Below, piece by piece: positions 1 through 64,000 of a DNA stretch of 64,000 nt. The notes under the pieces were generated by a model. It ran no database searches and was not told where the DNA came from. It saw only the letters and a program-made list of their open reading frames with translations. The stretch is from Diadema antillarum (taxonomy: Eukaryota): contig NW_027272591.1 in assembly GCF_040938485.1 (NCBI RefSeq), positions 248,001 through 312,000 of the forward strand, read 5' to 3'. The stretch's first letter is position 1; the number at the start of each line of letters is the position of its first letter. A program made the position numbers and the translations under genes.

Positions 1-608
1 TGAATTCCAATCAAGGATTGTGCATTTCATTCTATGCTGAAGCCATCGATAAGAATAGTGATACGCTCTTTGCATGATTATGATGTACGCCCAAACGCCT
101 CATCACGTCGTCCTCGAGACAGAAAAATCGATCTGTCCTGAGGGGTTTTTTTTTAAACCATTTTTTTTACTTTTCCCACAGATAAGCCAGACGTAGTCTC
201 CGCTGATAATGATTATCCGTGACGACAAGAATACTATGCAGACCGATCTCTCGGACGGAGGAGGAAATTATTAAAAACACGCTGTGTAACGTCCGTAACG
301 TCGTCCGAGAATCCGTGCCGAGAATACAAATCATTGGCTAAATGATAACGGAGAGGGCGCTAAGCCACTTTTTGTCATAGGATGAATGCGGAAGCCACTG
401 CACTCTGTACAACAGTACGTATTCGGACATGAATAGTGTATGCCTGGTTGAAATAGATATTATGCTAACAAAAATAAGAAACTTATCCATTTCCAGAAGA
501 TTTTGATAAAGACATCTGTACTTATACCCTAAACTAACCATGGAATGACCCTTTTTGTATGAGGTTTTTGCAAACTATAGAATATATTTATTATTACCGC
601 CTCGCTGG

Positions 609-736
609 NNNNNNNNNNNNNNNNNNNNNNNNNNNNNNNNNNNNNNNNNNNNNNNNNNNNNNNNNNNNNNNNNNNNNNNNNNNNNNNNNNNNNNNNNNNN
701 NNNNNNNNNNNNNNNNNNNNNNNNNNNNNNNNNNNN
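609..736. other. Assembly gap (N run)
   Basis: Continuous N bases. Confidence 0.99.
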
Positions 737-1493
737 CCGCATGAGAAAAAAATATTCTGCCTCTCCTGCGTCACTGTGATTTTTTTTTCCATTTTATTTT
801 ATTTTTTTTTAAGTGTTGCACTTTGTCCTTGGGCTGAAAATACGGCACAGAAATTCACTCAAGCAGCACGTGCAGTATAACCTCCGCGTATATGCAATGT
901 CCTGCTAAATTCTCATAAAATGTAAAGATGGTGCATTAAAGATTCCCAAACTATAATGCAATGTACTCAGTATTCTTGCATATCATGCTTACTGTTATGG
1001 ACAACGTGTGTATGATTGTTTGTGTGAGTGTGCTTTTTTTCTTTTTTTTTTTTTTTTTTTTGGTTACAACCTGCAGCCACTATTCGCTGAACCGTGTCAT
1101 GTACCCAGGGAATGAGTGAAAAAAAAATCCCACAATAGTGCATGTATACACACATACGCACTCTCGCACACACACACCCTCACACATACAAACCTACTTG
1201 TATATTGCTCGCATACTTTGAGAGAACATTATTTCGTTAAGCCTTTCGGATTTTAATGGACGATTCAAGTATATTTTCAGAAAAATGAAATTAAAAAATG
1301 ATATTATCTTATTTTATCACACCTGTGGACAACGAAAGCATTTCAAAGCAGTCTGATCAATTTTCAACGATATGTATCAGTATTTTGTACTTTCGCTGGA
1401 AAGGGCTTACAAATCGTCTGAAGTTCTCCTTTAAAGGGTACATTGTATAGCATTATGACATCATTATTACCGTCTTACAGCAATTATGGTTAA

Positions 1494-1847
1494 AGGGATA
1501 GTGAAGTTTTGGTTGAGATGGGGATTCAGACTTTAACTTTTTGCGAGACAATAAGAAACCTGGTCCCCACTTGTATGAATTATTAAAACATATACAGTTC
1601 TAAGAGGAATTTAAAGTTTATTTGATGACAGTCGGTTTTGAAATGGCTGAGATATCCAGACACAAAGAGATTTTAACAAAAATTAAGACCACTTTGTTTT
1701 ACTTAGTTTTTTTTTATAACTCAGCCATTTCAAAACCGATTTTCATCTGATAAACTTTCATGCTCTTAGTGGTCTCTAATTACATGCATCTCGTAAAAAA
1801 AGGGTTAAAACCTGATTCTCTATCTCAACCAAAGCTATACCACCCCT
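1494..1847. mobile_element. Non-autonomous TTAA-flanked TIR element (Kolobok-like MITE)
   Basis: TTAA at 1490-1493 and 1848-1851. Ends AGGGATAGTGAAGTTTTGGTTGAGAT ... ATCTCAACCAAAGCTATACCACCCCT. Internal inverted TTTGAAATGGCTGAGATAT / CTCAGCCATTTCAAAA. Related copies at 36257-36642 and about 62623-62951. Confidence 0.75.
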
Positions 1848-2222
1848 TTAAAACTTTGTGTGAACCATTGAGTAAAAAAAAAATGTGTATAAATTTCACC
1901 TCATGGACAAAAAATAAATTCTTATATCATAATGCTGCCATATAATAATCATATTGTCTTTCATAATCATAATCATAATCATAATCATAAAGACAATATG
2001 ATTATTATATGGCAGCATTATGATATAAGAATTTATTTATATATATTTTTGGACATATGACGTTATTCTGATGATGATTTGAGGTTAGATTGGATATTTG
2101 TATTGAATTGAATGATTGATTTGTGTATATAAAGGAAATGATTTAAAAGATTGGTAATTTGCATTGCATTATATATTATATGACACATCAGGTTAGTCAT
2201 ATAATAATCGTTCTGTTGGTAG

Positions 2223-2260
2223 GTCCTGACGAAGGCCCAATGACGGGCCGAAAGCTTGAC
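2223..2260 (+). ncRNA. Minimal type I hammerhead ribozyme motif (Penelope-like element type)
   Basis: GTC-CTGACGA-A-GGCCC-AATGAC-GGGCC-GAAA-GCTT-GAC. Catalytic boxes CUGANGA and GAAA flank a 5-bp stem II. Stem III is the palindrome AAGCTT, and stem I is 3 bp (GTC/GAC). Confidence 0.6.
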
Positions 2261-2299
2261 AAATATAAGGGAGACTAAGATCGAGAGCAACGTCCCGCC

Positions 2300-2450
2300 N
2301 NNNNNNNNNNNNNNNNNNNNNNNNNNNNNNNNNNNNNNNNNNNNNNNNNNNNNNNNNNNNNNNNNNNNNNNNNNNNNNNNNNNNNNNNNNNNNNNNNNNN
2401 NNNNNNNNNNNNNNNNNNNNNNNNNNNNNNNNNNNNNNNNNNNNNNNNNN
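2300..2450. other. Assembly gap (N run)
   Basis: Continuous N bases. Confidence 0.99.
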
Positions 2451-5378
2451 AGAAAACGGATAAAGAGAGAAAGAAATAATGTTCCATGCGTTAAAATGAG
2501 CCATCATCCATCACGAAATAAATTGACATGCAATAAAATATCCCTTCAGCTTAAACAGTGTTTACTGCGAAGAACATTCGTCAATAAATATTATTTGTAC
2601 ACACATAAATACGATTGAAATATTTCATTTCGCCACCATTTTCATTCACTTATGAATAATAAAAAAAAATCAGGAATGTGTAATCACATGAAACAAAATG
2701 ATTAGAGTGAATTACTCATGGCAGGATTTTTGTTCGATTTGCATTGTTAGGTAGTTTATACGCATACTTATTATAATAAATAATCTTAGTTTGAAACTTT
2801 CAACACATATTTTACATAGCAATCATTATAATTATTCATGGGTGTTACATTATGTATACATTTGCATCTCTATCATTAATTATTTTGTTTTTATTTACAG
2901 AATATCTTATAATCTGTTATCCATTATTCTGAAAGAGGCTGCGCTTAGTTAAAAGCGTAATACGGAAGCCGCTGATAGTTGTTTTTCTTTTTCTCAGCTA
3001 TAAATAATTAGCAGCTCTAAAATTACAAGATTGATGTAATATAGACACAATGTCCACACCTCTGTATCACTGCATACTTGTGTCAGTAGCGTCAATTCTC
3101 AATGCGCCATCTACGTTTGTGTATAGGCCTATAATGAAACACATATATACCTGTACTAGTACTAGCTTGTCTTGGGTTGGTATACTATCTTATATGCTAT
3201 ACAATAAATTCAGATATCTTGATAAAGAGACAATGCACCATTTACAGATACTAGTAAAAACAAGATATCAATGACCATAAACTATTAATCAAACAGTACG
3301 GCTACCTAACAGTTGATATCAAACAGTCAATAAAAAAAAAAAATTATATCTGCTTATATTTCAAAGGCACATGATGGGTTATCGACCTTGTAATATATGC
3401 TTACACACTCGTACTCCTGGGCTATTGGTCTTCAATATTTGCGTACTTTGATTCACACTTTGACAATGTCCAATATTTCGCACTGATCTCTTTGGATTGC
3501 TGAACGACATGTCATCCTTTATGATACATTTTTAGCCATCGATGTAACTGCGGTTTTCCACTTCGAAAATACATGATGAAGATCAGTCAATGTTCAGTAA
3601 GATTCTCCAGTCAACTAATCAAAATCACGATATATAGCGATATCTAAATAAAAAAGTAATTAAAAAAAGAAAAACTGCATTATACCTTCCCGTTACGTGC
3701 TAAACTTAACCTTATTTTGTTCTCAACCTTACTTAGCTCTCTTTCTGTTAGACCATCTCATCAACTTGTTGAAATAAGGGAAACAAACACCAACTTGATT
3801 TGTCGTCGGGTAATTGGAAACTGCATGGTCATACACTGGCACAAAACAGAGTTAGCAAAATAAGGACAACCATGCACTGTGGCAATTCTGAGTACTGTAA
3901 CTGCGCATTACCATCTCAACATAACGCCTTTTATCTATAATGTTTCTTCAGAGGACATTAAGAATTTTACATAACGTGTTGGGGCTATATTACGCATCAC
4001 GTATACTAGGTAGCACAGCTGTACCTTTACATTTCCAGCCATTGTGAGGAATGCGACGAGGAACACAGCCATCATTGACCAGTATAATAGTTAATTACAT
4101 ATACCTGCACGTTTCCCAACACCTAAGGGTAGCGACCATGTGCCTCATGCCAGCAACCGTCTCTTTAGAGTTTTATTTCCGACTAATACATTTGTAGTAC
4201 AAAGTACATCTACTTCATTTCAACGCCCCCCCCCCCCCCCCCCCATGCCAGAACAGAGTCCCCACATAATTATACTAGTATAGTAGGCGTATAGAGACGC
4301 TACCTGAATGCTGAATACTAAATGCGTTACGGCGCCCTCTGTTTTGTACCGTATTTTGACCATAAACATGAGGTAATGTATTGTAATGTGAGGGACACTA
4401 ACTTTGCAAGTCGAACTGAGAACTTTGTTAACGAAACATTGTAGGTTCGGTGCTCTATTTACTATGTAAAATTGTATTTCTTAAGCCTTGGTGAGAAAGA
4501 AAAATGTTCAATTTTACCTCTAACGAAACATAACGAGATATCTGTGATCATTTTTTTTTTCTTATAGATATTATTCAATGTTTAGGGACGGTGGATTCTT
4601 ATTTCGCTGCAAAAAGTTTTATTTGCGATACTGTAAAGAGAATCCAAAGAGTATACTTTAATAGGGACTTTCTGATCAGTATTTGAGATTACTTTCATTT
4701 ACTAACGATATTTTCATAAAACTGCTCATTCAATATGACATGCATGCAACCACATACACCACCAATTTTTAGGCAATAGATATCTTCAATTTCAGTTGGA
4801 CACTGGAACAAATTTACTGAGGTTATGTCACGATGAAATAAATACACTAGTGTACTCAGTTCTTGCGCCTTCCATAGCGCTATTAGTATTGACACAATGA
4901 ACTGATTTTCACTACGCTAACTTCACATCAGAGTTTACAGGACTGTCTTCGCATTCGTATGAAATTAATTTTACTCGCTGTTAAAGATGAGACATGATAA
5001 AACGTCCTCAACATTGCACTACGGATATGCATTTTACTTGCAGATACCCTAACATAAATGAATAATCGAAACAAGAGTAGTTTGAATACGTACATAAGAA
5101 TACTTTGTAGTTTTATATGACGCGATATGCATGCAAATAAATGGAATGAAAATTTATCGAAATAATATTTCAGAGAAATATGTGACCCTTTGACTAATTT
5201 CCAAGACATTCTTTGAATCTCATATCAGTATAACTGGGTCTGTAACAATACGAAGAATTGCTGATTAGTTGATGATTGTTTGTACCTCGCAAAATACAGC
5301 AGTCAATCTAACGTATGTAACATTCATTTAGACTGGAGTTCAACCCACGGGAAGCATAATGCCTCTATTCCCACTCTA

Positions 5379-5873
5379 CACTGCAAAAAGTCTGGTGTTA
5401 AATAGTGAACACCGAGCTGGTGTTAACTTTTCGGTGCTCATTTATGGTGTTAAATTAACACCTCCGGGTGTCATTTCCAAATTTTAAACTGTTTTTTGAA
5501 GAGTTTCTTAGTAACTGCACTTCTTGTTGATTTTTAATTTAAACAAGACGATCAAGAATATTACATTAAAATACTAGATACTAGATAAATTTACACCAAA
5601 GTAACACCAGCTGGTGTGGTCTCTTATTGAAGCTGGACGGGTGTTAAACCATTGATATTAACACCAACAAATATCAAATCAACACCATGTGGTGTCATTT
5701 TTGAATTAACACCAGTACAGTGTCAAATTAACACCACGAAGTGTCAGGTGAACACTTTTCAACACCATCACAGTGCATTTTCAACACCTGTGGGTGTGGT
5801 CCTTTATTGAAGTTTGATCGGTGTTAGATTTAACACCCGTGGTGTTAAATCTAACACCGATGTTTTTACAGTG
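5379..5873. mobile_element. CACTG-terminal MITE (CMC/EnSpm-like), copy 1
   Basis: TA|CACTGCAAAAA ... TTTTTACAGTG|TA, with more than a dozen internal AACACC/GGTGTT motifs. Closely similar to 6651-7187. Confidence 0.8.
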
Positions 5874-6091
5874 TATTGTGTTATACACTACCTGTATAAC
5901 CACTCTCCCTTTTTAACACTTTAAAGTGTATCACTATCAACACTGCAGGCAAACGGATATGAGCTTTACCAATGTTACATCATGTTAAAAGGTTTACAGC
6001 CAGCACGCTGCACGGAAACTCTATTGAAGTCATGGAGGCCTTATTTGATTTACTTTGATGCAAATACATTTGTAGTAAATGTTCCAACCTG

Positions 6092-6227
6092 GGGACCGTT
6101 TCATGAAACTTTTTGTCGGTGATTTACACCGACAACTGTTAAAAGCTACTGAAATCCTTGCGTCTGATTGGCTGATAGCAAATTTGTCGGTGAAAACCTC
6201 CGACGAACACGTTGATGAAACGCCCCC
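6092..6227. mobile_element. PIF/Harbinger-like MITE
   Basis: CTG|GGGACCGTTTCATGAA ... TTGATGAAACGCCCCC|CTG: 16-bp TIRs and a 3-bp CTG duplication. Internal inverted TTTGTCGGTGA motifs and central GATTGGCT. Confidence 0.7.
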
Positions 6228-6650
6228 CTGGTTTCTTTCATGTTTCTCAAGCGATGTCAACCAGCCTGGCATTGGTGTTAAATGGACATTTTTATTAATA
6301 GATCTATATCAGAAACAGCAATAGCCAGGTTACGGGTTAGATACATCCATGTTATAGAGTGTTGGTGGATGTGGAAATGATTGCAGTTAAGATGACAACA
6401 AGACAGCAACTCGATGCCATAAAAAGCAGCGTATCAAAATTGTGATGTCGCCACCTGCAGCACAATACGGGCAGTTTTGTAAAAAGTGACTAAGAATCTA
6501 TAACGGCGTCACTACCAAAAGTCAACATGACTAAATGCTAATGAGCTAGGACTTTGGTGAATTATCATTCCTAAGTGCAAGCCACCAACACACGTCAACT
6601 CTCTTCCCACAAAATTCCATTAATCTATACCGTTTCCGAATACGATAATA

Positions 6651-7187
6651 CACTGCAAAAAGTCCGGTGTTAAATATGAAACACCGAGCTGGTGTTAAAT
6701 TTTCGGTGCTTATTTATGGTGTTAAATTAACACCTCCAGGTGTCATTTCAAAATATAAAACTGTTTTTTGAAGAGTTTCTTAGTAACTGCACTTCTTGTT
6801 GATTTTGAACTTAAACAAGACGATCAAGAATTTTCCGATAAAAATAATACTTGATTTTTTTAAAAAAAATGTGTAAACACATTTACACCGCATCAACACC
6901 AATTGGTGTGGTCTCCTACTGAAGCTGGACAGGTGTTATACCATTGATATCAACACCAGCAATATCAAATCAACACCATGCGGTGTCATTTTTGAATTAA
7001 CACCAGTACAGTGTCAAAATATCACCAGATACAGTGTCAAATTAACACCACGAAGTGCCAGGTGAACACATTTCAACACCATCACAATACATTTTCTACA
7101 CCTGTGGGTGTGGTCCTCTTTTAACACTTGATCGGTTTTAAATTTAACACCCATGGTGTTAAATCTAACACCGATGTTTTTACAGTG
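6651..7187. mobile_element. CACTG-terminal MITE (CMC/EnSpm-like), copy 2
   Basis: TA|CACTGCAAAAA ... TTTTTACAGTG|TA, same orientation as copy 1. Ends 100 bp from the TRIM stop codon. Confidence 0.8.
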
Positions 7188-7286
7188 TATACTAGCACTT
7201 TGTAGCTGGCGACATTTCCAACCTTTGCACATCTTTCGAAAAAGAGCCACGTAGTCATCCATGACAAATACTCAATTTTTTCCCAT

Positions 7287-9308
7287 CTATGAGTTCTTGT
7301 CTTTAGTCTTTCGACGAAAAACTTTCACCGTGTCCTCGTCGGACACGACCACGTACCCCTCGGCGGAAAGACATACGTCGAATGGCTCTCGGAATGCTGT
7401 GGCGACGCAGGCGACGTACCTGCCTTTGTTGTTGTACATGTGGACCCCCTTCTCCCCTCCCCGCTCCTTGTGGACCACGTAGATGTTGTTATCGCTGTCG
7501 CAGCAGACCCCGCTGGGCTTCAGTTTACCCTTCTCGCCGAAGGAGTCTACTGCCATGAGCAGCTTCCCGTCCTTCGTCATGATGCGGATCTTCTGCTTCC
7601 GGGGGCAGCTGACGACGATACGGTCGAGGAGATCGGTGGCGATGTGGCTGGGCCCGACGACGGGGAGGGTCTTCAGCAGAGTGCCGTCCGTGTAGTGGAA
7701 CGTGATGACGTTGCGTTTGCAGTCGCCGACAAGAATGCGACTCCGGCGATCGACTGTCACGCACGAGAGCTCGACTTCCAACATCTTCACATCCTCGTCT
7801 TTGCTGGATGTCTCGAAGCGGAGGTAAAATCGTCCTTGCGGGTCGTACATGCGAACAAACTTCGACTTGTCCACGGCAACGAATCGCCCGTCGGGGAGAC
7901 AGGCGACATCCTGCGGCATGGACAGCTTGCCGTCCGGCTTCTTGTCCGAGTTCAGGAGGCAGAGGAACTTGCCATCGCGGTCGAGTACCTGCACTCGATC
8001 GTTGCCCCAGTCGGCGACGACGGTGTGTCCATCCAAGGACACGGACACACCTCGGCACCAATCAAACTGACCTTCCTTTGAGCCTGCAGATCCAATGGTT
8101 GTCGCCAGCTCCCAGACGGGTCCCAAGTCTTCACTCTCATCATCCGCTGACTCCGTGGACTCACTCTTTGGACCATCTTCCTCCTCCTGCTCTACCCCCT
8201 CCTCCCCCGTGATCTCCACCAGGTCGATGATGCTCAGGTCCTCCGTCGGTAGCGTGGGCTGGAGCTTCTTCAGGACATCCAGCCTCGATCGCAACGCGAG
8301 GTCAAGAGACAGGAGGTGGTAATCATCACCAAAGTCTAAAACACTTTCACCAAGCTCAAAGGCAGTCACAAGCTTTTCCAGCGCCATTTCAACTCTGTCA
8401 ATCAAACCTTCGATTTTGCCGTCATTTTTCTTTTCAGCGGTGTCGACGTTTCCCAAGTATCGATTCTGGCGGTCCTCTAAATCGTCCTTTTCACCTTTGA
8501 TGGCGTCCTTGATCTCCGTCCGGAGCTGTTCGGCGCTCCCTTTCAGCTCTCCACGAGTCTTCTCGAGGATTTCCCAAGCACCGCGAAACTTGGCGGCTGT
8601 CTGCTGCGCCTCGCTGATCGTTGTTTCCAGTCGTTGTTTCCTGGTAACGGCAGCGTCTTTGATCGCTAGACAACGATGATTCTGCCCCTTGTGGTACAGC
8701 ACCACGCAATCACTACAAGCTAACGCGCTGCATTTGTCACAGAATAACGAGATTGGTTCTTTGTGCTCTCCACACAGCTTGGTGACGCCGTCTGTCTCGT
8801 CTACCTGTGGGTCCTTTTGTTTTAATTTCTGCCATTCCTCCATAGTAAGGATGGTGTGATCACGCAGAACCTTGATACTTTGGTGCGCTCGAAAACAGGT
8901 CTTACACATAAACTCTCGACAGTCTTGACAGCGACTAGTGGCGGTGTTCCCTTTTTCGCATGACGTGCACGTCTTCTCCGTCACGCTTGTGTCCGACTCC
9001 GATTCCGTGCTCGACTCCCCTTGATCACCGAGCAGCAGCGATTTCATCTTCGCCACCATCGCGTTGATCGGGAGCTCCCCCGCTTTCATCTTCACCGACG
9101 TCCCGTCTCGGCAGAGCTCGCACTTGAACAGCCCGCCATTTTGTTTTTGCTGCTTCTCGATGCAGCTCTTGCAGTAAGTGTGCAGGCATGGCAACATGCG
9201 GGCATCCTCGAAGTCGCGTTCACACAGCGGACAGGTTGTGAATTCCTCCATGAACTGGACGCTGTGGATGTCGTGCTCTGGGCTGGCTGGATCCGTCTCT
9301 GCCGCCAT
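7287..9308 (-). CDS. Tripartite motif (TRIM)-NHL protein, probable E3 ubiquitin ligase, single coding exon, 673 aa
   Basis: C3HC4 RING (CPLC..PCLHTYCKSC..CELC), B-box1 (CTSC..CQDC..CKTC..H..H), B-box2 (CGEH..FCDKC..CSDC..H..H), coiled coil, acidic linker and NHL repeats (GQFDWCRGVSVS..VVADWGNDRVQV; LSMPQDVA; LKPSGVCCD). Splice acceptor ttcag at 9351-9353 precedes a short 5'UTR stretch, so a non-coding exon lies upstream. Orthology within TRIM2/3/32/56/71-like groups not resolved. Confidence 0.93.
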   Translation of the reverse strand: MAAETDPASPEHDIHSVQFMEEFTTCPLCERDFEDARMLPCLHTYCKSCIEKQQKQNGGLFKCELCRDGTSVKMKAGELPINAMVAKMKSLLLGDQGESSTESESDTSVTEKTCTSCEKGNTATSRCQDCREFMCKTCFRAHQSIKVLRDHTILTMEEWQKLKQKDPQVDETDGVTKLCGEHKEPISLFCDKCSALACSDCVVLYHKGQNHRCLAIKDAAVTRKQRLETTISEAQQTAAKFRGAWEILEKTRGELKGSAEQLRTEIKDAIKGEKDDLEDRQNRYLGNVDTAEKKNDGKIEGLIDRVEMALEKLVTAFELGESVLDFGDDYHLLSLDLALRSRLDVLKKLQPTLPTEDLSIIDLVEITGEEGVEQEEEDGPKSESTESADDESEDLGPVWELATTIGSAGSKEGQFDWCRGVSVSLDGHTVVADWGNDRVQVLDRDGKFLCLLNSDKKPDGKLSMPQDVACLPDGRFVAVDKSKFVRMYDPQGRFYLRFETSSKDEDVKMLEVELSCVTVDRRSRILVGDCKRNVITFHYTDGTLLKTLPVVGPSHIATDLLDRIVVSCPRKQKIRIMTKDGKLLMAVDSFGEKGKLKPSGVCCDSDNNIYVVHKERGGEKGVHMYNNKGRYVACVATAFREPFDVCLSAEGYVVVSDEDTVKVFRRKTKDKNS

Positions 9309-10656
9309 GTTTGGACGTCAGTCGACAGTCTCCACACTGAAGTTATTCACCTGAAGTATTTTTAAACGAGAGTAAAAGTAATATTTATATGCATTCATTA
9401 TTAACAATCAATATCAAACATCATAATTACTGTATGACTTTGAGGTAAACTTGGTGAAACATATCGAACTTTTAAAATTCCCTTAGGTTTCCTACAGTCC
9501 AAAGCACATGAAAGTCACATTAGTTTAGTATACAGTGCACACATTAACACAAAATATCAGAATGATAGAAATAAAGAAACATTGTTTTGATTAAAGGTGG
9601 CAAGGAATGGGGTGGGAAGGATTACATTCGTTTCATCCTTCAGTAAAACTCCCCAAATCAAATCAACTGGTTTGACCTTATTTGGGTGATGGCTTCCCCA
9701 TACTAGATACCCATACTTTGTTTCCGATCCAAAGTTCAAGTGCGGAGTTGACAAACGTCCCTGACGGCTTGCTTTATTTCTCTCCCGCTCATATAAAATC
9801 TATTGCCGCTTCCAAAGTCTCACAGATTTAATAACGGCTTGGCATCCATCCCTGGAGTTGTAACTACGCACCCAGTTAGCTGCCGGAAATTCATCTAGTA
9901 CCAGGTCATCATAAAAAGAATGATCAATGTCAATCAAGCACATAGGGATATCATTCCGTGGATTTGGATGGTCTGTTTTCCATACTAAATATCGGACTCG
10001 TGGGCCTTGTTTGCCTAGTGTCGCACTCGTGGGCTGTAATGACTTGTGGGTGTCGGGCTCGTGACGTGCACCCATAATGCATTCACGTTTTAGTTCACGC
10101 AAACCAAAAGACGTTTTGCAAAAGAGAGTTTATCCTACTCTTCAGTTACAAAGCAAGTCGTATAATCAAAGTTATTTATTGTACATGTACAAATGTAGTA
10201 CTGACAGCTGGCCACATAACACTGGCAACAATTACTGAATTATTTTATGCTGAGATGCCCTCATTTTAAATGAATAAACAGTCACATATTTTCTTCACTT
10301 TAGTCCTTTCACTTTATCATTGACTATGTACATGTTCATTAAATATTCCTCACTGGCTATACGACGATACAGGCTTATGAGTAGACTGTGTCATCACGAG
10401 TCACTAATCAGGCATTTCAAATCAACGGAAGTCAGTTATAGGCAATGTACCGTGCTCTCTCGTTATGGATGAGCCACAATAGCTAAACGCAAGAGTCAAT
10501 ATTAGCAGACAGGGAAATAACAATACAGCCTATACTGTTGATATTTCCCGCTGAGTAGGCCTACTGAGTACACTGGATCGGAGCTTTATGTAAAATACAA
10601 CAAAGCCCTCGATCCCTCCACAACAAAGACGCTGTCAGGCATGCTGTTAGCATTTC

Positions 10657-10674
10657 GTTGTCATGGCAACCAAT
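10657..10674. promoter_or_regulatory. RFX X-box with abutting CCAAT box, candidate TRIM promoter or enhancer
   Basis: GTTGTCATGGCAAC (10657-10670) matches the palindromic X-box, CCAAT at 10670-10674, and a half site CTAGCAAC at 10694-10701. CpG-rich context 1.35 kb upstream of the TRIM ATG. Confidence 0.45.
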
Positions 10675-13600
10675 TAAACGAAAGTCGAAACCGCTAGCAA
10701 CGAGCTCGAGCGGCCTTGCATATATCTCACCATGCACTTTACACCGAGCGACGCGTAATGAGGACACGTTGAGCTTTGCTCGAATTCGCAGACGACTTGT
10801 AGCAAATTGTGTGAAAGACGATATGACCAGATATAAACGTAATACGACCTGCAATAGGTTGCCCTCTGCTCACAGGTTGTTGTCTGAACGGAGTGATTAT
10901 GGAAAGCATGAAAGCGACAGTATAAGTGGTTCTATCTTTATCTGGTGGACAATTCCAGTTACAATTGCATTACATCACCGGCACTCAAATTGGTTCGCAC
11001 GTCGAATACCTACAACTTATCTCCCATTGCCTTTCACTCAAACGCAGAGAAAAAAAAATCGATGATTTGTCAACCTTTACCTCGTAAAAGGCCACACAAA
11101 AGACTCCCAGTGGTACTTAAAGAGCACTAGTACGTCTTCACCAATACGTCGGATTTTTCTGGAATCTCGAATGCGTAACTGATCAATAGGCAGGGAAGCC
11201 GTCATAACGAGGCCCACCATTTTTTTTTTCAGAGCATAATATCAAGAGATCTTTATGAAGTTTTGTGTAGCTCAGACTATAGGCACGTGATTGAGATTGC
11301 AGTGTACAAGATGTGAATACTGACAAACGGATCATAACAAGAAAACAGCAACAAAACACGAAATCTAACAACAACAAGAAAGTTTCTCCCACACCGAGAA
11401 AGAGGCAAATATCGAGGGAAGTTGGGCATACATACAGGCTCAGTAAATTATTCCATTATACATTATGTTATTACAGTATAGACTAGCTGGCATACATCTT
11501 GTCATTTTCGAGTATACAACGACATCTAGGACTTTATAGCGTACAATGGGGCGTCCTCTGCACCACCTAACGACAGACTTTCGCAACAAGCAGTTCTATG
11601 TTCTCAGTATAACAAGCCATTGCGACTTATTCATGACCACGATTAAGCACTCATTTCAACCTTTTGTGCAACAGGATTCACGACGCCCGACAACGACAAA
11701 AAGGTACAAAATGTACCCCGCATTGTTGGGTACATCGTGGAGTGATGAATTACCCTATTCACTATTCACTTCGACTTGACACAGAATGATGTCGATTACA
11801 CTCTCATAGAATTGGTCGTCTAGAAACCTAGATCTTGAACGTTTCCGACTTTGTGCTCCATCCTCTGGAGTACAACAGGGGAAAAATAATGGTAAGACAC
11901 TATTATAGGGTTCAAAGAACATTCTGTATTTGGAAGTAAACTTAAGAACGGTTGAACTCTCTCTCTCTCTCTCTGAGGAGAACATACACGGAGGAAACAT
12001 CAAAACCAACCGTCATATTTCCACACTTTTGCGTGAAACGATCGAATGAAACATTTCTTCAAAAAAGAATCTAAGATACGAAAGAAAGGGAGACAACTGA
12101 AGCAGAACCGCAGAAGAAATATTTAATGGCAATGTACTGAAATGAATGTCGTTAGGGAATCCCCGTCCCAACATTGTAAATGACAAGAGTTGTAACGTAT
12201 TCACTTCCGTCAGACAAATCGCATACACACCAGTAATGTTATAATATAAAATGACTGGATATTGTCACTATAATATTCCAAACTCTCAATTTTTGAATCG
12301 AAAGTCGAACATCGTTCTTTTGATTTTCTTGTATTTTTAGTGGTTGCTGTTGTTGTTTGTTGTTGGGGAAGATGACTGGGTTTCAATTCTGTAAATTTCC
12401 CTCCCTATGAGAATTATAGATGCTATAAACATGCCGCAATGTTAGGGAACCTTTTGAAATAAAACATCTGATAGACCTGAATGCAGATCTTTTACAACTG
12501 TACGTTGTATTGAGTTATTAGATTGATGGGTATTATCATACTCCAGCCTTAGTTACATCCACTCTCCCTCCCCCTCTCTCTCCCTCTCCCTTTCTATATC
12601 GACATGTATCAACCTATCTATCCATCTTTTTATTTATCTACCTATTAATCCCCCATTACACCTCTGTTTCGGTCTGCATACAATGTAAATATTCTGCATT
12701 ATGCTTACAACTCCATGTACATTTAAATACATCCAACTGCAGATCAATACCTTTAGATCTTATCTTTTCGACACGTCAGTAGGCTGGCTGAATACATTTT
12801 ATTTTTCAATGGAAAATTTATCGATTGGCGTCGGGTCTGAAACTGATTGAACTCTTAGAAATTTTAAATACAACGTTAGTATATTTACGTACAGATAATA
12901 ATTATTTTTCTCATAAACTACAGTTGTAAATAGGAGCCAAGCAAAGTAAGGATACAGATCTGCGTATTGGAACAGCTATGGAACATAATATTGTATAGTA
13001 CCCATGCATTTATGTTCGATGGCTCGATAGCCAGGCCCATGTTGTTCCGGCTCCAAACAAAAGTACGAAGCTAGAAGTAATGCATAACGATTTTCGTCAC
13101 AAACAATGTTTTTGTATCAAGAGTATAGGCTTAAAGCACCCACAGGGAGTGTACGCGACACGACGTGCTGTCATTCTTTTAGCTTATAGAAATACTTTTA
13201 TAGATAGATATTAATCGAAAATCATGTCATCCCGACGGCTGGGTTTCGCAAACAAACTCATACAAATTGAGAGAACAAAGGGCAATTCTACGAGTGACAC
13301 CATTGCCTTTGAAAGCAGCACACTGCGCCAATACAAGTTCAACCACGAATGTCATAGGCTTACAAATGTGGATGTGAGCTTGACAGACGCTGCTGTGATC
13401 GACTGATAGACGTGAAACGTACACTTCATAACGTATTTCATAGCATAGCTTTCGTTCATTTCATTTATTTCCACTTTCATGATTGGTTTACAAAATAACT
13501 GTTATAACTCTTATAGGCCTATATATACTACAAACTATTGAAATACGGATGAAAGGAGGCTAGATTCAATTTTTGTCGTGATACATACAACCTTCAAAAC

Positions 13601-16600
13601 AAACCATTGTGTATTCAAACGTATTGGGACTTATACAGACGTCAGACAGAAGATTAATCTTACTCGTTATGTAGCAAGGGCACATTGTCCATGTTGACGA
13701 GCTATGTACTGACACAAGACACAGGTATATAATACCACATCTTGGAAAAATACACTGCATATAATTATGTCGCGTACATTTCAGTGAGACAATATATTAC
13801 ATATATATTAAAATCGTTGGAGTAAAGGTACTATACACGTATTATGCACTGACTTTCGATAACATACAATCATGTGCATAGTCAACGTAGAGTTATTATA
13901 TATCTCCACGTACTGCACATATATTATACTTACTGTAAAAATGGAGATGGAAATGTATGCCTCTGGGAAACTATACACCGAAACTCGTACGCAGCTCCGC
14001 TCAGTGACAATAGATGCAGATGAAATGCTCGAGGTTTTCGCGTCAATTTTGACCAGCAGGTCCTTGGAAACTGATTACGTTCAGCTTCACCGGTGTAGGT
14101 CGAGAATAATTATCTTCACCCGCTGGCTTGCCAACCCCGCCTCCCGTTCCGTCTCCGAGTGTGTGCAGCGTCCGTAGTCCGCTCCGTTTCTACGTACGCT
14201 CAAATATTTCACTTCTGTACAGTTCGTCACTGCGGAAAACTGATGCGTGCAGTTTATACGGCGATCGCCATGGCTAGTGCTACACGTCCTGCGTAGATAT
14301 TATTGAAAATTTCTGACTCCTTCGGATCACATTTCTTTGTTTATCTTCCTCACAGAGATGACAAGAAGGCGTTCTAACCACGGTTATTGGGTATCACTTC
14401 TTGGTGTCCGTTTCTCTCTATTCAATATTGCACACATCTGCGTCACTAGCTGACTAATAGTGTTCGGTAACAATGCTGGGTCTACGCCTCGCTGAACTGA
14501 AGCGTATCTTCAATTACAACTCAGTTTAGTCTCCCCTCCCTTCGCTGTCTATACGCCTATCAACAAACAATGCCTTTCGTCACAGTATTGCAGAAGGCTA
14601 AATATTACACCCGTAAAACGTCCGTGTACTCAGTTGACGATTATTACGAGGGATTTACAGATCTACTGTTTTTCGTTATGATGTCCTTTTTACAAGAATT
14701 TCATATAAATTTGCACATGGAAATTATAATGTTACCAAAAAAGCAATTTAATCTGTATACTCTAACAAAACTTCGAAGGTCAAAGTTATGGTCTTGTAAA
14801 TACTGTGAGCTCAGGTGCGCTTACCGAGCTCGTCTGCTAGTCTTCAATTGAAGGCCTCTTGTGTAATATCAAAGATGGATTTTAATCATTCATACATAAG
14901 CTTTTGGCACTGTCATTTCTAATTTTTTTTCTATAATATTCATCGTTGCAATTTGTTTGTTATCATGCAATGCAATGCTATACTATCACGATGTAGGCCT
15001 AAATTGCATTCTTGGAACGCCGTAGGAGCATCACAGCGTTAGCTAGTATTTTTTTATGAGACCCAAAAAGTCAGGCAGTTGTATACCCGAGAGAATTTAC
15101 ATCGGAAGAAATGAGAATGACAGTGTTTAACTTTATAGGTAAAAACGACACTTTATACATGATAAAGGCCTGTGGCAGATTGTGAGTACCGGTATGGCTG
15201 CCAGTGAGTATACCAGGCCCTATGGTGTAGTGAGAAAGAGTTAAGATATCAATTTGTCGTTGATCACTTTAAAAAAAAATCGTAGCAAGATAACATCAAG
15301 TGGTTTATTATACGCTAATACCGGGGAATAGTATAAGATCTACTAATATGTTATCCAAGACTATAGTGAAATCATTTCTGACCGTATTGAGGAAATCGTT
15401 ACAGATTCGTTCCAAAAGTAATACATTCCATATGTAGTCCTTTCTAAATGGGAATCTACAACACATTGTGATGTAACCGGAGTAAAATGCTCAATATACA
15501 GTATACTAATTTTATAAGTATGATTTAGATTATGTATAAGATATAATATTTGTAAGGATCTGTGTCGCTCAACTGTTACAGAGATGTTAGGGTAAATAGT
15601 ATAGTCTATACCAAGATGTATTTTGTAAGGGGACTTTTTAGTCAAGGTGATATTTCGTTGTTCTAAAAAGATCATAAACATCAGTTGTGAAGCTATTTCT
15701 TAACTTTTATTCTGATAACACTCACTATTTCTTGTGTTTTCATTTGATGGAGTGAGAATTTGACCTCGAAATGATAATTAATGAACGTTATGGAATTCAT
15801 TTCTTTGAATTTTGAGTCCCATCATTTGTTTTTTATATTTCACAAGAATTTGCAATACACCGGTGTACTTGATACTGGACAAATTGCATTAGATAATTAA
15901 ATCAAAATACAGTTCAAAATCTATATTCTGTCGATAAATTAGACAAAAGAATAGAGACAGTTGCACTGATGATAGGCAATACATGTACGTACAACACAAT
16001 GTTGATTATGTTTTTGTGTCAATATTCAGCGGAACCACTGAGGTTTAAGTCCACTAAACGATGGAAACTGCAAAATGATATGACGGAACCAATTTATAGT
16101 AATCATGCTTGTAAATAAAAGAAAAATAACTTCATCACATTTTAGGTTTATTTCTATACAGAATATACCAAACTAAAGCATTGTCCAGTAGTGAAGAATC
16201 AGGGTAATTAACTTTACTGAATTCTTATAGTTTCCTTTTATTGATAATTGCGAACCTTTGTCAATTACAATTAAGTTTGTGAGTTCTGTCTGGTACAACA
16301 TATTGGCCCATTCTGTACTATTTCAAGACCTTGAGAGAAGGTATGCAGGCCTACAGGTTACCATTTGTGATAGTCAACTTGTATCATGAACAATCATTGT
16401 ATTTTCTTTTTTTTTCAACTGGATGCAGAGAAAAAAACGAGGTCATTAAACTCATATGAAATCCATATAAAAAGTACTAATGCATAAAAACTATAATCAT
16501 GATAAATTCGAATTTGCATAAGACAATTAATGATAACCCCTGCCTCGATTTCTCGATCAATCTTATACTGCTTAAGTAACTTTGCTACGCTCAATCTCGT

Positions 16601-16769
16601 TGTTCTATCTTTGGCATATACACGTTTTCTCGTTTTCCATGAAGTCTCTCGAGAAGACAATCGTAAGCTCTCAGCATTATGCAATAAAGTTTGTGTTTGC
16701 AGACTATGCTTCATGGGTTTTTTTTTCGTATATTCCCATCGATTCTCTACCCCCTCCCCCCCCCCCCCA

Positions 16770-16771
<2 letters not shown>

Positions 16772-16822
<51 letters not shown>
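16772..16822. repeat. (CA)n microsatellite preceded by a poly-C run
   Basis: Direct reading. Confidence 0.97.
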
Positions 16823-16823
<1 letters not shown>

Positions 16824-18299
16824 GCCTCCAATACATTGAACAGCAGCAGCGTCACAGCGTCACATAAGAGCGGCTTTTCTTAATAGAGTATAACGTAATT
16901 CGCGAAGGCGCTGTTGTCCTTTAATAAATTTAAGTGTCTTTATCGATCGATTGAATGAATAGTCTGTCGGCCCGTGAGTGGAACGGCCATGAAAATCCGT
17001 TGGATCTCTTTTCTTTGTGACACGATTCCCATTATTTTGATCTTCGTCAATCGTCTATTGTTCTCTTTCGCCTTATTCAAAGCTCGTCACAAAAGTGCTC
17101 ATCTCTATGACTTGCCGCTGTCATGAAGTGTCCAATTACCTAATTTAATGAATTAAGCATCAGGGAGGATCGACGAAGTTTGTACAAGATTAAGACGTTT
17201 TCCCTCAGCCTCGTCATGTAGGCATGTAATAAATGACTCGTGATAAAATGAGTCGAAGGGTTTATTTCATTCTTTCCTCTTCTATTTTGCTTTGTAACGA
17301 AAAAAAAGAGTCCCTTTTTAATGACGTCTAGCCTAACAGTGTTTAATCCTTGAGCCGAATAATCCGATTTTCCTTGTCCTTCTTCAGTCATTAAGTTAAA
17401 AAAAAAGATACCGGGTAAATAATGTTGACTATTTTAAACAAGGAACTGCGGAACATGGGATATTCATGAATAGAGAAAGAAGGAGAAAGAGAAAGATCCT
17501 TCGGATGCGAAGAGGTTACGCAACATATATGCTACAAGGGTTCAAATGAAAGATACATAATCATAATCATCATCAACATCATCATCATCATCGTAATCCC
17601 GTCCCCTCCACAAAAAAAAAAATCTTTTCTTCTGTAAGTCCCAAATATCTTTGTTAAAGATTCCATTAGAAAAGAAAAGGATATTGTATAAAGTATTATA
17701 TCACGCAGGGTCGAAAATAAAGAGCACATAAACAAATCTTTTTAGAACGTTATTGTTACAGTAATCGTGCTCTAGATAGTTTTGTCTTTTATGTAGTGAT
17801 TCACGTTGACGTCTATACGCAAGAATTAAAGAAAAAAGAAGAGACCCGTTGATTTTTTTTTCTAATCAAAATCGATCATAATGAGGAGACAGTATTATGA
17901 GACTTTGAAATATCACGAATCCTCCCCAATCAAGAGGTTGTTAAACAGTCACAGTATGTATGCAAATAACTTAAATTTCTACGACATGATTAACTCACGA
18001 CTCAGTTTCCCATTAAATTCAAGTACTATAAATGAATAATTCCAAAACAATGTTTTGGTAGTATAACATCTGTAACTCAACGCACGATAGTTGGTATTTT
18101 TATTTCCTGTAAAACAAAAAGAAAAGAAGAAAGTTGTTAAAATGATTTTCACGTGTTTGAGTATAGAACATTGCTTAACTTTATTTTGATATTTCATAGA
18201 CTTGTGAAAACAATACTAAAATACAATCACCACATCTAAACTTCACATAATACCTATTGGATTGCTTGTGTGTGAAAACACTTTCATATCAAACATCAG

Positions 18300-18658
18300 C
18301 AGGGCCGGCTGAGCATTTTTAAAAGTGGGGGGGGGGAGCACTTACGGGTTTGATGAGCTAACAAGCAAAAAAAAAAAAGTCCTCAGCTCATCTCTCCACC
18401 TCCACTTCCGTGTTTCTTCAGCTGACAATAAAAAAAAGAAGGAAAGAAAAAAGAAAAGGAAGGTCTCTAGGGGAAAATCATAGCCTTACCGCGACCACTA
18501 TTCAAGATCTCTATCTATTTATTTTTAATGTCACTTACGTACTTCCGGGTTAGAAAAAATGGGGGCCAAATTATTGGCACCTTATGTATTCCTTTATATG
18601 GTGCACGAAAAGAGTGGCCCGAGCTCCCACGACCTCCCCTCCGGTTCCGCTGGCCATG
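18300..18658. mobile_element. Degenerate hAT-like MITE
   Basis: CAGGGCCGGCTGAGC ... GGTTCCGCTGGCCATG imperfect TIRs, internal G, A and C runs. TSD unclear. Confidence 0.4.
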
Positions 18659-19195
18659 GTCAGTGAAATTCTAAAATATTTTTTATTGTTGTCTCATTAT
18701 TAGATCCGATTTTATGGAACCTCATTCAACAACAAAAACATCTTCTTTGGTATGGCTTCACACAATTCAGAAGCGCCACTTTAACATGATATTGCCCGAC
18801 AGGTAACACTTATACCAGCGAAATGGAAGTTCTCTCTTTCACCTCCCAGACATAAATTACTTTCGTCTAGTTCTGGGGCTAGAGAAGTACAGTGGGTACA
18901 ATTGACGTCTTGTCCCAAAATAAACGCACCGGTGTGAAGGTTCGAATTCATGATAACATCCAGGGCCTCATTTAAACATAGTTATCTCGTACCTCATTAT
19001 TTAATATTCCTAGTAATTGATTGCATCTCCACGATAATTACCATGAACGTGTGAGAACGTGTGAGATAAGAAAGCTATGGTGGAGAGCAGTGAAGGAGAA
19101 AGAAAAAAAAAATCGTGTCCTGACCTCTACTATAAGAGATTTAATAAGTGGATAAACAGGTGCATTATTCCCGAGATGAGTCAGGTGGGTCAGCA

Positions 19196-19322
19196 GTCAC
19201 GTGACAGCAGCAGCTTCAGCTATAATGTTCGAGGCGCAAGATGGCGCCCTACCTATTTTTGTTTTGCTAGGCTCTCCGCTGTGCTGACATTGCGCATGCC
19301 CACTAACGTTGCTAGGGTAAAC
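19196..19322 (+). promoter_or_regulatory. TTC25/ODAD4 proximal promoter motif cluster
   Basis: E-box GTCACGTGAC 19196-19205, YY1-like CAAGATGGCG 19237-19246, NRF1-like TGCGCATGCC 19291-19300, RFX X-box-like GTTGCTAGGGTAAAC 19308-19322. All lie within 300 bp upstream of the ATG at 19497. Confidence 0.55.
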
Positions 19323-19496
19323 GTACAGGTAGGTGTCACACAGTCAGTGCAGTGGGTAGTGTATTGTGAATGCGAAGTTGCTCCATGTGTGTGTTATGAA
19401 TGGGCGAAGTTCGATCGAAGGTGTAAGGAGGACCGAAGGGCCGAATAAAATCAATATTATTTCCCTTTCACCAAAAAAGTTTTGGCCTCTTCCAAG

Positions 19497-19619
19497 ATGA
19501 TTGTAGGTGAGGAACATGATGAAGCGCTTTCCAGGGAATCTTTCGCCATCTACATGGCGGAAGGGGACGTCCTTTTTAAGCAAGGAGAGTACAAGAAGGC
19601 CCTGCAGAGTTACTCCACG
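19497..19619 (+). CDS. TTC25: TTC25 exon 1a
   Basis: MIVGEEHDEALSRESFAIYMAEGDVLFKQGEYKKALQSYST, donor ACG|GTGAGT, phase 0. Confidence 0.88.
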
Positions 19620-20545
19620 GTGAGTCTGTGTGTGTTCGTTGACATGATCAATCATATTTATAAGGCACCGTATATTCTGGTTCTGGTTCTGGTTGGGTTC
19701 TGCGCAATCACTGCCTGAAGGCTGTTATCCCGCGCAGCCGGTGTGAACGGATTTATTTCTTAAAATTTTAAATTCTGAAATGAGCTTTTTTGACCAGCTC
19801 TTCTACATTGAGAATTACGGGTATAGCCAGATTATTATATTATCAATGCAGACCCTTCGGCCAAATTAGAATAAATAATGGTTATGGGGCTAAGGCCTAA
19901 GGGCAAAATCTTAATGAATCAGATCTAACTAGCTACAAAATTATGATTTTTGTAGTAGAAATAGGACCCTAGTCAGCTCAGACATTGTCAATGCCAATGG
20001 CATGCCTAACGCCAGTAACGCCATCAACGGTTAACGGAGATTCTATTCACTCAGCAAGTCAAGCCGTGTTTTCCTCCACACATCTGGTCGCAAGTTTGCA
20101 GGGCTTTGGGTGACAGCCCAGGGAGTCTTTATCATGTGAACCTTGTTACAGAAAACATCTGCTAAGAGTAAGAGACTCTTGCTTATGCACACTTACAATG
20201 TAAGTGCTGACGCCTGAGAGACTGACATGGCATAGACCTAGTGATGGCTTGGTCAAATACCATTAAGAACTGCCATGAATGCCATAAGAATGATTTTCAG
20301 ACAATTTCGTAAGATCTTCCTAAGCGTAAGAAGGCCCTACAAAACCCCGAGTTCGTAGACCGTTCGTAAGTTTGTAGCCGGGTCGATGGTCGTCTTCAAA
20401 ATTTTTTCAATTTCGTACGAACCCCTCTCTTCACTTCGAAAGGCGGCCGTACGAACTCCAGAATTCGTACCAACAGTGACATTTGTACAAACGCATCGTT
20501 CGTACGAACCTTTGTGACCATAGCTTCACAACGTAGGCCGGAGAT

Positions 20546-20576
<31 letters not shown>

Positions 20577-23500
20577 ATGACCTTTTGCACATGGAGTGTG
20601 AGCTCTTGATTCTGGATGCAAGTTTGCCAAGGCAGCGAATATATTCAGGGTCCCATATTCCATCCATGGTTTCATGTTTTAAGACAGACCCTACTTTTAT
20701 TGGAATTCACTTTTTACAAAATTCTATCTCTAGACAACCTTGAAGTTGAACATTCATTTTGATGGAAAACCAAAACAAATAAGCAAGTACTTACTCAATT
20801 ACACTATTCCTTTAAACAAAGAAGGTGATGACTTTGAACCTTTTTAGCTGAGAGTGCATGGCATATTTGACAAATGAATGACATCAGAAGCTAATTCCAC
20901 AGTGATAAAGTGTATGGACTTCTGTTTTTAAAGAGAGTTGCACCCTACAAAGTTTTAAGAGTATATGTTGCACAGGACATACCCCAGCTGTATTTTGGCA
21001 CTGTGGTTTTTAAAGGTTTGTTATTCTCACACTTGCCCTCCCACCCCTTTTTAAAAGTCTACCCGTCCTTCAAATCAATACCTCTCGATAATCATGATCA
21101 ATACGACTTTCCATGACAGACGGCTGTGGGCTGGTAGGTGAAAGTGAAGACTATAGGAAGGGAGAGATTATCCTTCAATCTATTGATGTTGTTCGTCCCT
21201 GCATGACAGTCCCTATTCTTTTTCGCATCATGAATATGCACAGCTGTTTGCCATAATCTGATAAATATGCATGAGGCTCTGTTGCTAGGACTTGAGTGAG
21301 GGCAAAGGGGCTTGTGTACAAATCAATGGTGAAACAAAATGGTTGCACGCTGTCTGCAGTAGCCGTATATGTGGAAGTGCACAGACCAAGGGCTCTACAG
21401 GGAAAATACTCATTTTGACAAGCAATCTGTGTGAATTTGATCACATCCATGATGGATGAATACGTGGATCCAGCGCTAGAGCGGGAGGAGCAACTGAAGC
21501 TCCTACAATCCTACATCGGAGAAGCAGAGGACCACATGAGAAAGAGGGACTACAGGCGGGCAATGGAGGGCTATAACTTAGTATGTAAACAACATGGCTG
21601 CCACTGTGAAAGGCGGTCACTAAATCCTGTGTTGCTGCGTGATGTGCCTCCCAGCTTATAGAACAGAGAGTGCTAAAATGTTATCCCTGACCCTGTTCCT
21701 TCATTTGACAAATGAAGTATACAATGGGTTTTACTTAGTTGTGTTAGTTGTGTTGAGTTGTGAAATTATGAACATATTAAGATCATAACAACTTGGTCAC
21801 TCTCTAGGGTATGCCCAAGAAAATATGAGTAGATGTTTTTAACCTTCATGTAATGTTTCATGACGATTGGTTTCATCAGCTGCTGCACGATATCTTTGAA
21901 CACATGCGTGACAATTTTTGCTGCAGAACAGCTTATTGTGTTGGTACAGTCCTTAGCTAGACAGTTTTCTTGGACGCATACTAACCCAGAACAGTAAAAC
22001 CGTGTGTTTGCGCGTGTGTGTGTGTATAAAAGCATGGTACTATAAAAGTGGAAATTTTGCACATTTCGCTTGACCAGGTACTAGCATGAAAATAAAAGCA
22101 TGCCAATATGTACCACTACTAACTGTCTTGTTTCTGCAGGATTAAACACACACTAAATTGATCTCCTCTGGCCCAATGCAAAAAATTACTTGCGCAAAAT
22201 TATCCAATTTTACAGTTTTCATTCAATATGTAATATATCTTAATTGACTACTTACTTGAGAGAAGCATGTTGCTTGCACAATTTGTGAGTATAGAAAAAA
22301 GAAACAAAAGCAATGTCAGTTATAAATCTTCTGATTGATTATGACAATGGAACCAATGTAGGAATGGAGAAATAAGCTCGATCTGTTTCACAGTGCCAAA
22401 ACGACGGAAGAGACTATTCTGCAGAGAGCACAGTGAGATCTTGTTGACAGTTAAAAAACAAACAAACAAACAAAAAATAATAATTATGTATGCCAGTAAT
22501 GGCATTCAGCACATTTCTTCATTGTCAAATATGTCATTGCCAATGTGGTCATTACATTATCATTATTCTATAATTTCTAATTCTATTCATTGTATTCTTC
22601 ATCTGTTACCAGGCCCTGGAAATAGAACCGACAGACAAGAATTGCCTGGTGGCCCGCTCAAAGTGTCATCTCCAGCTTGGTGACTCCAAGGCAGCCCTCA
22701 AGGATGCTGAAGCAGCACTGGAGGATGATGAAAAATACATCAAGGTATTCAATAATGGCCTTTTGTCATTTACATGTAGAGTCCATTACCAGCTTTTAGC
22801 GTGTCTAGTCTTTGTATGAAACAAATTCTTGCTACGTTGGACAGTTGTAGGCATGTGAGCCGTAAGGCATAACGTGGATGATGTCTGTCGATGTGGCCAT
22901 ACACTGTATTTGTATCTCATTGAACAATACATGAAACTTTTTTCTTACATTTGTGTCAAATTAACAATTCATGACTCGTGAGCACATCTATCAACGCAAA
23001 TAGGTAGATGTGCTCTAGAGAAATTGCTATGATTATATTTTGTCATTCTTAATTGAGAACACCATGTTTCCAGCACCTGAATAAGTTCATTTGTATTCCA
23101 TTGAAGTTTCATTTTACTTTATACAGCAAGTAGTATACCTATCTATGCAAACTTTTTGTATGTGCACTGAATGCAAGATACCTTTGACAAATATTTACAA
23201 AGTTGATTCCGTCTTATTTCCCTGACTATGATTAATAGCAGCTCATCCTTCACATGAAGTATTTGAAAATAGCCATGGTGCCACGGTGCCAGCGAATGAA
23301 AGCACTGCAAGCAAGACCTAAATCTAAATATAATCTGTCCATCTGGTCACATGACAGGGTTCAATGCAGAAAACTCTGAATATAAATATTTAAATTTGAA
23401 TTTTGATTTGAACTTGGTCACTTGACAGGGTCTGTACCACAAGGCAGAGGCCCTCTACCAGATGGGCGACTTTGAGATGGGCCTGGTCTTCTATCACCGT

Positions 23501-26500
23501 GGAAACAAGCTGAGACCCGAGCTACAAGAGTTTCGTCTCGGCATCCAGAAAGCACAAGAAGCCATTGATAACTCAATAGGAAGTGAGTGCAATCTGTGGT
23601 AGATAATCAAGCAGAAGAAAATGTAATTGCTTTGTATGGATTATTCTTCCAAGTTGTGGGCAATACTTATCAAGGAAACATGGCAACTGAGATGCTTTTC
23701 ACATTTCATAATGGTTAGATTCTTCCTATCTGTCTCCTGTTATTACATATCTCATCATCAAATGTTCTCCATTACTGTATATGGTGTTAAGTATTAGCCA
23801 GTCTAATTTTTAGCCAGTTGAAACTCAGATCCTGGCAATTATATGAATGGCTAGATTCACAATCCTTGAGTACAGCAATGAGCAGAAAAATGCACAGGGT
23901 TGTATGCATACTTATGTCACATGATAATTACATACCTGGATCAGAGTCAATACTTTTGTGCATTATTGAATTCACAAATGTGTAGCAGCCTACTGTGCAA
24001 AATTCGTGAAAACAAAACCCCATGAAATATATATGGTGATTACAGCAAATATGCATATATTGTGACACAAAAATCTAAAGAATCAAGCATTTGAACACAC
24101 AACCTCCCAGCAAGAGTTTGGCCAGCTCCAAAGGAACATTATATCATGTCCACTTCAGGTACAGGAAATAATTTTTGAGAAGAGCATACTGTGCATTGTT
24201 TTTGTGGCAAGTAGGAGTAATGCAAATTTTGTTTTTTATTTCAATCTATTCCCAGGTCCATCAAAAGTCAAGCTAGAAAACAAAGGAGATCTATCATTCT
24301 TCACAAAACAAGATGAGGTAAGCGTCACTTAATCTTGTGTGTTTCAGACATAGAACTTAGACTGTGATGAAGTTAACAGTCTAAAACTATAATAGCCATT
24401 ATGTTTAAATTCATAAAATGTAGGGCAATTTGTCAATCAGTTGCAAAGCCATTATGTTGTTCATGATATCAAGAATGAATATCAAAATACTTCACAATTT
24501 CTTGGCAATTTTTTTATCGCTCGTTCTACTTACTGGTACTGTGTTACTATTTCATTAGGCAAGTTTTCTGTTAGAGAATTGAAAGATAGAACTGATTTAA
24601 AGGGAATGCAAACCCAAAGAGCAATGTGGATTGAGTGAAAGCAGCAACATTAGCAAAGCACATCAGTGAAAGTTTGAGGAAAATCGGACAATCAATGCAA
24701 AAGTTATGAATTTTTAAAGTTTTGGTGTTGGAACCGCTGGATGAGGAGACTACTAGAGGTTATGACATATGAGTGGACAACAATACCAAGAACATATAAA
24801 GGAAATTCAACAAAAATTCACTTTTCTAGCATCATGAAAGAGCACTTGACTAACCGCTGTCAGAAAACTGGGGAAATAATTGCTACCCTTAACATATGTC
24901 AGTATCAAGTTGAATGGAATTTGTAATTTTCATGAAAAATGATTTTTTGTGAAATTTTCTTTATATTTCCTTTATATTGTTGTCCACTCATACGTCATAA
25001 CCTCTAGTAGTCTCCTCATCCAGCGGTTCCAACACCAAAGCTTTAAAAATTCATAACTTTTGCATCAATTGTCCGATTTTCTTCAAACTTTCACCGATGT
25101 GTTCTATTAACATTGCTGCTTTCACTTAATCCACATTGCTCTTTGGGTTTACCTTCCCTTTAACATTTTGTTGTATATATCTTAATATCTGATGAATGCT
25201 TGAATGTGCTCACTGTCCCCATGATTGATTTCTGCCAGGCCAAAAGCAAGAAGCCAGCCAGGATGGGCTACAGCAAGCCCATGGCCAAGCAGCAAGAGAA
25301 CAAGAAGAAGCGGCCCACCAAGCCGGAGCAGACTGACGCCGAGAAAAAGACGGCCAAGCAGCTCCTGGGTGAACTCTATGCTGACAAAGAATACCTCGAC
25401 ATGCTTCTCAGAGATGACGGTAAGTGCAGTCTGCAGAAAGCGATGTCCGTTACTTCCACCAGAAGTCCTGAGGCTCCTTAAAGTGCATCAGTCGGTCACC
25501 AAGAAAATTTCTGTGACTAGAATGTTAGCTACGGACTGTCATTAGGTGCTTTACACACACAACCACTTTGGCATACACTGAAGTTGGGCAACATGGCCCA
25601 TAGTGATCTAATATACTGACAACCATGAATGTTGTAAAGACAACTGTATTATATGATTGATTACAGGGTTTGACACTAAATTTTATTGTCCTGTTTGGGC
25701 CACTAAAATTTTACATTTGAAGCTTTGGTGCCCCCCAAAATAAATGCTTTGGCCCAACATACGGGAAATATAAGAATCCGTTTTGAATCTTTGTTGCCTG
25801 ATACAGGCTATCAAAAGATAACTTTTTATTTTGTAGCCCAACATCAATTTTCAGTGGCCCCGGGCCTTCAAGCCACTACTAATGTAATGTTGAGCCGTTG
25901 ATTAGCATGACAAGGCATGACATGATTTGTTTCTAAGATTATAAATCGTCGGTTGAGAATGATAAGGGCATTAAGTGACCACAAAACCCATAGTGTTCGA
26001 GAAGACTTAAAGCCCTTCTCATTCTCAACAGACGAAATGTAGCTATAATTAGGGTAGATCTCCTTTTCCTACCCTATGTGGTGTCATTTCACCCAGATTA
26101 ACATTGTACGGGTAATTGTGCAACATGATTAAAAATGTCTGTAATGTTTTGTTTAACACCATGTCCTTCCAGAATGTCTTCATGTTTTATAGTGTGTATG
26201 TGGATAAATGCAAAACTGTTGTGAATCATTTGATTGATTCTGATGTGAAAACTTGGCATCATTATTACATGGAAGAAGCACAATCGTTCAGATGGTAATA
26301 AGGTAAACTTAATGCAACATTATCTTGGCTGAAACCTGTGGATCCGTCTTGATCAAAGCTGCATTGTTGATAGCCATAGTACTATGAACTATAGGCATTA
26401 GTCATCCAAAATCTTTTGTGACTACTTTTTACAATCCTTCAGAAGAAAAACACTAGAGTACTGTAGAATGAGGAATGTTTGCATCAATTTTAATTTCTCA

Positions 26501-27261
26501 AGAGCCAAGATTTGCAAAGTTATAATGCATGCAAAAGTCCTTGTCTACCCTATATGCATTGAATGCCAGAGGCATTTCACAAAAATTTTATGCCATGAGA
26601 AAAGCTGTCAGCTCCTCACAAATATTTCATGCCACAAAAGTATTTTGCTGTACAGTATACCTGTCTCTCTCATATTTGCCCACTGTATTTTCTGTGCATT
26701 TTCAGTCACATGCAAGCAATCAGTCACTACTCAGCATGTATCACAAAGTATAGTTTCTCAGTAGCTTTAAAAAAACCCAATTAATTCCTTCCAGACACTT
26801 CCACAGAGTTGCATATATTTGTATAGCTTCTGCAATAGCAACAACGGTTGTTGCTTGCGTAATGAGTCTAACAATGTATGCATACATTTTCCTTGTCAGA
26901 CTTAACGAGAGCTGACACAGACAGCGGAAACCGAATCTACGACCTCGTGAACGAGGGCCTGCAGTATCTCGACACGAGGACAGAGTTCTGGCGGCAACAG
27001 AAGCCGATGTACGCCCGTAAGAGGGAGAAGGAGGAGGCGAAGGGGGCAAGGGAGAAGAACAAACAGAAACCAGCCGATCCTGCCAAGTACATCCTCAAGA
27101 ACCTAGAAGACATTGATGCAGGTAAGGAGACTTACTGTGGTGATGGTGATGGGGATGGTGACGGTGATGGTGATGGTGATGGTGATGGTGATGGTGGTGG
27201 TGATGATAATAGTGGTTATTATGGTGATGATGATGATCACAATGTTGATCATGATAGTGAC

Positions 27262-27295
<34 letters not shown>

Positions 27296-30200
27296 ATAGG
27301 ATTATTCATGACGTTCATGAGGAGGAGGAGGAGGATGATGATGATAAAGATGATTTTGTTACTAGATGACAATGTAAGGATAGTTATATTTTCAAAGCTG
27401 CACAGGGAGGAACTTTGTTTGGAAGCCTATGAAGGGGTTACAGACTTACTACCCATTAAATTTGTTTGATCATCAGTGTGGAACTACTTCTAGTCACTTT
27501 GAAAAAAAACAACAACACACAATTCATATCAAAATTAGATTATGCATCAGCTCTCCAAACTATGCATAGTATCTTAAAACTGTAGCACGCACTCAAGACA
27601 CATAGATATTCTTTGTGTATGACTTATTTATTTTTTTAAAAGAAGAAAAAAAAAAGGGCCAGTTGATAGCATAGGATGATAATTGCCTCATCTTGATACC
27701 TTCCATATCCAGCCCTGGCTGACGGCAGACCACGTGATGCTCTACGGCAGGCCCAGAAGGTCCTAAGGAATGTGGAGGGCTGGTCGCAGGACGACGTGCC
27801 AGAGAAACAGGAGTTCATTGCCAACTTGCACAGCTGCATCGGCAACGCATACCTCGACATGGGCAAGATGCCGGATGCTCAGCAGAACCACCAACGGGAC
27901 CTGGACATCTCCAAGGACAAGTGAGTTTCTGCAACAGAAAGAAAAAAAGAGATTAAGGAAACAATCAACGTGTTTTTCATGAATTCTTCTTCTCTTTTCC
28001 TTTATTTTCATGTGTAGCTTTGCTCATTCACCAGGTTCATTTTATTGCTACAAAGAACAATTCGAGTAGTCAGAAATTCTGAATGTAAAGCTGAATTCAT
28101 TCTGAAAAAGGGAATTACTGAAAACTTGACATCCAGCTTGAACTGCAATGTGCTGGTTCCAGGTCCCCATGTCATTTAATGATTAAGTTGCACAGACTGA
28201 ATGTTCGTGGTGTACCAACTGTGCAAGGACCTTGACATGGTTTCTGTATTTCCAATGTTGATATTCTTGACAACGCTAATGGCAATGTCATTATTGTGTC
28301 TTTCTGTTTGATGCTATGTTTTACATGTGTGTAATTACATAAAAAAAATGAATTGATGTTATACTTCTGTTTTGCAGGTTAAATATAAGAATAGCACAAT
28401 GTATGAGGTTGAAGGACTGTCCAATCAGTTATCTTGGATTACAGCTTACAGCAACGATAGAGCCTCAACTTCATTTTTTATTTGGAAGTTTCTATTTTAT
28501 CTATTTTCCCAATAAAAGCGATAATGAGGAAGGCAGGTCGCGGGCGTTGGATAACCTGGGTCGCGTGTACGCCCGCATCGGCAAGTTTGACGCGGCCGTG
28601 GCGCACTGGTCAGAGAAGCTACCACTGGTCAAGTCGGCGCTGGAAGGCACCTGGCTGTACCACGAGATCGGCCGCTGCCACCTGGAGCTGGGCGACTACC
28701 AGGAGGCCAGGGACTGTGGCCAGAAGAGTCTCCAGGCAGCCCAGGAGGCCGGGGACGACGTGTGGCAGCTCAACGCCAGCGTGCTCATTGCCCAATCAGA
28801 AGGTACCGATCCCTTAATGTCATTTTTTTTCCCCTTATCGCCATTTTCACTTTATGGACGCACTTTACATGATGCTACATTGATTTATATGTATTACTGT
28901 ATACGCTATTATTTTTCGCGTACAGATATTTTCGCGAATTACGAGGTCATAGACATTTTCGCGAAGCGATGCTGACCTTTATGTTAATGTCGTGTTAACA
29001 AAGTGCATTTAGACATTTTGGCAGGTTGTTAAAGCTGTGATCCAACAGTGATTCGCGACATGTGCGAAAATGCCTAAATTTTGTTACCTTTATTTGAATG
29101 TTATTATTGTGAATGCGCTGTAAGCACTTGCTATCTCAGTCCTTTTTAGCTGTGTAGCCTGCCTGTTTGAAGAGGGATGCAAACCAGTTTTGTTTTCGTG
29201 CATGCTCTCATTCGACCAATGAATAAATTGTCCTCAAGTACCAGACAACTGTGATTGTTGACCCCTGACCCCTAACTCTTTTCCTTCTTCTTTTTTTTTT
29301 TTCATTTCAGTCAAGCTGGGTGATCTCCAGGAGGCTATTGAGTCCTTCGAGCGTGCCCTTGAGATGGCCAAGGTCCAAGGGGACGAGCCGGCCCAGAAGG
29401 CCATCTCCAAGGCCCTGGAGGACCTCAATGAGAAGATCGTCCAGGGGCTGCAGGAGAAGGAGGCGGAGGGAGACGTCCTACCGGAGGAGCAGGATGGACA
29501 GAAGAAGGAGGAGGAGGAGGAGAAGAAGGAGGAACAGAAAGAAGAGGAAGGTGAGTCATTGGAGTAGAGTCGGTGCCAGTGTATTGCTTGTGTGGAATAT
29601 GGACCTACATGTATGATGGGTGAAGTAACATGCATCATTCGGACAGGGATCCATAGAGCCCCGTTTCATGATAAAAGTTGCTATGATTGTAACTCTTGCT
29701 GCTGGAGTGGCAAATGTCATGGTAACGACAAAAATCCAGCATCCTGATTGGCTGTTACTGCAAGAACTTGCTTTTCTATCAAAACTTAATATTCTAACAT
29801 CTTTTATGAAATGGGGCCCTGATTTCTGTCCGGTGCATTCTTAAAAATCTTTCAATCTTCTTTTTTTTTTCCGGGGGGGGGGGGGATCAGGGTCAATACC
29901 ACACCTTTACTGGTTATCTTTTGGGGAAAAGGGCTTCACAAGACAGAGAGAAAGATGAAAAAAAAAGGCAAAGGTTGTTGTATCTTGTGTTGAGAGGAAA
30001 GAATGTGTTGATGTGAGGTAGAGAAAAAGAAGGAAGGTAGAATTCAGTGAGATTAAAAAGCTATGTGAGAATAGACTACTAAGTATATTTGTACATGTAC
30101 ATGTACAATTGAAGTTTCCACCATATACATGTTAATGAGGATGAGTCCACCTTCATATACATGTAGATTGAATGAATGCATCAATATTAGTATTACACAT

Positions 30201-33200
30201 CAGTTAAAGTTTGAGGAAAATTGGACAATCCATTCAAAAGTTATGAATTTTTAAAGCATCTGCGCAGTCACTACTGGATGAGAAGACTACTACAGTGTAT
30301 GATGTCACATACGTAGAATGATATTCAAAAAAATATAAAGAGAATTTCACAAAATTTAATTTCTTGAAAAAATGCAAATTTCCTTGACTTGTCACTGACG
30401 TACAAAGGGTAGTATTATTCCCCCTGCCTACTGAAAGAGGTAAGTCAAGTGTTCTTATCTTATGTGAGAAAAGCGAAAATATGTTGAATTTTCTCTATAT
30501 TTTCTTTTTATCATTCTACACAATGTGACAACACAAGCGGTAGTAGTTCTCTCATCCAGTGATGGCGACACTGAAATTTCAGTGGGCAAAGATAAGCCAA
30601 TGTGATCTTTGGCATTTTGAGTCAAGTCTTGAGCTGTACATTTGTATGTTGTTGGTGGGTGTGTGTGTGTGTATTTTTTTTCAGTGATAAAGAGCTTTTG
30701 ATAGATGCACTTTGCATTCCGTCACTCTGATTGGAAGCATGACAGAGCAATTCAATGAGACAAGCTCGAGCTTGATATGTCTCGAGCTGGGGATCAGCAA
30801 ACTTCATTAAGATCAGTTAAAAATTTGAGTACTGTAAAAGTGGATATTTTCGCGCAACTAATTTTTCACACTCGGCCATGTGAGATGAGTTTCATGAGCT
30901 TTAAATTCTGCAGAATCAAGACATCAACTACTGAATATGGCGAGCAAAAATTGTTTGCATGCTTTTATTTTCGCGCTAGTTTCTGGTTGCGTGAAATGCG
31001 CAAATAAAATTTCAACACCGCGAAGATTTCCACTTTTACAGTACATGTGCAGATTAACGCTCTCTGTCGACCAAGGGAATAATTTTCAAATGAGATTTTG
31101 ACATTGCCATCCATGTGCATTTGGAATATACAAGTGTATGATGTATGAAAAATCCCTTCCAAAAGCACCTCGTGTCCATCGCGGAATAAAGATTAGCAGT
31201 CAGCAAAAAGAGGAAGAGGCTAACGATGCCGAGGTGGATGTTGGTCAGGCGAAGGAGGAGGAGAAGCCTGAGGAGGCGGAGGTTCCTCAGCAGAAGGAAG
31301 ACGACGTACAACAGAAGGAGGAGGAGAAGGAAGAGAAAGCGAAAGCTGATGGTGAAGACACTTTGTGTGGCTGGATGTTTAAATGTGTCATTATATATAC
31401 CCTCATCCTTGCTTCATCACATCATTGGTGCTTTTCATATATATCTCGACATCAATCCCCCACCCGCTCTCCTTACCTTTCCTGACATCCTGTTCCATTG
31501 TCTGAAGATATTCCTCTAGTATTTAATCTTTTGCAAGCGCATTATTTCACCAGGTCGGGATGCACTTTACAAAGTGTTTCGTCGTTGTGAAATCCTGTGT
31601 CACCGTTCCTTCTTTAAATGTTCTTCAAATGAAATGGAATTTTTCTACAGATTTGAATAGGTTGAATGGATGCTTTTGAATACCTAATGATCGTTCAATT
31701 ATTTCAAAACATTGAGTCTTTCATATTAAAACTATGAAGCTCATGAGACACAAGAAAACCCCTCCCCCTCCCCTCACAAAAGAAACAAACCAAAAACAAA
31801 AACAGCCCTAGAGGATTCTAGTAGGCTTGAATGAAATTACTGGTATGTGATTTCTCGTTCGACTAGTGACAACTCCTGTACGTTTTTCAAGGTCCTAATG
31901 CCTGTCCTAACTATTGCTATCTGAATCATACCACTCAAGTCACTTGACACATAAGAGAATCAAGTTGCTGAAAGTTACTAGGTGTAATGAGAGTGCTGTG
32001 ACCTTAGTATAATTACTCTCCAAGTTCTCTTTACTTTATTGATTAGGCATAGAGAATTCCTTGTTTTTGCATACGATAAATAACAATTCCACGAATGTAG
32101 TACATCACGCTGTGCAGCCTGGTGATATAATCAAGTGCTTATGATGGCTATTTCACAGCATGCTGTAGTTAAATTGACCATATGACTGCATACTCCTACT
32201 CACATTCACTTGTTGGTTGGATCGTGATGGCACAGTAACACGCCTCTTCCATCATTGCTTCATGTTGACTTGCTACTGGCTTTAATCCCTTGTGCTGGTA
32301 CAATGTAGATATTTTCACATCCTCAAGACACCATTCAGCGTTGTATGTAATGTTTGTGCAAAGCTACTAGTCTTGCTCTAGTCTAATATACATTTAGGCA
32401 TATTGTATATTACGAGAGATTGGCTGCATTTCAGGCCAGGAACATGCGTCATCTTTTTTCATCTTCACAATTTGAAAGCCTCTCACCCTCCCTCCCCCCC
32501 CCCCCCCCCCAAAAAAAAAAGAGAAGCAGACAATTTAAGAAATGCACAAAATTTATATTGATATCCTGTAGACTTTGAATAAGACAAATAACTTTCAAGA
32601 CAAGGAACCTTCATGCATTGTCCGGATGATTAAAAAGGACTAAAATCGATTTTCATACAGAATAGCTATGTCTGTGCTTTTTTTTTTTAAAGTGTAGATA
32701 CAAAGCACCTCCTTCTAAATGTGCAGTTTATTCATTGCTCCCCACACAGCACATTATCTGGATCTGTTTATGTTGCATACACTTTAATTTGAAAAGTAAC
32801 CCATTCTTGGGTTGCTTATTTTGAGCGAGTTAAAACATGCAACACTTGTGCTGTGTTACTTGCCTTTGCAACTCGCATTCTCTGCACTTATCTCCCCTCA
32901 TAACTTCAGTACATGTACAGTGTTCTGAAGTAAGCATAGCTCACCGTCAGCAAACCTGAGTAAACGAACATGCCACATACAATAATTACTCTTTTTGCCG
33001 TCACTGGACATGTGACTATATTCCCACTCCTCATTGTTGATCGTGAGATTTTTTTTCCCCCATGCAGATTAATTCTGGAAAAACTCTACTAAGCTTTTAT
33101 GACTATTAACTTCTAAGGCATGTGTGGAATATTTGTTTTTGTTTTTTGTTTTGTTTTTAATTGGTTAATCAATACCATTACCAAAGCATCTTTTTGATAT

Positions 33201-35354
33201 TTAAGGGATTGCTCCATACTTAAGATGGGAGATAGAGCTAACAAATCAGAGCCAGCGTTTGAAGAGGAGATATTTCTTCACGCCAGTGTTTGAGTGTTTT
33301 AATCACTCTTCTGTCCTTACTGCAAATTTCACAAATTTCAAACCTTCAAACGCGTACAATGCAATATGCTTTGATATGACTGGTGTTCCCACACAAGGTC
33401 ATTTGCCTTCAACAACCTCAAGTCAAACTATGTTATGTGGTAGATTATTCTTTAGAAGTAAACACATTTTTAGATTCTGCCTGTCACTGTTTATTCATGT
33501 ATATCCCACATACTCCTGGAAAAAAAAAATATCAGAAGTTTATAGTTTCAAAATGCATTGATCCAGGTTCAGATTTTTTTTTTCATGACATAACCATAAC
33601 CTGTCATCACATGTGGGTTGTGTGGAAACTAATTTCCTTTTTCACAGCTATATCAAATCTCTAAAATGTCACAGTTTGTAAAAGTTGCAGTTGGTGCAGT
33701 TTTGTTTTTGTTTTTTTGGCTGCTCTATTTTTTTTTTCATTATTGTATACATAACTTATTCTGAAGAATAACAAGAAATGTCATACAGTACTAGTGTTCA
33801 ATATTTCAATATCTTATCATTTAATTTCTTTATCAAAATATTGATTTTTGGTTAAAAATGAATCAGAAGACTGATAAACTTAATCAGGTGGCAAAGAAGT
33901 AAAAACAAAATTTTCCTTCCACAATAAGGTAATGCATGGTTTTACAAAACGCTTTTCAAGTTTTTAACAACTTTATATATCATTCAATATTCAAAGAAGA
34001 AAACAGGAATGGGGGTGGGGGGAGATATGCCATTGACACATTTACTCACTTCTGGGGGGTGTTTCATCAACATTTGTCAGCACTGACAAGTTGTCAGCAC
34101 TGACAATTTCAGCAAAATCCATAGTTTTGATTGGCTGAGATGCTCTGGTCACTGACTGTTACTATCATGGTGATTGTCAGCGCTGACAAACGTTGATGAA
34201 ACACCCTCCAGATTAATTACTTAGACGCATATCCAATCGTAAGACATCAATGCATTTTCAGAAAGAAAAAAGAAAAAAAAATGCCCTATTTTTCTTCTTA
34301 GTGTGCACTTTTGATATAAAATATCTTTGACAAGAGAAGCAAAGCATGGAAGAAATGAACTAAGGGCACTTTAGGACAGTATTTTTGTTCACTTTATTAC
34401 TGAGCAAAACTCACTGGCAAATTCCAATGCTGGCCAATCACGCAGACTCTCGCAGCAGTAGTAGGTCGTCCAAGTCCAAGGCCAGTAGCAGGAGCAGCAG
34501 CCGTTCGTCCCACCGCAGCCGAAAGAAGAGCGGCAGTAGCAGCTCTGATGACGAGTCCAAGAAGGATGGCAAATAGTTACGCCAAAGAGGTGAAAGATTT
34601 CTCACGCTGGAAGTTAGCAAGGAGGGTTAACAACAACAACAACAACAAAATTTTGTATTTAAGGTGTAGGGAACAGGAATGGGGTAGGGACATGAGAGTG
34701 TGTTCTATGAGTAAGCTTATGAGTCTTTAATTGCTGAAACACACACATTTTCTATGATACTTCCAGTTTTAAGGAGGTGGGGTGGGGAGGTTTTTTTTCT
34801 TCTTCTTTTTTTCCTTTTTTAAGGGGGTAGGGAAGCAAAGATGGATTTCCTTGTTCTTACTTGTAGCTTCTACATGTATCTTTCCACTATTTCACAGACA
34901 TGCAATGTAGGAAAATTTTCCTCAAATTTAGTTTGCGACGGTCGAAATGGCTATACACGCATGACTCTGCATTCAACTGGCATTCAGCTGGCATTCAGCT
35001 GACAGATGCACCTTTGTTGTTTTTCTCATCAAAAATCAAATGTCAACAGTAGATGCCAGTATGAGTGAACTGAAGTGCAATCACACAGAATTGTGAATGA
35101 TGATGCCTTTGTAGACAAGCAGAAACATTGCCAGTGAAAAGACGGTACATCGCAAGTGAGAACCCAAAATGGGTCATTCTTCACGTTTATCAGAATGTGC
35201 TGAGAAAATGCTGGACCTTGAGACTACTACTTCAAATCTCTAATTTGTTGTTAGTGTCTGTCAAGGTCAACATACAATTTTTTTTTCTGTGCCAGGTACA
35301 TAATGGAGATTCCTTGTTCTAGTCCCTTTCCCTCTTTCCATCTTTTTCTCCCCC

Positions 35355-35397
<43 letters not shown>

Positions 35398-37856
35398 TTC
35401 CCCTTTTCTCTGAGCTTTGTGGTTGTTAAAGAAATTTGAGATACAGCGTGAAAGGGAATGAAGTCCTGTGTGTATTGATATACACTGTACAATGTATGTA
35501 TGTCCTTCCTTATAGGATTTAACATTTCAGTGTATCTTCAAAGGAGTACCCGTACTAGCATACAGTGTATATGCTGTTATCTAGCCATTCACTTGTGAAG
35601 GCTTACATGTAGGTTGTTCTTAGATCAGATCTGCACGAGTTGCATCTCCATCACGTATGTTCATCCAATTGTCTCGATATTCCCCTGTCAACCATCATCG
35701 TGCTTGTGCAAACTGTGCGTGTGTGTCACAAGCCTAAAATTAGCATATCATTGTTGTTGTTTTTTCAACAGAAAAATATTTGAAAGCTCAGTGCATAATA
35801 CGCTTTGTGTGTTTTTGAATAGCGCATTTTGTATCTGCTTTCAATGTAATGACACCTCTCATTCAGTACCATCTTACCTGTGTTAACGTAGAGTTACACA
35901 TGAAGACAACTTTTTTTTTTTTGCCTGTATCATAAAGAAGTAGAATAAATCACTCATATACCGTACGAGCTGAAATTGTCGCGGTGGTTTTATTTTCGCG
36001 AATTTTGCGAATCGCCTTTGAACCACAAAAATAACAACCCGCCGAAAATAACAACGCGCGAATAGCTAAGTTCAGTTAGACCCTCGCAACCGCGAAAATG
36101 TCCTTCAAGTAGCAATTCGCGAGAATATCTGTACGTGAAAATTTCAGCTCGTACAGTATTCAGTGTCTTTATGATACTTTTTCAACAAATGTTATCCACG
36201 GCAGCACAGAATTGGTTTGGGCTGGCCTGGGGGGTGTTTCATAAAGTTGTTCTTAAAGGTACGGTCCGCAGTACCGGTTAAGGTGGGAATTCATGTTTTG
36301 AACATTCCTAAGTGAGATGATGAGAAACCTCTTACAAAATATGAAAGAGCATGTAATTTTAAGAAGGATTCAACATTTATTTGATGAAAATTGGTTTTCA
36401 AATGGCTGAGATATCCCAAAAAGTGATAATAATAAAAGGCGACAGGCCATGCCTTTTATTAGGATCTCTTTGTTTCACCTTGTTTTTGGATGTCTCAGCC
36501 ATCTCAAAACCGATTTTCATCAAATAAACGTCTGATACCCCTAAGAATTGCATGCTCTTTGACATCTCATAGAATGGTTTCTGAATATCTCGCGTAACGT
36601 TAAAAGCTAAATCCTCACCTCAACCAGAACTGTACCCACCCTTTAAAGGTACGAATGTCTTAAAGAAGGACTGGTAATCGGTTCTTGTGCTGCAAATAGC
36701 ACATCAGAACGTGTTCCAGTCGTTCTTAAGTCGTTCGTAACTTTAAGAACAGCTTTATGAAACACCTCCCTGGTAAATTAGCAATCCATAATGCAGGCAT
36801 AACAATGAAATTTCAGGTAAAGTTTCAATAAGTAGGTGCAGTGAAAGCTTGTCATCTTTTTCTCTTTTTTTTTTCCCTGGGCAAAGAAACTAATAATGCA
36901 AATGACGCCATCAGCGTGGTGTAATAGTGTCAAATATTGCTGCTAAATTGACCACTTACATTGGTGTAGTGCACAAGTTAATGCTTTTTTAAGTGATGCA
37001 AATGACTTTTGCCATTGACCCTGTGCTATGTGAGAGACGATAACATACAGACTTAACAAGAAAGAAACACATTGCCTGCAATTCCTTGGATATTTCATCC
37101 ATTGTTGAGAAAGTTGCAAAGTGTACAATGGAGTGACTGTTGCTATTATTTCTCACAAAGCATGCAAGTCACGGATGCCATAAAACATGCTTTAAAAGTG
37201 TATAATATACACTACTTAATATGTGTACAGTAATTCTGTATATCTGTTGTCGCCTTAATTGCAGGATACATTGATTTATATCGCATGCTGTTCATGCAAT
37301 GATTAGAAAAATTAACTGTCTGCTATATACCATTAGCTACACGTACAAGTGTACCTCAAGATGGGCAAACTGTGATTTTTCATATGATTGTGATGCAATA
37401 TGCAGATGTATCCTTTGACTTACATTGACCTGACAATAGGTAGTCTATTTGGCAAAGGGTCTGTCTGACAGTTGAAAGGAAATGATAAATGTCATGGAAT
37501 AAGATGTACATGTAATATGCCCAGTGCATTTTGGATTTATTGGAGCTCTTTTACAGTGTTTGTTAACATGGATGTAATGAAGAGTTTTGATGTGTTTTGG
37601 TGAGATTAGGTGAGATGTGATTGCTCATCAAGATATCTAAAATTATTTAATTGTATGGATTAGTGTCCATATATATTTCTTTACATGTCACAAAAGATTG
37701 ATTATTAGTAAACTCCTTTTATTGATGAATGTTTGATGCATGGCATTATTCCTGTATTTATGTTGCTATCAATTTTCTTCCAATTTTCTTATTTTTATAG
37801 AGAAAGATGAAGAGATTACACCACCTGAGGAAGAAAAGCAGGAGAAGGAGGAATAA
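19497..37856 (+). CDS. TTC25: TTC25/ODAD4 outer dynein arm docking complex subunit 4 (TPR protein), spliced gene span
   Basis: Exons 19497-19619 (or 21449-21580), 22613-22744, 23429-23582, 24256-24317, 25239-25419, 26900-27121, 27713-27920, 28519-28802, 29311-29550, 31166-31351, then 34446-34576 and/or 37801-37856. Phases are consistent. Signature motifs recognised from TTC25: DKNCLVARSKC, FRLGIQKAQEAIDNSIGSPS, KLENKGDLSF, QLLGELYADKEYL, FWRQQKPMYAR, SRALDNLGRV, WQLNASVL. Confidence 0.92.
21449..21580 (+). CDS. TTC25: TTC25 putative alternative first coding exon 1b
   Basis: MMDEYVDPALEREEQLKLLQSYIGEAEDHMRKRDYRRAMEGYNL aligns without gaps to the exon 1a helix. Donor TTA|GTATGT, phase 0. In-frame TGA at 21416-21418 upstream and no phase-0 acceptor seen. 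Confidence 0.7.
22613..22744 (+). CDS. TTC25: TTC25 exon 2
   Basis: ttaccag|ALEIEPTDKNCLVARSKCHLQLGDSKAALKDAEAALEDDEKYIK|gtattc. Confidence 0.93.
23429..23582 (+). CDS. TTC25: TTC25 exon 3
   Basis: gacag|GLYHKAEALYQMGDFEMGLVFYHRGNKLRPELQEFRLGIQKAQEAIDNSIG|gtgagt. Confidence 0.94.
24256..24317 (+). CDS. TTC25: TTC25 exon 4
   Basis: cccag|(S)PSKVKLENKGDLSFFTKQDE|gtaagc. Confidence 0.92.
24601..25159. mobile_element. TTAA-flanked foldback MITE with long (about 220 bp) inverted arms, TTC25 intron 4
   Basis: TTAA|AGGGAATGCAAACCCAAAGAGCAATGTGG ... CCACATTGCTCTTTGGGTTTACCTTCCCT|TTAA. The arms pair through the motif GGAACCGCTGGATGAGGAGACTACTAGAGGTTATGAC. Confidence 0.85.
25239..25419 (+). CDS. TTC25: TTC25 exon 5
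   Basis: gccag|AKSKKPARMG...KKTAKQLLGELYADKEYLDMLLRDD|gtaagt. Confidence 0.92.
25933..26052. repeat. Short inverted-repeat element
   Basis: TCGTCGGTTGAGAATGATAAGGGC (25946-25969) pairs with GCCCTTCTCATTCTCAACAGACGA (26012-26035). Confidence 0.55.
26900..27121 (+). CDS. TTC25: TTC25 exon 6
   Basis: gtcag|(D)LTRADTDSGNRIYDLVNEGLQYLDTRTEFWRQQKPMYAR...KYILKNLEDIDA|gtaagg. Confidence 0.93.
27139..27357. repeat. (GGTGAT)n/(GAT)n/(GAG)n low-complexity repeat at the start of TTC25 intron 6
   Basis: Direct reading. Confidence 0.93.
27713..27920 (+). CDS. TTC25: TTC25 exon 7
   Basis: tccag|(A)LADGRPRDALRQAQKVL...ANLHSCIGNAYLDMGK...HQRDLDISKD|gtgagt, phase 2. Confidence 0.93.
28519..28802 (+). CDS. 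TTC25: TTC25 exon 8
   Basis: aataaaag|(N)DNEEGRSRALDNLGRVYARIGKF...TWLYHEIGRCHLELG...WQLNASVLIAQSE|gtaccg. Confidence 0.9.
29311..29550 (+). CDS. TTC25: TTC25 exon 9
   Basis: tttcag|(V)KLGDLQEAIESFERALEMAK...AQKAISKALEDLNEKIVQGL...EEE|gtgagt. Confidence 0.92.
29656..29819. mobile_element. PIF/Harbinger-like MITE, TTC25 intron 9
   Basis: GAGCCCCGTTTCATGA ... TTATGAAATGGGGCCC TIRs. Core GTCATGGTAACGACAAAAATCCAGCATCCTGATTGGCTGTTAC is shared with about 43790-43840 and about 61600-61720. Confidence 0.6.
30193..30585. mobile_element. Truncated relative of the 24601-25159 foldback element
   Basis: Shares AGTTTGAGGAAAATTGGACAATCC..AAAAGTTATGAATTTTTAAAG and CTGGATGAGAAGACTACTA / TAGTAGTTCTCTCATCCAG. 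Confidence 0.6.
30832..31041. mobile_element. TA-flanked MITE (Tc1/mariner-type termini)
   Basis: TA|CTGTAAAAGTGGATATTTTCGCG ... CGCGAAGATTTCCACTTTTACAG|TA. Confidence 0.75.
31166..31351 (+). CDS. TTC25: TTC25 exon 10 (Glu/Lys-rich tail), boundaries less certain
   Basis: The only phase-1 acceptor found is ccttccaaaag|. Encodes (A)PRVHRGIKISSQQKEEEANDAEVDVGQAKEEEKPEEAEVPQQKEDDVQQKEEEKEEKAKAD, then G|gtgaag. Confidence 0.65.
34055..34208. mobile_element. PIF/Harbinger-like MITE, TTC25 intron 10
   Basis: CTG|GGGGGTGTTTCATCAA ... TTGATGAAACACCCTC|CAG, internal TGTCAGC.CTGACAA palindromes and central GATTGGCT. Confidence 0.7.
34446..34576 (+). CDS. TTC25: TTC25 Ser/Arg-rich exon (terminal, or internal via a GC donor)
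   Basis: cacgcag|(D)SRSSSRSSKSKASSRSSSRSSHRSRKKSGSSSSDDESKKDGK*. Phase 1, GC-rich codon-like composition in an AT-rich intron. Confidence 0.65.
35354..35394. repeat. (CTGT)n microsatellite
   Basis: Direct reading. Confidence 0.95.
35961..36156. mobile_element. TA-flanked MITE (Tc1/mariner-type termini)
   Basis: TA|CCGTACGAGCTGAAATT ... AATTTCAGCTCGTACAG|TA, with repeated TTCGCG/CGCGAA. Confidence 0.75.
36230..36769. mobile_element. PIF/Harbinger-like MITE containing a nested TTAA element
   Basis: CTG|GGGGGTGTTTCATAAAG ... CTTTATGAAACACCTCC|CTG, perfect 3-bp TSD. Confidence 0.75.
36257..36642. mobile_element. Kolobok-like TTAA MITE nested in the Harbinger-like MITE
   Basis: TTAA at 36253-36256 and 36643-36646. 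Internal TTTTCAAATGGCTGAGATATC / TCTCAGCCATCTCAAAACCG as in 1494-1847. Confidence 0.75.
37801..37856 (+). CDS. TTC25: TTC25 acidic terminal exon
   Basis: Strong acceptor aattttcttccaattttcttatttttatag|(E)KDEEITPPEEEKQEKEE*, phase 1. AATAAA at 38373-38378 downstream. Confidence 0.7.
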
Positions 37857-40003
37857 ACCACAAGAGAGACTACACAAACATTTGCCAGACAAGTCCCTAG
37901 ATTTTCGATTGGAAACAATGTTGGAATATATTATACAGTCACAAGAACATATTGGACCAAACTCTGCCGTGCTCGACATCATCTACAGCTGTACATCAAT
38001 AGTTTGAACACCGGGGAATGCTGGTGTAGCTTCGAGTCCGGTGTAGAAAGCATGAAGGAATGTACTGGATGGACTGGTTGCTGTATTCTGGATGATATGC
38101 AATGAGTTTATTGTGTATTTGAAAACATGCTGGTTTCTTTTTATCTTTCTTTCTTTTTTTTTACGCATCAGCAAACAAAGATCCATTTGCCAGGAACTGA
38201 CTAGCAAGACCACGTTCTGCAAAATCACATAACCCTTTATTATCATAAGCAGTAGTATTATTAATTTGGAATTATTCGAAGGATCCAGCTCAGACGAATT
38301 GTGTTAGCTTGTATATACATAGTACATATTACATTTTGCAGTTTAAATTGCCACGGTTCTTTCAAGCAGTACAATAAACGAAGTCTTCAGTGTGTTGGGG
38401 CATGTTACACAAAAAGACAGTTTTTGTTTTTTAAATCCATGCTTCATTGTAGTAACTCACGCTATTAGAGCAACTACCACTGCATTGTGGAATATCAGGT
38501 CTCATGCGATACAAAGTCAACATGGTACGATGTAATTACTGTTTTTGTGGTATACTTGAACCCATCAGGACTACATTATATGACCAACCAGCTGTCTTTA
38601 TTCAAACTTTCCAGATACTTATAGTAAATTTGCAAGAGAACTTTTTATTGTTGTCATTTCTCATACATCCCATACTTCCGGTTTGAAACTTTTAAAAAGT
38701 TTGGAAACCAGTCAGTGTGAAGTTGAAAGTAAATCACAGCACCCTTCATGCCATTCTTCTGTTACATCCCAACTTGTAGCCCATTACCGATTATGGTGTG
38801 TTTATGCAATTCATTCCTCTCTACAATTTCCTTCACACCTTGATGTATACAACACTCGTACTTCAAAAAGTTGTAGTTTTGTTTAGGACACGACTCTGTG
38901 ACAACAATGAACACGTCACAAATGGGAATGTCGAAATATACGTATTAAATGTTTATTCAACGTGAAATGTGTGTAAATACTGTAAAATTGTACATACGAC
39001 ATGAAATCATGCTTATGGTTTGAATAATCGATGCCTTCTGTACTTTGTAAGTCTGTTGATTGTACAATTTTTGTACACAGCAAAATTTTATCCAAAAGGT
39101 ATTCACTTTGATACAAGTCAGCACTGTGTATACAGTGTATCCTACTACAGTGGACTTTCATGAACTCCAATGAAATTACCTTGGTACATGTACACTTTTA
39201 TATAAAAAATTTGCTATGTTAGGGTAATTAAAAAACATTAAGATAAATCAAAACGAAACATTAAACTTAGGGGCAAAGGAATTACTTTGTTATAAATAAA
39301 AGATTGTTATACATGTATCGTTGTTTATCCAATGAGAGTCCACTATATTACTAAGTTTGTGGAAAGTCTCCATTTTAGTGCATATGGCTACAGAAGGACA
39401 GATTATCCAACTAAAAAGGAAGAAAATAAAAGGGTGTGCTTGTTGCAGACCAGGAAAGGAGTATTATGATGATGAATATACTCTGTGGAACCTGGAAATA
39501 TGACATTATACATGTACACGTACAAACATATCGGTCAATTTCATGCATCTCGTCCCCTGAAATATCACATTAAAAAATGAGTTGAAGTTTAGTAAAAGCT
39601 TTAAACTGTATCCTGATTTGATATTTCACTCAGGTGTACATACTGTATCATGTTAAAAACTGTATACGGCATAATATTTAATATCAAGTCTAATTTCACG
39701 TAAATTGAGACTTCCTGCAATTTCATGAGTGGTTTAATTTGCAGTCGAGGAGTACAGCAGTGGACTGAGAATTCTACAAATGCATATCACATTGAGATTA
39801 GAAATAGAGGGAAATCCTAGTGTGCTCTTCAATTCGAGAATAACACCCAACTCGCTAACTTTTCCAAAACAATTAACCCTTGCAAATATATATATGGCAT
39901 ATGTAGTATTGCATCAGATGAACTTTGACCATTCTTCAAAAGACACCACTGGCTTGTGTCTGACTGTACCTCTAACAAATAAAGCCCCAGTACATAGCCT
40001 TAA

Positions 40004-40088
40004 CCCGCTGAGAACTAGTCCCGAGAATACTTGGGCAAGTGTCTATGGGAAATGTGTGCTGTAGCAAAATCATCCTGTTCTCATCAGG
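40004..40088. mobile_element. Mini piggyBac-like MITE (about 85 bp), copy 1
   Basis: TTAA|CCCGCTGAGAACTAGTCCCGAGAATACTTGGGCAAGTGTCTATGGGAAATGTGTGCTGTAGCAAAATC. Homologous to 50273-50357, 50615-50706 and 56956-57039. Confidence 0.7.
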
Positions 40089-41276
40089 CTAACAGAGGGT
40101 GTAACAAAGTATATGTAAAATGGAATTGTGCATCATTAGACTTAAATCTTTCAACTGTTTATACTCACACCTAACAAAGTAAAATCAAAAGAAGAATACA
40201 ATAATAACACACAAAATGTTGGATACTGATTAGACACATTAACCAGACAAATTTCAATTTAATCTCTGTCTTATGGCTCTGCCAGAGATCATAAATTTTG
40301 ATACAGTTGTACAATGTATGATGCTAAAGCCAACTGGTATCAATTCTTGAGGCACAGCAAAAATTATACTTTATGGACTTGATACTCAGAGTCCAAGTAT
40401 ATTTCACAGTTTGATACTGAGCAAAAGAGTGTTCAAGCCTTTGATGATTTTGTTATGTAAAGTCTACTTCAGAAGGGATGTTCAAAAAGTTTCCAGATGA
40501 TTTCTACTCTGACCTTCATTTTAATTTCACTTTTGTGTTGTCCTTCCCTGGTGTAAAGAAATGAAGTTGCCTTGTATTTACACTATGAGTGTATCTCATT
40601 GTATCTATTCTCTTTCTTACTGTATAAATCTATTATATGACCGTCCATTCAATAAAATGTTTGATACTCATACTGAAATGTTGTCACTGGCGTGTTCAGT
40701 TTTCACTGGCCTCTCTGCATGTTCAGACTGCAAAGATATTGATGTAGGCATGTACCTTCAAGCAAAAAGCACCCCGTAAAAGTCACAATCATCTTTACAA
40801 GACTTTATCAAGGAAATGCACCATAGAAAATAAACTATGAATTACTTTACAATTGCATGAGCGGAGGCTACAGCTGCAAATATTGCATATCTGTGACAGC
40901 TGCTTATCTTTTGCTGACATGTATCATCATTTTCATATTAAAGTGACATTACGCTGTAGAACTGGCAATCACCCCAGTAGGCTACAACAAAGTCAATGCA
41001 CTGAATAATCAATACATATTACAAACAACACTTTTTTTTTTCCACTGGTAGTTTGTTGCTTTTGTACAGCAGAGAGAGAGAGAAACAAAAAATACACAAC
41101 ATCTGCACATCTCTAACATGTTTCCATATTTGATCAATTTACACATCGAAAAAAAAAAAAATTGTCACTTCTTAAGTATGTTTCCATAATACTGAGCTGT
41201 TACTGAATAAATACTTTTCCTGAATTGACTTGAGCTGAATAATCAACTGAAACAAGTACATCACAGTATCATAATT

Positions 41277-41952
41277 ATATGTGACCTGCTACAACAAAAG
41301 GATCCGAAAGTCGGGGAATGACAATTTTCTGAAAATTACATAACCTTATTCCCTCATTCTTCTACTCTATTTTCATATATTTCATGACTCCTAAAAGTAC
41401 TCAGTTGCAGAGATACATGTATCGATGAATTGTTAGCGCATGTTGAGTGGTTTAGGCAATCTGCGTTTCGAGAAAACCAATTTCAAAGTTTTCCTTCCGA
41501 CTCTATCATGATCAAGGGGAGGCCAGACAGTTTTCACCTCTTGACGATAGAAGGCATGCTCGTAGAAACCTCCGCGATGTTCATTCAAGCTTAGAACAGC
41601 GGGCTACACACGACCAATCAGTAATGGGTGCCATGCACTGACCAATAAGATCACTCAACTGTTGATAGGAGCGGAGTCTAGCTGCAGAGCTAAATCCAAA
41701 TCTTCGGACACGTTTCTGTTCTGTTGAAAGTTGGAAAATCATGGCCCAGAAAAACGCTAATTTCTTGCCTTTCCTTTGATCATTTAGCTTCGAAATTTCG
41801 GCAGATGATAGACGATACATGATACTACAAAATTATACCAAAAAGAAAAATCCGGTGGTTTTGACCGATCTCGATGATCCCACTTCAAACCCGATTTTCT
41901 CGGCTCAGCTGTCAGCAACTTTAGGATCCTTTTGTTGTGGCGGGTCACATAT
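41277..41952. mobile_element. TIR element with about 30-bp TIRs and a CpG-rich, double-CCAAT core
   Basis: ATATGTGACCTGCTACAACAAAAGGATCCGAAAGT ... ACTTTAGGATCCTTTTGTTGTGGCGGGTCACATAT. No coding capacity recognised. Confidence 0.7.
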
Positions 41953-42586
41953 TATACATTCTGTACAAATGGATACCTGGTTTATGTATGAAGTAATCCA
42001 CTTTACAATGAGCTAAAACTTGGATTCTGGTTCCACTTCAACTGTTGGAACATCGTGCAAGATTCATGATTTTACAGCATCTATTTTAAGTTGTGGCAAG
42101 AACATGGTGCTTGATCACTTTTCTTTGCACCATAATGAAATATATCGTATCAATAAATTTGTCGTAAGATCGCAAAACCTGCACAATATAATGTCACAAA
42201 ATTTAAGGCTTCTGTTCTGCAAAATCTTGAGAGGACTTCCTAACAGCTCTTAAAGAGAGCCTTGACTATTGATCACATGTACTGGCTTGCTTTCATATAA
42301 CGTAGATGATGAGAAAAATATGCACCACATATCATAAAACACACATACATACATGTATGTTCAATTGAGGTCAGATTCTCACAAAACAGATTATGAACTT
42401 TAGAATGATGAACAACTTGTATCTCTAGGAATGTTGCTACTGAGGAAAGAGGTCTTTGAACAGGCCATTGAAGCACACAGGACTCAAATTTGATTGCACA
42501 CAAAGGGAAATTCACCTTACTCTATTGCATCACTCTGCATGAAGGCATTATCAAATTACCCAGAAAATTTCCATAATGCTCTTTAA

Positions 42587-43367
42587 CCCTAACTAGGCCG
42601 GGCCATTTAGGTAGATGATAGAGCCGGGGGGGCGCCTCCCAGGCCCCCCCCCCCCCCCCCACCCTCCCATCCGGTTCTCGGCCGTCGACCGCACGATCGC
42701 GACGAAAATTGGCACACGCATTGCCTATGATGTAATCTAAAAATTCCATGAAGTTAATTTTTTCAAAAATTATCATTTACACTAAATTATGCTAATTTAT
42801 GCATAATGATGCATGAAATCAGACAATTTGGTTTAAATCACTAAATAAAGCTCAAAACAGGCACATTTTTGGTGTAAATATTCTTTTTAGTGTCCTTAGC
42901 AAATGTAAGAGAAAAAATTGCACAATCAGAAAAATTTTCCTAAGTATTTTACTGTTTTTTGAATTTCTTATGTATTTCTTTGTTTTTCGACTTTATGTTT
43001 TTCATTGTTTTTTCAATGAAATTTGTCTGTGACATTGTTCCGAACAAGAAATTGCATTATTAATTGATTTTCATCAATAAACCCCCAAAATAATCATGCT
43101 TTTATGAAATTTGCCTGTAAACACAGTTTGCATTGAAATTGTACACAAATTCATGTTTTTGAGCAATTTTTGGTCTGACATGCACGTGCATATTTATGCG
43201 CAACTTCGGAACCGCGCACCCGGGCATCGCAAATTTGGTGTCAAAAGATGCGGGAGACTCGAAAGAAAAACGTCATGAAACGTCGCGGCGATGGCTTCTC
43301 GCGATAGCGATACATCGCGCGAAACGTCGAGGGGGGGCCTCAGAGGCCCCCCCCGGCCTAGTTAGGG
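42587..43367. mobile_element. Non-autonomous piggyBac-like element
   Basis: TTAA|CCCTAACTAGGCCGGG ... CCCGGCCTAGTTAGGG|TTAA: perfect 16-bp TIRs, intact TTAA TSD, CpG-rich subterminal regions and AT-rich centre. Confidence 0.88.
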
Positions 43368-45635
43368 TTAAAACATATTACACTACTGATTGTTGTGTTG
43401 TTGGTTGGTGTTTTCTTCTTTTTTTTTCTCATGAATATAACTGACTATTTGAATTCAAAAGTTTTGTGGAGTTTTCACTTGATGTACCTTATGGACTTAA
43501 AAAAAAGTAATTATTGAGTAGTAGTAATGTCACAATCCAAAACAGGCCTTGAAACACTTTTACTCCATTCAATACCCCCAAACTTGAAATCAAACTGATA
43601 TGGATTATTGAAAAGGGAAAAAAAATAGATTGAAAAATACATGTTGTGGTAATACAGAAAAATATATATTATGTGGTAATATAACATTGCAAGTTCATAA
43701 AAAAAACGTAATTCCAGACCTTCTGGGAACTTACCATCAGGTAATTTGGTCATGCACAATCAGAACTGCAGCTGAAATAGTAACAACTGAAATACCAGCC
43801 TCTGATTGGCTGTTGCCATGCTGCTACCATGGAAACTGTAATTATTGTTGGGTGCAACTGACATTAAGTTGTTTATACACCACAGCCATGTGTTAAAATA
43901 TAGATAAAAATATACTGTGTCACTTGCAACTGCTAGAGTGATCCTACAAGGTACAATCATTTAATCTGTCTTAGCCCATCATGTTCTGGGGAATTTTGTT
44001 GCAGAAATAATCACTGTGCCATTGTCAAATTGGCAACTCAGAATGTCACAGCATACATGTACCTGATATTGATGGGGTAAAGTTACATGGAAGTGGTTTG
44101 ATAAATTCATAAGACATCTGCACAAAATCAGAGAGACAATAACAGCTTTGCCAATTTGAGAGAGGAATGGAACTTCAATCTTCCAAGCTGTGTTGAAAAC
44201 CTGAAGACTCTATCATAAAGTAGCAATTACATTTTTTTTTTTTTTTTTTTTTTTGGGGGGGGGGGGGGGGGGGAGAATTCTGCACGGAACCAAAACAGAA
44301 TTATATATGAATAACAAACAACACTGAATCTGAAGAAATGCTACCAGCGAAGAGTAAAATTAATGATTAGGCCCTTTAAAAAGATAAGCACCAAACCACA
44401 TGCACATGATTGTGGCTCGCGGGACTCGAGCAGTTAAAATGCTACCTGTCAGCTGCAGTAATAAGGCCAAGTGGCGAGGACATGTTCATAATATGTAGAG
44501 AAGGGCTGTGCTGTTGGGCACTGCGTACAATGATCATGTGTACAGCCGTACATCGTCCCGGGAGTGACAACACCTTGTATCTCAATTGGCATACCTGGTG
44601 TATAAAAAACCTCCTAACTCAATTTTTAATATATAGAAAAATAGGGGCTAGTGATTTGAACAGTTATCAATGTAATCCAAAACAATATTTTCATACTTTT
44701 TTTAATGTCAACATTGATAGAATTTTGTGAAAATTTTGCAACAAAAAAAAAATGACAATTGAAAATTCATATCTTTGAAATATGACATCTTGTCACCCAA
44801 TGGACGACATGCCAATAAATGCAGCCAAGCAAAACTAATGATGTATCGGTAACAAACAGTTAAGATATTACTCTTCAGCAGCCACTGATGCACGAGTTTC
44901 CTGAGAACGATGAACTTGCATCAAACTGCAAAAGATGGAACTGATCTGCATAGATTTTTGCTGTCAATTAAAAGAGGAAATACTGTTTGGACAGCACAAT
45001 TATTTGCATCCTTCTGTAAAGCACCTATTTATGAGTATGATTTATATTGCACGCAAATTAAAATTGATATGCACACAGAGTATTAGGACCTGAACAACTG
45101 ACTTCACAGCTATTACCACCAGTCCTCTGTGATGTTCACTTATTGATATAAATGACCATTTTTGCATTGATTATTGCTTACTTTGATTTGGATATCTGTA
45201 AATCCACAGGTTGACTCTGAAGGTACAGTGTACCTGTACTTCTTCTCCGACTGATTGCCAGCTTTTCGTTCTTTCCTTTACAATGATCACTTTGTATTTT
45301 CCTGCTAATATGAGAAGCATAACACAAAATTAAAATGAATTTGTTCCCTGCAGTGCAGTAGATGCAGAAGAGCTAAGTGAAGGGGGAAAAAAAGAAGAAG
45401 AGATATTTGTGCTTGGTCCTACATACTGCACTTTGTGTTTGCTGAACAGCTCTTGTCAAATCCGGGAACTGACTGATCAGCTGACACAATGTTGAGGCAA
45501 CCTCGCTCAATGGGTTCCGATTGACATGTTGGCATGCTAGTACTTGACAAGTTCTTCAACAAATCCCTAGCTCCACGACAATGATGTGTCGTGAGAGAGT
45601 GTGCCTGGTTTGTTGTGAGAGGACTGCAGGCTGTC

Positions 45636-45668
45636 CTACCTCCACACTCCAAAAGTCTTGTCAAACAC
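45636..45668 (-). CDS. PRMT2: PRMT2 exon 10 (terminal)
   Basis: tcttttatgcag|VFDKTFGVWR*, resembling the PRMT2 C-terminal F-x-x-W-R. Confidence 0.85.
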   Translation of the reverse strand: MFDKTFGVWR

Positions 45669-48600
45669 CTGCATAAAAGATTGAAACAGAAAGCCACTCA
45701 TTCAACCAATCATAAAGTCAAGCTGCCCAAAGATTGTTGTGAGGAAAAGGCACAAAAGAACACACAAAGCAATGCAATGCTACCATTTCTTGCTACAAGA
45801 TAAGGCCAACTAGCAACAGTGCTAAGTATTTGAAAATCTTTACAAGGGAATGTACCGCTAGGAGAACGAAGTCAGGAAGCATTTAAATATCAATGCATAC
45901 ATAAACTGCAGTAGTCAAATACTGAGTTATAATGGCTATAAAGGTGTCAAATATTACCTGGGTACTTAATGCCCTATTCTTGGGGACCTCAACTGAACTA
46001 TCCAAGCCACCTGGGTAGATCTATATATAGTGTACCAATAATCTATCTGAACTTCTGCAAGAACTCATGGGTATTATACAAACAAAAAAACTACCATTCA
46101 TATGATATGAGACAGATTTGATTAAATAGTCAATTAAAGGAACTATGAGTCACAGTATCCGACTTTACCCAAAGAACTTTAAAAAAAAATGTACCTAACT
46201 ATGTTTTATTCTAGTCTGTGCATACCCTTAACATTTGCAGATATAAATCATCTCATCTTTCTAATACCTCTATTTGAATTTTAGTCTCCACGTCAGATAA
46301 ATGATGCAATTGATAAAAGAGTTAATATTTACACTAAACATGTACAGTTCTTGGTCAGCAATGGTCATTCCATTACTATAAAGCACAAGCTTATTAAAGG
46401 TGAAAATCATGGTCTTGTATTAGAATCACATTCTTACATAGTTTTGGTTATTAAGACAATTTTCAGAGGAGATGTGCCCTCGAATGTGTTGGACGAGATG
46501 TATACCCAAATATGAAAAAATAAACTCATGAGCACATCGATTACAAATTCTTGCTTAAAAATTCAAATTCACAGAGATACAAAAATGGATATGAGTGTAC
46601 AAAATGATTCTTCACAATGTGAGTTTTTTCTCCTACTTATGATAATTCTGTTCCTCAAATACTTGAAATTGTATCTATATATTCATCTCATATGTTTTCC
46701 TTCATTCATACACTGCAAACATTTGTTCTACCCAGTGTAAGTGCAATTACAAAAAAAAAAGTTTGAATAATTCAGTCATTTCCAGCAACTCTCAGAAGGG
46801 CTACCTCAAATCTGTATAAACCTCAAACTAGAAAGAAGAAAATATGAACCTTTTCTTGCATTGAGCTGAAGAGTCGTATCTTGCCGGACAGTCTGACCTT
46901 GAAGTGCCTTCTCCAGAGGTGGCTGCGTTCCATCATCATGGTTCCCACGACAACGTCCCCCTTCATCAGGTCATACCAGTCATCCAGGATGAATACCGCC
47001 TGCTTCCAGTGGGTGAGTCTGTTTTGAGGAGGCATCACGGTATAGACAAGTAGACAAATATAAACAAAACATTGTTGAATGAATGAATGCATGAATGAAT
47101 ATATAAATATCAATAAAATAGATACACATTGTAATAGCTACACATTATAGGAATATATAGTGACTAACAGAATGAAACTATCATATTAATGGATAACACA
47201 TATATCATTACTTAGCACAAATAACTACATAAATAAATAAAAGTAAATTCATAGATAAATATACAATGAGTGAATACATAAATAACCAAATACATAAATA
47301 AAAAAGAATACAGCTGTAGATTTAGAAATGCGATGACTGAAATAAATGATAGGTAATAAACATACAATCAAGTATGCAGGACAGGGGAGAGAGAGAGAAT
47401 GATATGTTTCACTTACGGAGACTTTGGCCCTGTGTCCAGTACAACATGGTCATCCAGACCATCATCCAGGGAAGCAAAGTCCACAGAGAACCAAGAGCCA
47501 AACCCATGGAAGGTTCCGGGTGTGGTCACTCTGAAGCTGAACTCCATCTTAATGGCCTGCACACACAACAGGAATCATTAAAAGGAAAAAACAATAAGAA
47601 TGCAAATGTCACTTTCACATTCAAAGATAAAGTATAGTTGTAATCTATTTCATTTCACAAAAATTCCATACAAAAAGAATAAACTCTGTTGTTGCTCATG
47701 GTTTTGTTTCATTTCAATATTGTTTTACTTTGGTATAGTCAGTACTGTACAAAAACAAAATCCTTTGCTAATGCTACTGAAAAAAAAAAACAAAATCCTT
47801 TGCTAATGCTACTGAAAAAAAAACAACAACCAACGCTCAACATTGAATGACTGTAATTCTTAACATGTTGTGTTGATACATTGTTTTTCACAGACATGAA
47901 AAGTCATGAGTATATCACAATCAGAGTGCAAATGAGTATCTATAAGCCACTTCTGCTGTGTTGTGTGTCATTTTTTTAATGACAAGGCTACTGACCTCCA
48001 GCTGCTGGACAGTCAGCTTGCAGAGGTCAAAGGTGAAGATGACCGCTGGCTCCGCTAAGATGTCACCAGGTTCCAGCTTTTCATTGATGAGAGGCTTGCA
48101 GAAGTACTCGGATTTGGCAGCTGCTCTGTCATGAAAGGCAATGAATGCAGGCAGCGTAAAACATCATTTCTTATTAAAGGAGACCACCGGATGATTTTCA
48201 GACTTTGACATATGAACAACTATAAACTGGTTTCACTGGGTGCAGAGTTTCAGAATTTGTAATGATTGGGATGCGGAAAGGAGTGTTTTCATAATTCATA
48301 ACAAATCACAACGAACTTATGGCAGCCTCACAACAAGAATGCATGAGTTGGGGCTCAAGGAAGAAGAACAAAAGAAGAAGGTATGCATAACTTCTACAGA
48401 CGTGAACTTGTTAAGCATGTGGTATTGTAATGAAATTGCATTATTGCCACATTTCTGAAATATGTGAGGCTCCTATGTCATCATCTTTGTTCAGTGTTGT
48501 AAATAAATTTGTTTTAGGTTTTCAGAGTATTGATTTCTCTGCTCAAGGACCACAATAATTTCCACAAATTTACACTTGGAGCTGTTGATATATGTACTAC

Positions 48601-51600
48601 AGGATGTGAAATTATGAAGATCATCTGGAATGGCCCTATAACATCAAATGAATGTTACTGACGACATTTGTAGATGTGTAAAAGCATCTACAACAAATCT
48701 CGGAATTGCACTACAGTCCACTCTCATTGCAATGAAGTCCTCAGGACCGGCAGTTTACTTTCGTTATATCAAATTTCATTAAAGCTGAACAGTAGAGGGT
48801 ATAAAGATGGAGACATTGATTTGGGGACCTGAATTATAACTTCATTGTAACAATAATTTTGTTACAACCTTATTTGTTACAAGAGCACACTGCACTACAG
48901 TTGTGACATTTTTCTCGGGGAATTCCTAATATTCCTTTTAAGGAAACCTTGCCATATACTGTAGAAACAACTATAAACACCACTCTTATCCCTACTGTGC
49001 TTTGTTTCCCAATATGCATTCAATATGGAGCTCTTGTTCGCCTATATGTACTCAGTATGTGCACAGATGTCTGGAGACTACTAGTCAGTGAATAATGATT
49101 ACCCAATCCCCCTAATCCCTATTGTACCACCATGGCCTTCCTGTTGGACTGAGGCACATTGCTACACCTGAGTGAGGCTTCCTAATCTACAGCTACACTG
49201 TGGGTCAAGTTTTGTGTTGCTTGAAGGTCAACTTTGGATGGTTTACTGAACACTGGTAAAAGAACCATGGAAGTTAAAGCTATCAAACGCTTGGACACAC
49301 AAAGGATTACACATCATTGATTTCTCTAATGTACTATACACAAGAAAGAAAAACCACCATGACACTAAATTTGAAGCTAGGATATAAATTATGCACTACA
49401 TTTGCAGCAATATACAAGACACAAGATACAAACATAACATGGTTCATATTACAGAGCAAACATCACTGTACTACAACAGGAAATTACAACATACAAAACT
49501 ATACTACCACAGAAATTGACACTTCTATTGCCATCATTGTTTTAATAGCAAGAAATTTGATAATGACGGAAAGGAATATTGAAATATTTTCAAACATAAT
49601 TGTAAGAGCATGAGACAAGGCAAATGTTCCGATAGGCATATCATCACTTTAACTCATGCCGTATTCGCCTACTGGCACATTTGTCGGAAAGCTACCATTT
49701 TTCAATCAGCAAATCTGGAATCTAGCTGTTAATGAATAGAGACTACCTTATCCCCCTAACACAATGATGTCACCATGGCTTTCCTGTTAGACTAACAGAT
49801 GCCTCTTAAAGGGACATTCCTGACGATTTTCATAATTTCACATCATGTAGTACATAAATCAACAGCTCCATGTATAGATATGCGGAATTTATTGTGGTTC
49901 TTGAGCAGAGAAACAATACTTTGAAAAACCTTAAACAAATTACACTGAACAAGGATGATGACATAGGAGGTTCACATATTTCAGAAATGTAGCAGTGTAA
50001 TTCCATTACAATACTGCTTGCTTGCGAGTTCACCTGTGTATAATCTATGTATGCCTTCTTCTTTTGTTCTGCTTCCTTGAACCCCAACTCATGCATTCTT
50101 ATGGTGACTCTGCCATGTCATCATCCTTGTTCATGACAATTTGTTATAAATGTTGAAAATATTCTTATTCTTTATCCCGATTATCATAAATTCTGAAACT
50201 CTGTCCTCAGTATAACTAATCTATAGTTGTTCACATGTAAAAATCTGAAAATCATCCGGAGGTCTCCTTTAATCTGTTGAGGACAAGTCCCGAGTATACT
50301 CAGGCAAGTGTCTATGGGAAATATGTGCTGTAGTAAAATCAAACCATCCTCAACGGGTCAAAGTGGGCTGTCTAATATCATTGTGAGAAGGTGAAGTTTG
50401 GAGGATTGAATGCTTATTGATGGGAAAAAAAAGAGCTTGTCAAATTTTAGCAAAATGCATGAGCACACAAGGGGTTAAGCTAAGTTGTCTTTTCTAAAAA
50501 AAACACTAACAGTAATTATAATAATGATAATGATAATAATAACATGGTCTTATTTATCCAGGGTAACCTCTTCAGTGTTTACACTGTCCTACCAGAGGGC
50601 CCTGCCATTATCAATCCGTTGAGGATGTGCTGATTTTGCTACAACACGCATTTCCCATAGACCCTTGCCCGAGTACCTGGTATACTTAGGACTTGTCCTC
50701 AACGGGTTAATCCAGCAGTAATTCTAGCCTGTCAAATACGACATGCGAAGTCTGGGCTGTGATCAATCAAGTTAAGGCTACATCAAGCTCTTAAAGAGAT
50801 CTCAAATAAAAAAGAATCTAAATTCCATTTGTGTCAAATCTGCTGAATGGAATACAATTGGAAAACAAACAAAATAAAATATATAGATTGTACTTCGAAA
50901 CCAGAAACATTCACAACATGAGACTGATTAGACTGACAGCCTTTTTTTTTTTTTTGAGGCATGAAATGTTTGGGAATTGCTGACCATGAAAAGATTACAA
51001 GTACATGTATATTACACACTTTGTATACTGGTAATACAGGAATGTATTTAACACACACTGTTCATCAAGTGATATAAAATACACAACAAAACTACATGCG
51101 CACTACTTTCCAAGTCTAGTTAGAATGAATATGAAGCAAAGAATGCACACTTTGTAGTTGACTTCTGAAGTGCTCCGCCTGACCTGAGCTGTACTGTGCA
51201 CAGGTGCACACATACTTAAATGTATGAATTGGATCGATTCCATTACTTGGCAGGGGTAAACTGCTCATTCCTCCCGAGTGTTTTCCATGTACAGTGAGCA
51301 GCATTTTACGGGCCTTTGATGCATTGGGTAGACAAAATGCATGCATTTGACCTTCACGAATCTTGACTCCTCAAGAAATTCACTAAAGTTTCATGCACAT
51401 GAAAATTCTGGCTTTACAGGAAAGTAACTATACAATGCAGAGTGCTGTAGTTCATTGCGTTTCTTTCATTTCACATGAGGTGAGTTTGAGAGACGTTGAC
51501 TATGCTTACTTTAGAGACGAGTAGTCCAGGTCGCACACTGAATCCCAGAATGCAATGCGCTCCTGCTGCTTGGGGGCCGAGATGGGGGCCAGGGTGAGGT

Positions 51601-54600
51601 GGGCCTGGGAGGGCCACATCCTCCCATCGTCCTTCAGCCACTTGTCCCTGGCGATGATGACGGACTCTATCATGAATTCAAACTAGAGAGTTGAAATTAA
51701 AACAAGCATGCTCCCGAGAGGCTGTCAATAAACATCTAGACGAGATGATTGACATACTGTATACGCTATAATTTTCGCGTACATAAATTTTCGCGTACAT
51801 AAATTTTCGCGAATTGCCGCTGTCACACATTTTCGCGAGTGGTTAAATTCGCGATTGGGGGACCAGAGAAAATATGAAGTGGCAAAGAAAGTGTGAATTT
51901 TCAACTTACTAGCAAATAAGAATGATACTAACGCGTTAGTTATACACTGCATGAAAAAAACTTACCAAACTCTGCGAACTAGTAAGTTAGAATTCAACAT
52001 TTTTGAAGTGGTTAAGTCCATCGCGCTAGATTTCTGACGAGTGGTCCCCTTCTGCGATAATGGATCGGCTCTCTACAGTATTCGTAAGTAGACGTGGACG
52101 TGCTACATTTACGTAAACAAGCTCAGCCAGTATGGTCTGTTCGGTAAGTCATGACATGGTATAGTCTAAGTACTGAAATGTTTGTATCATCAAGGCAAGG
52201 GATTCATTTTGGAAGGTAATATTTTCGCGTGTTGTTAATTTCGCGAATAGCTCCCAACTTGCGAAATTCGCGAAAATAAAACCCCCGCGAAATATATAGC
52301 GTCTACAGTACTATAAGTGGTTTCTTTCGCGTACAGATACTTTCTCGGTTTCTATCGGTGCTGACTTTTTCGCGTGTGTTTAAATTCGCGGTCGGCAAAA
52401 TCTGTGAATTCACAGTCGGCAAAAACTGATTTATTTTGCACATGAAAACCAAACTATAATCCAATTATTCCTTTATTTATTGAATAGAAATTAGAATTAA
52501 AGGCAGGCTTACCTGAAATCCCATCTCTCGAGTACTTTATAACATGCTTGTACCTACATTGCACGGTATCGCTGTGTGTGTGTTGACCATCAATACACTC
52601 AATGCGCGGAATCTTCATGAGTGCATGGGCGCAATAGCGTTGTAACAAGCGGCGAGTTCAAAACATTTTCGCGTGATGTTAAATTCGCGGTTCAACCTCA
52701 AAGCGCGAAAATAAAACCACCGCGAAAGAAACCACTTTTACAGTAATGATCCGATAGCATGGGGAGACAAGGGTGCCCAATTGAGTGGATCTCCATTCAC
52801 TACCTGGCCTTGAGATGGCAAAACAACATACAGTTGGTGTATCTACGTCCAACATCATTTCCAGTAAATCAAGTTTGAAGTTTTGCAAACCCACAGCTCT
52901 TTTCTCGAATATACCTGGGTCAGGTTAGTATTCCAACTCCACGGAATCCCCATGCTACCATCTTTAATAAAATTCTTTCAACTTGGAAAATATATGCAAT
53001 TTCCTCTCTCATATCTATACATGCAGTAATTGCTCAGTATATTCTTTAAATGCAAACCAGTTGACTTCAATCAAGACTAATAGGTTATGGCATACAACAA
53101 GTTGTATGTCTCTCTCCTTCTTTCTATGTTACATACTTATCTAATATCTTACTACGATGGATCTTGACAAGCATATACCTGTAGACACAATTTCCATATC
53201 TGGATAGAGAGAAGAGAAAGGTGAGAGACAGAAAACCAGCAAGAACAAGAACTGAGGGAGAGATTATCTTTCCAACAAAATCAGAAAGAACAAGACTAGA
53301 ATAAAGATAATAATGAACTTACAATGAGCAGAGTGCCCATCCACTCCGAGATTATGAGGTCTACTTTTTCGGGAAGCATCACTCCTTCAACTTTGCCATG
53401 GAAGACTTGGATATGATCCGATAAGTGGTTGTGCTCGACGAGGCTCTTTGCTGTCTCTGCGATGTCGCTGGCTTCAATAGAATACACCTTTATTGAGAAT
53501 CAAATGGAGACAAAAACAACACTGTGTTTAAATGATCTTGTGTTTATAATGTGAAACATTCCATTTTCAAAGTAAAATTTAATATATCAAGTGACTCTGA
53601 TCAAGTAGAATAGCAGATGTTTCATTAAAATCAGACACAAAGTATGACAGTTATGAAAACTTTAATGTGTCCCACACTGTATACGAAATAACAACATTGG
53701 TGATGATGATTTGGTTGAAAGGTCTATCATTCATACATAATTTATCATCAAAATGAGGAAAGGTGATATCTTAAATAACTATGGGTGTTAATGAGATTTG
53801 AAAAAAAAAAATCATTTTGCCTTTGTTACGGGTAATCATCAATAACCAATCAATAACTTCCATTCTTGTTTCGTATCAATGCAAACCTTTGCATTCTCAA
53901 ACCTTTCTCATTATACATCTGTTTGTTTTACATTAATCTACATTTCAAAGTCACGTTTGAATGTGGTGCAAAGTTTTACTTCAAGGATAATTGACCTTAT
54001 CTTTTAAATATAATGACAACAAATTTTGTACATAGAGGAATGAATAAACATTTCCGTGTGAATGAAATTGAGAAGTGAAAATCATTTAATCTAGGGAGTC
54101 AAAAAACTGAAAACAGGAATCAATGAGAGAGGAGGACATGACTACATTGTAAACTCTGAGAGGCAATGATGAAGGAATACATTCAAGTGGTTAGTGATAA
54201 GATGGTAGAGACCATAATTATGTGGTGGCTGAAAATGATAGGATGTGAAGAAACAGGAAAAGAAAATATACGAGATGCGACAGAAAAAGATGAAGATTCT
54301 GCTAGGATCGAAAGCTCAGGCCCCTTTTGACTCCATATTACTCCATTGGCTCGCCATTATTGGAAAAGCAGTTTTCAGCAGCTTTTTTTTTTTTGCTACA
54401 CAGATGAAGTACAGTACATTGAGTATGTATTCACAAGTTCAGGGAAGTATATGGATATTTGTATGTTGAATAGAGAGACAACCGAGAAGGAATAACCTTT
54501 GATAAGAAAAGTACCAGATCGGATTACGTACAGCTAGAGACTGTTGTGAAAATAAACACAGAAAGGCGCTCAAATATCGTCTGTATGTCGCACAGACAAG

Positions 54601-57600
54601 TAATTACATTGTACCTATGTCTGTGCACAGAGTAAACAGAGATTTAAAGGGAAGACTGTACATGATACTTACAACAGTGAATAAGCTTTTCCACATTCTC
54701 CCCCCCCCCCAAAAAAAAAAATGCATACACATTAATTAAAATGGCAAAAAGAATGCAAACTATACATATTTGTGACTAACAACTAGGCGCTGATACCACA
54801 TTTTGTTCTTTTACTTTAGATAACTCACCTGCTTTGCTGCTCCGTGTTTGGCACACAGCATACTTAGGAAGCCTGTCCCACATCCCACATCTAGGACCAC
54901 CTGCAAGTATTTAATAAAGCAAGGTTCATAATCGTTTCTGATTGCAAATTCTGGTGTAGGGGTCCTTGAACTGCACGTGTTATTACCCCTAACTTGTTCA
55001 GGAAAACTCCTGGGCATATTCAGGGAGATGGCAATGATAGGGAAACCAATTACCTACACTGTATATCATAATTTTATTTCATTGGAAATATTGTAACGAA
55101 ATGATATTAAGACATATTTTCCTGCTAAAATGTGTGTCCCAATTATAAAACTATACCAAGGAAATGATTAGTTAAGTAAATGTTTGTTCACCTGTCAAAA
55201 AAAAAAAAAAAATTAAATAATGATGGTTACGATTTCATCCCAAATTAAAAAACTAAAGTGAAGCAGTTGGATAATAATGTGTGTAAAGAAATGTGGGCCA
55301 GTTCTGTCCCTTTTTTTTTAGTGTATCAGATATACTTACCCCACTCGATGACATACAATGTACACGTGTATGTACATTGTACCTCTTGTAGAAATTAAAC
55401 ATCAACAAGGAAATGAAAAACTGATTTTAGTTGATCTTCATCATCTACAATATTGTACATACTAAGGAAAAATGTTTGATCCCGATATTGGTGAGGCCTT
55501 TCCCCCATGGAACAAAAACATCACTGGTTGTTGAATCTACAAGGCAATGACTGAGGTGGGAAAGTGCAGAATTCAAGGGGTGAAATCATATGATTTTATA
55601 CAGGTTGTGAATGTGTGAAATTAAGTACATGTATAATCATCTCCACCCCTCCCCAGGGGTGGATCCAGGAATTCTGTTAAGGGGAGGCACCTTTACAAAA
55701 TTAAAGGGGGGGTGCACATGCTCCCCCCTCCCCATTTTTTTCTTTTTATATCTTTTGTTTCAACAAAAAATAAAAAGGGGGCGCACCCAGTGTGCCCCAG
55801 TCTGGATCCGCCACTGCCTCCCTGAAACAGGATAATAATCAGGCCAAGGAACATTAAATGCTGTGAGTGAAAAGCTGTATTAGCAAACAGTGCAGCAACC
55901 ACAAACACAGTGGAAATAAAACATGTGGCTCCATCGGAATACTCTAACATTTCAAACCTTGCAAAACAGAAATATTGCATAAATTTCTGACAAATTTACT
56001 TGTCATGGTTTGTCTCTTATACATCTTAAATTCCAGGAATAGTTTTCCCCTCTAGCACCTGAATATCAGAGGGTGCATTTGACCACTCTCCTGAAGCCAA
56101 CTGAACCGTACCGTACCCATGCCACAGGAACACTCGGATGCTCCTAAAGTGTTAGTACCATATCAAGCTGAACCGAGCCAAAAGTGGACCATTTCCCGAT
56201 GTGCTCCAAAGGGTTACCAAAAGCTTACCAAGAGTTCACATGTGAAGCATGAGCGTATCATGCTAATAGGTAATGTAATGCAAAGAGTTCATTCTCTTTG
56301 TTCGGGACATCTGTAAGTAGTTTAAGGGTGCCAGGTGAATGACCCTCCTGCTACAAAAATGTGTGACCCCCTCTAAAAATAACTCATGAGGTACGCTTTC
56401 TCAACAGAGCACTCGAACACTCCAAATCAGGCACAGTTCAGTATGGTAAGCTTTGGATCAGTTCACTTTAGAGCGCTTGAATGCACCCATTGGATCTTCT
56501 TTGCCATAAAACTTATGGGAGAGAGACGGAGAAAGACAGAAAGAGAGAGAGAGAGAACTTATCTTACCTTTCCTTCTAAAAATTTCTTGTTTTTGACGAT
56601 GGCATTAAAGTAGGCCTCATTTCTGGCTGTGTCACTCAGCATCTCCTGTTGCAATTTCTGCAAAAATGAGGAGAACAGTGATAGCAAACAGGTATATCTA
56701 TTTTGTGTGCCTAACAATACATATTTGTAATACCATTCTTATCATCATACATTTTGCTAACCATATTATAGAGGTCATATAGCCTGTACACAGCACATAC
56801 CAATCTAAAATACAGTGGCCACATAGAATACAAGCCACAGTAAAGAGTACTATTTTAATATTCAAAACAGTGTGGAATGGACGTGTATGAAATTCAACTT
56901 CCAGTAAGACATAAACTCTACTTTTCAAACCTACTGTTAAGGTTAGAAAGCTTAACCCAATAAGGATGGGGAATTTCGCTACAACATGCATTTTCCATAG
57001 ACAATTGCCCGAGTATACTCGGGACTTGTTCTCAACAGATTAATTACATTTTAGTTTTCATCTAGCTCTGCTTTTTGAGCAAGAGTTCAACTGAACAACA
57101 GTGTAAATTTATCATGCATTATCGATGCACTATGGCCTTCTTTGCTTGCAAGGAGAATTTTTCATGTTCTTGCACAATTCTCAATTGTTTTATCTTTTCT
57201 TTTTTTAAAGAGCACTTACAAAAATTCGAGAATGTATTTGACCAAACAAAAAAAGGTAATAATGCAATGAAATGAATCATGTAGCTTTACCAGTGTGCTG
57301 TAGCTTCCAAAGTATTCTTCATCTTGCCAGTCAGGCTTGGTGATGGAACTGTGAGGGGGCTTCGTTGTGACGTGATTGGTGGGAATGTAACCGGTTACGC
57401 TGCCCTTGCGTGCCCACCACCAGTGCCCAGTCGTCTTGCACAGCACAGACAGCAACTGTCCACTCTCAAAACTTAGCTAAAAAGCAGAAATGATAAGTCA
57501 CTGAGATTAAGCAGACAATAATTTCCCTGGTAGCGCATTGAAATTTGCTATGCATTTTTATATGACTGCTATACAAAGTTTCTTGTGTGTAGGGTTTTTT

Positions 57601-60600
57601 TACATGGAACTGTACAGAACTTGGAAAGACTTCCATATGTACCCCCCACTATTATACACCTTTGTAATTGTATGAGCTTCCTCTGAAGTCCGCATTTCCC
57701 TAGGACACCGAGATCGATGTTACCCTAACTCTATTAAACCCTAACCCTAATTCTAAACTGAGTAAACTCTAATCCTAATCCCAAAGCCACCTAAACTTAT
57801 TCATGTTACTTATACATAACGCATAGCAGGGAGTATGGAAGTCTTGCCCAGAACTTTGTTAAAAATATTTTCCCAATGAAAAAACTGCCAATCAAATTTG
57901 ACAGGTAAAATCATTCCCTGCGATGACAGGGATAATGATTAAGAGTAAAACAAGAAAGAAATGCAAGAGTCACTATCCAAGAGCAGGGTTTTTTTTTTTT
58001 CATTTTTTGTGTGTTGTTGTTGTTTTTTTTCATTCAGAGCATATCAAAGCAATTCTGTCACCTTAGGTACATAAAGCTGCTCATCCTGGGCAAATGTGAT
58101 TAACGTAACTTAGTTCAATTCATTTCAATTTAATTCAATATAGACTAGGTTCATTCACAATAAAATAAGAACATGCAGCTCAAGAGCTGAAATTTTTCAT
58201 TTTACAAAACACATAGACTATATGACATTTAAAAAAATACAAGTATGACAAAAAACACTGTACAAGTCGTGAAAAATATTGAACAGTGTTAAATAAAAAT
58301 AATTACAAGCCATAGCAGACCACCTATTTAAATAACCTTATAAAACTATAAAACATGGACTGATTGGGTTTCTAAAACATATAATTGAGTTTCAAAAACT
58401 ATCTAACATGAAATATTATAAATATACACCACAAAACAGACCATTAATAAATTAACACTAGAAATATAGCTATTCAAGCTATTCATCCTGGGCGAATGTA
58501 AATAATATTAAATAAATGAACATAAATCAGTTTGTAGCAGGACAGACAGTACCAGTAAGTATTCAGCTAAAAAGCCAAGGCCAGCCCATGGCCATGAGGG
58601 GATGGTAGGGGCAAGCATGGTGTCACCGGACACCATGGTATTACCGGACAAGCACATTTTTGCGTACTAATGACATTCTGTATGCGCGAGACTTCGTAGA
58701 GTAGCCTCACAGAACTTTGTGTGGACCGAAATCGCAAAAAACACCACATAAAAATGTAAAAACACGAAAAAATTCACATTTTACCTCAAATTTCTAGTTG
58801 AGTGACCCGCTCCTCGTTTATAGTTAATATTTATGCATGTTTGAATCACATTTCGCGACTGAAATTCTATGAAATCCCACTCACATACAGGAAAAATGCT
58901 GAAGATTCTGTTAGAACCAAAAGTTCACTGATCAATATCGGAAAAATTGTAGCTATCGTCCTCAAACGCGAACGATGCGGAATAGTTGTGCGCTAAGGGG
59001 CACGCAACTCATCACCCGCGCGTGCAGCTCCCATAGACAAAGCACGTATACTCTAACCAATTGTCGATTTCTCACAAGGTTTTATTGCGTGAACTGTTCG
59101 AAATGGTCAAGACAGACATTTTACTTTAAAATACGAAATTTGAGCTTCATTTGCAGATTTTTTTTGAGTGTCATCCGCTCGGTGAGAATGTGTACGGTGA
59201 TTTGTGGGATGAATTGTGATTCTGGTGCAAGGATTAGGTGCGAAAGACCTCGATTATTCGATTACGAAAATAGCGTCCGGTAATACAATGCGATTTTGCA
59301 CCGCGCAAAAAACCACTATTTTTAGAGGGGTATGTTTGAAGCATATTTTCTAAAAACTGGAACGAAGAAATGATGTAAGTTGGCTGAATTCGTAACTTCC
59401 ATGAGTCTGTAAATAAGTGGTGTTGTTTTTAGCCGAAATTTCATTCTATGAGTACGGAATTCAAAGCCACAAAGAAAAGCGTCCGGTAATAGGATGTTCC
59501 ACCCTACTAGTACTACTGTAATTTCAGTTCGGGAAACCCACTCACAAGGGGGGCCCCTCCTTATAAGTAACCCGTCCCCCTTATAAGTAACCCCGTCCCC
59601 CTTATAAGTAACCCCCGGGGCACCCCTTATAAGGAGTCTCCACGCTTTTTTGCAATGCAACGCGAAAATGAAAGGACTGCGGCAATTCGCTTGATTATGT
59701 CCATAAAGCTTCACAAGTTTCCTAGTTACTCACGAAATTTGAGCAAAATCGGTTTGAGGCATCATATCTAAAATCATGGATTTAAATGCGATGTCAAACG
59801 ACCCATGCGAATGCTGAAATGCGAGCGATTACTGGCGTGAGTGTCGCCAGGCGCGGCGGCGCGGCAATGCTTGAGTGCAGACGTGGCGACTGAGTACGGA
59901 GACTTCCGTACTCAGTCGCCACGTACATTCCGTACATGGGTCGTTTGACATCGCATTTAAATCCATGATTTTATTAGATATGATGCCTCAAACCGATTTT
60001 GCTCAAATTTCGTGAGTAACTAGGAAACTTGTGAAGCTTTATGGACATAATCAAGCGAATTGCCGCAGTCCTTTCATTTTCGCGTTGCATTGCAAAAAAG
60101 CGTGGAGACTCCTTATAAGGGGTGCCCCGGGGGTTACTTATAAGGGGGACGGGGTTACTTATAAGGGGGACGGGTTACTTATAAGGAGGGGCCCCCCTTG
60201 TGAGTGGGTTTCCCGAACTGATTTAAGACCTATACTAGTTTTGGATGGGATGGGGCTTCAGGTTTCCATTTTTTTTGTGTGTGATATAATGAGAAGCCTC
60301 TTATGCTAGTTCGCTAACCAACGCTACGAATGTGTCTCCGAAGTTTGTGTCTCCTAAGTTGGGTACAACAACGATTTCGTCAGGTTATAGTATGGCTAAA
60401 GCGCCAGGACCATAAACACTACACACACTGTTACGTGTGGGACTAAACAATAAATGATAACAAACCTGCGTGTCGTCCTTGGCAGAAAAATCGGCAAGAG
60501 CAGTAACGACCTCCAAAACATCACTATCATCAATCTCACTACATTTCCCATTACCACTTGCCGGTACGTCTCCATTACTATCGATATCAATCGAGTTTAT

Positions 60601-60639
60601 ACTGACAAGACTTGCTTCGTCTTCGACTTCGTCGCCCAT
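45636..60639 (-). CDS. PRMT2: Protein arginine N-methyltransferase 2 (SH3 plus SAM-dependent methyltransferase), spliced gene span, 443 aa
   Basis: Ten exons: 60639-60466, 57476-57291, 56657-56568, 54900-54829, 53487-53323, 51682-51510, 48125-47996, 47556-47417, 47018-46850, 45668-45636. All GT-AG with consistent phases. N-terminal SH3 (ALADF..LSF..WWW..GYIPTNHV), WQDEEYFGSY, VLDVGCGTG, IISEWMG, THW loop, C-terminal FGVWR. Confidence 0.95.
46850..47018 (-). CDS. PRMT2: PRMT2 exon 9
   Basis: aaacag|(P)LTHWKQAVFILDD...LWRRHFKVRLSG...MQEK|gttcat. Confidence 0.9.
47417..47556 (-). CDS. PRMT2: PRMT2 exon 8
   Basis: gtgcag|AIKMEFSFRVTTPGTFHGFGSWFSVDF...VLDTGPKS|gtaagt. Confidence 0.92.
47996..48125 (-). 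CDS. PRMT2: PRMT2 exon 7
   Basis: gacag|(K)AAAKSEYFCKPLINEKLEPGDILAEPAVIFTFDLCKLTVQQLE|gtcagt. Confidence 0.92.
48178..48637. mobile_element. Kolobok-like TTAA MITE, copy A (PRMT2 intron 6)
   Basis: TTAA|AGGAGACCACCGGATGATTTTCA ... TGAAGATCATCTGGAATGGCCCT. Homologous to 49810-50268 in the opposite orientation. Confidence 0.8.
49810..50268. mobile_element. Kolobok-like TTAA MITE, copy B (inverted relative to copy A)
   Basis: TTAA|AGGGACATTCCTGACGATTTTCA ... TGAAAATCATCCGGAGGTCTCCT|TTAA. Confidence 0.8.
50273..50357. mobile_element. Mini piggyBac-like MITE, copy 2
   Basis: TTAA|TCTGTTGAGGACAAGTCCCGAGTATACTCAGG ... TCCTCAACGGG. Shares its left TTAA with Kolobok-like copy B. Confidence 0.75.
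50615..50706. mobile_element. Mini piggyBac-like MITE, copy 3 (reverse)
   Basis: TCCGTTGAGGA ... TCCTCAACGGG|TTAA, with internal TTTCCCATAGAC. Confidence 0.72.
51510..51682 (-). CDS. PRMT2: PRMT2 exon 6
   Basis: ctctag|[33 protein letters not shown]...FWDSVCDLDYSSL|gtaagc. Confidence 0.93.
51757..52308. mobile_element. TA-flanked MITE (Tc1/mariner-type termini)
   Basis: TA|CTGTATACGCTATAATTTTCGCG ... CGCGAAATATATAGCGTCTACAG|TA. A partial copy of the left end lies at about 28897-28975. Confidence 0.78.
52311..52743. mobile_element. TA-flanked MITE abutting the previous element
   Basis: TA|CTATAAGTGGTTTCTTTCGCG ... CGCGAAAGAAACCACTTTTACAG|TA. Confidence 0.75.
53323..53487 (-). CDS. PRMT2: PRMT2 exon 5
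   Basis: caataaag|VYSIEASDIAETAKSLVEHNHLSDHIQVFHGKVEGVMLPEKVDLIISEWMGTLLI|gtaagt. Confidence 0.93.
54829..54900 (-). CDS. PRMT2: PRMT2 exon 4 (SAM-binding motif I)
   Basis: ttgcag|VVLDVGCGTGFLSMLCAKHGAAKQ|gtgagt. Confidence 0.94.
55654..55816. mobile_element. hAT-like MITE with an apparent 6-bp TSD
   Basis: CCTCCC|CAGGGGTGGATCCAG ... CTGGATCCGCCACTG|CCTCCC. Confidence 0.65.
56568..56657 (-). CDS. PRMT2: PRMT2 exon 3
   Basis: ttttgcag|KLQQEMLSDTARNEAYFNAIVKNKKFLEGK|gtaaga. Confidence 0.92.
56956..57039. mobile_element. Mini piggyBac-like MITE, copy 4 (reverse)
   Basis: TTAA at both ends and a perfect palindrome CCCGAGTATACTCGGG at 57008-57023. Confidence 0.72.
57291..57476 (-). CDS. PRMT2: PRMT2 exon 2 (SH3 core)
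   Basis: ttttag|LSFESGQLLSVLCKTTGHWWWARKGSVTGYIPTNHV...WQDEEYFGSYSTL|gtaaag. Confidence 0.94.
57722..57785. repeat. Degenerate (CCCTAA)-like repeat patch
   Basis: ACCCTAACTCT..AAACCCTAACCCTAATTCTAAA..CTCTAATCCTAATCCC. Confidence 0.45.
58608..59504. mobile_element. TA-flanked non-autonomous TIR element, PRMT2 intron 1
   Basis: TA|GGGGCAAGCATGGTGTCACCGGAC ... GTCCGGTAATAGGATGTTCCACCC|TA, imperfect 24-bp TIRs. Extra internal TATTACCGGAC / GTCCGGTAATA copies and a CpG-rich interior. Confidence 0.6.
59525..60220. mobile_element. Foldback (palindromic) element with near-identical arms of about 285 bp, 4-bp ATTT TSD and a central 20-bp hairpin
   Basis: ATTT|CAGTTCGGGAAACCC ... GGGTTTCCCGAACTG|ATTT. 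Arms run to 59807 and from 59935, and by eye differ only by a 3-nt indel. Confidence 0.9.
60466..60639 (-). CDS. PRMT2: PRMT2 first coding exon
   Basis: MGDEVEDEASLVSINSIDIDSNGDVPASGNGKCSEIDDSDVLEVVTALADFSAKDDTQ|gtttgt. Ends in the first SH3 strand. Confidence 0.88.
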
Positions 60640-61165
60640 TTCCTTCCAACCGCTGCTAGCAAAAGATAGATGTGAATTGAATGGATAGCGCGCGCAGCCT
60701 CTCAATCTCAATCGAGCTTCAATTCCAGCATCATACGCCCCCCAACCTCAGGGTAAGTGTATGTGTACTCTTTCGTCCGACCGATCCACGCCACTCCACC
60801 AGCTTCCCGAGAGGGTAATCGGTTGGTGGCCGCGTCGCAGCGGCCAGCAAGTGAGGTCTCGCTAGTAGAGCTCTATTTCCGCAATTGCGCAATCGTTTTG
60901 ACCCCCATGCTAGATGAACTTTTCACCACCCTCCCCCCCCCCCCCCGCAATCTTTATTCCAAAGGAACGATGAAAATCTATATTCCATTTGTAGACATAC
61001 GATTATACTGTTCATGAAAAATCCGAAAAAAAATGTAGACATAAAGTACTATAAAACATACATTAGGCCTACTGCACAATAAACATAAAATTGATAAAAG
61101 TTTTTCTTTTATTGTGAACAATAGAAGTCGACTCATGTTTTTTTTATAAGATAGGCTTCTAAGTC

Positions 61166-61208
61166 AACAACAACAGCAGCAACAACAACAACAGCAACGA
61201 CGACGACG

Positions 61209-61241
<33 letters not shown>

Positions 61242-61255
61242 GCAACAACAACAAG
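61166..61255. repeat. (CAA)n/(CAG)/(CGA)n trinucleotide microsatellite
   Basis: Direct reading. Confidence 0.95.
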
Positions 61256-62622
61256 AAACATGCGGATTACAAAAACCACATGCACTGTAACGAGGTCTTT
61301 GGACTCTCAAACGTACCCTGGCTCACGACAATCGATGTGAGCATATAAAGTCAGTGCATAATATATTTTTGTCATTGTCATTTTTGTCATGCATTGCTTC
61401 ATCACTCACAATCATTCATTGCTTTGCAGCCTCTTGAAACAAATCAATTAGATACCATTTTTAAAGAGGACATCCAGTCCAAATATAAGTTAGTCTGATA
61501 AAAAAAGAGTAAAATATTACGAGTTTAACGGTATAATTTTGACTGAAATCGGATGAAAAATAAAGGAAGTTATGACATATTGAAGTTTTACATTTTTTCA
61601 TAAAAGTTGTTAGGATGGCAACTCTTGCTGGAATGGCAACTTCCCATAGCAACAGCCCATCAGGAGGCTGGATTCTTGTCGTTGTCATGCCATTCCAGCA
61701 AGAGTTGCTATTATATCAACTTTTTTATATACAACAAGAGAGGCGAATCTGTTTTAAGTATTAATAAGCCTAATTAGGCTAGTGTGAGCAAGTATAATCA
61801 TTCTTCGTGAATAAAGTTCTTCGAGAGTAGAAACTGATAACTTATACTGGCTTACATTACACTTAGGAATACAATACCTTCCGTCATGGTGTGATGTTGT
61901 TTTTGGAGTCTTTATCATTATTATTTTTCTCTAAATTATACATCAGTTAATGTTCACCCTGGATGTTCACTGATAACATTCGGATAGTTACAAAAAACTG
62001 GCAACAAACACTGCCCCTACGGATTGTATAGCTTTGCTCAGATTTAAAATTTTAGGAGATATACTAGTAATGTTAGAAACCCCTTTTAATATTCTATGAA
62101 ATATTAAAGAGCATACAATTCATTCTAAGAGGAATTCACAGTTTACTTGATAAAAATCGGTTTAAAATGGCTGAGATATTTAAAAAATGTAAAACAAAGT
62201 TGTCAATAAAAGGTGCAATGAGTCCCATCTAGGAGTTAGGACATATTTCAGCCCTTTCAAACCAGTTTTTATCAAATAAATTTTGAATTCCTCTTAGAAT
62301 CGTATGTTCTTTTATAATTCATAAGAGGTTTTACACAAAAACGATGGAAACCTAAAGCCGCATCTATACCAAAGCACACTTTGCCCTTATAAAACCATAT
62401 CCCGATAATGGCTATAGTAGTAGGTCCCTATGCTTGCAGCTACAAACATTCTTATGTTAATTGATTTGATCAATTTGATTTGTTACATATTCTTTCTTCA
62501 TTACTTTGATAACTTTTGTATATACTTTCTTCACTGTCATTTAGGTTCAAAATTTTCGAAGAGAAATCCTTGTCAATATAGACCTATACGTCGAGTATAG
62601 GGCCTATATATACCACATTGAA

Positions 62623-62951
62623 AGGGATAAAATCATTTTTGGTTGAAATAGGGGTATTTGGTTTCTTTTTGTGAGATAAAGTAGAAACCATTTATGAAAC
62701 TTAAATGTTAAAGAGCATATGGCGACGCTTCTCAGAGGTATAGGGCCTATTCAAGGTTTATTTGATGACAATTATACTTCGTTTTGAAATGGCTGAGATA
62801 TCCAAAAACAAAGTAAAATAACCTAAGTGGTCATCTAAAAGGTGGGACCCATGACTTTTTATTTTGTGAGATAATGAAAAAGAGGTTTTTTCAATCTCTT
62901 ACACACAAAACAAGTTGGAAACCTTATGCAGCATCTCAACCAATAATCCCT
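62623..62951. mobile_element. Degenerate Kolobok-like TTAA MITE (another partial copy at about 62075-62380)
   Basis: AGGGATAAAATCATTTTTGGTTGAAATAGGGG ... TCTCAACCAATAATCCCT|TTAA, internal TTTTGAAATGGCTGAGATATCC. Confidence 0.6.
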
Positions 62952-63756
62952 TTAATAACTAGGTACCTAAACCTTCCTCACCGTCTGTCAAGTAGATCCA
63001 TTAGTTTTCATGATACATGATACGTTTGGTGAAGATGCAAGATATCATGTGAATAGAATTTTTAAGAGGAAAGAATGCAAACAAAATGACGAAAAACAAT
63101 TTAATAACCATGCTATACTTGTATAATACTTGTCTTGTGAATAGCTGAGCGGGGGGGGGGGGAGGCTGGGGCTTTAGATGCGAGGAGGTAAGGGAGGCGA
63201 CGGTCAGTACTGTTAGGAACCTCAGTTTTACGAGGTACGAGTATTGTTCTTACATGGCGCCATCTGTTGACTGACATTGCTAAGCGATGCTTTTCGCGCG
63301 GCTTCAGTGAAATGCGAATGCGTTCTTTGCACTTTACCCGCGCCGTCGGCGTCGTCGCCGTGCGTGCGTACGTGTGGCTCGTGGTGGTGTGGATCATTCT
63401 GCTAGCTAGCTCAGCTCTAATGCTGTAATGCACGCTCGCTCTGTGTAGTTTGTGCATGCTAAAATGGTGCATTCGTTCGTGAACGTATAATGGCAGCAGA
63501 ACTTTCACAACCTTGAACGTTACTCGTCTAGTAACCGGTCTACGATCTTCAGAAGTCGAGTAACACAGGACAGATATTGCTGCGTAGCATACTTTCAAAA
63601 TGACTGTGTGACGTCGGAAATCATGAATAAAATTGTGTGTCTACTCTACCGCCGCAGCCAAGGACTCTCGGAGCCGGAGTATTGAATGAGCAGCTGGTTT
63701 TGGACGGTGGTGCGCAATACTATTATTAGGCCCTGCGTTATGTTTATTGTGTATGA

Positions 63757-63805
63757 CCAATGGTGATGTCAGAGTACACCAATGAGCACGTTTTTCAGCG
63801 GGGAA
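63757..63805. promoter_or_regulatory. Candidate promoter motifs: two CCAAT boxes and an E2F-like GCGGGAAA
   Basis: CCAAT at 63757-63761 and 63779-63783, GCGGGAAA at 63798-63805, in a CpG-rich region. Target gene unknown. Confidence 0.3.
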
Positions 63806-64000
63806 ATACCGCGATATCTGAATCTCTGATCACATCACTGTTCACCTCACTTTATGAGACACTAGTAGAAAGTTCCTAGTTGTGGTAGACGAAACATGCT
63901 GCTCACTCCTGAACCATTTCAAGCTTTATTAGTTATGACTGGAGCCTGGAGGTTACATTGATGCATGCAGGTTCCATATCAATCGCATATTGGATACAGC

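Follow-up and report, generated by a model that had tools for sequence, protein, structure and literature searches.

Gene Identity and Exon Layout

The window, i.e., the whole 64,000-nucleotide stretch of Diadema antillarum DNA analyzed here, carries the D. antillarum gene for ODAD4/TTC25. Indeed, the ODAD4-like protein XP_071481076.1 (P0257) of this species maps to the window exon by exon at ~100% (tblastn), and ODAD4 chains from solved outer dynein arm docking complexes (8j07_m9, 7rro_I1 and 9cpc_1C) align with the exon at 28517-28804 (E-values of 2.7e-35 to 2e-34). The mammalian ODAD4/TTC25 found in axoneme structures (7RRO, 8J07, 9CPC and 9FQR) is clearly orthologous (E 3e-35 for one Diadema exon), and the predicted Diadema N-terminal domain shares 48-57% identity with the modelled ODAD4 chains. 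Pfam TPR_1/TPR_2 matches outline an N-terminal domain of three TPRs, with more TPRs after it. Regarding architecture, the TPRs of ODAD4 form, together with the ARMC4 repeats, a solenoid bridge between the CCDC114/151 coiled coils (PMC8595878). The coding features are as follows.

19497-19619, forward strand: coding part of exon 1a, 41 codons, ATG at 19497, ending ...QSYST, with the phase-0 donor GTGAGT at 19620
21416-21418, forward strand: in-frame TGA closing the 1b frame upstream of its ATG
21449-21580, forward strand: coding part of exon 1b, 44 codons, ATGATG at 21449, ending ...EGYNL
21581-21586, forward strand: exon 1b donor GTATGT, phase 0
22613-22746, forward strand: exon 2, preceded by ...ttaccag, phase 0, common acceptor for 1a and 1b
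~23426-23584, 24243-24320, 25236-25418 and 26899-27123, forward strand: further ODAD4 coding exons (tblastn of P0257)
~27712-27918, 28517-28801, 29310-29552 and 31165-31314, forward strand: further ODAD4 coding exons (tblastn of P0257)
near 34430-34573, forward strand: Ser-rich last ODAD4 exon (tblastn of P0257)

The peptide encoded by exon 1a corresponds to residues 1-41 of XP_071481076.1 with 100% identity, and the orthologous start of exon 1b is the second ATG, at 21452. An earlier note on this DNA had claimed that both exons end at phase-0 GT donors fitting exon 2 and that 1b possesses its own ATG ATG with an in-frame stop upstream. Both statements are borne out by the sequence, exons 1a and 1b being in phase 0 and compatible with the acceptor of exon 2 (22612/22613), whose tract contains 15 pyrimidines out of 20. 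The further claim that 1b lacks a phase-0 acceptor had to be narrowed: since an exon could begin at 21482, 21488 or 21491 after in-frame AGs inside 1b (7-9 pyrimidines out of 20, compared with 15/20 for exon 2), it is valid only upstream of the 1b ATG.

Conservation of Exon 1b

Searching for 1b in related genomes and computing substitution rates returned intact orthologues with low pN and saturated pS. Open reading frames resembling 1b were found on five other contigs with 81-93% amino-acid identity, all of them diverging right after ...NL, i.e., at the donor. In four further ambulacrarian genomic loci, 1a, 1b and exon 2 follow one another in this order; they come from a related urchin (L001), an Apostichopus-like animal (L002), S. 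purpuratus (L011) and the hemichordate Saccoglossus (L012), and 1b occurs on two further contigs without 1a or exon 2 alongside. The signals framing the exon are retained as well: in 8/8 loci examined, the start codon has an A at -3 and a G at +4 and follows an in-frame stop at a distance of 9-57 nt, and the seven genomic loci all share a GTA[AT]G donor at the identical codon boundary.

At the codon level, pN of 1b ranges from 0.04 to 0.18 with pS saturated (Nei-Gojobori), and an alignment of seven 1b sequences has 28 invariant columns out of 44. Between Diadema and a strongylocentrotid, the lowest pN by the same method is that of 1b (0.042), followed by 1a (0.070) and exon 2 (0.078), and pS is 0.70-0.85. 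Within the 5-kb region compared between Diadema and S. purpuratus, the highest conservation is that of 1b (84.8% over 145 nt). In DNA of a diverged relative, a single synonymous change falls in the 132 coding nt of 1b, compared with 10 changes in the 93 nt preceding them (Fisher P 0.0008). The conservation of 1b spans about half a billion years. These data support the view, already proposed in the earlier note, that 1b has been kept under selection; its constraint equals that on the constitutive exon 2, and purifying selection has held it since before echinoderms and hemichordates diverged.

One could regard 1b as an open frame arisen by chance or as the decaying copy of a duplicated exon, functionless in Diadema: it is unannotated in both Diadema species, the intron contains many open reading frames of similar length, and no RNA run is found among the three runs matching 1b, which come from one study and are all genomic contigs of the diverged relative, without splice joints. 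Against this stand the Diadema open reading frame, ATG, Kozak context and donor, all of which are intact, the depth of conservation with few replacements at saturated synonymous sites, and the lone synonymous difference in the diverged relative's DNA. We consider such a pseudo-exon, contradicted as it is by the conservation data, to be exceedingly improbable.

Use of Exon 1b as a Protein Start in Other Echinoderms

In two other echinoderms, annotation places 1b at the start of the protein. In S. purpuratus TTC25/ODAD4, isoform X1 (XP_011670214.1, formerly XP_003730621.1) runs from 1b straight into exon 2 and isoform X2 (XP_030830887.1) starts with 1a, both N-termini being as in the Diadema exons and the genomic order being also 1a - 1b - exon 2. 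Likewise, Apostichopus japonicus isoform X3 (XP_071822237.1) has 1b at its start, followed directly by exon 2, and the isoform X2 of this species has 1a. These RefSeq 1b isoforms are computed models, and the RefSeq annotations of D. antillarum and D. setosum contain 1a forms only and no 1b protein. Direct transcript support for the 1b start comes from a single contig, an environmental spliced mRNA of echinoderm origin (L010), in which 1b runs directly into exon 2 after a 252-nt 5'UTR containing no 1a coding sequence. Comparing this 5'UTR with genomic contigs L009 and L003 gave chance-level alignments only. A degenerate DNA pattern spanning the joint of 1b and exon 2 had no match in metagenome_contigs, a blank that carries no weight, since L010, although it fits the pattern, was not picked up there either. 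For 1a, the joint to exon 2 is seen in relatives in a Logan transcript (P0280) and in the Ap58 cDNA. The claim of two alternative first coding exons giving two ODAD4 N-termini finds its counterpart in S. purpuratus, A. japonicus and L010, and is supported as well by the conserved exon order and by the purifying selection on 1b.

The sea urchin orthologue of ODAD4 is Ap58 of Heliocidaris crassispina (BAD38896.2), whose N-terminus is of the 1a type; as a single cDNA, Ap58 is silent on 1b. The protein is referred to as an outer arm dynein binding protein of sperm (Ogawa and Inaba 2006, as cited in PMC8595878 and PMC4427456), and this cited work is the basis for placing the 1a form in sperm. The 1a-type N-terminus is also present in other phyla, in line with the earlier description of 1a as the vertebrate-like form, and the vertebrate sequences examined have this type of start only, unlike the Diadema locus. 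Judged from these sequences, 1a is the ancestral ODAD4 N-terminus. In the literature searched, no paper on N-terminal isoforms of ODAD4/TTC25 was found.

The RefSeq isoforms and L010 carry either 1a or 1b, and one gene model, from Holothuria leucospilota (P0241), has 1a followed in frame by 34 residues of 1b, the length of one TPR, and by exon 2. Together with the in-frame AGs present inside 1b in every species, this model raises the question of whether 1b is mainly an internal cassette, in which 1a would be spliced to the last 33-34 codons of 1b and then to exon 2, adding one TPR-length unit. However, these AGs belong to GAG or CAG codons and follow tracts of at most 10 pyrimidines out of 20, compared with 15/20 for exon 2, and the acceptor position used in Holothuria is not an AG in Diadema. 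Moreover, the codons upstream of that position (M-D/E-Y-V-D-P), the 1b ATG and its -3A/+4G context are kept with synonymous changes, which would be unexplained if translation began in 1a, and the RefSeq isoforms and L010 all begin at the 1b ATG. The Holothuria entry is itself no transcript but a gene model supplied by its submitter, and it is probably mis-joined. Weak acceptors, the conserved ATG context and the 1b-start models led us to reject a cassette exon as the main form of 1b, which we judge very improbable, and to retain 1b as an alternative first coding exon.

Relationship Between 1a and 1b and the First TPR

The ungapped 23-residue alignment of 1a and 1b described in the earlier note was recovered independently by profile comparison at 22% identity (P 4e-4). 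Overall, hhalign gave 19-22% identity over 23-27 columns with a probability of 35%, values that generic TPR similarity could also produce. When 1b was compared with the whole N-terminal domain, the sole reported match was the 1a segment, in register; a derivation of 1b from TPR2 or TPR3 by duplication was considered and set aside, as the profile comparison returned the 1a segment only. The comparison thus lends weak support to the idea that 1b may have arisen from 1a by duplication.

The two exons had been described as encoding versions of the first TPR helix. The assignment to the first TPR stands, and the extent has to be revised: each exon covers helix A together with the greater part of helix B, and exon 2 completes helix B of TPR1. 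For the 1a form, AlphaFold predicts residues 11-130 with pLDDT >90, and the model fits 3-TPR domains with an rmsd of 1.0-1.4 Å. For 1b, the predicted N-terminus is a helix-turn-helix with helix B spanning the exon junction (pLDDT 60-74), and the model superposes poorly on canonical 3-TPR domains. Its modest confidence makes it uninformative on how the TPR1 surface differs.

Conserved Upstream Blocks and Candidate Promoters

Each of the two first exons is preceded by a short conserved block.

19289-19325, forward strand: conserved candidate promoter block of 1a, holding GCGCATGC and the X-box-like GTTGCTAGGGTAAAC
21261-21293, forward strand: conserved block upstream of 1b, candidate second-promoter core, ATATGCATGA...TGTTGCTAGGACTT

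The 1a block is 89% identical over 37 nt to positions 3815-3851 of the S. purpuratus locus L011, in surrounding non-coding DNA that is unalignable, and the 1b block reaches 82% over 33 nt in the same species (E 0.001). The element GTTGCTAKGAYTT lies at -130 to -168 of 1b in Diadema, the L001 urchin and the Apostichopus-like L002. As the earlier note had pointed out, GTTGCTAGG precedes each ATG. This motif, which resembles the X-box of RFX factors, has just two occurrences in the 64 kb, at 19308 (-189 of 1a) and 21281 (-168 of 1b), each on the forward strand, for a chance expectation of 0.28, and is found again at -114 of Saccoglossus 1a. With respect to the X-box consensus GYTRYY N1-3 RRHRAC (PMC2375033), the 1a site GTTGCTAGGGTAAAC and the Saccoglossus 1b site GTTGCCTGCCAAC are each one position off, and the echinoderm 1b sites are half-sites only, GTTGCTAKG. 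An X-box-like site is thus kept between distant species, and we infer that it may bind RFX. The reported difference in CpG content between the two upstream regions was likewise recovered in Diadema (observed/expected ~0.80 upstream of 1a vs ~0.41 upstream of 1b), and the contrast holds in three echinoderms, with 0.71-0.91 upstream of 1a vs 0.17-0.41 upstream of 1b.

Alternative first exons are often purely regulatory. This general experience, the conserved block found upstream of each exon and the CpG contrast would all fit a locus in which the second promoter alone matters, 1b altering the expression pattern and the protein difference having no functional consequence. However, the 1b peptide is constrained at least as strongly as 1a and exon 2, with its 28 invariant positions out of 44 holding across echinoderm classes. 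A merely permissive N-terminus should drift, so this constraint speaks against a purely regulatory role, which we regard as very improbable.

Discussion

Taken together, it is highly probable that two alternative first coding exons exist in Diadema ODAD4, both starting with an ATG of their own and splicing in phase 0 to exon 2, and that 1b and the X-box-like block have been under purifying selection since before the echinoderm/hemichordate split. Exon 1a would supply the ancestral N-terminus, and 1b would exchange the tail preceding TPR1, helix A and the larger part of helix B for a different, highly conserved sequence. In Diadema, 1b is presumably transcribed from a separate promoter located in intron 1, and the two N-termini may make different docking-complex contacts or serve distinct types of ciliated cell.

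UGT1A and the clustered protocadherins are known examples of genes in which duplicated alternative first exons form arrays and every such exon has a promoter to itself. As in these systems, the first coding exons of Diadema ODAD4 have an ATG and their own upstream region and lead to common downstream exons. Diadema ODAD4 differs from them in having two exons only, which encode part of a structural repeat and not a whole domain, and whose homology is weak (22%, P 4e-4).

A more specific and speculative scenario, which we think unlikely to hold in full, would assign the 1a form to sperm, with a CpG-rich promoter probably unmethylated in the germ line, and the 1b form, driven by a CpG-poor intronic promoter, to the somatic ciliated cells of embryos, larvae or adult epithelia. 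The altered TPR1 would then direct ODAD4 to another partner surface, tuning dynein docking or regulation in flagella versus cilia.

ODAD4 is needed for outer dynein arm docking, and its loss leads to primary ciliary dyskinesia in people. For annotation, 1b fills a gap in the Diadema gene sets, and its analysis flags the Holothuria model as one to revisit. That a TPR1 variant has been kept for about half a billion years implies an isoform-specific role of the N-terminal end of ODAD4. Exons 1a and 1b hence represent a natural variant pair for cilia biologists asking what the first TPR contacts, and sea urchins, whose sperm flagella and embryonic cilia can be purified in bulk, would lend themselves to such a comparison.

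Genomic organization of ODAD4 first exons

The window holds the ODAD4/TTC25 gene of Diadema antillarum. Indeed, the exon at 28517-28804 matches the ODAD4 chains of the solved bovine, human and porcine axonemes (E ~1e-35), and XP_071481076.1, 'outer dynein arm-docking complex subunit 4-like [Diadema antillarum]', maps onto the window exon by exon, essentially at 100%, its N-terminus being exon 1a. The earlier note had claimed a duplicated, alternative first coding exon (1b) ahead of the common exon 2, and direct reading of the sequence recovers the coordinates, donors and phases that it gave.

First exons of ODAD4 in the window (forward strand)
19497-19619: exon 1a, ATG at 19497, 41 codons, donor GTGAGT
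21416: in-frame TGA ahead of the 1b ATG
21449-21580: exon 1b, ATGATG at 21449, 44 codons, ~1.8 kb 3' of 1a, followed by GTATGT
22613: start of exon 2, preceded by a good pyrimidine tract

As both donors are phase 0, either exon can be joined in frame to exon 2. In the two D. antillarum entries and the two D. setosum isoforms, 1a alone is present, and exon 1b is thus unannotated in the genus. The two D. antillarum proteins (XP_071481076.1 and XP_071510620.1) are near-identical and lie on separate contigs (460 kb and 587 kb), which may be haplotigs or reflect a recent duplicate. Diadema 1b starts with a tandem ATGATG (21449-21454), while the other species all start with one ATG, which aligns with the second Diadema ATG, where the -3A/+4G context is found.

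Regarding the introns, intron 1 contains high-copy repeats at 20256-20569 and 21983-22296, where word depth in the DNA runs of a relative reaches thousands vs ~20-60 elsewhere, and a (CTG)4(ATG)8-type microsatellite follows the first repeat (~20545-20580). At 26872-27366, the open frame of the exon that ends close to 27123 continues into the intron across a long run of GAT/GGT type, whose translation would give (GD)n and poly-D; this looks like an intronic microsatellite rather than coding sequence.

Exon 1b as a protein start in other echinoderms

A region-restricted search returned three full-length proteins starting with 1b fused directly to exon 2: S. purpuratus TTC25 isoform X1 (XP_011670214.1; older XP_003730621.1), A. 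japonicus isoform X3 (XP_071822237.1) and a 560-residue protein on the 3,440-nt JGI contig L010. Of these, the RefSeq proteins are computed models, and L010 alone gives direct evidence of a 1b transcript. This contig has a 1,683-nt ORF without interruption and hence comes from a spliced mRNA; all frames of its 252-nt 5'UTR contain stops, and no 1a-like sequence was found there. Since its protein shares ~70% identity with ODAD4 of echinoids, holothuroids and ophiuroids alike, and ~63% with that of hemichordates, its source is an echinoderm of a lineage otherwise unsampled here. The 1a start is found in S. purpuratus isoform X2 and in a Logan transcript. In Lytechinus pictus isoform X4, two added residues (AL, 37-38) at the 1a/exon 2 junction suggest that a donor or acceptor six bases off is used as an alternative.

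That 1b is instead an internal exon, its last 34 residues being spliced between 1a and exon 2, deserves consideration, as a Holothuria leucospilota TTC25 model (P0241, residues 42-75) has this very arrangement, with an insert of exactly one TPR length. However, in 8/8 loci, the 1b ATG lies in a -3A/+4G context and follows an in-frame stop by 9-57 nt. Moreover, the Y-V-D-P codons before the putative internal acceptor are invariant in protein while their third positions vary, and the in-frame AGs of 1b arise incidentally from GAG or CAG codons and have poor pyrimidine tracts. Because a genomic contig (L008) carries a complete ATG-initiated 1b ORF, two alternative first exons have probably been wrongly joined in P0241. 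We take the ATG-initiated form of 1b as the selected one, though 1a and 1b may occasionally be included together.

Conservation and selection

With the 44 residues of 1b as query, a word search identified five short ORFs on other contigs (81-93% identity), all diverging right past ...NL, the donor position. The order 1a, 1b, exon 2 is found in S. purpuratus (L011) and, with exon 3 in places, in the two contigs of sufficient length, L001 (strongylocentrotid) and L002 (Apostichopus japonicus-like), and every genomic 1b copy has a GTA[AT]G donor at the same codon boundary. By the Nei-Gojobori method, pS is saturated (0.6-1.0) and replacements are few.

Replacement divergence (pN) from Diadema
L001: 1b 0.042; 1a 0.070; exon 2 0.078
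L002: 1b 0.106; 1a 0.159; exon 2 0.107

These copies in relatives, with low pN and saturated pS, bear out the earlier proposal that 1b is kept under selection. In the Diadema-S. purpuratus comparison of the 5-kb region, 1b forms the best-conserved block (84.8% over 145 nt), which stops six bases inside the intron. The runs containing exon 1b were only genomic DNA of a diverged relative, with 1 change in 132 coding bases of 1b vs 10 in 93 bases just upstream (Fisher P 0.0008); judged by codon position, the single change appears synonymous. Seawater metagenome scaffolds (L003-L007 and L009) also bear an exon 1b of echinoderm type, preceded at 411-552 nt by a GTTGCYATAGAGC motif, and are animal DNA within microbial metagenome assemblies.

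Origin and age of exon 1b

Comparison of the 1a and 1b family profiles aligned 23 columns (P 4e-4, probability 35%) in the register given by the earlier note, and the 1a segment was the sole match reported for 1b against the whole N-terminal domain. 1b may derive from an exon duplication, which these alignments fit without distinguishing it from generic TPR similarity. In the AlphaFold predictions, both forms have two helices, the second spanning the exon junction; the 1a model is of high confidence and superposes on classic 3-TPR domains at ~1 Å, and pLDDT is 60-74 at the 1b N-terminus, with a poor fit to such domains.

In intron 1 of Saccoglossus kowalevskii (L012), an ATG-initiated ORF (3591-3728) with 60-67% identity to echinoderm 1b (E ~3e-12) ends at GTAATC and has an in-frame TGA upstream. 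The arrangement is hence older than the echinoderm-hemichordate split. For other phyla and vertebrates, the type seen was 1a, in line with the description of 1a as the vertebrate-like N-terminus.

Upstream elements

As noted earlier from the sequence, GTTGCTAGG lies ahead of both ATGs, at 189 (1a) and 168 nt (1b); these are the only two copies in the window, on the same strand, for a chance expectation of 0.28. In Saccoglossus, it lies 114 nt ahead of the 1a ATG, and a near-palindromic GTTGCCTGCCAAC is located 109 nt ahead of the 1b ATG. Outside exons, Diadema and S. purpuratus share two short alignable blocks only.

Blocks alignable with S. purpuratus
19289-19325: ahead of 1a, 89% over 37 nt, with GCGCATGC and GTTGCTAGGGTAAAC
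21261-21293: ahead of 1b, 82% over 33 nt

Diadema, L001 and L002 have in common GTTGCTAKGAYTT at 130-168 nt upstream of the 1b ATG and, farther upstream, a second element, CATGAATA. GTTGCY corresponds to the left X-box half (RFX consensus, PMC2375033); the 1a site is one position off the full consensus and the echinoderm 1b upstream sites are X-box half-sites, and RFX is therefore only a putative regulator of the ODAD4 first exons. The CpG-rich 1a and CpG-poor 1b upstream regions reported previously were also recovered, with observed/expected ratios of 0.80 vs 0.41 in Diadema and 0.71-0.91 vs 0.17-0.41 across three echinoderms.

Novelty and functional implications

The 1a/1b isoform pair is already known as predicted entries in two other echinoderms, and our literature search found no paper discussing it for ODAD4/TTC25. 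The missing Diadema exon, its conservation across Ambulacraria, accompanied by a conserved motif upstream, and the evidence for selection are new. In the bovine structure, the CCDC114/151 coiled coils are bridged by a solenoid composed of ARMC4 and the TTC25 repeats (PMC8595878). Replacement of TPR1 by 1b would alter one end of this TTC25/ARMC4 solenoid. Finally, Ap58 from sea urchin sperm (BAD38896.2) has an N-terminus of the 1a type, which, together with the CpG pattern, hints that 1a may serve the germ line and 1b somatic cilia.
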